Source: Schizochytrium sp. TIO01
Taxonomy: Eukaryota > Protista > Bigyra: Labyrinthulomycetes
Reading direction: 5' to 3'
DNA: 64,000 bases
NCBI GenBank assembly: GCA_004764695.1
Contig: SMSO01000037.1
Span: 4,254,747-4,318,746, forward strand
This document shows positions 1 to 64,000 of the stretch, piece by piece. A program made the position numbers and the translations under genes. Positions within the stretch are counted from its first letter, which is position 1. Every line of letters begins with the position of its first letter. The notes under the pieces were generated by a model, which was not told the DNA's origin, did not search any database, and saw nothing but the letters and a program-made list of their open reading frames with translations.

Positions 1-2062
1 ACATTTACAGCAACACCTGTCAAGCCTATATGGCGCTTTTCTGAGCGCTGGCAATCTCTTGTAGACTGCATCGAAGCCAAGGCAAATCTTGTTAACTCCT
101 CGTCCGCAGATGCCATGAACGGCAGAAACCAAAAGAAAGATGGTGATATCGCTGATGGTCAGGGAGATGGAAAACGCTGCAGCACTTGCACAGGCTCAAG
201 AACCTTTCACAATCGCAGTAGTTGGTGCAGGTGCTGGTGGCGTGGAATTGGCCCTGGGAATGCAGCATCGCTTAGAGGGCATTGTACAGGACAAATTAAA
301 AGTCCAATTTGTGTTAATCAGTAACAAGAATGTCGTATGTCCTTCGCATAACAAAGGTGTTCAGAAGCGTTTTGCAAGAATCCTCAAAGAACGTGGCGTG
401 AATGTCATTTATGACTTTGAGGTTGTAGGCTTGGAAGAGAAGCGCCTTCGAGCCAAGGATGGACGTATCGTCAATGTTGACGAGTGTATTTGGTGCACAA
501 ACGCCAAGACGCAGGAGTGGATGGGCGCGTCAGGCCTGGCAGTAGACAAAGGCGGCTTTGTTCGAGTTAAACAAACCCTAGAGTCTGAGGATACACCAAA
601 TGTTTTTGCTGCAGGTGATTGCGCGAATATGCTCGAACACCCGCGCCCGAAAGCTGGCGTTTTTGCAGTACGTCAAGGCCCACCTCTTGCTGCTAACCTG
701 CGCCGAGCTATTCGTAATCTGAACCGCCGTTCATCTCAGGCTGCAGAGCCTTTGGAAGAATATATTCCTCAAAAGTCCTTTCTGGGCCTCATTAGCACAG
801 GCCGACCCTACTGTGTGGCGTCGCGTGGTGAAATGTCCATGGAGGGTAAGTGGCTATGGAAGATGAAGGACTACATTGATCGCAAGTGGATGGCTGGTTT
901 TACGACGGACCTCCCAGTTATGAACAGTGATCTAGAGAACCACAACAACGAAGACGGTCATGGATCCGAAGCGGATAGTCTTGAGACTTTAACTAAGGCT
1001 TCACTTATGCGATGTGGCGGATGCGGTGCAAAGGTTGGTAAGTCGGTCTTAGACCGTGTCATGCAGAACTTGAACCCACCTACTCGACCAGAGGTTCAAG
1101 TAGGACTTGATGCGCCTGACGATTGTGCTGTTGTACAGTTCGACAATACAAATCCGCGAGCACCTCGTGTTGTGCAGACTGTTGACTTTTTCCGTTCTTT
1201 CATTGACGACCCATTTGTATTTGGTCAGATCGCTGCTAATCATGCCCTAAGCGACTGCCATGCAATGTGCGCAGAAGCTGTCACCGCTATGGCAATCGCT
1301 GTTGTGCCATTTGCCGCAGAGCCTGTTGTTGAAGGTGTCCTCACCCAGCTCATGGCTGGTGCGTCTGTAGCTCTTGAGGAAAGCAAGTGTGCTCTGGTTG
1401 GGGGTCACTCATGTGAAGGAAAGGACCTTGCACTAGGCCTCTCTGTAAGTGGCGTCGTTGAGGCTGGGGATCAACTTCTCACGAAGGGCGGAGTCCAGGA
1501 TGGAGATGCGCTTGTTCTAACAAAGGCAATCGGCACCGGGACGATTTTTGCAGCAAACATGCGTGTCATGGCGAAAGGCAGCTGGGTCCAGAGCGCCATC
1601 AATAGTATGCTTGTTTCAAATAAAGAGGCAGCCATAACAGCCAGAGATCACGATGCAACTGCTTGTACTGACATCACTGGCTTTGGAGTCATGGGCCATC
1701 TTATTGAAATGATGCAAGCAAGTGATTCTGACCTTATTGCCAATGTGGAGGTTGACGAAATTCCCTATCTTGAAGGCGCCATCGAATGTGTGGAATCGGG
1801 GGTATTCTCTTCTTTGCAACCGCAGAACACTCGCTTAAGGCGCAGTGTTCTCAACCATTCTCAGGCGGCAGCTTCGTTTCCAGCAAAGTATCCCTTGCTC
1901 TACGACCCTCAAACCTCTGGAGGTTTGCTCATCAGCGTTCCTGCCGCACAAGCTGATGGTCTTGTAAAAGCTCTTCAAGAGAAAGGGTACTCCAAGTCTT
2001 CTATAATTGGCCACATCCAACGCGGCGACACGGAGGGTGGCCATCGTGTCAAAATCACTTAA
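1..2062 (+). CDS. selD: Selenide, water dikinase (selenophosphate synthetase) fused to an N-terminal FAD/NAD pyridine nucleotide-disulfide oxidoreductase domain; 5'-partial, with an apparent frameshift between ~119 and ~195
   Basis: Oxidoreductase motifs VVGAGAGGVE, VFAAGDC, PKAGVFAVRQGP and KDYIDRKWM. SelD motifs MRCGGCGAKV, DDCAV, QTVDFF, AANHALSD, LVGGHS, LTKAIGTG, TDITGFG and DPQTSGGLL. Frame +1 from base 1 reads TPVKPIWRFSERW, typical of this fusion family, while frame +2 has a stop at 116-118, so the CDS starts upstream of the window and changes frame. Confidence 0.93.
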
Positions 2063-2687
2063 TACAGGAACCAAATAATAATAATAATAATCTGCAAAGC
2101 TTAATCTTATATTGATAAGTGCATAAACTGCGGATTGCTAACTGGGTATATGCAGCACGAGCGAGGGTCAAGCTTACAGGTTGACCTGTTGTTATCTTTC
2201 GAAATTTCCTGGCTCGATTTCACTTGAACTTCTTAGCAAGAGGGGAGTAAAAGTAATTACGAATGAGCGCAATAAAGAAGATAAACGTTTGAAGAATGTA
2301 ACATGTGGTGGCATTAGTGTCTTCTTTCTCTGTTCCCTTTTTCTCATTCAAAAAAAAGTACAATTCAAAATCCGATATTTCAATCTAAGCGCGTTGCCTT
2401 CGAGAGCCGCATTTTACGTTGAATGAGAATGCTCAATTTGAGATACATCATCTCCCACAAGTAGACTACATGTTTGTGAATTTGAACTAAAAACATTAGA
2501 ATTGCAAAATGAAAATGTCCGCATTCGTCGATGAGATAGGTCAGACAGGAAAGTGAAAACATTATAAAAGAAGCAGGAAGGTACCATGGTAAAGTAAAAT
2601 TGAAGAATTGAGTAGAGATGGTAAGCATAATTTCTCAAAAAAAAAAAAAAAATCTCCTCAAAGCTCGACATGTTAGAGCTTAGCATA

Positions 2688-2957
2688 TTACGGGTTCGCC
2701 CAAGAGAGTTTGTGCTCCTCCACTACACGAATAAGAAAAGCGACTGGATCGCTTGGTTGCTCAACAACGATACGTTCATACAAATCTTGCAAAATTTTGT
2801 TGCAGCCACTAGATTTGACGTACGCCTGCATTGCATCAAGAGCTACCTGAGTCGCGTCCACAACCTTTCCTCCAGGTGCAGTAGCTAGGGCCGCCTCGAG
2901 AGCTGGGTTCGCAGGCTCCTTGCTCTCTTGAGTTTGTTTTACACTCGTGCTCATCAT
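2688..2957 (-). CDS. Small protein with a C-terminal Dpy-30/RIIa-like dimerisation-docking motif
   Basis: AYVKSSGCNKILQDLYERIVVEQPSDPVAFL fits the Y..x.I..LL.DL...xx.EQP.DP..FL pattern of the RIIa/Dpy-30 clan. ATG at 2957 or 2954. Confidence 0.7.
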   Translation of the reverse strand: MMSTSVKQTQESKEPANPALEAALATAPGGKVVDATQVALDAMQAYVKSSGCNKILQDLYERIVVEQPSDPVAFLIRVVEEHKLSWANP

Positions 2958-4097
2958 AATCCAGCCCAACTAAGTTGTTCAACTTGACGTTCCCGTATAT
3001 CCTCTGAATCTTTCTTATTTGCCAAAGGCTCTCTCTCGCGAACCTGCGGAATTTGCACAATGACGGGGTTCTTAGTCTCGTTCATCATCATATAGGTACC
3101 TTCTAGTACCTAGTTTATGCTCATAAGCAGTGCTTATGAGTACGTAGGTGATTACTACGTAATGCTATCGCAACATTTTGAAATCCGCAAACGGAACTAA
3201 AACTTTATAACTCCAGAACTACACCCTAGTGTTTTCTTAGTAAGCAGCAGGGGGTTATCATCAATCGCTGCAACCTTTTTGATAACCTTGTTGATGATTG
3301 GGATAGGCTCTATAAATGATTCATCACGGATGCTATGACCATCTGAAGGATTACTGACATCCCCGAATTACTACTACTTTTACTGCATGCTCCACATCTA
3401 GATAATGTACCTACGCACCTACCACGATATTGCTAATAATTTAGCTTTTTCATTTTTATAACTTATTTCCGAGTCGGCCTACTTTAATTTCTATTTTTTT
3501 TTTTAAATAAATTTTAATATTTTAAACCGGAGACGGACTGGCTGGGAATATACGAATAATAGAGACATCAAAACAGGCTAAATGTGAGGCGGCCCATATA
3601 CTTGGATTTTCCTTGTACTGCATATCCAGAAATAAAACAAGCTGCCCAAGAGTACCAAAGATGCCTGAGACTTTCAGTAAAAACTAGGTTCTAAAAGTCT
3701 GGAATTGTGATAGAAGGAGACTGTTTTGGCTTGCGTGTTTACCCTATTTTGTCGAGTTTTATTTTTTTAATTAAAATTATTTATTAATAATTTTATTTTA
3801 TTTTATAAATGAGTTGCCTCTAAAGATTTTTAAGTAGGTATTAGGTAGGTACCAAAGGTATAGGTAGGTACGAACCTTGCGCATTAAATCAACAAATCAA
3901 CTTCTTCAGGGCTTCAGGGACCTAGGTACTAGATTTTTCAACAGTGCAAAGGTCTGCTAGACTTAGGCACAGACGGAGGGGCAAAAGGGCGTGGGCAAAC
4001 ATACGTTTTCTTCAGCATACTCAAAGTTACAATCGATCGCTTGATTTTAAATTTAAAGTTATTTGCGAGGAAACGAGGAAAGTATTCCTAAAGCATC

Positions 4098-4739
4098 ATG
4101 GGTCATGGCTTGTCAACATTCGGCGACCAGGCTGCAGCCAGCTTTGTTGCCATAGTTCTTGGGTGCGCTGTTATGACTCCCGATCTGTTTGATTTGAAGA
4201 AACAGTTCGCGTTTTATGCCTCGTATCACACTGATCATCATAATCAGCTGGTTCACTTCGCGTGCATCTGGCCAATTTATTGGAGCACCATGGCAATTTT
4301 GCACAAGACTACACCATTTGCAGGTGTCAAAGAGGGTGAAGACCCAACTACGCTGCGCTGTAACTGGGCTACTGTTGCAACAGCAATTTATGCTGGCTAT
4401 TATCTTTTGATGGACCGCTCTGTCGGTGCGGTTGCAGCAGGAATTGCTGTCGGATGCTACTATACTGCAGGCAAGTGGGTAAAGAAAGATCCCCGTAACT
4501 TTAAGCGTGCTATCGGCATTAAAGTTGCTGCATGGATTGCTCAGTTCCTTAGCCACCGTTTTTGCGAGGGCCGAGCACCTGCTCTCTTGGATAACCTTTC
4601 ACAGGCTTTACTCATGGCGCCTCTATTTGTGGTTTTTGAAGGTGCGCAACAGCTCGGATTTCGACCTGAGTTTTTTGCTGAGGTTCAGGACTTAGTAAGC
4701 CAAAACCTTATTGACTTTCGCAAGGCACAACTACAATAG
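4098..4739 (+). CDS. Mpo1-like (DUF962) 2-hydroxy fatty acid dioxygenase, ER membrane protein
   Basis: DLKKQFAFYASYH...NQLVHFACIWPI, WIAQFLSHRFCEGRAPALLDNLSQALLMAPLFVVFE. Confidence 0.88.
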   Translation: MGHGLSTFGDQAAASFVAIVLGCAVMTPDLFDLKKQFAFYASYHTDHHNQLVHFACIWPIYWSTMAILHKTTPFAGVKEGEDPTTLRCNWATVATAIYAGYYLLMDRSVGAVAAGIAVGCYYTAGKWVKKDPRNFKRAIGIKVAAWIAQFLSHRFCEGRAPALLDNLSQALLMAPLFVVFEGAQQLGFRPEFFAEVQDLVSQNLIDFRKAQLQ

Positions 4740-4977
4740 GTCTGATTTCAGTATTGAAGTTGGCTAATTAACTAGCTAGCTTCCTTCATAGCTCCTGATT
4801 TTGCCTCATAAATTGAGAAGTATGTCGCGTTGCAATTTTTTCTTGAAGTCGTCTCCTGCTCTTGTTACTATGTAGGATCAATCAATCCATGAAACATTCT
4901 CTTTTTCAAAATCAATGGTCTCAATTATTATGTCCCTCAAAAGGCAGCTTCATGGAGCTATCTATAACATGGCTAAA

Positions 4978-6624
4978 TTACTTGTTATTTTCTGATGGTG
5001 TCTCCTGCTTTACCTCTTGATAAGGCCCTCCCTCTGCTTCACTTTCAATTATTTTCTTTGCTTCATCCTGTTCCTTAGTTTCACCATCACCAAAATCTAC
5101 ACCAACTTTCCTGGAGGATTTTCTTCTTTTGTTATTGTCAAGGAAAAAATCCCGTAAAGAACTGGAACTCAATGGCTGGTGAGCTAGCTTTACTTCTGTA
5201 CGTTCTTGGTCTCCCTGCTCGTGCTGCCTCTGCTGCGTACGGCCCTCTCGTTTCTCGGACTCTTCTTGTTCGGTCTCGTGCTCGGTCTCGCGCTCTGTCT
5301 CGTGCTCAGTTTCTTGTTCAGTTTCTTGTTCAGTTTCTTGTTCGTCCTCTGTAATATTTAAACTTCGAGCAGAGTGGTTTGCTTCATTAAGAAACTTGGC
5401 CGTAAGAGACTCCAAGTCTTCCGGCACCACCTCGGAATTGCGTCGACCTTTAGCGAAAGAAGCAATTACCATTGCTTTTACCTGAGCGCGTTTGATCTTT
5501 TGATCTAGCTCATGTCGCTTTTGCTGGGCGATCTTTGAGGCATAGAGAATCGAGCGAGGCTTGAACCATCGGTCTGACATGTGCATTATGTTGTCCATTA
5601 TGGCAGCTGTGTAAGCGCCTAGAGGAAGGTCATTCGGGTCATCATCGAATGGATTCTCCATTTGGCCCGCAAGTTTAGCCAGGCCGTTGAGTACACAGCT
5701 ACACACTGTGCAAATCAGGGCCACTGCAATCGGGGACCACCCTAAACTTAGCAAAGAAAATGGCAACGAGCCGAGAAATAAAAAGATCACAAGATCAAGA
5801 AAGACGCGATGCATATCAGGAATCGGTGTACTTTTAATGCGCAGACAGTTACCAAAACAGTCGTTGAGAAGCTGAATTTTAGGTTCCAGAACAAGGTTCA
5901 CCGTTGATGCATCAATCGTTCCGTCGTTCATCATCATAACCACGGTTCCAGACATGAGATCGAGAATCGCAAGAGGACGATCTTGGCCAGAGTGTTGCAA
6001 AACATATGATAAGTCAGCTTGACTCAAAATAAGCTTCAGCTCGAGCTGATCACACTCCGATTCATCACGAAGACAATTTTTCATTGCAATGGGAAAGGCC
6101 ATAGTGTACATTGCAAACGACATCGACGTTGATTTTTCGTGATTGTATGCCAAAACAGATCGTACCAAGTCACGACTCACAGTTGTAAGCCTACCCCATG
6201 CAGTTCTACCCTCCCACCAGCGTAGCATCCCTTCACGCTGTCGAAAAGCAACCATTAAACCAACGACCCAACCAAGAATATCTACGTAGCCCATAGACCC
6301 AAGTAGTGCAGCGCCTCCGCCAAGCTCAAAAACAGCAGCAAGAGCAATTCCAACATGATATAACGCAAATGCAGCTACTCGCTTTTGTGCAAATAAATGC
6401 AACACACCAGTAGCAGATAACATGAGTGATGGTTTCTGGTCACGAGCTTTCAAAATGCGCCTATCTACGTCAGAAATAGTATGCTTCGCAACGTCAAGTT
6501 CATGTGCGATTTTCACGGTATCGGCTCGATCAAGAATGGCTTGACCCATCGGAGAGACTGCAGAAGAGGCTGTTCGATATCGTTTTGCAGCCCCACGATT
6601 TCTATTATAGTTTGAGGACCGCAT
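4978..6624 (-). CDS. Bestrophin-like / UPF0187 (VCCN/YneE-type) anion channel with an acidic low-complexity C-tail
   Basis: MVAFR...RWWEGRTAWG, CLRIKSTPIP, FLGSLPF and QMENPFDDDPNDLPL motifs; several hydrophobic helices. Confidence 0.85.
   Translation of the reverse strand: MRSSNYNRNRGAAKRYRTASSAVSPMGQAILDRADTVKIAHELDVAKHTISDVDRRILKARDQKPSLMLSATGVLHLFAQKRVAAFALYHVGIALAAVFELGGGAALLGSMGYVDILGWVVGLMVAFRQREGMLRWWEGRTAWGRLTTVSRDLVRSVLAYNHEKSTSMSFAMYTMAFPIAMKNCLRDESECDQLELKLILSQADLSYVLQHSGQDRPLAILDLMSGTVVMMMNDGTIDASTVNLVLEPKIQLLNDCFGNCLRIKSTPIPDMHRVFLDLVIFLFLGSLPFSLLSLGWSPIAVALICTVCSCVLNGLAKLAGQMENPFDDDPNDLPLGAYTAAIMDNIMHMSDRWFKPRSILYASKIAQQKRHELDQKIKRAQVKAMVIASFAKGRRNSEVVPEDLESLTAKFLNEANHSARSLNITEDEQETEQETEQETEHETERETEHETEQEESEKREGRTQQRQHEQGDQERTEVKLAHQPLSSSSLRDFFLDNNKRRKSSRKVGVDFGDGETKEQDEAKKIIESEAEGGPYQEVKQETPSENNK
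5264..5343 (-). repeat. Coding 12-nt tandem repeat (~6.5 units) encoding (E[Q/H/R]ET)n
   Basis: tcagtttcttgt x3 and tcggtctcgtgc variants; protein EQETEQETEQETEHETERETEHETEQEE. Confidence 0.85.
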
Positions 6625-8795
6625 CTTTGCGGCCAGATAGAGCGAATGAACCTCAGTGATCGAAACTTAGATTCCTATGCAATTCAGTTTGAGTATAGGT
6701 TCAACTTTAATGCTTCGTGTGAATTCTTCTTTCCCTGGAAAAATAGGCAATTTGAGACAATTCAGTCTCCGTTTTGCAATGTCTTAATGTATTCTTGATT
6801 ATGCAGAAGGCGGCTTTAACAGCAGACTCTCACAAGAGTCCCTTTCTTACTGCCCCTTGAGGTATGAAGCTAATCCCACTGCTCTAGCCAGATCCTGTCT
6901 CCTCGTCCGTAAAATTTTCGCGCACGAGTTATACTGCAACAATCGCTCGCAGTTGCTTACGGCGAGTACTGTTCTACCTTATGTACATTTAGTTGAAAAA
7001 TAGAGCTGAGTTACAGTTGCTTAGGAGCTCTTGTTGCAGCAAGGTGACGTTACTGCTAGATTATTTCTTTGTTATATCAATCGGGCACACCTGTCTGAAC
7101 TTGTGGTGAGTTCTAATGTTTCAAAGTGTTCACGTTGACTACTTGTCGCGAGTACTGCCTTGCCTGCAAACCCTTTTGCACCTCAAACCTCAGTACTAGA
7201 AGGAATAGGACCGCTAGAATAGGATCGCTGTTTCAAAAAGCTATGAGTAGACTCAAATTCCTAGTTATAGCACTGTGTGAGTGTGTGTTTTGCCGAGGCA
7301 AAGCAGTGCTTGTACCTCCTTCTCACAATATTGATGATGCATCTGTTGAATAGTTTGAATAGCAAGGAGGGTTGAAGGTGGAAATACCTACTCTTATAAT
7401 TTCACCTGAAAGCAATGCTAGTACTAGGATAGTCTCGCAAACGGATCTATAACGAGGATATCATGAAAGATGAGGTTGGTGCGCAAACTTCACGTTCAGA
7501 AAAGCGTCAACATATTGAAGAAAATAAAGACCAAAATCATAGGAGAGACATAGGGGAAAGAAGAGAAAAGCAAGTAAGGAAAAAGAAGAAGAAATACAGA
7601 GATAGAAAGAGAAGGACCTAATCTCCAAATGCCAAACAGCGGAGAGGGATGCGAGGGCACAAACTATCTATGGGCCCCATTCATCCATCATCCATCCATC
7701 CCTAGCAGAAGAGAAGTGGGAGAGCTAGATAGGACAGAAATGGCGAGCAGGTTATTTGTTTGCTTGAGCACTGCAGGTACGTCAAAGAATCAGACAGACT
7801 CTCTTTCTTTCATTTGTTTGAGTCATGCCATGCACGAAAGGCAGGAAAGACAAATCGTTTGATGAATAAATACAAAAAGTTAGACTTCTAGTTTATTGAG
7901 ACGGAGAAAAGCAGCTTTCAGGACAACCCTTGCCGGGGTGCAGCCTCAAGTACAGGGCTGGATCTAGGTCATGGCTGCAACAAAAACACGGCAGGCTCTG
8001 TGCAGATCCATATGCGGACGGTGTGCAATAGATTACTGTCTCATTTTTCTATGAGGCCCAGCTAAAGGGCGAGTCCTGAGGACATCTGTGAGCGTTGGAT
8101 TCCCTATTTTCGTGACTTTTTCTTTTGTTTACACCTTCTTCTTTCTGTCAATATACTTAGTCACAAGTCTTCACTTTGGCTTTTTATGCGGACATGAACA
8201 GGAGAAGCGAGTCCAGAGAGGCGCACCTCAAACCCAGGGTGACGTAAGTCTCCCGAACAGTGACACTAGTCGTATTCTTTAATGAGAAGAATACGTCTGG
8301 ACCAGAGGCTAGGTCCAAAATCGAAGACTATAGAGGGTTGTCAAACTCAAAAGAAGGAGCCACGAGAAGGCGTCTATCGCGAGCCGTATGTTCTACTGGG
8401 GATTTACTAAACTAGGCTGGAGCATCATGTTCTAAAAGTCGCCTTTCGGACTCGAAAATGATGACTTTAATCTATTTTATACCGTCTGGGTTGCTGTTTT
8501 TAAAAACAGCAGCCTTCTTATTCAACGCCATGGATCAGAAGGGGCCGTACTTCGTCGGACACACAAATAAAAAATATATTTGCAAAGTATCTAGCTGTTA
8601 GCTCCCTCAGCAAGATTTCCTGATCCCAGGGTTCAATGAACTAACGCACGCATAGTTTGATAATTCTTCGTGTATACAGACATGAAATCATGATAGACAC
8701 AAACAATCCATACAATGGCTTTGATACAGCCAGTCTGGAGAAGGGAAATAATGACAAGTCTATTATCGTTTTACTTAGTTTCAAAAGTTTGGCTA

Positions 8796-8865
8796 GGTCT
8801 CTCCCGAGCATGGGCTAGGAGATTAAAGTGGGTCTCTCCCGAGCATGGGCTAGGAGATTAAAGTG
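8796..8865. repeat. Perfect 35-bp tandem duplication just 3' of the PEMT-fusion stop codon
   Basis: ggtctctcccgagcatgggctaggagattaaagtg at 8796-8830 and again at 8831-8865. Confidence 0.95.
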
Positions 8866-8869
8866 GTTT

Positions 8870-11425
8870 CTAATTTGTGGGAGATTTGCCAGCAGTTTTT
8901 TCACAACGATATACGAACGCAGGAGGTAAATTTGCCCATACAATATTGGATCTCTCGACCTTTTCAAATGTCTCATCTAAAAGCGCTTTGAAATTCTGAC
9001 CAGCAGGGAGGACCAAACCTTGGAGGTATGCAAATGTGCAAAATCTCCCACCTGGGCGTAAGGCAGCGTAAACCTGAGAGAGAATTTTTTGTTGAAGCGA
9101 ACGCGGGAAAATGGCCCAGGGCAGACCGCTGATCACTGTATCTGCATGATCGATGCCACGCTCCTTCAGAACAGATACAATACGTTCGGCGGATTCGAGC
9201 AGGAAAGATTCCTGGTTCTCAGGAAACCGATCTTTCAACCGGTCGACAAATTCTTTGGAAAGCTCGAATGCCAGATAGGTGGTGTTTTCAGATTTCCCTA
9301 GATGCTTGATAATCGCTGCAGAGAATGGACCTGTGCCTGGCCCAAGCTCAACAACTACTGCGTTATCTCCAAGATACATCGTATCACACATTGCTTCAGC
9401 TAACTGCTCTGAACTTGGCGCAAGCGCTCCCGTCTCAACGGGATGTTTGACCCAGTTTGCCAAAAACAGGGCCGCTTCGCTTCGGCGAAATTCTACAACC
9501 TTGGTATGGATTGCACGACCAAGTGCTGATGAGTTAGTGCGCACTTGCTGTTTATATACGGCCCGCAGATGGGGTTTCTCAATGACATTGAGGAATGAAA
9601 TCATAATTCCATGGCCAAGAATGGCGACAGCCAATACTTCTGCTGAAGATGCGAGCATAGCAAGCCCATACATCCATAAGTGACCAAGGTAGGTGTCAGG
9701 ATTATTAAGATAGCGATACAAACCATCATACGTAAGCGCAGGTGGCGCACCTTGCTTAAGGCGCGCCGGGGGGAGAAAGAAGTCACCATAGAATGTACCA
9801 AAGTCGCCAAGGACCTGGTAGCATGCTTCATGAGACCACAGTGACACCAATAGCAGAATTGCACCAAAGAGGTACTGGCAGATGATTACAGGGTCGAGGA
9901 ATCGCTCTGGGAACTTGGTAAATCGAAGGGCACACATGATGAAACTGGATGTCTCTAAACCTTGGAATAAAAGATAAATTCGTTTCCAATTTTCAAATGC
10001 ATGGAGCCGCGAGCGGCCAGCAGCGAGGTAGTGTCGAGTCCACGTTTTATCTCGCTCCTGACGAACAAGAATATACCCTTTTGCCATGGCAGACAAAACA
10101 CGAACACCAATAGCAAGCAAAATTAAGGGCATTTCTCCTTCAAAAGGCCCTCCCGGGAAAGAGCCTACCCAAATAGTCGAGATAAAGAGCAAGATAGCTA
10201 AGGTGAGCAAAACGTCGGCGGCTCGGTAAACATCAAAATGCCGCAAGAGATAAATGTAGGAAACACCTACTGAGGTAACTTCATGGAGTAAACCCATACC
10301 TTCTTTAACAGCCTCTGTCTCGACATGAAAAATAGGCTGTTCGTTTCCATAGAGCTCATCTACATGGGGTGCTTCAACAAACACGAGGAAGATCATTTGG
10401 GAAAAGTGGAAACCCATAGCACACGCAAGGACGGGATAACTTCGGGAGAGGAGTGCACACCCATACGTCCATCCATAGCCAACAGTGTACATTGGATGCG
10501 GGAATAGACCAAAGACTCCGTTGTACGTGAGTTCGGTATTTCCAGTACGCATGAAAAAGAAATCAAACCAAAACCATGCCGGGTCGCCTGCATGGGTCAT
10601 GGCGGACATCTTGCTACCTAAACTGACCACAATAAGGAAGACACCAATCACATCGATGACAGGGTTAAGGATTGGCCAATCAAACTCAGACCGTCCAAGA
10701 CTTCCATACTGGATTGCCATGAGGGTAAACGCCACGACATCGTTGCTCTCAACCAGGATAACAAGGCTTCGGAATGCAACCCAAGCTGCGAATGAGGGTG
10801 GGAGACTGCTATCGTTGAGAACTTCTCGTTCTTCGGGCATGGTCTGTCGCAAAACCCAGCTCCAGAATGCGTTTTCTGTCGTGAATGGCATTCGCCGAAG
10901 CCTTTGAATCCACTCTGTGAGCAAGCGTTGCTTGCTTTGTTTGTGGAGAAGCCAGCCCAGACCGCAGTTGTAGCCGAGGCGCCACAGGATTGCAATAATT
11001 AATGTGATACCAGGGAGCTGAGGCCAGAAGAAAGCGCAAACAATGGACACGAGAATACCGGCATAGGCGACGAGGGTTGCAAAGGTATACCATTTGGTAA
11101 ATAAACTCTGGAAAAGGCTGTGCGTCTTTGGCACGTCAAAGACTCGTTGGCCGTCAAGAGTGATGCCGACATCTTGCTGCGAGGCAAACCGTTTTCGTGC
11201 TGCAATTCGCTTTGCACGAGGCATGCTGGACTCTTCGGAGCTGGACTCGATCGTGCTCAGTTGGTCTCGCCTCGCGAATTCACCCGATTTCTCTGTGAGA
11301 TGGCCGTCCGATTTCTCACAGTAGTCCGTATCTTCTTCTTGCGCAGAAAACTCTGCCATCGAGGATTCCCCAGTCGAGAAAAAGCTCCCTCCTGTGGTCC
11401 CCTCTCCGGCACCGCGCCGCCGCAT
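8870..11425 (-). CDS. Phosphatidylethanolamine N-methyltransferase, Cho2/PEM1-type with two PEMT modules, fused to a C-terminal PmtA/COG3963-type class I SAM phospholipid methyltransferase
   Basis: Cho2 motifs WRLGYNCGLGWLLHKQS, WFWFDFFF..TYNGVFGLFPHPMYTVGY, VEAPHVDELYG, FYGDFF..TYDGLYRYLNNP and IEKPHLRAVY. C-terminal ~200 aa: FLANWVKHPVETGALAPSSEQLAEAM, VVELGPGTG, VISGLPW, GGRFCTFAY, VWANLPPAFVYR. Confidence 0.9.
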   Translation of the reverse strand: MRRRGAGEGTTGGSFFSTGESSMAEFSAQEEDTDYCEKSDGHLTEKSGEFARRDQLSTIESSSEESSMPRAKRIAARKRFASQQDVGITLDGQRVFDVPKTHSLFQSLFTKWYTFATLVAYAGILVSIVCAFFWPQLPGITLIIAILWRLGYNCGLGWLLHKQSKQRLLTEWIQRLRRMPFTTENAFWSWVLRQTMPEEREVLNDSSLPPSFAAWVAFRSLVILVESNDVVAFTLMAIQYGSLGRSEFDWPILNPVIDVIGVFLIVVSLGSKMSAMTHAGDPAWFWFDFFFMRTGNTELTYNGVFGLFPHPMYTVGYGWTYGCALLSRSYPVLACAMGFHFSQMIFLVFVEAPHVDELYGNEQPIFHVETEAVKEGMGLLHEVTSVGVSYIYLLRHFDVYRAADVLLTLAILLFISTIWVGSFPGGPFEGEMPLILLAIGVRVLSAMAKGYILVRQERDKTWTRHYLAAGRSRLHAFENWKRIYLLFQGLETSSFIMCALRFTKFPERFLDPVIICQYLFGAILLLVSLWSHEACYQVLGDFGTFYGDFFLPPARLKQGAPPALTYDGLYRYLNNPDTYLGHLWMYGLAMLASSAEVLAVAILGHGIMISFLNVIEKPHLRAVYKQQVRTNSSALGRAIHTKVVEFRRSEAALFLANWVKHPVETGALAPSSEQLAEAMCDTMYLGDNAVVVELGPGTGPFSAAIIKHLGKSENTTYLAFELSKEFVDRLKDRFPENQESFLLESAERIVSVLKERGIDHADTVISGLPWAIFPRSLQQKILSQVYAALRPGGRFCTFAYLQGLVLPAGQNFKALLDETFEKVERSNIVWANLPPAFVYRCEKTAGKSPTN

Positions 11426-12914
11426 CTTTTTCAGGTCGTGTGGTGGTTGTTCTGCTCACGGGGATCTAGTTTATTGTGGTTTGTTATCTCTTCTCTGCGC
11501 TTAGTTGTGGTTGTTGTTGTGTTAATTGTTTCTGGTCGATACAGTACCGCTATTTTACTCTGGCACCCCCCTGGAGAAGAATATGACAACAACTGCGACG
11601 GATAACGAGGAAAGGGCTGGGCGCCTTCCCTCTTTGGTTTCTGCGTCTAGAAAGGCGAAAGAGAAGTAGGTACTACCTACCTGCCTGACCAAGTAAGTAC
11701 GTAGTTTGTGGAGCTTTTGCCTGGGCTTTACTTTCTAGGCGTGGTTGCACGAACCAAAGAAATACAAATAGCTAGATAGATAGATACCTGGCGTAGCTAG
11801 TGACAACTAGCTTACTAGTGAGCTAAATCAAAAGTTAGCGCTAACTTCTGTGCAAACTTTCAGTTTTTGGTGCTTTTACTTTGGCCAGCAGGGCACTATC
11901 GCCTGTGCACTTCAAGTTACTTACCTCGTCTGGCGTCAGCTTTTCAGCTGTTTGCCAAGTGGGTACCTATGGGGTGTAGTATCTATGTTGTGATGCTATG
12001 TTTTGCAATGCACTGGGAAGAGAAGGATATCCGGCTCGGAGTCCTCCCTCTTCTCTGTCCTTCCTTTTGCGGCGTTCTTTGTTTGCAAGCAAGTAAGCAA
12101 GCAAGAATAGGAAAAAGAGGAGAAGGAGAAGAACAACAACTTGAATAAGAAGAAACCCCTCCTGTCTCTCCCTTTCTTTCTACCTACCTCTAGAGAGGGG
12201 ATAGATAGTATGGGAGGGAGAGCACCTGTCTTTCCTTTCTTTCTTTATTCCTGAACTACTACGTAGTAGGCATCCATCCACGTGTTTGCAGCTCTGTGTT
12301 GTGCGTAAGCCTCTGTCTGTACGTGGATTTTCTTCAATGGCGGCGTGGTAAACGCAGGCTCTAAGAGTCTGTCTGGATGGTCTGTTCTACAATGTAGAGA
12401 TAGATCAATCTGGATTTGGATTTCTCCAGTTGGCACAAGCATTTTCCTGTTCCCTTGTGTTCGTAGTATTTAAGTTTTAATGTTTCTTATTTTGTTTTTC
12501 TATTTTCTTCGTCTTCACTCTAGAGTAGCTAGTGCCTACTTAGGTATCTAGGTAGTAGCTGGTATTATCTATTAATGCCACTACCACTAATAATCATGTT
12601 GTCAATGTCAATAGATCAAGCAGCAGGATGTGCGTGCATGTTAGTTCTCTGAGACACTCCGCCCGAACTGGTTATCCTTATAGACTTATGGCTTTGAGCA
12701 CCTAAGGCGGGAGTATCAGGAGTGAGTGAAGGTTGACATTTATTTCCCTCTCGAGCTTGGCCAAGTTTCAAGCCCTGCCTGACACTAGATAGGTACATGT
12801 TGTTCTTTCACCTTCCGGTAATGTTTTTATAACCCTGTCTAGTACCCCTTACTATCTACCTACCCTACTACCGTTGAATAGTCGAAGAGAATGAATGGGA
12901 ACAGGAAAGAGCCC

Positions 12915-12916
<2 letters not shown>

Positions 12917-12962
<46 letters not shown>

Positions 12963-12969
12963 AAGAGAG
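12917..12969. repeat. (AAAG)n/(AG)n microsatellite
   Basis: Direct reading. Confidence 0.85.
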
Positions 12970-13455
12970 AACGAGTCCTGGCCAGGGCCTTCTTTCCCAA
13001 GTCCTTCCTCACAAGGTTGCATTTCGAATTGGGCCCGGTTCTAGTTGGCAAGGAAGAACAGAAGCGAGAAAGCCAGGATCGGATGGGCTGCTATCCTCAA
13101 CAATGATCATGGGGTTTGCTTAAGGCCTGTATGAAAAAGAGCGTAAGCAAGGTAAGTCAAAACGAGGATGACTGTCATGCTTCAACTTGAGTTCACCGTA
13201 GTACTAAAAATAGGATTGAATGAGGAATAGCCTTTGACTATTACCACTACTAGGAAAAAAACATGGTATAACCTACTACTATGGTTTCTTAGCTTTCTTC
13301 TTTTGCTTTCTCGAAACTGGGGTAATAAAGAAAAAAAAAAAAAATATATATAGGCCAATCTATACTATCAATACATGTTCTTTACTATTGCATTTTTACT
13401 TCCAAAAATTAAATACCATGTATACAAAAGCAAAACCAAATTTAAAAAAGTAAGC

Positions 13456-13529
13456 AATCTCCGGCGGGACTTGAACCCACGATCTCCTGATTCGTAGTCA
13501 GGCACCTTATCCAACTTGGCCACGGAGAC
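13456..13529 (-). tRNA. tRNA-Arg (anticodon ACG)
   Basis: Minus strand GTCTCCG TG GCCA AGTTGGATA AGGT G CCTGA CTACGAA TCAGG AGATC GTGGG TTCAAGT CCCGC CGGAGAT T gives a full cloverleaf with A and B boxes. A T6 Pol III terminator follows (aaaaaa at 13444-13449 on +). Confidence 0.95.
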
Positions 13530-14102
13530 TCCATTTCATGTTGAAACCAAACGATTGCTTACATATTTATTTTACCTGATTAAGTATACTAGGTTGGGAG
13601 GAAGGTTGGTAGAGCTGTAAATGTAGAAGAATTCGATAGCTGCAGCCGAATTGGTAATCTTTCATTTCCATCGCAGACATCCGCCCTCAAATATATATTT
13701 ATGCAGTTGCAACTATCTTTAGCATTGGTTTGCAATGCTTGTATGTTTTATGGCTCTTATAATCTTACAAATATATTCATACCTCTCCTGGTGTCTCGCT
13801 TTTGAAAAAAAATATGTACAATGAAAGCTAGTGCAATGATACAGGAGTTTGTTTATTTGTTTTCGTCGAGTAAAAAGTTTGACGTTTCTCGCATCTAGGC
13901 AACACACTCTCAAGTTGCTTGATGTAATCGGAGTGAAAGACTACTATTATAGCTTGTTGCCATTTATTGGGCTTTTTATCTACTATGCATTAATCATACA
14001 ATTGCAACCGCCACGAAAGGATAAAAGAAGAGAGCGCAGAATAGAGAACACGACAGCCGCAAAAGCCGAAAGGCGAACGGCGAAAGGCGGAAGACAAGGG
14101 CA

Positions 14103-17100
14103 ATGGACAGTGGTGTTGATGTCCGAACTAGCCTGCGCAAGGTCGGCTGCGCGCTGGGAGCGGCTGAGAGAAGTGCCGAAAAGCGGTTCTACTCGCATCT
14201 ATTGACGACCAGAAGACAAACGCCACCTCGCAGGGACCAACCTAACTCAGCACACAAGCACCAAGAAGACCAAAGGGAACAGCAGGAGCCAACTCAGCAC
14301 CCCTCGCAAAACTATGAGCGGTTGAAACAAATAGATCAACAAACACAAAAGGAACAAAACCTGACACTGCACACGGAGCATTCACAGAATGTAGGGTCGC
14401 GTAAAATGGAGAACAACCTGTGCCCCGATGGCGAGGATAAACAGGCGCCCCGCGCTGATTTTGACATGCAGAGAAAAAAAATCCATGGAGTTCTCAGGGC
14501 ATTCGAAATAAACATGCGACGCCAAGATTATGAGCGTGCTGCAGATACTCTCGATGCGTGCGTCAGGTATTTAGAAAATACATATTCTCGTCAATCTGGA
14601 CATGATATATTAGTTCTACTCACATCGCTTGCTCGAGAACGGAAAAGTGATGAAGACAATACATGCTCAGAACCTTCTCTCTCGAATATCTCTGATCAGC
14701 TACTGGCAGCGAGCATGGCAGCAGCTGGCAGAAATAAGCTTGCCATAGCACATGACTTCACTCGAAGCCGCGCCCCCGAAGCTAAGGATACACTCCTTGC
14801 GCCCTACTGGCCAGCTCAATCAGTGTCAGGTACACTTCTTAGTACCACATTGGCACCAGCACCAAGTCGTCTCCTTGAAAATTCTGCTGAAGGTCCAGCA
14901 GCACCTCTACGAGTCAATGTACAGACAGTGCCAAAAGTACGCTCACGATTTCCCCCAGCGGTAGATGGCAAGGAAAACTGGGCAAACCCAGCCCTCTTAG
15001 GCCCAACATTGTTCTCTCAAGAAATTCAGAACAAAAATAAAATCACACATTCGATCTCGCCTGACTTTGCTGCTTTAGAACATGCAACCCATGAGTCGAA
15101 GGGAAATGGCTTTGCACATAACGAGGACCGGCAGGATAATCTGCTAGGAGCGCTTGTTTCCAAGGCTAAACTTCCCAAGTCCTTGGACATAATTTTGTCT
15201 TTGCCTCGCCTCGATACAGAATATGATGGGTTTGCACCTGACCCACTAGGCTCTAAGATTGCCGAATCTAGACAGCTCAGGGCTTTGGACGAGGTGCTTC
15301 GCTTTCATCACTCAAGCGAGCATACCTTGGCGCCGAAACAGATAAAACCACCAACATCAAGTAGGAGAGTAGATTCTGAAGACCTTTGTGAAGTTGAGTG
15401 GCTCGAAAAGTCTGATGATGTATGGCTTCGCGCCGTCAACTCCAAACCAGAGCAAGGCGTCCTTCTTGGTTGGGAGGAAGAAATACCAAGCAGCTTTATA
15501 GCGTCCCAGCCACAGTCAGACGCCGAGAAGGCTTTGCAATATAACTCGCACGCTGTTCTATCTTCAGAGCGTGGGGACAGGTGGTTTGAATACCTGATAC
15601 AGAAAAGTGGGTGTTTTGAGCAGACACGTGTAGTTCCTACTATCTCAGAAGTCTCGTTACGTCGAGATATAATGTATGCTCTTCTGGGAATACCAAGCAG
15701 CTCATTTGTTCTCTCTGCAGACCTTATGCTGCACCCTTGCGAATCAAGGCTCACAGCAACTACAAGCAGGAGCATTCGCTCTGTTCTTGAACGTATTGCA
15801 AAATACGGTAATCTTTACCTCTCACTCACAGGACTGTGCTACTCAAGTACGCTTTTAGCAGGTGTTGAGATTGCTGATGTCATTGCAGAGCGTATTGATG
15901 TTCATCTTTTGGCCCATCAGCGTCGGGTGGGAATGATTCTTCGAGATGAGGTGTTTGCACCTTCTGAATCGTCTCTGATTAACCTTACCTATCGCATTGA
16001 AGGGGAATTGGCGCCAACATTGCAACGCCTAGATTTTCTTTTCTCTAACGCAGCCCAACTTGAGGATACAATCTGCGTACTAGAGCACTTTTATGAATCC
16101 ACTTTGAACACAGGGTCTTCAATTCGCTCTGTAGAACGTGATATGCTATGGTCTTGCCTAGAGCGGGTCATCCATGTGCTCACTAGCTGGGCATTTAGTG
16201 GGTCTGATGCGCTCGAGCACTTTGAAGGAAGCTTTTTTCATCACACAGGTGAGAACAGTGACGGAAGCTTGACACATGAACAGCTTCTTAAAGCTATCGC
16301 AGACTTTTCTTTGCCTTACGCGCTACGAGTGCCCCGATTTTTCAAGTCATCACTACGTGGAGTTTACTCTGTTGAAGTAGCGCACAGGGCGGCTTTATGT
16401 GGGTCCTTACTCCGGTTGCTTCGTGATATGCCTGATTGTGCACCGTTTTTTGCGCTTTGCACTCGTAAACAAGACCAGGCCAAATTTCAGGCCAGTGCAT
16501 TGCGTGCTGGGCGCGAGTATGGTACTGTTGTTTTGCAAGAAACTATGATGGCTGCAAGTTCGCGTAAGCGTCACCTAATAGCTGAGATGGAGCAACTCTG
16601 TAGCCTGAAGGAGGCCGAGCGCTTAGCATATGAGAAGCAGCAGCAGCTCGATGCGTGGAACACATTGGAAGCATCACGCGCAGCAGCAGAAGCTGTCAAC
16701 GCTCGTTTTGTTGCACAAAGTTTAGAAGAGCAGGAGCGTTTGGATGCTCAACGCAAAGCACGACTTGAAGAATTTCGAGTTGCTGCAGAAGAAGCCCGCG
16801 CTGCAAAAGTTCGAGCTCGACTCGAACGTCAACGGCTTGAGCGATTAGAACAACCAGTGGACATCACTTCTACCATTACTGAAGACCAACGGCGAGAGGC
16901 AGAGGAATACTTGCTTGAGCAATACCGTCAACTTGAGCAGGAGCAACTTGCTAAGGGCGTTGAGCTTGACGCAAGAATTCTCCAAGCAAAGCAAGAGCTT
17001 GACACAAACCTTCTAGCTTTACAGCAACGACCGATTGGTCAGCTGAGTACATCGATTGCAATTCAACAGCCACCTGGAGGTAGCTCAAGTGCTGACGCTA

Positions 17101-19628
17101 TTATTTATTCCAACAACTCTACAACCAGCTACCTTAGCCGCCCAAGCATTCGCATAGTCGGATCTCCTTCTTATGAGTCTCAAACATTAGGCAACGACAT
17201 AGCAGCCCCGAGCTCGGTACGTATAGTTGGGCCTTCTTCGGGTGGAGATGGCCACGATATGCGTGCTGCTCTGGGGCACGAAGGTTTTGCAGATAGCCCA
17301 AATCAATCGCAGCAGCGTTCGTCTGTGCGCATCGTTGAGGATTCAAAACATAACATGCGATCAGAAGACGTAGGAGACGAGCAGCAAAAGCCATCAATTC
17401 GGGTTCTGCCTAACTCCGGTGGTGGTGAAGGATCAGATGCAAGGAACGCAATAATTGGCATGTCTACTGAAGGAGTTTCGTTTCAAACACCTAGTGGCAC
17501 TCTCCAGACTATTGAAGCCGTCGAGGAACCATTCGCCGATGCAGCTGCAAAGCCATCAGAGGCGCGTGTAGCCTGTCTGATGGACGCAAGTACCCAACCA
17601 GACTCGGTTTTACAAGAGGAATCAGAGTTTAATACCAACGCCATGAGCAAGAATAGCGTCTTCTCAGGGTCTTCGCTTGCTGTCGACAAGACCGAGACTG
17701 CAAGAAGCTCTGGCCCAAGTCCGGAGACAATGCTTGAGTTTGCTACGGATTACCAAGAGTCACCAACGGTAAATGCAGAGTCTGGAGCTGAGTCATTGAA
17801 ACTATCAGTGGATCCTATCGACTTATGTAGGAATCGACATAGCCACGAGGCAAAGGGTATTGAGTGTACTCTTCCCGAGGATGTTGATGATCCAGAAGTG
17901 TCTCTGTCTACCGCATGTATTTATTCAGAATCTGAAGACAATCACTCACTTTCCTTTCACAGACCTGCGCTGCATGCTCGCATCCAGCAAGAGCCAGGTG
18001 GTACAAGTTCTCTACATCTCGGATCATCAGATGAGATTGGATCGCAGGAAATTCAGAGACATAGTGTTCGAGTGACACAAGCTCCGGGAGGTGCTCAATC
18101 AAGTACCAATGCTGTGCCTGAGCGTCTTCACGTACGCGTACAGCAAGAGCCAGGAGGTTCGAGCTCACTGAATGCAGGGCAGTGGAAAAATGAAGCTGCG
18201 AATTCCCCCAGGCACAAACCTAAATCGTCTGTAAAGATTCAACAGAGCCCCGGAGGTGCTTCTACGTTTGCGTTTGATGCTGGTCCAGAACGTGATCGTT
18301 CCTCCGTTCATGTGACTCAGCCAGCAGGTGGGCGCAGCACAATTGCAAACCTTTTAGAAGCTAGAGGAAACTCTTTGCCGCTCAAAGGTACTGAAGCTCG
18401 ACTCATGGGTATCGAAGCTGTACATCGTATAAGGGAAGCCATGATCAAAGCTACGCCGCTCCGCTATGGAGATGCAATGTCTTCTGATCTACAAGAATGC
18501 AGACAGGCGCCAGGAGGTGTAGCAAGCAAGACGATTTCAGATTCACTGGAAGATCTGGGCTGTGATGATTCTTCTTGTGGGGCACTCGATGCTGCAATTG
18601 AGCTGGCACTTGTTGAACCTCTCTTGCAACAATGTGATTTGGTTGAATCTGCATTTATAGCTGTAGTTGTGCGCCAGTCTAATCTGCTTGAAGCTTTGAG
18701 TGGGATTCGTAGCTCCATCCTCATGGCTCAAGGGGAGCTTTTCAATGGAGTAGTTGAGCGTCTGCATGATATGCGGCTTCGGCAGGTTGACTTTTCTGCG
18801 GGAAAAGGTCGGGTTCTGCAAGAAGTCCTAGATTCTGAGCTTGATTCGCTTGACCTTTGGTCTCGAAATTTCGCCCCTCATTTCAAATACAAAACCAGCC
18901 TTACTGGGGATGGGAAACTCCCTGTTGAAGGAGACTTCTCAGATTTCGAATTTATTGAAGCAGACTATGAGCTTGCATGGCCTCTCTCATTTATTGTGCG
19001 GAAATCTGACAGTGCGGCTTACCCTCGGATTCACCGTTTCCTACTTCGGCTAAAGTATGCTGGGGCACTTGTTCGACAGGTTTGGAAACGCCTTTGCGAA
19101 ACCAAGGGCTATCGGCGTCTATCAATATTCACTTGGCTATCTATCCGCTGGCAACAAGTTCGCAATCTGTTGTCCAATTTGGAAGACTACCTGATGACAC
19201 AGCTGTTATCCGAGCATTGGACAGCTATGGAACGTTCCTATCGCGCACCGTGCTCATCATTTAAGCATCCAAATGAACTTCAAGATGTGCACCATAGGTT
19301 TATCTCATCTGCATTACGAACCTGCTTCCTAGATGATTCCGCGGTTTCCAAGGTCCTTTATGAATGCATAAGTCGAACAATGCAGCGAACAGACACGCTC
19401 GCAAAATACAGTCTTAAACTGCTTGATCAGATTACAGATACACCGGGTAGTGCGTCTATGCATTGGGAAGTACCAAAGGAGCTACATGCGGCATGGAATG
19501 AATTTCAAAAGACACAAACTTTTTTATTGAGAACAGTTCAATCATACTCACGAAACGCCATTTCTCCCGATAGCGCTGCTCAGCGAATTCTCATGCATCT
19601 GAACTTTAACAACTTTTTCCTTGCCTGA
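14103..19628 (+). CDS. TUBGCP6: Gamma-tubulin complex component, GCP6-like (GRIP1, long coiled-coil/repeat insertion, GRIP2)
   Basis: SEVSLRRDIMYALLGIPSSSF (GRIP1 start); LLMAQGE-like ILMAQGELF, DYELAWPLSFIV...YPRIHRFLLRLK, LQDVHHRFISSALRTCFL and terminal LNFNNFF (GRIP2). The 1841-aa length and big central insertion point to GCP6. Confidence 0.85.
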   Translation: MDSGVDVRTSLRKVGCALGAAERSAEKRFYSHLLTTRRQTPPRRDQPNSAHKHQEDQREQQEPTQHPSQNYERLKQIDQQTQKEQNLTLHTEHSQNVGSRKMENNLCPDGEDKQAPRADFDMQRKKIHGVLRAFEINMRRQDYERAADTLDACVRYLENTYSRQSGHDILVLLTSLARERKSDEDNTCSEPSLSNISDQLLAASMAAAGRNKLAIAHDFTRSRAPEAKDTLLAPYWPAQSVSGTLLSTTLAPAPSRLLENSAEGPAAPLRVNVQTVPKVRSRFPPAVDGKENWANPALLGPTLFSQEIQNKNKITHSISPDFAALEHATHESKGNGFAHNEDRQDNLLGALVSKAKLPKSLDIILSLPRLDTEYDGFAPDPLGSKIAESRQLRALDEVLRFHHSSEHTLAPKQIKPPTSSRRVDSEDLCEVEWLEKSDDVWLRAVNSKPEQGVLLGWEEEIPSSFIASQPQSDAEKALQYNSHAVLSSERGDRWFEYLIQKSGCFEQTRVVPTISEVSLRRDIMYALLGIPSSSFVLSADLMLHPCESRLTATTSRSIRSVLERIAKYGNLYLSLTGLCYSSTLLAGVEIADVIAERIDVHLLAHQRRVGMILRDEVFAPSESSLINLTYRIEGELAPTLQRLDFLFSNAAQLEDTICVLEHFYESTLNTGSSIRSVERDMLWSCLERVIHVLTSWAFSGSDALEHFEGSFFHHTGENSDGSLTHEQLLKAIADFSLPYALRVPRFFKSSLRGVYSVEVAHRAALCGSLLRLLRDMPDCAPFFALCTRKQDQAKFQASALRAGREYGTVVLQETMMAASSRKRHLIAEMEQLCSLKEAERLAYEKQQQLDAWNTLEASRAAAEAVNARFVAQSLEEQERLDAQRKARLEEFRVAAEEARAAKVRARLERQRLERLEQPVDITSTITEDQRREAEEYLLEQYRQLEQEQLAKGVELDARILQAKQELDTNLLALQQRPIGQLSTSIAIQQPPGGSSSADAIIYSNNSTTSYLSRPSIRIVGSPSYESQTLGNDIAAPSSVRIVGPSSGGDGHDMRAALGHEGFADSPNQSQQRSSVRIVEDSKHNMRSEDVGDEQQKPSIRVLPNSGGGEGSDARNAIIGMSTEGVSFQTPSGTLQTIEAVEEPFADAAAKPSEARVACLMDASTQPDSVLQEESEFNTNAMSKNSVFSGSSLAVDKTETARSSGPSPETMLEFATDYQESPTVNAESGAESLKLSVDPIDLCRNRHSHEAKGIECTLPEDVDDPEVSLSTACIYSESEDNHSLSFHRPALHARIQQEPGGTSSLHLGSSDEIGSQEIQRHSVRVTQAPGGAQSSTNAVPERLHVRVQQEPGGSSSLNAGQWKNEAANSPRHKPKSSVKIQQSPGGASTFAFDAGPERDRSSVHVTQPAGGRSTIANLLEARGNSLPLKGTEARLMGIEAVHRIREAMIKATPLRYGDAMSSDLQECRQAPGGVASKTISDSLEDLGCDDSSCGALDAAIELALVEPLLQQCDLVESAFIAVVVRQSNLLEALSGIRSSILMAQGELFNGVVERLHDMRLRQVDFSAGKGRVLQEVLDSELDSLDLWSRNFAPHFKYKTSLTGDGKLPVEGDFSDFEFIEADYELAWPLSFIVRKSDSAAYPRIHRFLLRLKYAGALVRQVWKRLCETKGYRRLSIFTWLSIRWQQVRNLLSNLEDYLMTQLLSEHWTAMERSYRAPCSSFKHPNELQDVHHRFISSALRTCFLDDSAVSKVLYECISRTMQRTDTLAKYSLKLLDQITDTPGSASMHWEVPKELHAAWNEFQKTQTFLLRTVQSYSRNAISPDSAAQRILMHLNFNNFFLA

Positions 19629-19795
19629 TGAAAATGGCCATATGTCAAATGTGCCACTTTAAATCATGCACTGAACTTTGAAATATCATTTCAAAAACGA
19701 TTCAGTCTAGAATCAATTCATAAAGTTTTGTAGTGTAAAATATTTGAATATACTAATCTCTGTTTTAAAGTTGTTATTCTTGGTTTTGGGGATGC

Positions 19796-22538
19796 TTAAA
19801 TATCTTGCAAGAAGGCAACAATCTGTGGAGCTTCGTTTGCTAAGCGGTCAATACGTGCTTGGACGGTTTCAATGGCAGTGCCCAAAGCTTGTGCCGCTGC
19901 GCCTTTATCATGAGTAGAGAAGAACTCCACAACCTCATCGAGCTCTTCTTGGGTGCGCATGCCTCGAACTGTTCCTCCAACAAAACTGCCCCCAAACAAA
20001 ACCAATTGATCCATACTTTGCATAAATGGTATCATATTGCTCCTTAAGACGAGACCACACCACTTGTGTGGCCTTGTTTGAGTTAGCACAGAGTGTGTTG
20101 ACCACTAAAGCAAGATCTTGAGCCCGGATCTGGTCGCCCATGGCATAGTCCACCACACGTCCTACAAGATCCTCGTGGCGTGTGAAGCTTGCGATAGTAG
20201 CAAGGAGGTCTCGTTTTTCCTCAGCCAAAAGCTTTCCCTCACCTTGCGTGAAACGAGTGAAAAGAAGATCATAGAGTTCTACAGGAGCAGTTTCATCCTT
20301 CGCTGCAAGCTGAAAGATGGCAAGGCGGACGTTTGCAGGCAAAACCTTGCCTCCTGTTTCTGCGTAATGATCCTTCGTCAACTTCACCGCCTTCTCGAAA
20401 AGGTTCGATTCTGATTCCGGGAGAGCTGAAGGTGGTGCTAATGCAAGAGCTTTCAGAACGTCAACTCGCAAGTTAATTTGCGCCATAGATTCCTCTTTAC
20501 CATCTGGCACCATGAGTGTCAGTTCCTTCATGATTGGTGTGCAGCAGGGCACAAGAACCTTATTGGCGAACTCGTCAAAAAAGTCTTCGTCACGATACAA
20601 CTGAGCTAGGTTCTGAAGTCGCAGGACCATTTCCGACAAAACATTTGCATCCTTCTCAACCAAGGTGGGCATAAGGCCACAGAAGATTTTGAGTGGCACT
20701 GCCATCATAGTATAGCCAGCGACAGCACAGTAAAATGCATCGCGGACAAGACCTAGTCGATCAACGTTGGAAAGCCCAAGTCCGGCCGGGTCCAATGCTG
20801 AGATTGAAGCATCAGTATCTTCGCGAGATTTCATTTGTGTCAACAGTCGATCCCACTGGGCATCGGTATAGCAAACACGATAAAAGCCACTCATGTCAGC
20901 GTTGAGGTTGAACCATTGACCTTCGTTATCAAGCTGAGTTACAGTTGCCGACATCCGGTCCCAGGAGGCCTTGTCACTGAGGGTTTCACGTTTCTCAGAA
21001 CTTGAACTAGAAATCATCTTTACAGGCACAGTCCACTGGGCTTGGTCACAGTCAGCAGTCTTCGTCGGGCTATATAAATAGCGCTCTTGGTGGACCGAAA
21101 CGATACCATCCTGTTCACGAAGAATTAAAACAGGATACCCCTCTGTAGAGGTCCACTCTTTCATTAGAGAAACAATCTCGCCCTCGGAAACGTGGTCTTT
21201 GTTGGCATCTTCGATAGCAGTCAGGAGGTCTCCAAGCTCAGCATTTTCATAGGCGTGGCGCTCTAAGTAAAGACGGATACCGGTCATGAAACGGTCATGC
21301 CCCAGAAAAGATTCGAGCATACGAATAATGGAAGCACCCTTGGCATAAGAAATGGCATCAAAGGCTTCACTGATGGCTGCTTCATCACGTACTTTTACGC
21401 GCACAGGATGAGTTGACTCAAGTGAGTCAAGGTGAAGGGCCATGGCCTGGACATCTTGCACAAAGATGGACCATACGTTCCATTCAGGGAAAATGTGATT
21501 AACGGCTGCGAATTCCATAAAACGAGCAAATCCTTCATTCAAAAACAGATCTTCCCACCACTCCATGGTAACAAGGTTGCCAAACCATTGGTGGGCCAGT
21601 TCATGGCATACAACGCGGGCAACCGAAAAGCGCGATCCAACAGAGGTAGCAGATTCGTCAACCAACAGACGTGCTTCGCGGTAAGTAACGCACCCCCAAT
21701 TTTCCATGGCCCCAGCTGCAAAGTCAGGAATTGCCAAAAGATCTTGCTTCTGCAGCGGATAGTTAACACCGTACTCACGCTCGTAAAAGTCAAGGGCCTT
21801 GCATGCAACATCAAGAGCAAATTTTCCCTCAGCAGAACGGCCAAGAGGAACGTAGACAGAGCCTAGCACCCCACGCTTACTGTACGCAGCAACAACATCA
21901 AACTCGCCCACCACAATGGCAAGCAAATATGTGCTCATCTTGGGTGTAGGGGCGAATTTCCACATCTTGAGATTCTCCTCCTGCATTGTATTTGTCTCAA
22001 TGACTGGAGTATTACTGATACAGAGACGGTCAGCTGGAGTTGTCACTGTTAGCTCGAAGATAGCCTTGATGGACGGGTCATCAAGGCACGGGAAAGCCCT
22101 GCGCGCATCGGTTGCCTCGAATTGAGTTACAGCCATGCAGCGGCGTTCACCAGAGCTCGAAGTATAAAATGAGCGATACAGCCCAGCGAGGCAGTCGGTG
22201 AGCTTGCCCTCGAAATCGATCAAAACATGCGAAGGGCCCTGCTGGGCCACGGCATCCTCGAATTGGAAGGTTACGATGGAACCCTTGTTATCGATGCGAG
22301 TCTCTTGCGACACCTTTTGGGTTCCATCAGGAAACAAGAGTGTTGCGCCGTTGGGAAACTCCAGATCTTTAGCATGCAGAACTACCTCGGAGTCCCTGCT
22401 TCCATCGTATTTGTTGCTCAGGCCGGAAAGTTCGATATTGGCTGTGCCGCGAAATTCGTATGCATCAAGATTAATGAAGAATTCAAGCGTGTACTTGGAT
22501 GGTGTGAGCCATCTGCTCGGTTCGTTGTCAAGCCGCAT
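19796..22538 (-). CDS. M1 family zinc aminopeptidase (puromycin-sensitive aminopeptidase-like) with an ERAP1-like C-terminal domain; 1-nt frameshift at the G5 run near 19989-19993
   Basis: TQFEATDARRAFPCLDDP, TPKMSTYLLA, GAMENWG, HELAHQWFGNLVT...LNEGFA, FDAISYAKGAS. The C-terminus continues in the 19796..20089 frame (GSFVGGTVRG...EVVEFF...AIETVQ). First ATG at 22538. Confidence 0.93.
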
Positions 22539-23385
22539 CTTCAAAACTGTGTATCAATAGATCGGTTGAACGTTTTATACAGCATACATCGCATTTGAGC
22601 ACGACACATTGGAAACAGGTTAGTGATGTGTGCCCAGAAATCATGGTTGTTGGAATAAATAGGTTGTCTGAGAAAGCTACCTGACTTCAAGATGCAAGTT
22701 GCGAGATGAGAGGTGCGTGCATAAGTGAAGATAATAACGAAGGCCCAGTGAAGGATATGAAGAAAATCTCATACTTTCTCAGATGAAGGTATGCACTTAC
22801 GCAGTTACTGAGGGCACCAGTAGACGCCTAGTAGCAGGTCTGCCTTGCAAGTTTGAACGCACTTTGTTCAAGACTGCTCAAGTTACAGGGACAGCGTGAG
22901 AGTCTAGCAAGGTTATGCTTTTGAATCTAAACGTGGACGAAGCCCCAAGGAATTCGCTGGTAGGTATTAGAGGACTTATATAACCCTAATACTAAGCATT
23001 TGGATGTCCAAACACCCTATACACTGGTTTAGCACCCTAGCAACATAATAATCTGTATTATTTGGTGTTCTGGGGTTAATAGAGAAAGAAAAGATAGAAA
23101 CTTGAGAAGGGCATTCCTAACTTTATTTGTTTAATCTTATTTTTAGATTTCAAGTTTCTTTAATTTAAAAAAAAGTTTTTACATTGTAACAATAAATACT
23201 GTACCTATCCTGAAGTAATACCTACTAGTACCTACTTTCTAGTAAGCCAAACCAATAAACATATACAAAGCAATAAGGACTTGAAGACAAACAATCAAAG
23301 CAAACCGTCTCACGAGCTCGTGAGCGGTGCGGAGCTCGTGAGCGGCGCAAGCTCTGGAAATAAACATTCTGCTTGTGCAGTAAAG

Positions 23386-24764
23386 ATGTCATTGCAGCAC
23401 GCAAAAACACTTGTGCGTACTGTAGGGCGCGCCTTTTACGACGATGATGTTGTTATGGTCCTGGACGCGCTCACACGCGAGCCTTTCCTGATTGACCACG
23501 AGAGTGCAGGTCGTTCCCCCCTTGAAGATAAGTTTGGACTCCAGTCAAAGCAAGTCCGACGATCATTGATGGTTTTATACGAGGACTGCCTCATCGAGAA
23601 ATATGTACGAACGTGGAGAGCGCCAGATGCACCAAAAGGCACCAGGCGCAAAAAACACATCTTCTATTATGTCAATTATAGGCATTTTGTCAAGCTTGTG
23701 CGCCTTCGACTTCATTTTATGCGCAAACTTATTGATCAAAAGGAAGGAGAGCAAACAACATCAACATCAATGTATGTTTGTCCAAGGTGTAATATCGAGT
23801 ATGACCTATTGACAGCAGTAGCATGCCAAGATGAAGAATCGGGGATGTTCTTTTGTGAGCGCTGTAAAGACGACCTGGACGAACTGGTTCTCTTGAATGA
23901 AATCAGTTCCAAGACTGATAATAAAAAGGAGAAATTTCAAGCAAGGATGCAGAAGCGAAGTCTTTACGAGAGAAGCGTGAAGAACAAATGCGTGAAGAGC
24001 CCGGCCTTCGCGATGGTATTGAGGATATTATGATCCGAATAGATAACTTCCCATTGCCCCCTCCGACAAACTTGCCAAGTGACCATATCGATAATGCTGA
24101 GGACGCTCATCGCGAAAAATTAGAAGAGGAAAAATATGGTGCTAATGGTGGCGGCCGTGGTAACTCGCGCCATAATGCAAGCTATAATGAAGCAGGGCAG
24201 GCCGTGCGCGTACAAATTATTTCATATCCTGATGTAGATGATGTCGCGGATGCCCAAGCTGCTGATATTGTAGACGACGCTGAGGTTGCAGGAGGGCAAC
24301 TTCCTGCATGGATGCAAACCGATGTTACTGGAAAAGTATCTTCTAGCGCAATCCAAGATGCCAAGGAACGCCAACAAAAGCGAGGGCGGCTTGCTGGCGG
24401 CGCTTTTACCACAGGTGGTGGCGGTCTTGGAGGAGCCGCTGCTCTACTCGAGCGCCAAGAGGGGAACCGATCGAGCTCTATGGATCTTGATTTTACTCCC
24501 AAACTTCGACGCACAGAGAGTGAGCAACATTTAGACTCCGTCCGTGAACAAACATTGCGCGAAACTGTTGTATCTGTTCAAGGTGCGAGCAAACCAATGA
24601 GTGAGGTATCTCGAGAAGACGAAAATGGCATGACGGACGCAGAATATGGAGACTATTTGGATAAGTGGGAGAAAATCGTCAAGTGGAGCGGTATGCGTCG
24701 CCCAGAAGAAATTACTGCAGAGAATGAAGCCGAAGATGAAGCCATGACTTTGGAGTTCTTTTAA
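23386..24764 (+). CDS. GTF2E1: Transcription initiation factor IIE subunit alpha; split by a 1-nt frameshift at the A5 run 23923-23927
   Basis: LVRTVGRAFY...VLDAL, FYYVNYRHFVKLVRLRL (winged helix), zinc ribbon YVCPRC...FFCERC, and the conserved LPAWM motif in the second frame. One extra A gives ...TDNKKGEISSKDAEAKSLREKREEQMREEPGLRDG. Confidence 0.88.
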
Positions 24765-25077
24765 AACCAAAAGCATATGCAAGCAAATTCATTTACACTC
24801 GCAAGTAGGTGCACGCAGTTTTCTGCATAACACTGGCTTTGATGTCCATAATCAATTTTTCTGATCATCTAGCTTTTAAAACAAGAACCCCCCCCCCCCC
24901 CTCCTTAATTTTAAATAAAACTTAATTCGTCACCCCTTTCCATGACAATATTTTAAAGATCAGAGACATTATATACTAAAATATGAAATGTTATGTTGGG
25001 CTTCAAGCCTAAAGTACAATGAATTGGCAATAATTTGAGATAATAATCCTTGAATTGAGGCGTCAGCGAGGATCTGC

Positions 25078-25807
25078 TTAACTCATCATCATTGAAATGT
25101 AGTCCGCGAAGTTGAAAAGACCATTTGAATCAGTTTCTAACTGGCGAATTAACTCTTTTACTTGATCCTTTGTTACTTTGTCATCACAATAATCTAAAAG
25201 AACTTGTTCAAGCCGTGATGGCTTAATGCATCCTGGGGTATCGGGATCCTCAAAGTAGCGAAACGCGCTACGAACTTGAGAAGGTGTGTACGTTGCTTTT
25301 ACTTTCCGTGACATAACAGCAACAAACTCTTCGAAATCAACCTCTGAGAGTCAGAATTGTTGATTGAACAATTAGTTAGAGTTAGTATAGTATGATTCCA
25401 CAATTATTTTAGGCGTTTGTAAGCACCAAGTCTATATATGTATTACCTAAGGCCATACTTTGTTTCTATTAATTTGACTTACCTCCATTGCTGTCTTGGT
25501 CAATTTCGTTGATCATCAGATCAATTTCCTCTTGCGTGGCATTAATACCCAATGTGTCCATCAGATCTCCAAGCTCAGAATTACTAATAGAACCGCCACC
25601 GTCTCGATCTACAAGATTAAAGATCTCGCGATACTCTGCTAGTTCATCTTCGCTTAGATCTTCTGCGCTGCGAATCGTAAATGGTGAACTGGTAAGTCCA
25701 GCCAGAACCGCTGGGCCGCCCTTAACCGCTGTTTCTGCTGCATTTGCACTTGCTTCGCTCTCTTCAAGATTGTCATAATCGACGGATGTATCACCCGCTG
25801 CAGCCAT
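25078..25807 (-). CDS. EF-hand calmodulin-like protein resembling flagellar outer-arm dynein light chain 4 (18 kDa LC); two exons, 25807-25483 and 25343-25078
   Basis: YREIFNLVDRDGGGSIS and EIDQDSNG^EVDFEEFVAVMSRKVKATYTP...LETDSNGLFNFADYISMM. Splicing restores EF-hand 2. The MSRKV..YTP linker and degenerate EF3 resemble LC4 more than true calmodulin. Confidence 0.85.
25344..25482 (-). other. Spliceosomal GT-AG intron (139 nt)
   Basis: Donor G|GTAAGT, CTAAC/CTGAC branch-like motifs, acceptor CTCTCAG|AG; joins the two ORFs in frame. Confidence 0.9.
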
Positions 25808-27428
25808 TGTGCACGTAAGCGACCTTTTACAATTTACAATGGAGCTTTTCCTTGCTCGTATTTAGCTGGCGCTCTATCTTCAAGAGTGCCCAAACTCTTG
25901 ATGTTATGTTTATCACTTTCCGTATTGTCGCATAGTGTTCGGTTTGCTCACTATTCAAGTAGCTTGAAGGGGTGATTTTTCAACTTTTAAAAAAAGTTAG
26001 TAATAGGGATTGCCGTCATAGCAACTTCGTTCCAACTTTTATAAAATCAAATTACTGTTGTCAATAGCTATTTGACAAAAGAAGATTCAGACTATGCAGC
26101 ATGCGAATGTGCTTTCTGAAATGAGCGTTGTTGGAAAGGTGGCTATAATTTCCAGCATATCTCTGTCACACTCTCTCTTAAAAAAAAAATCAATAAAACA
26201 TCTGTTCTAGGTGAACAACGGATCTTCTTTGTACACACCATAAAATTGGAGTTATCCTTGATGTATTTTTCCATCCATCTAGGTATAAAGATGAGCTTGA
26301 TACTTGGTCTTACTCTTGCAAAGCAGACATAGTGCGGCACATGCAACGTTTGATTGGTTTGGTTTGAGTTTATACCCAAGTGAAAAGATAAATAGGAGTT
26401 GCTTCTGTTTGGTAAGAGTGCGTTCGTTTTATAAGAGGTGATGTAAGTTTGTGCCTTGCGCAACTGCTAGCAACGAACTCATGAGGCATGTGAATCTTCC
26501 ATGACTGATATAACTTGACTTGAGTATCTGTTCATAGATGTGCTGACTTGAATATAACTCAAATGAAGGCATATGTAATTATTAACGAGGGTAGTGAAGG
26601 TTTGATTCCTTCAATTAGGAATTTTGGTAGGTACTTAGTACATAAGGTACTAAAGAACCTATTATTATTAGTTAATGCCACCGAATAACAGTACCTATCA
26701 GCGCATAGGTAAAAGTTATTTGCTTTTGCTTTCGTTTTTCTGATAAGTAAAGTACAAGCAAATAGGCTTTCGATTCTGTTGACCTGTAAAGAAATCATCT
26801 TAATGTTAGCTATGTTTTAAAAAATAAATGATTTTCGTACGAAATATGTATAGGCCTTATTTATAATATATAAATGAAATGAAGGAAGGAAGGAGCTATC
26901 TCTAAGTACAACCTACTACCTAGCTATCTCTACTATCTCTTTGTCAAATCGATCTCTTCATTGCTTTCTTCCTACTAGCTAGCTAGCAATCACTAGATCT
27001 GTCGTTATGATAAACTTAGAAGAACACTTGACTATATTTTTAAGTCATAGAAGGCAACATACAATTTAGCACAAGTGGAGTCCTTTAAAGCTCACAAGGT
27101 ACCTAAAAGAGCATTTGCACTCCCACTTCACTTGGTGAGCCCACTACTTGACTGTCTGTCTGATGGCAACTTTCAGGTTCTAAAAAGTAAGAGATGCTAT
27201 GCCATATTTAGTGCTACTCTTCTGACTATTAGTGAGAAAGGAGACTGTTAAGTACTACTACTAGTACTTGTCTACGGTGTTTACCTGCACAGTCACATTC
27301 ACCAACACCCGTCGTGACGACCAAAGCTCTTTCGGCAAGACTAAATTCACTTCATCGGGCCACAACTTGGTAGCCAAGCTGCGAGCTTCGTCTGCCATTT
27401 TCATCGAAAGTGGCTATTAATAAGGCGT

Positions 27429-29063
27429 ATGTTAAACTCAGGTACGCCCGAATCCTCGGCCGCACTGGCAAGGGTAGCAGCTCCAGCGAGCCGAGGGCGT
27501 CACAGCTCAGAGGAGACCGAGGCGCTGCTTTATGATCGGTTTCGGAATGATTATGATGCTCACCAAGGCCCCCCAGAATCCCTTGAGATTGGTTCAGGAG
27601 GGAGGAGCTCTGAAAGAGTAGTAGACAGCTTGCATGACCACGAAGATGGTGGTTTGCGTCGCCCAGGTCTTTGTGCGAACTGCCTCAAACTTTTGAACAC
27701 GTGCTATATATTGCGCTATCAGTTGCTAGGGGCCGGGGTATACTCGTTCATCTCAGCAGCGAAGAATATTTCATTCCTTCCATTCATTAGAACCATGATT
27801 GAGTGTGAAAGCGATATTCCTGCTGTAGACCATCGCAGCACACAGTGGAGTGGCTCTTCCTTCTGTACGGATTTAAGCTTGGTAGCTCGAGAAGCACAAT
27901 ATATGAAAGGCTGGGCTGAGGGCCTTGATCAGGGGTTTCATTGCCTTGCACTTCCACTTCTTGGCCACGCAATTGATTGCTTCGGAAGACGATGGGGGGT
28001 CATGATGGGTATGTCTGGAATCTTCATGCAGTGTACTTTTTATTATGTTGCGGCAATACTTGGGTCAGGAACCCTTTCTCAGGTAATGCTTATCACTGGT
28101 TCTATTACCCAAGGCCTGACGGGTATTTTTATGGCCTCCGTAAGCGCCTCTGTAAGAGACATGCAAATTTTGGACAAGAGCGCAGACCGCGAAGCATCCA
28201 AAACGCAAACAAATGATTTTGCCATGCTACAAATCAGCCAAGGCCTATATGCAGGTCTAGCGCTCGTGCTTGCTACTCTCCTTATCATTGCAAAGAATAT
28301 GGAATCTTATACAAACATCTGGTTTGGTTTTGCCTGTGCTGCAGCGGGGTCCATTGTGGTGTTGTTCTTTGTTTTCCCAGAGACTCTCCAAGAGAGGATG
28401 GCGTGGCAGTGGCGAAAAGCGAGCCCTTTGAGTCTTCTTGATCTCATGCGAGTCAAGGGGGCTCAAGGATGGGTGGCTCTAATGGTTTTCTTCGAGGTTG
28501 TTTCGTTCAGCACCTTAACTACTTTACAGGCATTCACCATTTCTGCCTACCATTGGTCTCAAACAAAGGCTACGGTCGCATATGTTGTTCTCGGGCCTGT
28601 GATCATTCTGAGTGTAGTGGCATATTTTTTCGTTATTCCGCGTGTGAGTCTTTACCATGTTTTGGTCGGAAAACTTTTGTTGTTGGATATCGGGATGTTC
28701 TTTATCAGTCTTGCTGGAAAGGGACCAACGTTTCTTTTGGTTGGAGCAGGATTTCTCTGCGCTTCGGCGGGCTCATTTCCCGCAATGGTTCAAATCATTG
28801 CTAATTTAGCAGGCCCTGATGAAGTGGGCCAATTGATGGCTAACATGGGGGCAATTGCTCTTGCTGCTGTGGCACTTGGTAACGTCTTCTTCGGATATTT
28901 GTTTCGTACATTCGTCAGTATTCCTAGCCTCTCTTTTATCGTCGGCTTTCCATTTATGCTCCTGGCGACATTTTGTGGTATTAAAGCAAAGCAAGCGCAC
29001 GAGAGGTCCTCTGGGCAAGTCGCGGCGGCCACCGAAAGCAGAAATGAAGATGTTTCTCCTTAA
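27429..29063 (+). CDS. Major facilitator superfamily transporter (HIAT/SLC46/TetA-like)
   Basis: About 12 hydrophobic segments, motif A-like LGHAIDCFGRR, FPETL after TM6. Confidence 0.82.
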   Translation: MLNSGTPESSAALARVAAPASRGRHSSEETEALLYDRFRNDYDAHQGPPESLEIGSGGRSSERVVDSLHDHEDGGLRRPGLCANCLKLLNTCYILRYQLLGAGVYSFISAAKNISFLPFIRTMIECESDIPAVDHRSTQWSGSSFCTDLSLVAREAQYMKGWAEGLDQGFHCLALPLLGHAIDCFGRRWGVMMGMSGIFMQCTFYYVAAILGSGTLSQVMLITGSITQGLTGIFMASVSASVRDMQILDKSADREASKTQTNDFAMLQISQGLYAGLALVLATLLIIAKNMESYTNIWFGFACAAAGSIVVLFFVFPETLQERMAWQWRKASPLSLLDLMRVKGAQGWVALMVFFEVVSFSTLTTLQAFTISAYHWSQTKATVAYVVLGPVIILSVVAYFFVIPRVSLYHVLVGKLLLLDIGMFFISLAGKGPTFLLVGAGFLCASAGSFPAMVQIIANLAGPDEVGQLMANMGAIALAAVALGNVFFGYLFRTFVSIPSLSFIVGFPFMLLATFCGIKAKQAHERSSGQVAAATESRNEDVSP

Positions 29064-30406
29064 CGTCTGTCAATCTACTGTATTTGTTTCTCTGAGATTC
29101 TACTACGGATTTCTAAAGCTAGTAGTGTTGCAATATTGCAATATAATTGAGTTATTTTGGACGAGCCCAACATGGTCGCTCATTTCAACCTACACGTGCC
29201 GTTTGAAGGCGTGATCAAGCTGGGATGGACTTCTGCTGAAACCTTGATGGATATTCTGTACTCTTTATGAAGGATGAGTGTGTCGCTAGGCATTACTTTC
29301 TCTCCATATTTGTTAACTGGGTGTTTCTTTGTAGTATGACAATCAAAACATGAGATTTTAAAAAAAATTCTCACTTTAACGACTTTCCTGTTGACCTTTC
29401 TCTTCCTATTGCGTGAGATTATGAGGTTATACTCAATTGAATTGATCAAAATAAAGGACCTTATTCCACTTGATTTTCTTTACAATTTGATTTCAGAATG
29501 TCGAAGTTTGGGAACGGAAAACAAATTTGCTAAACAAAAAAAGAACCGTGTGTTTATCCTATTAGCAAATAAAACCGAATCGAACACTCTTGCGCGAGTT
29601 AGGAAATCATAATTTGGCGGGTAGGTTCAGTGTCTATGTAACTAGTGTTGCCTAAATTAGATGAATTAATTGTTTTGACTAGAGTTTTTAACCCAAGTTA
29701 AATAGTTTACCTCAGTACCTCCAGCTTGTGAGAGTGGATGAATTATCACATGAAATAAGGAGTTTCCTTCCTTTGTCTCTAAGAGGTTCGACTCTTGATT
29801 TCTGATATTCCTTCACTGCCAGATTCCGCAAGCTTGTGTTCGCATCCTAGTAAGTTATGGCACTTAAAACTTTAAAAGCATTAAACAGAACTAGGTAAAA
29901 TTGTGAGCAATCGAACTATCTTCTAGGGTCTAGCAACTCAGAACGAGAGAGACCTTCAGCAATACAGGGACATGTCATAGCTGCAATTAACATCTTTAAA
30001 TTTTCTGATAGGAATTTCCCAAGAGAGGTCATCAAGCTCTGCAATTTCCTGCCCGGGTCTAGGTCGATGGGTTATGTAAGCCCAAAGAAAAAGGAGAGGA
30101 TTCATTATTCTATTTCTTTTAGATAACATTAATTTTGAAAAAGAGTAAAAGAATTAGCAAAACCCCTTTTCGTCCTCGTCAGAGGGTCTTAGGGGAATTA
30201 TTAGCAACACTTATGTAAACATGTAGGTAATAGTAATACCTATGTTTGTACATAGGACTAACATTAGGACTATCTTACCTCTCACTTACCTTGGTGTACC
30301 TTCACATACATATATTCCCACTCTTTGGTAGTCTAGCTAGGTACTCCGTCTTGCCAAATAAGCAAGCATATACAGTTTGAGCTCTCGAAGGAGCAGTCAC
30401 TCCGCC

Positions 30407-31066
30407 ATGAAGTATCAACAGCAGGCCCGCGGGCGCAAAACCGTCTTCTCAGCTGCTCTGAGTGTTCTCTTGCTTATCCTGGCTTCTTTCCTTGTCCATG
30501 GAGTTTCCGCTGACGTTGCTGTGGAAGCTGTGTTCGATGTGAGAGGCGTCTTTGCAACGCAAGATACCCTCTCGGGCTCAAGCGTGTCTCTTCTGCTCGA
30601 TGGAAAGCCAGCGGGTCTTGTTCGTCGCGATGGAACCTTTGTGCTGCGCGATGTTGCCCCTGGCACGTATTCTCTTGAGGTATCTACTACGACTTATGGG
30701 TATCCTCTCTACATTGTAGAAGTCGCCAAGACTGGCAAGATTTCTGCAACTTATTGGTTTGGAAAACGTCGGAGGGAGCTGCAGCACCCCCTCACCCTGG
30801 AGCCATATGGTGTGCAGAGTTATTTTGAGCCACGTAAGACGCTCAGTATTATGTCCCTCTTCATGAACCCCATGGTACTCATGATGGCTGTGATGATGGG
30901 TCTCATGTTTGTCTTGCCGAAGCTCCAGGAAGGTATGGATCCGGAAGAGCTCAAGAAGCTTCAGGAGGACATGAAAAAATCTCAGGCTGACCAACCTGAC
31001 CCCCAGAAACTTCTGGGATCCATGTTTGGTGGAGGCAACACAGATGAAGATTCGGACTCCGACTAA
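30407..31066 (+). CDS. EMC7: ER membrane protein complex subunit 7
   Basis: Signal peptide; RRDGTFVLRDVAPGTYSLEV beta-sandwich; YFEPR..SIMSLFMNPMVLMM TM; PKLQEGMDPEELK. Confidence 0.9.
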   Translation: MKYQQQARGRKTVFSAALSVLLLILASFLVHGVSADVAVEAVFDVRGVFATQDTLSGSSVSLLLDGKPAGLVRRDGTFVLRDVAPGTYSLEVSTTTYGYPLYIVEVAKTGKISATYWFGKRRRELQHPLTLEPYGVQSYFEPRKTLSIMSLFMNPMVLMMAVMMGLMFVLPKLQEGMDPEELKKLQEDMKKSQADQPDPQKLLGSMFGGGNTDEDSDSD

Positions 31067-31390
31067 AGCTCGTTTGAGTCGTGTAGCTTAAGGTGGAATG
31101 CGAAAGGAACTAACGCCGACAGCATAAATGAAAGGATACGAAGAAAAACTAAGGGGAAAGTATATACCCAGATAAGAAAAAAAAAATAGAAAATATGTGA
31201 GTGGAATGATCATGCTCTGTCGTGGTGAATTTTTTTGTTTGTGCATCATTTAATGATACCTTGAGAGTAGTTTTCTTGAAGTAGTTTAGAGGGGGGAGGC
31301 TGCTGATAACTACCATTTACCATTATCCAACTCGCGAGAGTGTATTTGGCTTTTTATAAAAAGAATAAAAAAAAAGGGAAAAAAAACATC

Positions 31391-33472
31391 TTACTTGTTT
31401 CGCTCATGCATTGCATAAAAGGCCGACTGGGGCAACTCCACATTGCCAACAGTCTTCATTTTCTTTTTGCCGGCTTTTTGCTTCTCAAGAAGCTTTCGTT
31501 TACGAGATATATCACCGCCACCAACTGTTTTACCAGATTTGGTCAAAACATCCTTGCGAAATGGCGCAATGCGTTCTCGAGCAAGGATCTTGCTTCCATT
31601 AGCTGCTTGGATAACAATTTCAAACTGCTGCCTTGATATAACAGATTTGAGCCGCTGTGCTACAGCGCGGCCGCGTTGAGGGGCGACAGATTTATGGGCT
31701 ACAAAGGAAAGTGCATCTACTGGAAGGCTATTCACAAGGATGTCAACTTTGACGATGTCGGCGACTTGAGGAGGTGCCTCTTCGTATTCCAGGGAAGCAA
31801 AGCCGCTCGAGACAGTCTTCACTACATCATGCAGATCTACAATTACCTCTTGCCATGGGACATCGTGTTTGATCACCACACGGGTCTCATCAATATGATC
31901 GACTCCTGTTTGAATTCCACGGCGATCTTTAAAGACACGGAAAATATTTCCCATGTACTCAGCAGGAGCGATAACTGTAGTGTGAGCCATCGGCTCTAGA
32001 TACTGGATGACATCTTCCTTTGGTGGAAGTTGCGAGGGAAGATCTGCTCGGATGCGCTCTCCGGTTCGAAGATCAGCCCAGTATGGCACAGCAGGTGCAG
32101 TGGCAATAATTTCGGTTTCAAACTCATCTTCGAGACGCTGAAAGAATACCTCCATGTGTAGTTTGCCAAGGAATCCCATCAGAAAACCATTACCAAGAGC
32201 AGTACTAGACTCAGGGCGCATTGATACACTTGAGTCATTCAGCAAGAGGCGTTCAAGAGACTTGCGAAGTTCCTCAAAATCGCCACCATCCATAGGGAAA
32301 ATGCTTGCATATACCTTGGGTGTAGAACGAACTTTCCTTGCCTCGATCACCTCGGGATTTAGGGTGAGACCATCGTGATGGTCAGAAATCAAGTCACCAA
32401 CACGAGCCAGGCCACTCTCCTTGATGTTTCCGAACATGAATCCAACTTGGCCCTGACGCAACTCGGGTGCAGTCATAGCTTGCGGAACGAGCATTCCGAG
32501 CTCGTTAACCTGAAAAGGTTGAGGACGCTTTTGGCCCAAGACCTGTGAATCAGTGTAAAAGTCTTGACCAGGTCGAAGTGTACCGTACTCGACATAGATT
32601 AGACAGACTACACCCATGTAGCGGTCATACCAGCTATCAAAAATGAGACCACGAAAGGTATGGTGGGACACAGCAACGTCACCGCCACCTTCCAGCGCAG
32701 TTTCAGGGGGTGGCGGAAGGCGCTTAATAACAGCAGGGAGAATATCTTCACAGCCTTCACCTGTCTTTGCACTGGTCCAAATTACTTCTTCTTCGGGAAT
32801 GCCAAAAACTGATTCGATCTGCTCAAGAGCAAGTGCAGGATCAGAGTGGCTAAGATCAAGCTTCGTAAGAACGGGAATAATTTGAAGCCCCGCATCACGT
32901 GCAAGATTATAGTTAGCTAGAGTTTGCGCTTGAACACCCTGAGTGGAGTCCACAAGAAGAAGTGCACCTTGGCAGGCTTGGAGGCTACGCTTGACTTCGT
33001 AATCGAAATCAACATGACCAGGCGTATCAACGAGGTTGAGCAAATGTCCATCATAAACCATTGAGGCAGTTCGAGCCTTCACAGTAATGCCTCGTTCTCT
33101 CTCTACCTTTAGATCGTCCAGAACCTGTCGGTCTCCTCCTTCGAGGAGCTTGAGATTTCCTGCAATCTCGAGCAATTTATCCGCAAGTGATGATTTGCCA
33201 TGATCCACATGAGCAGCAATGACGAAATTCCGCATGCGCTCTCGAGGAATTTCCGCTGCCATTTCGACTACAGTTTGGACAGGACTCTCGTTGGAACCAT
33301 CCATGTTGCTAGAATTGTTGCTATTGTTGTTGTTGGTGTTGGTGTCATCATTATTGCCAGCGCTGGTGGAAAGTGGTGAGAAAGTTGTGCTACAGCGCAT
33401 TACCAGTGGGAGCCGCGGGCGCTGGCTTGCCTGCAGGAGACTCGGGGCTATGCGGGACCATATTGCTTGCAT
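31391..33472 (-). CDS. GUF1: Mitochondrial translation factor GUF1 (LepA/EF-4)
   Basis: RNFVIAAHVDHGKS, VERERGITVKA, NLVDTPGHVDF, LGNGFLMGFLGKLHMEVF, GGDISRKRKLLEKQKAGKKKMK; Arg/Ser-rich transit peptide. Confidence 0.96.
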   Translation of the reverse strand: MQAIWSRIAPSLLQASQRPRLPLVMRCSTTFSPLSTSAGNNDDTNTNNNNSNNSSNMDGSNESPVQTVVEMAAEIPRERMRNFVIAAHVDHGKSSLADKLLEIAGNLKLLEGGDRQVLDDLKVERERGITVKARTASMVYDGHLLNLVDTPGHVDFDYEVKRSLQACQGALLLVDSTQGVQAQTLANYNLARDAGLQIIPVLTKLDLSHSDPALALEQIESVFGIPEEEVIWTSAKTGEGCEDILPAVIKRLPPPPETALEGGGDVAVSHHTFRGLIFDSWYDRYMGVVCLIYVEYGTLRPGQDFYTDSQVLGQKRPQPFQVNELGMLVPQAMTAPELRQGQVGFMFGNIKESGLARVGDLISDHHDGLTLNPEVIEARKVRSTPKVYASIFPMDGGDFEELRKSLERLLLNDSSVSMRPESSTALGNGFLMGFLGKLHMEVFFQRLEDEFETEIIATAPAVPYWADLRTGERIRADLPSQLPPKEDVIQYLEPMAHTTVIAPAEYMGNIFRVFKDRRGIQTGVDHIDETRVVIKHDVPWQEVIVDLHDVVKTVSSGFASLEYEEAPPQVADIVKVDILVNSLPVDALSFVAHKSVAPQRGRAVAQRLKSVISRQQFEIVIQAANGSKILARERIAPFRKDVLTKSGKTVGGGDISRKRKLLEKQKAGKKKMKTVGNVELPQSAFYAMHERNK

Positions 33473-36400
33473 ATTGGCAGCTTACATACGCTACCTCCCA
33501 AGTAGCTCTCAAAAACTTCTTGCGCTTTCTTGCGCACGCAAGCCCAAGGCCCAAGTTTTAGGCCAGGTTTGGCTTAGTTTTCTTGCCCTGCCTTTGCCAT
33601 TCTTTATTTCATTCTTCGTCTCCTCAATCACCAACTATTACCATGGTATAAGTACTTTCTATAGTCTAGTGCTATCATAATAATAAATAACAGTACTAGT
33701 ACTTCTTGCCTCCAATTATACAAAAGGTTTAAAAGCATATCTAGTGTACATGAAAAGGGTTTATTGAGCATTCCTTCTATTTTTAATTCTTTAAATTAAA
33801 AAAGAAATTCTTGTTAAAATATAAATAATAAACGCTCCACGGTACGGGCATATAGATCTAAGTTGAAATTTACAAAACATTTATGTACAGAACCAGAAGT
33901 TGATAAGCATATCTCTCGATTTAATGCTCACCACCGAGACAATGTGAAAATACAGCAGAATTGATGACTTCCTACCGCGTACCAATATTGAGGCGATGTA
34001 TATACATTTTTGAAGAAGCTTCAGTTTTGCAGATTCGGAGCAGATTATACTCGACAAGCATCCCAAGCAATAGTCTAAGCAAAGGTTATGGATTTGGGGA
34101 CCCCAAATATGCTCTACTATGCCCCTTTTGAAAATAGAATAAAATTGAAATCGCCAAATAACCGTATTCTTATGCAAAATAACAAATGAGAAGAGTCTAT
34201 ATAATTAGACACCATAATAAACAAGGACAAAAATACAAATGTCACACACCATCATATAAGATGTTTTATACCTCAGCAAACAACTCTACCCAGCAATCTT
34301 CTATAGGCATCACAGGAGTTAAGGCTGCCATGACTTTTAAATAATTCAAGGCAAAAGAATTCTTCAACGATGGAATGATAGGAATGCGCTTACTAGGACC
34401 GCGTGTCTGCTTTGATTTGCGCGATTTTTGATATTTTTTTAAAGTAGTATGATCCCTAATAGTTTGTAAGCCCTTCCTTTCTGTATATCTTCCTTAGAAA
34501 TTTTCGTGGTTGCCGATACTAGCGACATAATTCATGTATCATGTATTTGATTGTAGTTTTCGTAAGAATTTCCAAGTTCGAACGTTGTCTGCTTATTCAA
34601 TTACGCTATACTTGTTACAAACTATTCTAGGATGTCAAGCTCGTGCTTCCTTTGCAATCGAGTGGCAAGCTCTCGCGTCTAACAATGCCACCTAGTATGA
34701 CTCCTGGACACTTTTCCTACCACCCAAGTTTCTTTGTTCTTCAACGACAAAGAGCTATCTATCATCAACATTGCTATATCTCTCTTCTGAAAAATAAATA
34801 AAAATAGAGTAACCCAGCATGTATTCTGATCGGGAGAATGGTGATCTTATCACTAGAAAGAAGGAACATATAGTTGAGTTCTTTTTTGTCAATTAATAAA
34901 GTGTCCTGGACTAGTTAGAGTATTGCCTCTCCTGTAATTGAAAGTAAAACGAGAGTTTATGTTTTACACGGAGTAGTATGATGAAGTGAAACTAGACGTA
35001 GCATACTTCTCAAGACGAGATGAGGCGTCACACAAATCAGGCAGTGGAAACAAGCAACAAGCATGCATGCAACCCGGCCCACTGGCTTAAATTTATTTTT
35101 TTTAACCTCGAAAGTTGTTGTCGCACCCTTTACACTTTGCCGTATTGTCCTAGTTTTTAATGAAACCACGTGAATATATATTTTAAAAGCTTTTTGTTTT
35201 TTGGGTTTTCCTCTTTCATTCTAATTCGAAGGTATTGTTTTTTAGAAGTGCACCGAAAGTACAGTGGCGCTTTAAGTTAGTGGGTAGGTGTCCCTGGATA
35301 TACAGGCACCGCCTATTGAGTGGGCTTTAGAATGAAGAGTTAGGATATCATTTTGTTGTAGATATCTTTGTTTCAAATAACTTAGTACTTGTGATGAGTT
35401 GATAACAATCAATTACCTTTCTAATAAGAGTGGATCATGATCCCCCAGCTCGCCGAATTTCATAGGTACTTGTTTCTGTTCCTACCGAACCAGCTCAATT
35501 CCTGATTAACGGAGAGGCAGCCTATTTTGGTCGTGACGCTTCAAACGTGTCCGAATGTCTCAACGTGTCGTTTGTTTGGCACCTGACACCCATCGAACGA
35601 TAGTTGAACTCTCACTCACCGCTAACAACCTTTTATTTGAGAAGACAATGTAAGTTCTGAATGAGGCTTTCTTTCTAGCTAGAGGGAGGGTAGGCCACCA
35701 TTCGAGCAAGAGAAAATATGTAAAATCACTTGTTATGAGCTCGTCTTTTCAAAAGAAAGAGGCAAACCACGAAACTTTGGCTTGAACACCAGAGAAAATT
35801 TCCCATCATAGCGTTCCCGCTTTCGGAAATATGTCCGCAAATATTTAGTAACAATTCAATCGGTTGCTGACAGCCAGGGCCCATCTGAACATACTATTAT
35901 TAGTTGTCTGCTGTGGCATTGAATTTAATTATATATATATATATATATACATATAAACATTTAAAATTTAAAATCCAATATCAGCTCTATTATGGCAAAG
36001 TACTAGTTTATGATAAAATATTATAAATTTTCAATTTTAAACATTCATCTCCGAGTCGCGTCCGTGTGGAGTGGCGGAAGCAATATCATAATTGATTACC
36101 CTTGAACCTCAGCCCTTGGATTTTGTCGGACGTAATCGGAATCATTGCAGTTGCATGGAGCACCTTTCTTTAGTCGGTATATTGCGACTTGTGGCTCGTG
36201 CGTGTGTCTCCGAAAGACTTGAATCAAAGGTTTTCACTTTTCTTTTTAAAGACATTAAAAGCAAAAAAAAGAGGCGGGTAAGACGTGTTTTGCTTTTGTT
36301 TTGTTTCCCTACAACACTTGTTATCATTTTGTCGTTGTCTTTGAATTCTTTGCCGCTCGCTCTTGTAAACTTACTTTGAAAACTCCTATCTATATTCATC

Positions 36401-39400
36401 GTGCTAGGCACATCTCCCCCCTCTCCTGCTGAGAACTTTCTTCAAGAGAAACTAAAAATAACGACGAATTACTTTCCTAAATCTTTCCTTTTATTGCTAG
36501 CTTAGTCTGGTTTAGCATAGTTTCCAATCTCAACAGTTGCTCGCGTCCACTTGTACAGGTTGTCGCTTGGTGTTAAGACCTACATCTTACAAATCCTTCA
36601 AAGACTATCCTTTGATACCCCCCTCCTCGGGAGGTCTCAAAGAGAGCTATGCTATTCATTAAAAATGGATGGGTTAAGCCCCGAAAGATTTGATGAAAGA
36701 AATTGAGCAATACAGAGGCCACGTCTCCACGAATTGTATGCTGCTTTCAAATTAATGACAGGTTTTGTTTGTGGCCGTGCCATGATAGCAGTACCAGCTC
36801 AGATGCCTCTGTTCCACAGACCTTCGTACCTGCTAGCCATGAATGCTGTTTGTTACTATCCCGGAGCGTATACAGCGTACGCACAACATCCTCCATCACG
36901 GCGAAGCATAAGGTTGGTATCGGATTGTCTTGCGAAGAAAGTCTACTTGTTTGAGTCCGATTTATGCGACTGTTGACGTGGGTTCATATATTCGAAGTTA
37001 AAGCGAATGGCAAAAAGACGTGTGAACAAGCTCGTTCGAAACATCAACAGCACAAGAGAGTTTGGGACTCACTATGGAGCTTCACTGAGCAGATGCCCAA
37101 CCTTTTCATGTAATGAAAAACCGTTGATAATTGGATCACTACCTACTTGTCTACGTTCCTAGTACCTTCCATGTGGCAAGCGTGCTAGATTGGCTCCTTT
37201 TGCGAGCTTTTCGTCCGGGACAAAGCTCAGACGCTCGCAGATTTAGAACGCACACATCACTTTCAAGAATTCTTAGTTCAAATAATCAAAACGCAGCACG
37301 ATCAAGGCAAAGGATAGAAATAGCAAACCTGAAGTTCCACTATTGTCGTAAAGATGGGTGCAAACGCCCCCGACTTTCGAAACTCACCACAACCCTCATC
37401 AGCTTCAGCTAGTAAGACCAACTCCCGTGCTATAATTAATTCTACTAGAAGAAAAAATCTCTGTGGAACTTCCCTTTTCAAAAAGACACCATAAGTCTTG
37501 ATGTTGAAAGACCCGAAAGACCCGGGCCCAGAGCCACCAATGCTCATTCAAGTCGCTCAGCTCTGTCATGGAACCCCGGCATAAAGCTCACCTTGAGTAG
37601 TTTATAATGGCTTAGCCATTGAAGGGGGGAATCATACCACATTCCAAGAGAAGGGCAGTCTGATATCTTTCATTGCTTTTTCTCTTCCTTTTACAAAGTA
37701 GCAAATAGAAGGAAAGGAGAAGGTGGGACAAATACTAGCATTGCTACAATTCAAGCTCCATCTTAGTATTTAGATTTTATTACTCGTCGAATAAAAAGAT
37801 GAACTGAAGAAAGCAGCCTACGCCGACATCTTTTGATTATTTGCACATATACATCCTACCAGCCAGGCTGATCTTGTCGCTGGGGACATTCGGACACGTC
37901 CTTTTCCTTTTGGAAAAATAAAGAGAGAAAATGAGAAAATAAGTTCTTCGGAATATTGAGTGCGATGTTTTATCTATAGCAGCGATAAGCTGCTACTTCT
38001 GTCTCTGCCTAAATGTATATTTCGAAAAGATGTACTGACAGCCACCCCAGAACTATAGAAACCTGTACCTTTAAAAAGGGGATGCCAATTAAAGACAGCA
38101 AGTTTTTTAATTTTTAATTTTATCAATGACAAAAAGTTAATTAAATTTAAAACAAGCGGAAAGAAAATCAAACCCGGAGCTTCTATCCTGAATAATTTGC
38201 ACGCTCCATGAGACCTCTTAACGCTATAGGTAAACATCTGCCAGCAAATCTCTCATTTTTGTTGATTGTATGAGATAATTCTTTGCTAACAGGACAAACT
38301 AATCCAATCTAACACACACGCGCTATTAGACTATATTAGGGGAATTACTCAAGCCGTACACTCAAAGCAAACTCTACTCGTCCAATCAAGAAACATCACG
38401 ATCACTGCCCCAGGTAAATCTTACCTGTTCTAGTCTAGTCTAGTCTAGTCTGGTATATAATCATAAATACTATGTTAAGTTTCATCGATATTTCTAATTG
38501 CAGCTCTTAAATTGCTGCAGATTCGAGGACCATTCTATATAGTATCTAGAGCATTAGAATCGGTTAGCCAAGGAGGAGTATCAAGCAGACACATTTTTTT
38601 TTTAAACTATTTTAGTACGTACCTAGCCGGTTGCTTCTGTGGAGAAGGAGATAGTCATTTCCCTATTTGTATCCAATTGTCTCTTAAAGTTCAGACAGCG
38701 TAAGATACGTCGTTCTGGTGTTGAAGAAGTTGATTGATAAATTCTCATTTGAGCTCATGGCCATGATGGTAATACCAGCTAAACTGTTTTGCAATATAAG
38801 TAGACAGGTAGAAACCTTCTTTCTTTTTTTTTTCTAATTCTTTAGAAAAATAAAATCAGAACTTACCTCAAGCTTTGGATGCTCCTCCATCTTTCTTCAT
38901 CCTATGCGATTTGGGTGCACCCCAAGCAGCAAGAGAAAGGATATGCGCGCGGACAGAGAAACATTTCGGAGAGTCGCCCAGTGTTTTTGAGTGCATCAAG
39001 AGACAGACGATTTCTATGATTTTCTGGAGAAAAATGGAAGGCAAACCATTTTAGACATCTTAAGTGCCTACCTTATCTACGTAATTAACCAACCATACAA
39101 TCTTCTGCAATCCAGATCAAGCAACTGAGTAAAACGTTGGAGCTGCAAAGTTAAGTACTATGTATCTACTATACACTGTTACTACTGGAAATTTTTGTTC
39201 GCGACACAGTAGGTAGGAGTAGGTACCTACTACCTCGTATGAATTGTCAGATTGAAAAAGTAGATGCCAGTTTGTTTTGTCTGGGCGCTACAGATCGTAT
39301 AGTCACCTGTATAGAAACGATGTTGTCCATCAAGGTAAGGCTACGAATTTATATGCTTTAAGTCTGTTGGAATCAATACTTCTTCTGTGAAAGCTGTATT

Positions 39401-40017
39401 GCCTTGACTTGTATGGAGCTGCTAGCTTCAAGAGTGAGCTTTTCACCATTTTTTTTCTTTTATTTTTAAAAGTACTAGCAGGGACCTATGTACCTAATAC
39501 TTATACAATACTCTAGGTTACTAGTCAACATTTTTTCGAAAAGAGCTAGGTCTCCGCTTACATCATTCATGGAAAATATAGGTTTAAGTACGAAAGCATT
39601 AAAAAAAAAACAATTAAAAAAAACATCAATTTTGAACAAGATTGACAAACTCCATTTTCCAATCCTACATTGCTTAAATGACACAGTCAACATGGCGCAA
39701 AATCCTCTCCATTTAAATGAAAGCGACCTCATGAAGCCTTCTGGTTTTTGGATGACCAGCTGTTTGTTGTATTGTCTTCCGTCGACAGGGTCTTTCAGGG
39801 GCAGCCCTTTTTCTTCTCTCTCTTTACTTTTCTTCCAATTTTTAAAATTAAAAATTTAAATTTAAGCCCAAATCAAATTTCTCGTTCTGCATGCAAACCC
39901 CAAACGGGGATCGAGCACTAAGTAATTCATATTTAGTCAGGTCGCTCACACAAAACTGCAGAAGAGAGCAAAAAGGCGACTCTGCAGATAGCTCAGCAAA
40001 CAATAGGCGTTATTAAT

Positions 40018-43000
40018 ATGGCAATGTTTTGGGTGTCGCGCCCGGTTTCGGTTTCGGACAAAGAGAATGACAAGCAATACTTGGCATCAACAGAATCATC
40101 ATCATATTCAGATCTTTCAATGGGAGATGTGCCACTTGCCATATCAAGACAGCCCTCGCTTACAAGACGATGGATGCTAGCAACCGCAATAGAAGACGAT
40201 GAAACTCATGGTCAGAGTAACAATGAAAATATGATGTGGCTTCGCTTAGAAAATGGCAACGTGGTTGCAGCAAAGCGCAGCGAGATTGTTCAAGTACACC
40301 CACATGATCGCTCTATCCCGAATAATTTAGCGAGCCTCCCAACGCATAGTCAACCCACTCTTGTTCAGACTCTCCGTGAAGTATTCAGAAATGGAGGTCA
40401 AAGGTCAATTTTCGCTGGAGAGACCTTAGTTTATTTAGGCCTCCCCATGGGTTTGCCCCGTGCGAAACCCTGTAAAACATCTGATCCCCTCCGCAAATTC
40501 GCAAATACTATAAGGCAATGTATGCTCACCAAACAAGCAAACCAGGTTGTTTTGACCACAGGAGCCTGTGCCTCAGGAAAAACAGTTGCTTCACGTGAGC
40601 TAATCCGAGAGCTAACTATCAAATCTCCAGAGCTTCGCCGGGCTTTGCATGCTGCTGGTAAGATTCTGCGCAGTTTAACGTCCACCTTAGATGAATACGA
40701 TCAACCACGCTCGCGTACTGTACTTCTGACTGAACTTTTCTACCACGGAGAGAAATCGAATACTACTGGACCTGTTGCTGCTCAGATGAACACGGTGTTT
40801 TTTGAGCCATGGCGTGTGAATTCTCCGACACGTGAAGGTCTGGCAATATTTCAACTTATCACTGGTGGGCTTTCGTCAGATGCGTTGAGTCAACTGGGTC
40901 TTGCAAATGTACCATTTGTGTCCCAGCGGCACACCTTGTTTGCGTATGAGTTAGCTGATCTTGTAAATCACATGGACACACTTGGTTTTTCTAAGCGTGA
41001 TCAAGATGCCCTGTTTATAACACTTGCGAGCATCCTTCATTTGACCAAAATCTCATTTGTAATGAGTAAACATGAAGATCGAGTTATAGAGTGCTGTTCA
41101 CAACAGATTCAGCATCAGCGTCGCCGAAGTTTAACGAAAGCACGTCCAAAGTCAACTGGAAGCAGTTTCCTAGTTCGTCGACATGCATCTTCAGCCCCCT
41201 CTGCTTTTGCGCTTTCTAGCTCAGTGGTTGCGTCGAGTGATACAGAAGATATTCCAGTGAGACCATCTCGCTCCTGGAGTATTTCTTCGCTTTTGTCATC
41301 AGCCGAGACTGACGAAAAGATAGGGGCATCCCAGCGCCAATCATCTGGCCGTCTCCGACGCAGTCAGCGTTCTACACCGGTGAAATCCCGCCCTACATCT
41401 CTGGATTCCCGTATTACAGATAGCACAAGCTCTTCTAGTTCAAGGACACTAGGTCGTTGGCTGATTGATGCAGACTTTGACATCGGAAACTCCGATGGTC
41501 AGGATCTCAAGTTCAACTTTCGCTCTAACAATGGCCAGGCAGTTTCTGGTTCCCCGATGGAGAAAGCAGCTATTCTGTTAGGTGTTGATATAGAAGCCCT
41601 CGAAGAGACTCTTTGCAGCGGTGCTGTGAATCCTGACGAAGCAGAATCAAGAACCCAAGCTCTTGCAAGAAGCTTGTTTTTAATGGTTATTTCTTGGATC
41701 GAAAAACGTGTCAACAGGGCCTTGACAGACTTCCCAGGCTACAAAGAATATGCAGACAATAACAAATCCTTCAAAAAAATAATCGTCGTTGACACCCTTC
41801 CTTCGTGTAGCGAACTGCAGGATCCACAGGACGTCATCTCTTCTGTAAGCGACAACACTGAGTCAAATTTTTCTAAGAAAGAAGAGGAACAGGTTGAGTT
41901 TACGGATGTCCTCGCGAATTTTGTAAGTGTCGCGATTGAAAATGATATTTTTGATCACTCAAGGCAGGTAACAGTATCTAAAGACGATAGCGGTAGTGTT
42001 AACACAAGCAAAGAGAAAGATTTGCTCTTTGGAAACATTACACGTGCTGGACTCTTATCCCAGCTTGCTCACCAACATAGCGAGTTCAGTTTCCTCCGTG
42101 CTGGGCGGTCGGAGAGTGTAGAAAGCGAACCGGAGGCTGGAATTTATCATATGGATGGAGTAGAGGAAGAAAACAAACGCAATCCAGGTTATAAAAGCAA
42201 CATGTGTAGTTCTCCAAAATTGTGCTGCCACGACAAAATGGAGTGCCATATTAAAAAAGCTGGCCGGTCACAAAAGTTTAGCCGACTGAATCGTCTTGGC
42301 GATTTTAGCGAACTTTGGGCCAAATGCACCAATAAAATATTGCAACAGGATAGTTGTGAAGTTTCAAGATGCCCTACACAGGTAATCACTTTGTATCAGC
42401 AACGTGTAAGCCGCTTGCTGGCTGATCTGATGAATGCTGGAAATAACACTCACTTCATCCGATGCGTGCGAACTTGGGCTTCCTCTAAACCCAAACAAGA
42501 TGTTTCAGAGATGGCTTATCAGAACGTCGACAGAGTGAATAGTGTCACTGCTTTTTGTGATGACCTTGTTTTGCGCCAAGTCACCTGGGCTAAACTCGAC
42601 GCAACCATTGCAATGCATAAACGAGGTTGCTTTTCTAACACGGTCTCACTACAGAGTATCGTACGCCCTTTTAAGAGTGCACTTCCATTGTTAGATCGTA
42701 GGCGCCCAGAACACGAGATTGTTAAAAGCATCATGGCGGCTTTAAATGTAGACCGGAGTCAAGCACACGTGACAGGAGAAGGTGTCCATGTGTGTATCCA
42801 TTCGATTTCACTGATTCAAACCTTGCGTCATCCTACCGTAGAACAACTTGCTGCTCTTCGAAGGCAACGCATCCGATCTGCGTGGCGCACAAAATTGGTT
42901 TGTATATCAGCTGTACGATCTTTTTTGAAACTATATGCAAACTGTAAACGTCGCAATTCTGCTGCAAAGCTTATTGCACATTCTTTTCGTGAATATTTTC

Positions 43001-43209
43001 AAAAGCTTTTCTTCATCCGTCGAGAACGAGCCGCGAGAACTATACAGCAAGCATTTAGAAGAACCCGTGCTTGCTATCATCCAATGCTACTCTTAAAGCG
43101 GCTACAAGTAGCAGCACGTGTGAAAATGGCTAAACGTGCGATTCAGGTTCGTGCTCGTGAAACTGCCCATTTTCGAAAACAACGTCCATCTTTTACGTTG
43201 ACAGGATAA
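40018..43209 (+). CDS. Highly divergent myosin-like protein: degenerate motor domain plus IQ-like motifs, no tail
   Basis: Myosin landmarks in the correct order: NNLASLP..QPTLVQTL, NQVVLTTGACASGKT, FFEPWRV, IFQLITG, MDTLGFS..DQDALFITLASILHL, AAILLGVD, RTQALARSLF...WIEKRVN, HFIRCV, FCDDLVLRQV, AARTIQQAFRR. Confidence 0.8.
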   Translation: MAMFWVSRPVSVSDKENDKQYLASTESSSYSDLSMGDVPLAISRQPSLTRRWMLATAIEDDETHGQSNNENMMWLRLENGNVVAAKRSEIVQVHPHDRSIPNNLASLPTHSQPTLVQTLREVFRNGGQRSIFAGETLVYLGLPMGLPRAKPCKTSDPLRKFANTIRQCMLTKQANQVVLTTGACASGKTVASRELIRELTIKSPELRRALHAAGKILRSLTSTLDEYDQPRSRTVLLTELFYHGEKSNTTGPVAAQMNTVFFEPWRVNSPTREGLAIFQLITGGLSSDALSQLGLANVPFVSQRHTLFAYELADLVNHMDTLGFSKRDQDALFITLASILHLTKISFVMSKHEDRVIECCSQQIQHQRRRSLTKARPKSTGSSFLVRRHASSAPSAFALSSSVVASSDTEDIPVRPSRSWSISSLLSSAETDEKIGASQRQSSGRLRRSQRSTPVKSRPTSLDSRITDSTSSSSSRTLGRWLIDADFDIGNSDGQDLKFNFRSNNGQAVSGSPMEKAAILLGVDIEALEETLCSGAVNPDEAESRTQALARSLFLMVISWIEKRVNRALTDFPGYKEYADNNKSFKKIIVVDTLPSCSELQDPQDVISSVSDNTESNFSKKEEEQVEFTDVLANFVSVAIENDIFDHSRQVTVSKDDSGSVNTSKEKDLLFGNITRAGLLSQLAHQHSEFSFLRAGRSESVESEPEAGIYHMDGVEEENKRNPGYKSNMCSSPKLCCHDKMECHIKKAGRSQKFSRLNRLGDFSELWAKCTNKILQQDSCEVSRCPTQVITLYQQRVSRLLADLMNAGNNTHFIRCVRTWASSKPKQDVSEMAYQNVDRVNSVTAFCDDLVLRQVTWAKLDATIAMHKRGCFSNTVSLQSIVRPFKSALPLLDRRRPEHEIVKSIMAALNVDRSQAHVTGEGVHVCIHSISLIQTLRHPTVEQLAALRRQRIRSAWRTKLVCISAVRSFLKLYANCKRRNSAAKLIAHSFREYFQKLFFIRRERAARTIQQAFRRTRACYHPMLLLKRLQVAARVKMAKRAIQVRARETAHFRKQRPSFTLTG

Positions 43210-46200
43210 AGAATTGTTTGCTTATGCTTGGCAACAATGTGTGGTTCTACTGTGTAAATAAACGAGTTCATATGTACTTTGATTATGATTATGTTATTGA
43301 TTTTCCAGATATAGAATGATTTTCATGAAACAGGCGGCAACACTATTCAGAACCTGATTATACTTAGAAGATTAATATCTGTTTTCTTTTCCAAAAACTA
43401 AATAATAACAATTAATTAAGGATTAACTTTCCGATGAACTTTCTCGACTGATGTTTTGAAACAATGTGAAGACAGAAAGGTCCTCCAATAAAGACTTTCC
43501 AGACAAAACCCATACCTGCATATGAGATTTTCAACCCTTAGTATTGCAAGAAGAGATGTTCAAACTATAAAACTATAAAACTGCACAACTATTGTAGCCA
43601 GCGGTTGAAGAAGATTCAACATCGTTGAGGAGAATTCTCTCCCAACTACATTTTGTGAGTCTTTCGTATGTCATAGAATGAGATGACTTTAAAAGGAGCT
43701 CATACGAGTTCACAACAATTACTCTTTCTTAAAATAAACAAGAAATTCTACAATTTGCTTTCGCTTACTCTTGGGAATACCTCAAGTTCATAGTTAAATC
43801 ATGTTTCGTTACATCGTCCAACCCCAATGATAAAAACTTAGTTGCGGTTGTTTGCCACTAATCTATTTTCTTTAACCCTTGCAGCCTCCATGTAACACAT
43901 TTTCTCGAACCCACCCCGTAGCTGCTCTGCGAGCTTTCCAAACTCCACTGGTCCTTATTATTTTACTTGAGTAAAGACTCAGAAGAATCACTCATGAGCT
44001 TCTTTATTATAGGTTCATCCTGGTTTTTGATGAATCTTGAATGAAGTATGATTCGTGGAAATAAAGGTGACAGAGTCTCGGCTGCACCAGCTTTCCATAG
44101 CTCTAAATTGGGCCTTCGTAGAGGTTTGAATAAAATGAAATAACATGAAATAAGAAAGTCCAAGATAAAATGCACATGCTAGGCTGGACCAGCTGAGAAA
44201 AGTAAAATTGTGGCCTCTGATTTTCAGATAAGGAGAGAAACACTGCTGCGTGTGGAGGTTTATTTATCTTCATCGTACGAAGTGGGCTGTACCTTTCCTA
44301 ATATACAATAAATAAATGATATAATAAAAACACTACCATGGTATAATAAGAATATATACCGATAGTATGGCAGAGAACATTTACCAGAGTCTAGCATCTT
44401 TGTTTATTGTATTCATGTGCTTTTCAAAAGAAGTCGATCGGGCGCGACCTGAAAACAATAGCAGTGGGCTCTTAGCGTGCAGCACACACGAGTTGAAATC
44501 ACTTTTAAAGCTTTGTTTTTGAACTTGTGAAATACACAAGACTCCACAAAAATGGATTTTATTTTTTTCTCTCTTATTCTACTTCCTTTTTTTTTAAAAA
44601 AGTAGAATTTTGTCGACTCGGAGTGTGCAATTAATTGTACAGCTTAAGATAGATAGATATAAAGTTGTCGGTAGGAGGAGGAGTTGGGTTCCTAATAGGC
44701 ACTCTCCTGAATTCGCAAGCCTTTTTTCTTCTTCACCGTCTTGTTTAAGGCCTCCTTAAATTCTGCGTGCGCTAATTTGACTACACTTGTATACTTAGTT
44801 GCGAGTTTGAAGAGTTTAATGTATGCTTTATGAGCAAAACTTAGCAAGACGCTCGAGGCTGGATACAAAACACTGTTTGAGAGAACCCTTTGCTTTGAGG
44901 ATGCCGCCTTCCTTATTGAAGACAATGATGCTTCGATGCATTTGAGGCAAACAACAAGTACATATGAACCAGTAGGACTAGGACGTCGTAGATTTGAGGT
45001 CCGGTTAATGGTATGCCTCAGTTGAGAAAGGGAAAGAAGTCTGTCTTTTTGTCTTGGAGTTTAATATCTCAAGTTCTAGTCATGGAAATTCATACCTAAC
45101 CTATTGTCTTCAGTGTACAAACTGAAATGACGGACCTCCATCTTGTTTTTAATTTTAAGATTCTAAAACCTTTGCTTTTCTTTTTGAATCCTCTCTTTCA
45201 AAAACTCTTTTCCTTCTCTTTTTTAAAAATTAAAAATTATTTTGTTTAAAGTAAATTGATATATATATATAATATATTTATTTTTAACACACGTCGTATA
45301 GTAGAGAAACCAAAAAACGTGACTAAAAGAATGCAGAACGAGCTAGCGCAATGTTCCTGTATGTCATGACTTTGACGAGGGGTCATGAATCTCAACTAAA
45401 TATTTCGCTTTTAAGTTGCTAGATGTTTCCAAAGTTTGACTGTGTCGTTCATTCTCTGCACGCACATAAGCTGTTTCTTGAAGTGATAAGCTGATAGCTG
45501 CGCTTCGATTAGTTCGCCACAATGATGGGGAAAAGTAGGATGGTAGTACCTATATCACTCTATTTTCCCCCTTACGTGTGCTAGAGAACTTATAACTTTC
45601 TCCGGTTGTTGTGCTCTAGAGAAAATTTATTATTTTGTCTGATTGTTGAAGTAAAAATCAATTTAAATTCAAGTTTTAATTTTTAAAATCAAAGCTATCT
45701 ATGTATAGCAGGTAGAGTAGTCACGGGAAACGTTAGAATTCAAGTCGCATCAAGTTTAGCTAGGAACTGTGTCAAGGCATCATGCACCGAGAGTGAAAGC
45801 TGGACGCACAGGACCATGATGATGCTGATTTTGAGCTATATGTTGTGATGCTTTGACCTGATTGCCTTCATCCAAACAAAAGCATTGATCAATAATATGC
45901 GTAGCTTCAAACGAAGATGGATGGGTGGATACCTATCCCTGATATGATCTCATGGCATATCATATCCATCACCTCCATGTCCTTCTATCGATTGCATAGG
46001 TAGCCACCCACCCACTAGCTACAGTTCCCTCTTCAATTCGACTTCTAAGCAACGGCTGGCCGGCTTCCTTCCTCTTTCATCTTTCCAGCTGAAATCCCCT
46101 CTTTCCTCAGTCGTGCTTTTGCCTATCTTCTCAGTGCTATCGAGCCCTAGCTAGCTAGATAGGCGACTGACTGACTGACTATGTAGGCTACGAGCCATTT

Positions 46201-46902
46201 GCGAACTGAGCCACGGATTTCGAGCCTCAAACTCTGAGTGCCAAGTCCAATCGGCCTCAGACTTCAATTCATTCAGTGGTACAGAAGGTAGCTAACTTCC
46301 TTGACTCCAAGAGCTGCTCTTGGAGAGGCAACAATAACGCTCTGCCCTTCCCTCGTCTCGCAGTGCCTGTGCCCTCTTTCTGTGTCGGAATACATAAAAC
46401 GTCAAGCACAACTTGTGCAAGCATTATTTATTTGCACAAGCTTCTATTTGCACAGGCCCAGTTCAAGCATGCCAACTGAGTCCACCTTGAATGATAAGGA
46501 GCACTGACCTTTCAGTGAAGTTGACAACGACACTCTGCGTAACCTAGTTGATGAATTATGAACCTCAGCTGCCAATCTAGCAGACGGCCTGCTCCAGAGG
46601 TAGTAGAGTGACAGCACAGCAATACAGACCGTCCTTAGCCTATCTATTTTGGATAGATATTTTGTTGTTGGCGATATGGTGAGTGTGCCTGAGTTATTAT
46701 TTATCTATTTATCTATTTATCTATTTATTTACTTACTTCAAGTTACCTCTCTGGCTCAATTCAATGACTGTCTTCAACTCAAGTTGATTTGACTGCTTGA
46801 TGCAAATCATTGGCCGTGAAGAAACCTTGATGACGCCAATGATGATGATGCCAATGGTAACATCTGAGGTGGGTAACCCGCTTTGAACAAAGATGGAAAG
46901 AG

Positions 46903-46960
46903 CGACGACGACGACAACGAGGAGGAGGAGGAGGAGGAGGAGGAGAAGGAGAAGAAGAAG
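46903..46960. repeat. Compound (GAC)n(GAG)n(AAG)n trinucleotide tract
   Basis: Direct reading. Confidence 0.85.
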
Positions 46961-47257
46961 AACTCGCCTTGCACAATCATCACCTGCAAAAAATTATATT
47001 TCACCCATCACAATAATCACTGGTTCTTTAGTCTATACCCTAGACACCCAGCAGGTAGCAAGCAGTCTACTTTGAATTGTGAAGGTATCATGTTACTCTC
47101 TCTCACTCACTCACTCGTCAGAGGCAATTCAAGCCTTTTATTGGTAAAAACAATCATGCATTGCTATACATCCTTATTATATTCTATTCCACTATTCTTT
47201 CTTTCTCTATCTGTAGACTAGAGTGAGAGCGTTTGAGAGTTCGTTTGCTATTATATG

Positions 47258-47323
47258 GAGACAGACAGAATGACAGACAGACAGACAGACAGACAGACAG
47301 AATGACAGAATGACAGAACAGAC
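47258..47323. repeat. (GACA)n microsatellite interrupted by GAAT
   Basis: Direct reading. Confidence 0.85.
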
Positions 47324-49850
47324 ACTTACCAAATAGTAGTATGGGCTTTCTCACTGCTAGAGTGCATGGCTACCTGGGGCACCATTTTACCACCTCACAT
47401 GATGCAAGGAGTAAAACCAATCTCTCTTTATGGATTAAGATAGGGAAAGCTCGATCGTCCAATGATGTCAAGTTTAAGTCATTCGCTAGCTCCATGCAGG
47501 CAGAGGTGAGAGAGCAATACGGTGCTAGAGCAGTGCAGTGGAGTGCAGTGCAGTGCTAGAGCAATTCTCGTGGATCAGAGGGCCCTGGCTACTTGGGATG
47601 TAGGATTACAAGTGGGCCTACATTTCTTTTTTCTTTCTTTTTTAACTCAAGACCTCCGAGTCACCATAACACAGAAAATGACTTCTTTTTCGTTTTCCAT
47701 TTTTAATTAAAAGCAAGAAGTCAGCAGGAGTATAATGTTGCTTTTTTAATTTAAAAAATAATTAGACATCATTCAATTTATCACCATAGCTCCGATGTTA
47801 AAATAATAAAACAAAACCAGTTATTGAGTGAAGTGAGAGTGGAACATAAGAAAGGCCAAGTCGGAGTTCTAACCTTGATGACATGCTTGAAAATAGATTA
47901 AATATAGATAAAAGACTGCTTTTAGTCGTGGTATCTTGTTTACTACCAGATCTTCAGTTCTCTATGAAGGTCTCTTCGCCTTAGATGGTTCAAAGGGAGT
48001 TGACAGCCATTACTCACTCCCAACTGACATTTGGAGTCAAGGACTGCATCACAGCTGATGAAATAAGAACATACTCCTAGTAGGTAGGCAGGCTGTCTAA
48101 AGTGCTGTCAAACTCAAAACTCAACTTGAGATTTACTCTCACGATCTTTTCGATATTTCTCGCCAACGCTGACAGTACTGCGACTGCAGTATTGTATTCG
48201 ACACTCCATTCCCGCAACAATCAATGGCGTTTGGCAACATTTAAACGAACAGGTTGGTAGTTTGCTTTTTTACTGTAGTACTGGGGTAGATATAAGCGAA
48301 GGAATCAGATGTAAATGAGACATTCGAGTCAAATGATACCATCTCCAGACAGCAGCATACTACATACAGTACCACGGGAACACTAGCCCTCTTATTAATA
48401 GTGATAAACACTCTCAAATGTCAGATACTATCATAAGCAACTCTTCCATGTGTTCATAAACTCAAGCAGAAGCAACATGTGAGGATCTAGAAGGCACCAC
48501 CCACCTTCCACACACTTCACCTTCGCTTGTTATACTTTTGCTTGGGCCAGAAATGCTAAGTGTAAATATAGTTCGCCAGGTCTATCTATTTATATGGCTT
48601 CGGCTATCCTCAGCTCTCGCAGCGAGATAAGCACGATGCGATGCGCAGTCGTAAGTTCACTTCAGGAGAGCTTATTTGACGGCCTTTTCCCAAGGTCTTT
48701 AAGCACTTCGATTCAGACATCACCATTTCAAAGCCCATCAACTCTGATCCGTCATATGACGGCGCCGTAATATTCGTTTCACTTATCCAGTCTTCAGAAC
48801 TCTGTCATCTCTGCTCTTCGTAATTCTGAGTGGAAGCCCTAGGCTCTGTTCTGAGTTGTCAAGGAGATGTGCAAAGCGCATCATATTAGGCCTAGTATCA
48901 TATTAGATATACACGCCGATGAATTTAATTTCCCAGAGCAGCCCGAATAACCCTCGCATGACCGTCCGCTTTTCGTTTTACTTTTTTTTCTATTCTTTTT
49001 CTCTTTTCTCCCCTTTTTCTAAATAAAGAAAGAAACAAAAAAAAGTTTAGTTTATATTGTTATTATTGTTATTATAATATTTTTATTTTTTATTTTTTAT
49101 TTTTTTAATATTAAAGGCCGCTTTCCGCAAGTAAAGTTGATACGTTCAAAAAGAGGCCCCAGAACTCAGCTGTTGAAAGATGAGATAAATAGGAAAGAAG
49201 GCCATCAAGCTCAACTCTTAGCTTAGCATGGACAAGAAGGGGCCTTAACACTACTCTGCATGAAATAATGGGGTGAGCAGGCAGCAATTTGCACATTGTG
49301 ACACTCTACCTACCTAATCAGCACCAGTCGGCACTAGGATTTGAAAGCTGCTGAACAACGGAAAAATAATTCTGAATGGAAGGAAAAGCAGGGAATGCTA
49401 CAACAAAAGGGACCGTGCTGTTGCTGCGGATATGCACACTCTCATTCTACTAGACAAGCATATATATTATATAAACATGTATTTCTTTTTAATTGACATT
49501 ATTGATTTTCCATTTAATTTAAAAGTTGAACTTGAATGCGAGAGATGAATCCATCTAGTTATGAGGCCTCGGGGAATATAGATTGATGATTTAATACCTA
49601 TGAAGCCTAAGCCCACCTACCTAGCATTATAACTTTTCTTGAAAACAATGGATCCGAGCCGATTGAAGTATGAACTAAAGTCAATCAAGTGTGAGAGAGC
49701 GCCAAGCTATTCGATGCAGTTGATACCCTCATCTTAATATAGAGTGACTACCTAGCAGTGGCAATGTCAGCACAGTTGGAATTTCACAAGGATATGATGA
49801 GCTGTCAAAATTGATATGTTTGTAGGCTTATTTTTATCAACAAAAGTTTG

Positions 49851-49851
<1 letters not shown>

Positions 49852-49881
<30 letters not shown>

Positions 49882-49911
49882 CTTCTTCTTCTTCTTCTTC
49901 TTCTTCTTCTT
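49852..49911. repeat. (CTT)20 microsatellite
   Basis: Direct reading. Confidence 0.95.
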
Positions 49912-52143
49912 GCGCATTCTAAGTGAGAGGTAGCTAGCATAAGTCTAGCTAGAGTAGTAATTCTAAAGAGGAGTCCAAGTATGGGACCGAGTACTGGGGA
50001 TAGTGACACCGTGATTCCACGGCACGAGCCCTCTGCGTCCTATGTGTCCTTTATGTTCTTGTTCTTCCCTCTCAGACTTTCAGTGTGGTGGCTTTCTTCT
50101 GCTCTGAGCATGAGCATACCAATAAGTTCAAATTGTCAACGGGTACTTGTCATGTACTAGGGGACATCCTGACAGTCCCGTTATGTTCGAAGACTAGCCT
50201 CTTTGCTCTTTGAAGCGCTTAACTGCGATGGCTGCTGACAACGGTAAGTTTTATCAAATAAGAACTGGTTGCTAGCGGCGAAGCATACGACCTCTGCAGG
50301 AAAAGGGCTAGTGCTCGTGGCAGTCGACCATTTTAGCCAGTTTGAGTAATCGATCGACCAATCAATCAACCTATCAAACTATCAGTCAACCTCTGGTTCT
50401 GCAGAACAAAAAGAAGAAGAAGAACAAAAGAAGTACTTCTGCAGCTCTGCCGGTTGACATTCTGAATTCTTCTTCATGTAGTTCAAAATGCTTGCATGAT
50501 AACTTGCATGCAATAGCCAGAAGCAGAGTTGTTTCTGAATGCGAGGATGTAAGTACGTATGCGCTTCAATTTCTTCTCCTTAAGTCTCTTCGTCTGTGTT
50601 GGCTAATTCTAACGATCTGCAAAACTAAAGTGGTTTCTAGCTTAGTAGGTAGGTAGGTAGGAACTAGGTACCGTGGCTTTACTTAGTTGAACAGACACAG
50701 ACTTGTTTGGGCTTCTTTAGCTCTTAAGTGGGAGCTCATTGATCACTGAGTGTTTGATTATTAATTACACCCACCTAGTAGGTACCTATTTAGTTGCGTT
50801 GGTTGCGTTGCGTTGCGTTGAGTTGACTTGACTTGACTTGAGTTGAATATTTGTTTGTTTGTTATTGTTTACTTAGTTGTTGCTTTATTTTGAATAATCA
50901 TGAGAGTCTTCCATCCTCCCTGACTTTACTCCTGCGACTCTGGTGGCACTATCATTGTATGTAAGGATAACCATACCTACCTACTCCATTTACAGTCTTA
51001 CATTTTCACTTTTCTTTAAAATATATATTTATGTAGGTATAGTTTTAAAATAAATATGTTTGATTTTTTGTTTAAATGTTTTGTTTCTTATAATTTTTTA
51101 ATGGGTCGCCCCTGCGCTTTTTCTTACCTCATGCGCGTGTCACCTATTTTTTGCAAGCTAGACCAGTGGCTTCCTCAATGAAAGAATCCACATCTCCCAG
51201 CATTGTCAGTAGGCACCTGGCTTGCTACTGACTGAGTCTTGCTTTCTATCTAAAGTAGCCAGTCAAGTCATTCAGACAGGTACTGAGTAAGTTAGTACTA
51301 GGTACTTATTTCCACATAAGTGCCTGCCTAATCATCCAATCCATCATTTGTTTGATTGTTGATTGATTGATTATCAACTGAGTGAGTGACTGATTATATT
51401 TTTTACACATCGCTCGCTCATTATTGCTATTCTTATTTTTTTAAGTTATTATTTCTTCACAAGCTTTGAGTCATTTATCCATTTTCGGAAATCGTGCTCA
51501 ATAATTCAAATCGTCCCCTCAATCAGTCTGCCATTCAGATGGTCAGCCACTCACTCAGCTCAGTTGACTAAGCAGCCAATCATTGGAATTCATTCGAGAC
51601 AGTGATGAGCGAACAGGTGGTGAAGATTTCGACGATGAAGGTAATGTATTTGTAAGGTTAGTGCTGTTGATTTATTTGTGAGGTTTGACAAAGTACGCCA
51701 CTATACCAAGTACGTAGGTACACAAGTTTGTTCGATTGCATTGATTTGTGGTTGTATTTGTAGTATTGGCTCGTATAGGCACTGTGTTTTTTTGACAATG
51801 TAGTTCATCAGTTGCGCGGTTTGTCACTCTCAGTAGGCAGAGGTAATAAGTTTAAAACTTTTTTGTTAAAACTATTAAAGCCAAACCAACAAATCATTCA
51901 TTAGTTGGTGCCTGCTCCGTTCCTCAGGCAATTATGTAGATAGTTAGTTACCTAGCTGGTTACCCACTACTTCTTCAAAACTTCAAAAGCTCTACACTTG
52001 CTCGCTCCAGCTCCGCCTAAGCAGGCAAGTGAGTAAGTAAGCTTGTTTCATAGTAGCTTTCTCTTTTTTATACTTTTTTATTTCTTTTCCAATCCCTTCT
52101 TCTTCTTTCAGCCAATAATCACGCACGGGCCCCTTCAAGTTTT

Positions 52144-52147
<4 letters not shown>

Positions 52148-52185
<38 letters not shown>
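52148..52185. repeat. (TC)n microsatellite
   Basis: Direct reading. Confidence 0.95.
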
Positions 52186-52189
<4 letters not shown>

Positions 52190-52862
52190 CGCCTTCCGAA
52201 GTACCTCCACTACTAGTATTAGTAACAACAACACTAGTACTCTTTTGTTGTCTTGTTTTGTTTTGTTCTGTTTTGTTTTGTCTTGACCTTACTTTTATTG
52301 TTCTTGTTGTTTTTCCTGTTTTTGCTCCTGCTTTCAATTCCGCATCATAGCAGAAGTGCTAGTACCACTAGTAATAGTAGTAGCAGTAGCAGTAGGATGC
52401 GTTTTGTGCGTATTTATCCTCTGTGTCACCTCAGTGTCCTTTTCCATCTGCTCTTCAGCTCTTCGATGGAAGTTCCCTGCCTCTTCCCTCTCGTCTTTCT
52501 CTCCCTTCCCTCCTTCCTTCCTTCCTCCCGCCTCTTCCTTCTCTCTTTTCCACTTGAGTATGTCTGTCTCTGTCCTCTTTCTTTCTTTCTTTCTTTCTTT
52601 CTTTCGAGTTCTTTTCTTTTCTTTTCTTTTCTTTTCTTTCATTCGGCCGCAAACCTCCACAACAGCGAGGCATCTGGAGAACGAGGAGCGTGCCCTCTTG
52701 CTTCTCTCTAGCTATTGATGGACCTCAGCCCGTGAGGTGACCATACCTACTGATTCGGGTGCTGACAGGAAAGCTCATTGGCAGCCTGCGACCTTCCGGA
52801 TCATCCATACGCATCTGCACACGAGAAAGCTCTTTGGTTTGTTGCTTATTCTGTTCGAGTCC

Positions 52863-53124
<262 letters not shown>

Positions 53125-53546
53125 TTTTGCTTTCTCCAAGTCTGCCTCTCTCTCCCTCTTTTTTTTTTTAGTTTAGAAACTAATTAAAGAAAAATAAAAG
53201 GAGGAAAGAACAGAATACCAAAATTCAAGGGGAAACAAACCCTCCTCACGAGGCCAGGCCGAGGCGTGCTTCGCCTGCTTGGTGGTCTCAACCCCCCTCC
53301 ACCTTCTTCTTCACTCCAACCACATTCCCAAAGTTGTGATTAGCTGACTAATCGCCAGGGATTGCTCGCTCCGTTTTGGCAATTGGGCCTTGGTTGCCTG
53401 TCCATTCACCCAAAACACTCCACAGCATGGTCGCATGCACGATGCCAAAGACTCCGCAAGGCTCACCTGGCTCTACTGCTTTGGCACTAACTTTTGCATC
53501 AGATCCTTCACTCAAACAGGCCTGTAAGGTAAGGCCAACTCTCCCC

Positions 53547-56018
53547 ATGACTACCAGGACCCCGCGCTCGCTCGCTGTGGCTATATTGGGAGCTCTCCTC
53601 CTCATCACGGCACCTCATATTACAAGTGCGACAGATCCTTCTTCGCTTGATTATGGCTACGAGATCTGCATATATGATCAAAATTGCACCCTCGAACGTG
53701 GCGGATATGTGCGCTTTGGTATTGCTGGCCAGTACACCTACAGCACGACCTATTGGGCAGAAAACACAACCTTCATTTGCAATGAGGACTCCTTTGATGA
53801 AGATCCTTTCCCCGGACGCTCTGGAGAGGCATGTACTCTGAGTGAACCTGTACCTACCTCTGCGCCTACTCTGTCACCTACAATGACTCCGACGATAGCA
53901 CCTACTCCAGAACCTACCAACACTCCAACAACGGGAACACCAACGAACTTGCCTACTGTTGATCCAACTATGTCCCCAACCATGTCCCCTACTCTTGACC
54001 CTACTATGGCACCCGTGGCACCTGTAACTTACCCTACTCCTGAACCTACTCGGAAACCTACCCTGTCACCTACGACTCTGGCGCCAACATCCACACCGCA
54101 GCCTACTTCCTCGCCTACCGAAGACCCCGCGGTGGTTTGCCCTGGGTTCAAGAATGCTACAAGCTGTTCTACACTAGACTCGTGCACTTGGGACTCTGAC
54201 TCCGCTCAATGTATTGCTGAAAGCGCTGTCATCAACACTCAGACGCCCACACCTGCGCCAACCAACGATACAGGTCTAGGCTGGGTCGCTATCCTCTGCA
54301 CAAATATTGCCATCATTGGCATCGTCTTGGCAGTTGCTGCTCTCATCTTCATTTTAATCCACAGAAACAAGCCTGTGATTCAGCTCAGTCAGCTACTTTT
54401 CCTCAAGCTCCTCTGTGTTGGTGCCATTTTAGTGAACTCCTCCATTTTCCCCAGTGCTTTCCAGCCCGAGTCAGATGCGATTTGTATTGTTCGCAAATGG
54501 TGGTTTGATCTCACCTTCACCTTCACTATGGCCATCTTTCTGGTTAAGATATGGCGCGTTTGGCGTGTATTCTACGGGCCAGGTGATGCAAGCCATGTGA
54601 CTGACCGCTTCTTACTGCTGATCGTTGGTGCCTTGGTTCTTTTTGATGTCATTCTTCTGGTTCTCTGGACTGCTATCGAACCAACCAGGTCATATTATGA
54701 TGAAGAAATGGATGCCTATCAGTGCAAGTCCAGTGGCGCAGCATATGCTCTCTTGATTGTCTCATATGTTTACCTAGGCATTTTGGTTCTGCTCGGCGTG
54801 GGTCTTGCTTTCAAGGTACGCAACCTAGGCAGTGTGATCGGTGAGTCGAAGCAGATCTTCTTCATTGTCAACAATATCCTGGTCTTCGGTATCTTCAACA
54901 TCATTGTCTCCGTCCTATCATCAACTTCTTACGAGCTCCGTGTTCTCCTCTTCGCATTTACAGTGTTTTGGTGTACAGTTGTTGGCCTTGGTGTTCTGCT
55001 CTGGGCAAAATATGAAAAGTTCTCCATGACACGCGAAGAGATTCTCTATGCGGCAACAGAGCCAAAGTCTTCTCGCAGCGCAGGAGCAAGCAACACTACA
55101 AACCCTACTCCGACAGATCGCGTAACACAACCATCGCGTTCTGGCAACACAGGGTTTGTTAATAAAGAGGAGCTTCGGCAGGTTTCATCAAGTAACGCAC
55201 CGCGAGTGAAGCAGCACTATACCGGAGAGGAACCACAGCAGCAGCATCCGCAAGAGTCGAGCTATTTTGCTACTCCAGAAGTCGGGCTATACCCTCGCCA
55301 CGAGTATGGCTACAACTCTGCTAATGTTCCTCCATTTCGTTATCATGGAGGGGCCCGTACTACTCAGGAGGCCCCCGTCGACGAACGTGATATTTTTGCA
55401 ACCTACAACACGAGATCTTACACAGATAATGCTCGTGCAGTTCATGTGCCGTCTCTTCGCGCTGGGCAAGGAGCTACAGCTGCAGCAGCGACTCATGAAT
55501 TTGACCACGGTAGTGTTAGCTCGATGAGCCACTCTTCGAGCCGTGACCATTTACAAAACACCACCAACTCTTCTGCTGTCACTCCACCACTTTCTTTCCA
55601 CCGTCGCGGGGACTCCGACTTTACTCGCGATGTTAGCATGCGGATTGCTGAAGATAGATCCTTTGCTGGCTCATCTTCCTCTCGTGGCGAACCCTCCACT
55701 GCGCCTGTCAATGCTTCAACACAGTCATTTTCATTTCCCAATACGGCTGAACTTGAATCCCATGCAAGATCGGCAACAGCGTCAAGCAACGTCTTGGAAA
55801 CGCCCTCTTCACCTCTACCAGCACGGAGTGATGCCCAGGCAGCTGTCAAGCCCCCATCGAACTCCAAGGCAGCAACCGTTATAGCAAACGGCTTCAAAAT
55901 TGGTGAAGTTGGAAATTGGGAGGAGTACGTGCATCGGGAAACTGGAGAATCCTTCTGGGTGAGCATTGAGACAGGAGATATCTCAAGTTCACCACCCAAT
56001 GATGTTGATCTAAGCTAA
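53547..56018 (+). CDS. Class C (GABA-B/7tm_3-like) GPCR with signal peptide, small Cys-rich ectodomain, Pro/Thr mucin stalk and a WW-like C-terminus
   Basis: Signal MTTRTPRSLAVAILGALLLITAPHITSA; 7 TM with HRNKPVIQLSQLLFL, C in ECL1/TM3 (AICIVRKW), KIWRVWRVF, LWTAIEP, QCKS, LAFKVRNL..GESKQI, LLWAKY. ATG at 53547 chosen because it precedes the signal peptide. Confidence 0.85.
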   Translation: MTTRTPRSLAVAILGALLLITAPHITSATDPSSLDYGYEICIYDQNCTLERGGYVRFGIAGQYTYSTTYWAENTTFICNEDSFDEDPFPGRSGEACTLSEPVPTSAPTLSPTMTPTIAPTPEPTNTPTTGTPTNLPTVDPTMSPTMSPTLDPTMAPVAPVTYPTPEPTRKPTLSPTTLAPTSTPQPTSSPTEDPAVVCPGFKNATSCSTLDSCTWDSDSAQCIAESAVINTQTPTPAPTNDTGLGWVAILCTNIAIIGIVLAVAALIFILIHRNKPVIQLSQLLFLKLLCVGAILVNSSIFPSAFQPESDAICIVRKWWFDLTFTFTMAIFLVKIWRVWRVFYGPGDASHVTDRFLLLIVGALVLFDVILLVLWTAIEPTRSYYDEEMDAYQCKSSGAAYALLIVSYVYLGILVLLGVGLAFKVRNLGSVIGESKQIFFIVNNILVFGIFNIIVSVLSSTSYELRVLLFAFTVFWCTVVGLGVLLWAKYEKFSMTREEILYAATEPKSSRSAGASNTTNPTPTDRVTQPSRSGNTGFVNKEELRQVSSSNAPRVKQHYTGEEPQQQHPQESSYFATPEVGLYPRHEYGYNSANVPPFRYHGGARTTQEAPVDERDIFATYNTRSYTDNARAVHVPSLRAGQGATAAAATHEFDHGSVSSMSHSSSRDHLQNTTNSSAVTPPLSFHRRGDSDFTRDVSMRIAEDRSFAGSSSSRGEPSTAPVNASTQSFSFPNTAELESHARSATASSNVLETPSSPLPARSDAQAAVKPPSNSKAATVIANGFKIGEVGNWEEYVHRETGESFWVSIETGDISSSPPNDVDLS

Positions 56019-59000
56019 AGATTCCTGTAATCAAATACTTGCATAGAGAATTTAGTAGAGAAATATCCTTAGGGACCGATAATTGGAGCATACAAACCCC
56101 TTTATAGAGAGGGATGTTTGATGTATTTGTGGAGCTGCACGTGGTGGATTTAAAATTTAGGAAAATAGTAGTCATATTCGCTTACTTGTGCAGAAAAATT
56201 ATATTTGCAAATTTCGATGAATTATATACATATAACCTTTTCTTTCCCCGCGCAACTTTTTGGACTCAAATGAGATCCTAAGAATGACCTACATAACGAA
56301 TCTCTCTGAACCAAAAGACATCAATTTGTCAAGTTTACGCTTTTATTACTTCTCTTTTTCTAATGAAGGTTACAAAAATATGAAACACTTCCTCTTTCCA
56401 TCTTGATAAATAAAACCAATCGAAGACACTTCTCAAACAAAATACACGAATCCAACCAACACACTTACGATCAATCGTTGTATTTCTTTTTTTGTACTCC
56501 CAAACATACAAAATGCGGGAACCAATTTGACCTCTAGCATATGCATCGAAGCGAGCTCCTAAACTTGAAAACTAGAACTTCAGGTTAGTTGGCCATTGTA
56601 ATCGGCATACTTTAACCAAGTTAACTCCAAGGTTAAATCAAAACCTATGTAAATGTGAGATGAATTATCCATCCGAAGGTCAACCAACGTAGATTTAGCA
56701 CTGCTAGTACTCTAGAAGGTCCATAATGATTATCTTGGCTAATGCGAAGCATCCTGACAGGAATTGTACTGGTTCTAGCCCAAATGGTCTTCAACCTGCC
56801 ACGTCAGCAGTGTGAATCTTTCCGCAAGAACGTCCTTCATTTAGCGCCTGATTTCTCAACAAGGCAAGTCCTTCTTCTATTATAGCGCAAACCCCATCTA
56901 TACATATATATATATATATATCGATGAGGTTTTACGAGGGAACATCTAGAAGAAGAATTATAATTATAGCAATGGCTTCTTCTTGTCAGTCAACAAGTTC
57001 CTTCGATTGAAGATCTCGGCAATATAGATCGGACATGTTATTTATTGATAAAATACATCATTATTGTACCTACTTAACATAGCAAATGAATATTTATTTT
57101 TGCAATTTGACAAGAAAGCTAACCTAAGAAAGAAAAGGTACTTTAGTTTCTCCATCTCTGAGAATAAAGAGTGGATCTAAAGCTAATAAAATCAAATCAG
57201 CCACCTAATGGCAGGTATCTATGTATCTATGAACAAGTTTGAGTGACCTATTAAACTACTTTTAAAGACAATATAATATATTTCGTTTATCAGATCGGCC
57301 AAATTTAGTTTCAATATCTATTTCCATATATTATGACACCAAAAATCAATAATTATATAATAAACAAATTATATATGTAAATTTTACAAAATATATTGCA
57401 AAATTAAATTTAATATTTTTTAATGAGGTTACATATTTTAATTTTGTATAAATTGAATTTTAAAATATAATTTTGTAAATATTTGATTGAATTATGATTT
57501 AAAATAGATTATTAATTAGAAAAAAAAAATCAGCTTATACATCACCGAAGATGTATATGCTGATTAAAATGATGTTTCTGACTGATCCCAATTATTCAAT
57601 TTTCACTCCTCATTCAGTCACAATCGGCTGTATGGCATTGAGTAGCAGCAGTTTTAATGCCACATGTGTGTGAATATTAATAATTATTATTAACAGATAG
57701 AACAACTGTGACATGATCATCGGATCAGAGAAATAAATTCGAACAAATTAGTTTGTAACAGGCTGCGTCATGACGTTAATGTGAATTGAATAACACACAC
57801 CTAATGTCGTTGTCAATAAAATAACTAGTTATATATATATATAATACTATCAAGTTCATATTGTGCATGTAACAACACTTTCCTGGATATTCCACACTAA
57901 AAGTATGTAAACTTTATTTCAGTTTTCGTTTTTCAACAGGTTATATGTTTGAGATAGAATAATGAGATAGGTACATCTTCATATAACCAGATGAATTCGC
58001 GATATTTGCTCAACCCCAAAACAACGAATGCAAAAGGGGATGTACATACGATAACATAAATAAATATCAAGCTGAGGGCTGTGAATTCCTTTAGTTGCGG
58101 CAAAGGTGGCAGCTATTACTGTTAGGTACTCTTTTCATCCTCCTATGGGTAATTTCTATTGCTTCGCGAAATTAGCAAAGTGCAGCATATGGTACTGACA
58201 CCTTCATATCTTCAATTGCGCAATTTAACAAATACAGAAATATTGTAGTAATGAAAGTAATAGGAAATGCATGTGAGAAGAAGCACAGAAAGAAACATAT
58301 TAGGAATCTGAACGTTTTGAATTCAAATGAAACGCTATTTAGTTTAATTACTAGCAGAGCTTAAGTTCATCAGAACCTTTCTTGCTATATAGTCTGCTAC
58401 TTGCCTATCCTCTATAATCCCTATGCTTTAAAAAAACATAGTAACCACGAGACTACTCAATGCGATAGGCAAAATGATTCAGACGATTCTTTAATGATGA
58501 TATTAATTATGTTGTTTTAGGATTTCGGCAAGCTCGTTCAACATACCAGACATATTTGTTAACTTGATTAATAACCATCTTGTCCTGGATCCTTCTGCCA
58601 CTTCAGATCGCCCACCAATGAATGGCCAACAATTTACTACCCAAGATGTCTCTGTTTTGCTCAGGGAAGGGACTACCAAACGACACTTTGAAGCTGCCAA
58701 TACTTTGTAATTTCTAAATCACAACGAGTCTTTTCGATAAATGATCATGTAATCGTTAATAGAGTAAATAATTTAGTGTGTTCTATCTCTTAAATATCTA
58801 TGACAACATGTTGGATAACTGAGAAAAGTGCTAGTTTCAAGTCTCGAACACCTATTTCCATGCAACCTTTTTGTTGAAAGAAGTATTGAATTCATACATA
58901 TGCCGTAGATAAGAAATAAAATGAGACAAAAAGAATAATTGTGCAGGTACGTTTTCACTCTTCATTTTGAGTGTGCCTTTGTTGAGAGTGCCTTTGGCCA

Positions 59001-59114
59001 ATTTAAACAAGAACAAGAATTTAAGGAGGTTTTGGTTTGAATATAAAAACATAAACTCCAGAATCGATCGATAAAGTGTAATGCATGAAGTAGAGCTGAA
59101 AAATAAATTTGAAT

Positions 59115-59168
<54 letters not shown>
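59115..59168. repeat. (AT)n(AG)n compound microsatellite
   Basis: Direct reading. Confidence 0.9.
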
Positions 59169-59170
<2 letters not shown>

Positions 59171-60268
59171 GGATTATTAACAAAGTTATAATCGTATAGG
59201 TCCTACATTTAAATACAAGTATTTAATTTCCGATAGACCGCATAAAACTACTTGCTATATAGCGTAATGAGAGATTAGCACAATGCATCTAAAATAATTG
59301 GAATTAATCACTTATTCAGAGCCGGAAAAGTAAGAGCAAACCATGAAATCACCTGAATTGCGAGAAGCAGTTTCTCACACAGCTCTCGATACCCAGCTCT
59401 ACCCAAAAACCTAAGTTTTAGCATTCACATTACAAGTAAAATAAAATAGTAAAGCACCAAGAGAAGAATCATTGGTCTGAGCTCCTCCGCGAATGTAAAG
59501 CGATGTTCATGCAATGAGGAAACATCGTTGTCATAGGATACACTCACTCACATACACTCACATAATAATCGTATTAGAAATTGTATTCTAGTTTTGGTGA
59601 AGTTTAAAATTCCAATATCAACAGACGAATCTTGCTTTTCCTAATTTGTCTTTACGCAAAAACAAAGATTGTATTTCATTTTAATGCAGACGCTATAATA
59701 CCCTGGGACAGAACTTACTGGACTTGAGGACGACAGTTATATAATCTCAAAGGATCAATTGTTGGATTGAATAGCTCTAGCTGACTAAATTATTTATACG
59801 CGGAAGCTACCTTGTGTGTTCGCCCTTAAATGTAACTGTATTGGCCATAACTTTTCAAGGAATAACTTCTCAGCAAGCAGAGGCTAAAGACAATACGTAA
59901 GTATATGATTTGGAGTTTTGCATTCCCCTGACATGCTAATAGCTTCTTGCAAGCAAGAGCACTAGTTTTGTCATCACAAGATGAGCCCAAGCCATAAATA
60001 GCTTTTAGTTGACAAAGTTTTCGCCAAACTAGATGAAATTTTCAATCTCTAGGGGAAGATCATCCTGATACTAAAGGTTGATAATCTTGTTGCGCTAGCA
60101 TAAAAAGAAGAGCAGAATATATAGAAGGAAACGTTGACGTTTGACTTTCAAAATAGAGAGAAAGATTTAAGCATATGGGTTCTGGATAGGACAGACTAGA
60201 GTGTAGAGCATCATCTTTTATGTAACGACGGGATTGTTTGAAACAATGCGAAGATTGTCAGAAAGTCT

Positions 60269-61465
60269 TCAGAAAGTCTTCAGAAAGCTATTCTTGAGCA
60301 TTCGGAATTGAAGACGTAAAGGTCCAAATGTATCTTGACGAAGTGCTGAGTTAAAAATATCAAACTGTGCAGTGGATTGCAATCGTTCAAGAAAAATTGA
60401 CGCTTGAACGGTGACCAAAAAAGCAGGAAATGCTTCTTTGGGAATTTTATCATGAAGAGCGCGTGCGTGTTCAAGGTGCCCATGAGCTGTAGCAGCAACG
60501 TCATACACACTCTCTGTGAGGGCCTGGAATGCATGCACGAGCTCCTCATTCTCTTCGGGGGTACGTCCCTCTTGGGGTTTCGAGGAGGCAGCAAGTGCCG
60601 CAAGGCGCTCAAAACTCCAGCTGCGAAGAGCATGCTTGGTCATGATTTCGCTGGGCAAGACTAGCTGTCCATGAGCATAGAGAAAAGGCAAGCCATTTAG
60701 ACTGTTTGCAAGTCCAATAGCTTTTCCAGCATGGCTTGCGGCGTGGTCAGTTTCTGCATCACGAACATTGAGCATCTCCAAAGTGAGGTAAAGCATGCTC
60801 GAGGCAGTCCATTCAGCGTATTTCTCCATTTCCGCAAGAGTTTCAGGCTGCTGCATACCGATATCGTCCTGCCGAGCGTCAATCATCCGGTCGAGCCATC
60901 GGCGCGTCAAGTTGCTCTTTTGGATTGCATATTTGAGTTCTGGAAACACGGGATGCCCTTGCATTCCATACTTGGAGCCCGACACATTTTCAGATGACGA
61001 GCCTCTGTAGGCCTCGTCAACTAGTTCTCGCCACCACTGGCAGCGAAGAGCTCCAGCAGCCTCGTTTGAACCGACGCTGTCACGAATGCGTGCGAGTTCG
61101 AGGTTGAAGTATCGAATTGCATAAAATTGTCGGCGAACGTCAGCAGGCATAAGCGTACCAGCAATAAAAGCGGGGCGGTCTCCCGATCGCACGGCCTCTG
61201 CACAAACGAGCGATGGGTCCTTTGTTGATACTCCTTTTGCTGCAGAGTTGGTGGCTTTATTCTCGTGTTGAGCTTGGCTGCTAAGGTTTCGTGAAGAGAC
61301 CATCACATTTTGCACCCAAGGTCGCTGCCGACGCAGAGAGCTTGACCAGCCAACAACAGAGTCACCCGAAACTGAAGCAATGCTAGCTATCTTAGCAAGG
61401 TTCTGAGGAGCGAATACTTTCGCCCGGAGGCCAAGCATGGATGGTGTTGAGGTAGCGCTCAGCAT
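60269..61465 (-). CDS. NDUFAF6: Complex I assembly factor 6 (squalene/phytoene synthase-like fold), mitochondrial
   Basis: CAEAVRSGD, YAIRYFNLELARIRD, LRCQWWRE, HPV, LTRRWLDRMIDAR, MEKYAEWTASSMLYLTLE, DHAASHAGKAIG, VYDVAATAHGHLEHAR; N-terminal transit peptide. Confidence 0.92.
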   Translation of the reverse strand: MLSATSTPSMLGLRAKVFAPQNLAKIASIASVSGDSVVGWSSSLRRQRPWVQNVMVSSRNLSSQAQHENKATNSAAKGVSTKDPSLVCAEAVRSGDRPAFIAGTLMPADVRRQFYAIRYFNLELARIRDSVGSNEAAGALRCQWWRELVDEAYRGSSSENVSGSKYGMQGHPVFPELKYAIQKSNLTRRWLDRMIDARQDDIGMQQPETLAEMEKYAEWTASSMLYLTLEMLNVRDAETDHAASHAGKAIGLANSLNGLPFLYAHGQLVLPSEIMTKHALRSWSFERLAALAASSKPQEGRTPEENEELVHAFQALTESVYDVAATAHGHLEHARALHDKIPKEAFPAFLVTVQASIFLERLQSTAQFDIFNSALRQDTFGPLRLQFRMLKNSFLKTF

Positions 61466-63448
61466 CGTGGTCAGCAAACAAAGTTTGAACTATCAACAAC
61501 AAAGCAGACGAGTAAGCCCTTAGCCCGGGCGATAAGTCAGGAGGCTTAGAAGGCCTATCCAATGAAGGCAACCCGAGGGTGTCTACCTCTTAATTGCTCA
61601 GCTATTGGATGTCTTTCTTCAAGATGCTGCTTCGAGTTTAGTTTCACTGCCTATGGATGTACAAGCCTTCGCTGCTTTTAAAAGTTTCTTCTGACATCTT
61701 TAACTTGGACCAAAAGAGACTCGGTAAAAAAGAAGAAACAAGTAAAAGGTATGATTGGCTTTCTTTCCTTTAAAGAATAGTAATACTTCAAAGTTACTGC
61801 TCTATAGCTAAAAAGAAAAAGAAAAACAAGATAAAAAAGGGATGGAAAAATAATAAATAAATAAATAAATAAATAAATATTATTATTGTCATTTATAACT
61901 TATACGGTATGTAAATTAGTAAATACTAGGACTGTAAAGGCAAAGACCGAGTAAAAAGTGTCCGAGATACTTGCAGACAATTATATGATAGATTTTAGAA
62001 TTGCAAATCCTACGCATCAGCAGATATTTTAACAAGACGCCATAGTTTGTATTTTTTAAACAGATGCTAGATTGTTATTCCAAAGGAAATCCCCGTTCTC
62101 CGTTCTCCAGATAAAAAGAAGATGGCCTACAAAAGAAGTAGATTCTTCAAATACGAGTTATTGACATGAATTATGAATCATACTGTGGTCCTGTTAAACT
62201 GGGCTCACCTATTAGCTGCACGTTCAGTGTAATATGCTATTACGGGGTTTTGCAACATTACAAAGGAATTTCCAATTATCAATTCTATCAAAGAAGAGAA
62301 ATCTTTAGATTATGAAATAAAGCTGGAAAGCCTCCGCATGGTTTATGCAATCCTATCAACCTGTCCGACAAACTTCTTAGAGTGCAGTGAGCTAGACAGT
62401 TCTAGAATATTCACAGACAGTCCTCATACGATTTTTTACTCACATCCAGAAGTGTTAATGGTGAACTCTTTACCTCTTTTGTAGATTAGGCATCAGAGAA
62501 TTTAGCGTTAGGCAAAGTATGCGAAGCAATAAAATCTATTTTGCTATCATCATCTAAAGATATTGTGCTCAGAAGTAATAGGAGCATTGTATCGTAGCCA
62601 CCAAAATGAAAACTTCGAAAATATGATAATATAATTTGGCAAGTGGAGTGGTTATATTTCTATCAATCAGGTGAGCTTTCAAGTAATCGACGATGCCAAA
62701 AAACGAACAATCATAATGTACATGATGGTTAGAATGCATTTAATCACATATCGCTGCTGCATATCAAGTAGGAGATTGATCAACCATCTGGGGTCAGCCG
62801 AGTGTGCTAAATTGCTCTAAGATTACCTACCCTGAAGTCTGACTGCAAAGTTTTGTGTCAGGTCTCTCTCTTGTATTAAACAATGTATATAGGTATCACT
62901 ATTTAAAACTTCATTCTGGTAAAGTGATAGGATAAAACTTAAAATAGTATATATAACACCACACAATGATCTTTGTTTGATTAAAAGATAAATAACGTGT
63001 ACTAGTTACTCAATATCCCAGATACTAGTAGTACTTGTTTTCTAAAAGTATTACAGGTTGCTCAGTTTACTCATTAGCTTCTTAGGCTTTTTGAAGGAAC
63101 TTAATGTATGTATTCGAGTAAGGCGTAATAGGTACATAACTAATTCCTAATAAAGGAACTTTTAGTTAAAAGAAAGAGAAAAAGAAAAAAGATTTTATCC
63201 TGGTACGAATCTGCTCAGAAGGCAACCTAGTCGCAAATCATCAGCCAGCAATCAGGCACTCTATCCACCACAATTGCATGAGGTGTACTGGCCAGACAGA
63301 CTTTACATCCAGCGGCGAATCGTGTACGCATTTTTACTTGCTTTCCCCTGCCTCCGGCAAAATCCAGAAAACCACACACCGAAGCTAATCTTTAGTTAGA
63401 GCCTCTTGCTGGCAAACTCTCAAATCTTTCACGAGCGCTCGTATCACT

Positions 63449-64000
63449 ATGGACTGTCGCGAGGAAGCAGAAGAGCACGGCCACAGCCACAACAGTGGCC
63501 ATGGACATTCTCATGGAGGGCACGGGCATTCTCATGGCACTCCGGACGACCCCGAGGGCAACTCGCTCCTCAAATACATTGACACAGAGCATGTCACGTG
63601 CCTGAACGAGCAAGAGGAAGACTCAGGGAAAACTGTTCTGAAGCACATGAATGAGAAGCTCGATGATTCTCGCTTTGTTTTGAGTGAGGAAGATGATCCT
63701 GAATTGATCTTTTTTATCCCTTTTACAGTTGCTGTCAAGCTCAAGTCATTCTGTATCATTGGTGGTGCACATGGTGAGGCCCCAGCACGTGCTAAGCTTT
63801 TCGTTAACCGGGATGACGTTGACTTTGAGCTTGCACATGACCTAACTCCTGTTCAGGAATTTGAATTAACTGAAGACTTTAGTGGGGAGGTGGACTATGC
63901 GGTGAAGGCCGCTAAATTTTCTAACATCACCTCCTTAACTATCTTCATTCCAGAAAATCATGGTGCTGATTCAACTCGAGTAACCTTTATTGGTCTCAAA
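63449..64000 (+). CDS. PITHD1: PITH domain-containing protein (PITHD1-like), 3'-partial; not in the ORF track
   Basis: Own translation from ATG 63449: MDCREEAEEHGHSHNSGHGHSHGGHGHSHGTPDDPEGNSLLKYIDTEHVTCLNE...SEEDDPELIFFIPFTVAVKLKSFCIIGG...KLFVNRDDVDF...AKFSNITSLTIFIPENHGADSTRVTFIGLK; open to the end of the window. Confidence 0.92.
   Translation, partial: MDCREEAEEHGHSHNSGHGHSHGGHGHSHGTPDDPEGNSLLKYIDTEHVTCLNEQEEDSGKTVLKHMNEKLDDSRFVLSEEDDPELIFFIPFTVAVKLKSFCIIGGAHGEAPARAKLFVNRDDVDFELAHDLTPVQEFELTEDFSGEVDYAVKAAKFSNITSLTIFIPENHGADSTRVTFIGLK

Follow-up and report, generated by a model that had tools for sequence, protein, structure and literature searches.

A thraustochytrid Cho2-type PE methyltransferase with a fused bacterial-type candidate lipid N-methyltransferase domain

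In a 64,000-nucleotide stretch of contig SMSO01000037.1 of Schizochytrium sp. TIO01 (the window), one gene encodes a Cho2-type PE methyltransferase fused in frame to a methyltransferase domain of bacterial type. The fusion gene is a real, expressed, thraustochytrid-specific lineage feature. We consider it rather probable that it joins Cho2 to an active lipid N-methyltransferase of a type found in PVC bacteria, which was acquired once, likely reinforces the first methylation or methylations, and has not replaced Opi3. A sequence-only reading of the window had proposed an uninterrupted 851-residue ORF that joins a membrane enzyme with two PEMT modules to an unrelated, probably horizontally acquired bacterial lipid methyltransferase with its motifs intact, in an architecture apparently undescribed. 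All of this was supported, and we likewise found no description of a Cho2-lipid methyltransferase fusion in the literature searched. The same reading held that the second enzyme, taken to be a PmtA, replaces Opi3, and this part of it was not supported.

Thraustochytrids (Aurantiochytrium, Schizochytrium, Hondaea) are the industrial source of DHA, which passes into storage oil via phosphatidylcholine. Published work on these organisms presumes the CDP-choline and LPC routes. The locus described here shows an encoded methylation route, made up of the Cho2 fusion and two PLMT-like genes, and the first enzyme of this route bears an extra candidate catalyst of bacterial origin. For one Aurantiochytrium strain, it has been reported that no PEMT gene was identifiable (PMC10523756).

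The fusion gene and its Cho2 part

The gene is a single ATG-to-stop ORF (Table 1). An identical protein, P0001, is marked complete in an MMETSP transcriptome and is also found in JGI. The fusion junction is transcribed because this identical 851-residue MMETSP ORF exists and spans it, and that ORF is the whole of the transcript support at the junction. The domain limits given by the sequence-only reading agreed with the Pfam, NCBIfam and motif positions to within a few tens of bases. We considered contamination or an assembly artefact and ruled both out: the ORF is continuous, the contig is eukaryotic and of chromosome scale, the neighbours are eukaryotic (Mpo1-like, bestrophin and GCP genes), GC and GC3 are equal in both halves of the gene, and the fusion occurs in the transcriptomes of several species. 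The same architecture was found in Hondaea fermentalgiana (854 aa), Mucochytrium quahogii (908 aa) and other thraustochytrid-like sequences. Among the fusion proteins, the C-terminal domains are 66–84% identical and the Cho2 parts 37–72%.

Table 1. Features of the fusion gene, in positions of the window
Feature	Position	Strand	Evidence
Fusion CDS, 851 aa plus stop (stop 8870-8872)	8870..11425	-	ORF list; identical P0001 in MMETSP ('type:complete') and JGI
Low-complexity N-terminus, predicted disordered, aa 1 to ~85	11171..11425	-	AF2 pLDDT 35-53 at aa 1-70
PEMT module 1, aa 259-361	10343..10651	-	PF04191, 70.5 bits; alignment
Module 1 motif WFWFDFFF	10553-10576	-	Motif search
Module 1 motif PHPMYTVGY	10475-10501	-	Motif search
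PEMT module 2, aa 517-626	9548..9877	-	PF04191, 86.4 bits; Pfam best stretch 517-626; alignment
Module 2 motif FYGDFF	9776-9793	-	Motif search
Module 2 motif NNPD	9695-9706	-	Motif search
Module 2 motif VIEKPH	9569-9586	-	Motif search
Junction, aa 627-665	9431..9547	-	Alignment; helices in AF2 model
Class I (Rossmann) SAM methyltransferase domain, OlsG/S-type PmtA superfamily, aa 650-843	8897..9478	-	NCBIfam, profile, Foldseek
GALAPSS, aa 666-672, aligned with AtPmtA G31-S37 (GAIVPTS)	9410..9430	-	Alignment to 9KO3
ELGPGTG, SAM-binding E/DxGxGxG, aa 693-699, aligned with AtPmtA 58-64	9329..9349	-	Alignment
SGLPW, aa 766-770; Gly767 aligned with AtPmtA Ala128 / BdPmtA Gly130, groove wall	9116..9130	-	Profile alignment, PMC12139422
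TFAY; Phe798 aligned with AtPmtA Ile159 / BdPmtA Phe161, specificity position	9026..9037	-	Alignment register, PMC12139422
NLPPA, aa 832-836, aligned with AtPmtA NIPPA; family signature	8918..8932	-	Alignment

By homology, the first ~630 residues are an ordinary Cho2-type ER membrane PE N-methyltransferase with two PEMT modules. PF04191 matched two stretches of the protein with a total of 143 bits (cut-off 25; E 3.8e-42), and hydropathy and the AF2 model gave ~8–10 hydrophobic helices, the pattern of a polytopic membrane protein with two PEMT modules. Homology to Cho2 is full-length: coverage was 97–100% with the fungal and kinetoplastid proteins (E 1e-65 to 1e-75), and this part aligned across 98–100% of its length, at 28–39% identity, with Cho2 of Penicillium, Aspergillus, Leishmania, Spongospora and others. 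Residues 1 to ~85 could not be aligned to other Cho2 proteins. The module motifs WxWGDFFF...PHPMYTVGY and FYGDFF...NNPD...VExPH are shared with Cho2, with the single exception that the conserved Gly of WxWGDFFF in module 1 is Phe in only the fusion protein and Hondaea. Other Cho2 proteins end in a charged tail of 34–217 residues that carries no domain, whereas the thraustochytrid fusions carry a Rossmann methyltransferase instead.

The junction contains the post-membrane helix conserved in Cho2 (aa 634–648), which is followed in the AF2 model by a helix, AALFLANWVKHP, at aa 650–660. This second helix appears to be the counterpart of the last stretch of the membrane-binding helix region with which S-type Pmts start at their N-terminus. 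It fits the family consensus FLxxFxxxP and has a moderate hydrophobic moment, and in the fusion it is internal, behind the Cho2 membrane domain. The junction sequence is kept in all fusion proteins and departs from the tails of non-fusion Cho2 after aa ~640. S-type PmtA is a free peripheral protein, whereas the C-terminal domain of the fusion has a covalent link to a membrane enzyme. The fusion offers a natural experiment on whether tethering is able to take over the role that an amphipathic helix has in binding bacterial Pmts to the membrane.

Family, fold and active site of the C-terminal domain

Pfam, NCBIfam, a profile search of the PDB and Foldseek agreed that the domain fused to Cho2 is not homologous to it and belongs to the OlsG/S-type PmtA superfamily. 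It spans ~195 residues, with a Pfam class I methyltransferase match at aa ~690–797. In NCBIfam, the best family for aa 650–842 was OlsG (NF041658; 89.9 to 94.3 bits, almost full length), followed by Agrobacterium-type PmtA (NF045881; 51.3 bits when the whole protein was scored and 55.6 bits with the domain by itself). The equivalog cut-offs of these two families are 350 and 250 bits, and because the domain lies far below both, the substrate that we propose for it is extrapolated. The PDB profile search matched A. tumefaciens PmtA (AtPmtA, 9KO3) over the whole domain (E 2.9e-26, 95.7 bits). Foldseek on the AF2 model returned the same structure as its best match (TM 0.78, identity ~22%). The pLDDT of the domain was >92; the pTM of the whole protein was 0.56, with the inter-domain arrangement at low confidence.

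OlsG, the top curated family for the domain, is known from Singulisphaera acidiphila, a member of the bacterial superphylum to which the closest relatives of the domain also belong. The fusion gene is eukaryotic and its neighbours are not OL synthesis genes; in the bacterial loci examined, we saw no OlsH/OlsI-type partner genes. A placement with the KsgA/Dim1/Erm rRNA methyltransferases, which would have undone the sequence-only reading, was rejected. PF00398 gave 15 bits (cut-off 24), TIGR00755 gave 21–25 bits (cut-off 171) over the SAM-binding half only, and the PDB profile search gave 40–43 bits for KsgA, over profile positions ~24–123 only, versus 95.7 bits for AtPmtA.

The domain shares with S-type PmtA the ExGxGxG SAM motif, the GAxxP(S/T)S loop, the catalytic Tyr in the groove and N(I/L)PPA, in addition to the AtPmtA-like Rossmann fold. 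GALAPSS, ELGPGTG, SGLP and NLPPA, the four motifs that the sequence-only reading had called intact, were all located. In AtPmtA, the G31–S37 loop lines the head-group site (PMC12139422). Tyr800, within TFAY, aligns with the catalytic Tyr161/Tyr163 of AtPmtA and BdPmtA, the PmtA of Bradyrhizobium diazoefficiens (roles from PMC12139422). In those fusion proteins that span them, the five active-site motifs do not vary, apart from N[LF]PPA, which is near-invariant, and GRFCTFAY occurs in every fusion protein covering that region. Across the alignment of the C-terminal domain family, the Tyr is present in 50 of 51 sequences and the Phe of the specificity position in 37 of 51.

The groove residues of the domain are Gly/Phe/Tyr, as in BdPmtA, whereas AtPmtA has Ala/Ile/Tyr. 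S-type Pmts with a Gly/Phe/Tyr groove have mainly PE-to-MMPE activity, and the Phe-type BdPmtA, BdPmtX4 and Xanthomonas PmtA halt mainly at MMPE (PMC12139422). By this Phe/Ile rule, which was set on S-type Pmts only ~22–30% identical to the domain (OlsG, nearer to it by score, trimethylates), the domain would act mainly on the first methylation.

Place of the domain in the methylation route

We searched the genome for a free-standing Opi3/PLMT, a check that the sequence-only reading had proposed, and found two single-module PLMT/Opi3-like genes. One of them is transcribed and has an orthologue in Hondaea named phosphatidyl-N-methylethanolamine N-methyltransferase. Since Opi3-like enzymes are kept in the genome, the C-terminal domain would add to the pathway and not replace a part of it. 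It is because of these two genes, together with the narrow Gly/Phe/Tyr groove, that we favor a reinforced first step with Opi3 left in place.

In the mechanism that we propose, the bacterial domain was acquired once and joined to Cho2 after its last helix. The Rossmann domain would be held at the cytosolic side of the ER, within reach of SAM and of PE head groups, an orientation based on published PEMT topology and on the place of SAM. There it would methylate the amine of PE-type lipids as a second, non-homologous catalyst of the PE methylation route. In favor of such a substrate are OlsG itself, which can turn PE into PC in E. coli (PMC12971839), and the R-type Pmt-like gene beside the bacterial family member in 3 of 80 PVC loci. 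The domain would most likely reinforce the first and committing methylation or methylations, and the PLMT-like enzymes would then complete the route to PC. The redundancy of two catalysts of the same step on one chain is hard to explain.

The host combines a Cho2 part and an S-like domain of the Phe type with two PLMT-like proteins, a set that can be compared with the Pmts of B. diazoefficiens, where PmtA takes the first step and other Pmts the later ones, and with yeast Cho2/Opi3. Common to all would be that one enzyme takes PE to MMPE and another is there for the later steps. The fusion differs from those systems in placing two non-homologous first-step candidates on one polypeptide, for which we found no precedent in the literature searched.

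It is possible, though to our minds doubtful, that the fused domain takes the host beyond the canonical eukaryotic pathway, either by carrying PE to PC on the Cho2 polypeptide, where two unrelated catalytic folds would act one after the other and hand over MMPE at the ER surface, or by making a thraustochytrid-specific N-methylated lipid. Either, if true, would be the first example, at the level of function, of a eukaryotic phospholipid-synthesis enzyme that incorporates a bacterial lipid N-methyltransferase gained by horizontal transfer.

In the model of the sequence-only reading, the domain performs the two later methylations, from MMPE by way of DMPE to PC, replaces Opi3 and possibly channels the intermediates, so that a single polypeptide would cover all of the PE-to-PC route. 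Enzyme fusions often unite consecutive steps, which speaks for such a model, as does the C-terminal domain being better conserved than any other part of the fusion protein. So does OlsG, the best-scoring family, which carries out three methylations and, in E. coli, is able to convert PE to PC (PMC12971839). However, we judge the model unlikely: the two PLMT/Opi3-like genes have been kept, with the expressed one conserved in Hondaea; the specificity position holds Phe, as in the Pmts that halt mainly at MMPE; and a defined domain-domain interface finds no support in the AF2 model with its pTM of 0.56. A predicted complex of the Cho2 part (aa 85–628) and the C-terminal domain (aa 645–851) gave an ipSAE of 0.00, which counts neither way on docking or channelling.

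That the domain acts on another acceptor, with Cho2 as a mere membrane anchor, seems quite unlikely to us. The acceptor could be a different amine lipid (lyso-PE, PS, ceramide phosphoethanolamine or an amino-acid lipid) or a non-lipid. Such a reading gains from the scores under both equivalog cut-offs and the separate branch on which the domain lies, from its PVC relatives being an uncharacterised family, and from OlsG, which shows that the superfamily can switch lipid acceptors. Yet the catalytic Tyr and the residues of the groove align with AtPmtA, as does the head-group loop GA(L/I)xP(S/T)S, the fusion partner is a PE methyltransferase, which speaks for a related substrate, and the KsgA/Erm-type matches are weak (21–25 bits). 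Ornithine lipids (OLs) are reported to be absent from eukaryotes (PMC12493201, PMC12971839).

Finally, a non-enzymatic SAM/SAH-binding appendage that tunes Cho2 by regulation or structure would remove the apparent redundancy of two catalysts for one step and recalls AtPmtA, which remodels membranes independently of catalysis (PMC5312082), but it is highly improbable because the SAM motif and the acceptor-site motifs GALAPSS, SGLPW and TFAY are invariant in all fusion proteins at 66–88% overall identity, the pattern of an active enzyme.

Bacterial relatives and origin of the domain

The kin of the domain are an unnamed family of ~190-residue proteins from PVC bacteria (Pirellulaceae, Verrucomicrobiales, Lentisphaerota). 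Identity to proteins of Pirellula, Victivallaceae and Lentisphaeria was 40–49% over ~190 aa. The domain bears the family signature WxN[LFV]PPA[FIV][VIA]Y, aligns with the family over its full length and nests within it in the tree. A signature search that started from a 9-sequence alignment found 591 bacterial loci of this family. In the Schizochytrium genome, the family profile found a single copy, which is the fusion domain itself (250.6 bits).

The OlsG cut-off was reached by 0 of 251 sampled Planctomycetota genomes and by 0 of the 50 closest bacterial relatives, the best E of the latter against the OlsG profile being 1e-38. The PVC family falls short of both the OlsG and the PmtA equivalog cut-offs and is a third, mainly PVC-bacterial branch of the superfamily. 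This large uncharacterised family, present in hundreds of genomes, probably methylates membrane-lipid head groups. The best Planctomycetota match to OlsG (locus L088, 159 bits) has a very long branch in the tree and a poor alignment at the groove.

We built the tree of the domain in 108-row and 64-row versions, rooted on Rhodopirellula paralogues; besides its family member, Rhodopirellula baltica has a more distant paralogue of I/L-x-Y type. The eukaryotic copies were monophyletic (SH-aLRT 100) and nested inside the bacterial family; the sister group of the eukaryotic clade differed between the two versions, and four metagenomic relatives lay close to that clade. One eukaryotic clade nested in a bacterial family indicates a single horizontal acquisition, and the distribution together with the tree supports a bacterial origin of the domain, as the sequence-only reading had supposed. 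The locus would be a clear-cut case of a bacterial gene that was transferred horizontally and then became a fused domain within core eukaryotic membrane-lipid metabolism.

Gene neighbourhoods of the bacterial family members were not conserved, gave little information on function for the most part, and included MetX/MetW, an aminotransferase, TPR proteins, TsaD and anthranilate synthase. An R-type Pmt-like gene directly adjoins the family member in 3 of 80 PVC loci.

Architecture and occurrence of the fusion gene

The 851-aa reading frame is uninterrupted. Pfam matched the PEMT family (PF04191) twice in it (total E 3.8e-42) and placed a class I methyltransferase domain (the C-domain) close to the C-terminus. 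Against NCBIfam, the top match of the C-domain was OlsG (90–94 bits) and the second Agrobacterium-type PmtA (51–56 bits), while KsgA and Erm models reached only 12–25 bits. Thus, the single ORF proposed by the sequence-only reading, two PEMT modules joined to a soluble methyltransferase, stands, and the motifs that it listed (GALAPSS, ELGPGTG, SGLP, NLPPA) all lie where it placed them.

Positions of the fusion gene, its domains, neighboring genes and related loci
Feature	Position	Strand	Remarks
Mpo1-like 2-hydroxy fatty acid dioxygenase family protein	window 4098-4739	+	neighbor gene
Bestrophin-type channel	window 4978-6624	-	neighbor gene
Fusion ORF, 851 aa, uninterrupted	window 8870-11425	-	ORF listing
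C-terminal methyltransferase domain	window 8897-9478	-	aa 650-843, six-frame search of own genome
PEMT module 2	window 9548-9877	-	aa 517-626, six-frame search of own genome
PEMT module 1	window 10343-10651	-	aa 259-361, six-frame search of own genome
Gamma-tubulin complex component (GCP), very long, GCP N- and C-terminal domains	window 14103-19628	+	neighbor gene
PLMT/Opi3-like gene 1, 172 aa	L003:1270-1788 = G000:C36 ~2616166-2616684	+	host genome, PEMT family
PLMT/Opi3-like gene 2, 318 aa	L005:1492-2448 on G000:C24	-	host genome, PEMT family
UbiE-like/R-type Pmt-like neighbor	L020:2267-2992	+	planctomycete locus
UbiE-like/R-type Pmt-like neighbor	L018 ~3600-4363	-	planctomycete locus
UbiE-like/R-type Pmt-like neighbor	L028 ~1100-1787	-	planctomycete locus

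A complete ORF in an MMETSP transcriptome entry is identical to the fusion protein, which supports the junction at the transcript level, and there is a JGI copy too. The fusion is also present in relatives: Hondaea fermentalgiana has the same architecture in 854 aa (named "phosphatidylethanolamine N-methyltransferase"), Mucochytrium quahogii (MMETSP0098) has it in 908–909 aa, and so do several more JGI, MMETSP and Logan proteins of 640–1001 aa. All keep the junction ...VEKPHxRxVYKxQHVR..STALGRAI..KV.DI.R.E.A.FLANWVKHPxETGALAPSS..., whereas Cho2 of fungi, kinetoplastids, Rhizaria, red algae and unnamed protists carries unrelated charged C-terminal tails of 34–217 aa instead of the C-domain. The gene sits in a 64-Mb, 37-contig eukaryotic assembly, and its two halves do not differ in GC or GC3. 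Given this setting, the neighbors, the occurrence in other species and the transcript ORF, contamination and misassembly were set aside. The three neighboring genes (Mpo1-like, bestrophin and GCP) have no evident functional tie to the methyltransferase.

The enzyme superfamilies of both domains are known; new are the domain combination, the fact that only thraustochytrids have it, and its putative bacterial origin. Database entries for the fusion proteins consist of automatic names and domain lists. The full-text literature searched on thraustochytrid genera with PEMT, PLMT, Cho2, PmtA or OlsG yielded no description of the architecture, and the sequence-only reading knew of none either.

The Cho2 part varies locally. 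In module 1 (aa 284-291, window 10553-10576) the window's protein and Hondaea alone read WFWFDFFF, with Gly replaced by Phe; every other aligned Cho2, other fusion proteins included, keeps the Gly of W[YF]WGDFFF. A 2-residue insertion (RTG/RMG) directly behind this motif is common to all fusion proteins. In module 2, four fusion proteins (P0003, P0004, P0005, P0009) have a 40–85-aa low-complexity insertion between FYGDFF and Y.GIYRY.NNP, at a site corresponding to window aa ~556-560 (~9746-9760); neither the window's protein nor that of Hondaea has it, nor do non-fusion Cho2 proteins.

Family and origin of the C-domain

Searched alone against 1.84 billion representative proteins, the C-domain had 4390 matches. 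Among the best 150, the long proteins were only more fusion copies and the remainder were stand-alone proteins of about 190 aa with 35–49% identity, the named ones from Pirellula, Victivallaceae and Lentisphaeria. Scanning one genome per species for the family pattern confirmed 591 loci of this PVC family, and the best 80 fall nearly all in Planctomycetota (Pirellulaceae, including Rhodopirellula baltica and Rubripirellula), Verrucomicrobiales/Akkermansiaceae and Lentisphaerota. OlsG and PmtA models match 50 of 50 close bacterial relatives, none of which approaches either equivalog cut-off, and 251 sampled Planctomycetota genomes contained no true OlsG. Because these relatives and the C-domain all score far under both cut-offs, the C-domain is, on sequence grounds, a third, uncharacterised branch of the OlsG/S-type Pmt superfamily.

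A profile of this branch matched the sequence of A. tumefaciens PmtA (AtPmtA, 9KO3) over its whole length (E 2.9e-26); rRNA dimethylases reached 40–43 bits in the same search, over the SAM-binding half only. The AlphaFold2 model of the full protein had a mean pLDDT of 83 (C-domain >92) and a pTM of 0.56, and Foldseek against the PDB ranked 9KO3 first (target-normalised TM 0.78). NCBIfam, profile and fold thus agree on an OlsG/PmtA-type placement, and the KsgA-like alternative raised earlier fails.

A maximum-likelihood tree of 108 rows, with distant Rhodopirellula paralogues as root, gathered the eleven eukaryotic C-domains into one clade (SH-aLRT 100) several nodes within the bacterial family, which supports the suspected horizontal origin. 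A 64-row tree repeated monophyly and nesting but placed another group, with weak support, as sister to this clade, so that the two trees do not single out a donor lineage. The host genome holds only this copy of the domain. Most probably, the domain passed once, long ago, from a bacterium to a thraustochytrid, and fusion to Cho2 followed or accompanied this transfer. One family member, L014, comes from a contig labeled as a Nitrosopumilus sp. MAG (CAXQOB010000118.1) and groups tightly with Rubripirellula sequences; a binning error seems more likely than an archaeal gene. The family is also fused behind DHH/DHHA1 phosphoesterase domains in P0011 (551 aa, ENA metagenome) and P0012, at 41% identity to the window's C-domain and with SGLPW, TFAY and NVPPA intact.

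Active site and probable role

In AtPmtA, the SAM motif is E/DxGxGxG, the head-group loop is Ala32-Thr36, and Ala128, Ile159 and Tyr161 form the groove, Tyr161 being important in catalysis (PMC12139422). Residue 159 sets the number of methyl groups added by S-type Pmts: enzymes with Ile (AtPmtA, S. meliloti PmtA, BdPmtX3) proceed to DMPE or PC, those with Phe (BdPmtA, BdPmtX4, Xanthomonas PmtA) mainly halt at MMPE, and exchanging the residue in either direction shifts the products (PMC12139422). Read off the register of the branch-profile alignment to 9KO3, the window's protein has GALAPSS as head-group loop and ELGPGTG as SAM motif; in the groove, Gly767 corresponds to Ala128 (BdPmtA likewise has Gly130 there), Phe798 to Ile159 and Tyr800 to Tyr161. 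In the bacterial PVC family, Tyr occupies the catalytic position in 50/51 members and Phe the specificity position in 37/51. Across the eleven fusion-type proteins compared, GALAPSS, ELGPGTG and SGLPW are identical, the sole exception being a conservative GAIAPSS in the fragment P0010, and GRFCTFAY is identical in each protein spanning that region. Between species the C-domain is also more conserved (66–84% identity) than the Cho2 part (37–72%). The C-domain thus shows the pattern of an active enzyme rather than that of a decaying appendage.

The sequence-only reading had this domain stand in for Opi3. This is less likely but may still hold, since OlsG performs three methylations and can even make PC from PE (PMC12971839), and the Phe rule is here carried over to a distant branch. 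Against it, the host genome retains two more single-module PEMT-family genes besides an ICMT. The 172-aa protein is similar to plant, animal and fungal clusters of phosphatidyl-N-methylethanolamine N-methyltransferase (atlas score 0.95), and its gene is transcribed (MMETSP0958). Its Hondaea orthologue, GBG34323.1, bears that enzyme's name. The 318-aa protein, with a long N-terminal extension, is 33% identical to it in the catalytic region and gave the same family result. Judged by sequence, the canonical second enzyme is still present, also in this second fusion-bearing species. Together with the Phe-type groove, the retained genes argue against a C-domain that replaces Opi3.

The sequence rules instead favor the first methylation step. 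The region matching the N-terminal membrane-binding helix region of S-type Pmts has shrunk to a short helix (aa 650-660) directly after the last Cho2 helices. The Cho2 body would anchor the Rossmann domain at the cytosolic ER surface, beside the PE pool that Cho2 itself uses, where it would methylate PE-type head groups. We infer the cytosolic orientation from the published PEMT topology and the enzyme's requirement for SAM.

Rhodopirellula genomes encode a second, distant family paralogue (L089, G001:C364:50500-51900; L090, G002:C48:13400-14900), apparently with I/L-A-Y versus F-A-Y in the main family, the alignment being uncertain by one residue. "Wide" and "narrow" groove types may thus both occur in one bacterium. 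Among 80 PVC loci, neighborhoods were uninformative except in three, where a Legionella/R-type Pmt-like gene immediately adjoins the family member. This gene encodes a UbiE-like methyltransferase (best NCBIfam match NF045882, 125 bits, below cut-off). These loci recall the multi-Pmt systems of Bradyrhizobium; they hint at a phospholipid role for the bacterial family, and Pirellulales and Thermoguttaceae may have a two-enzyme PC pathway.
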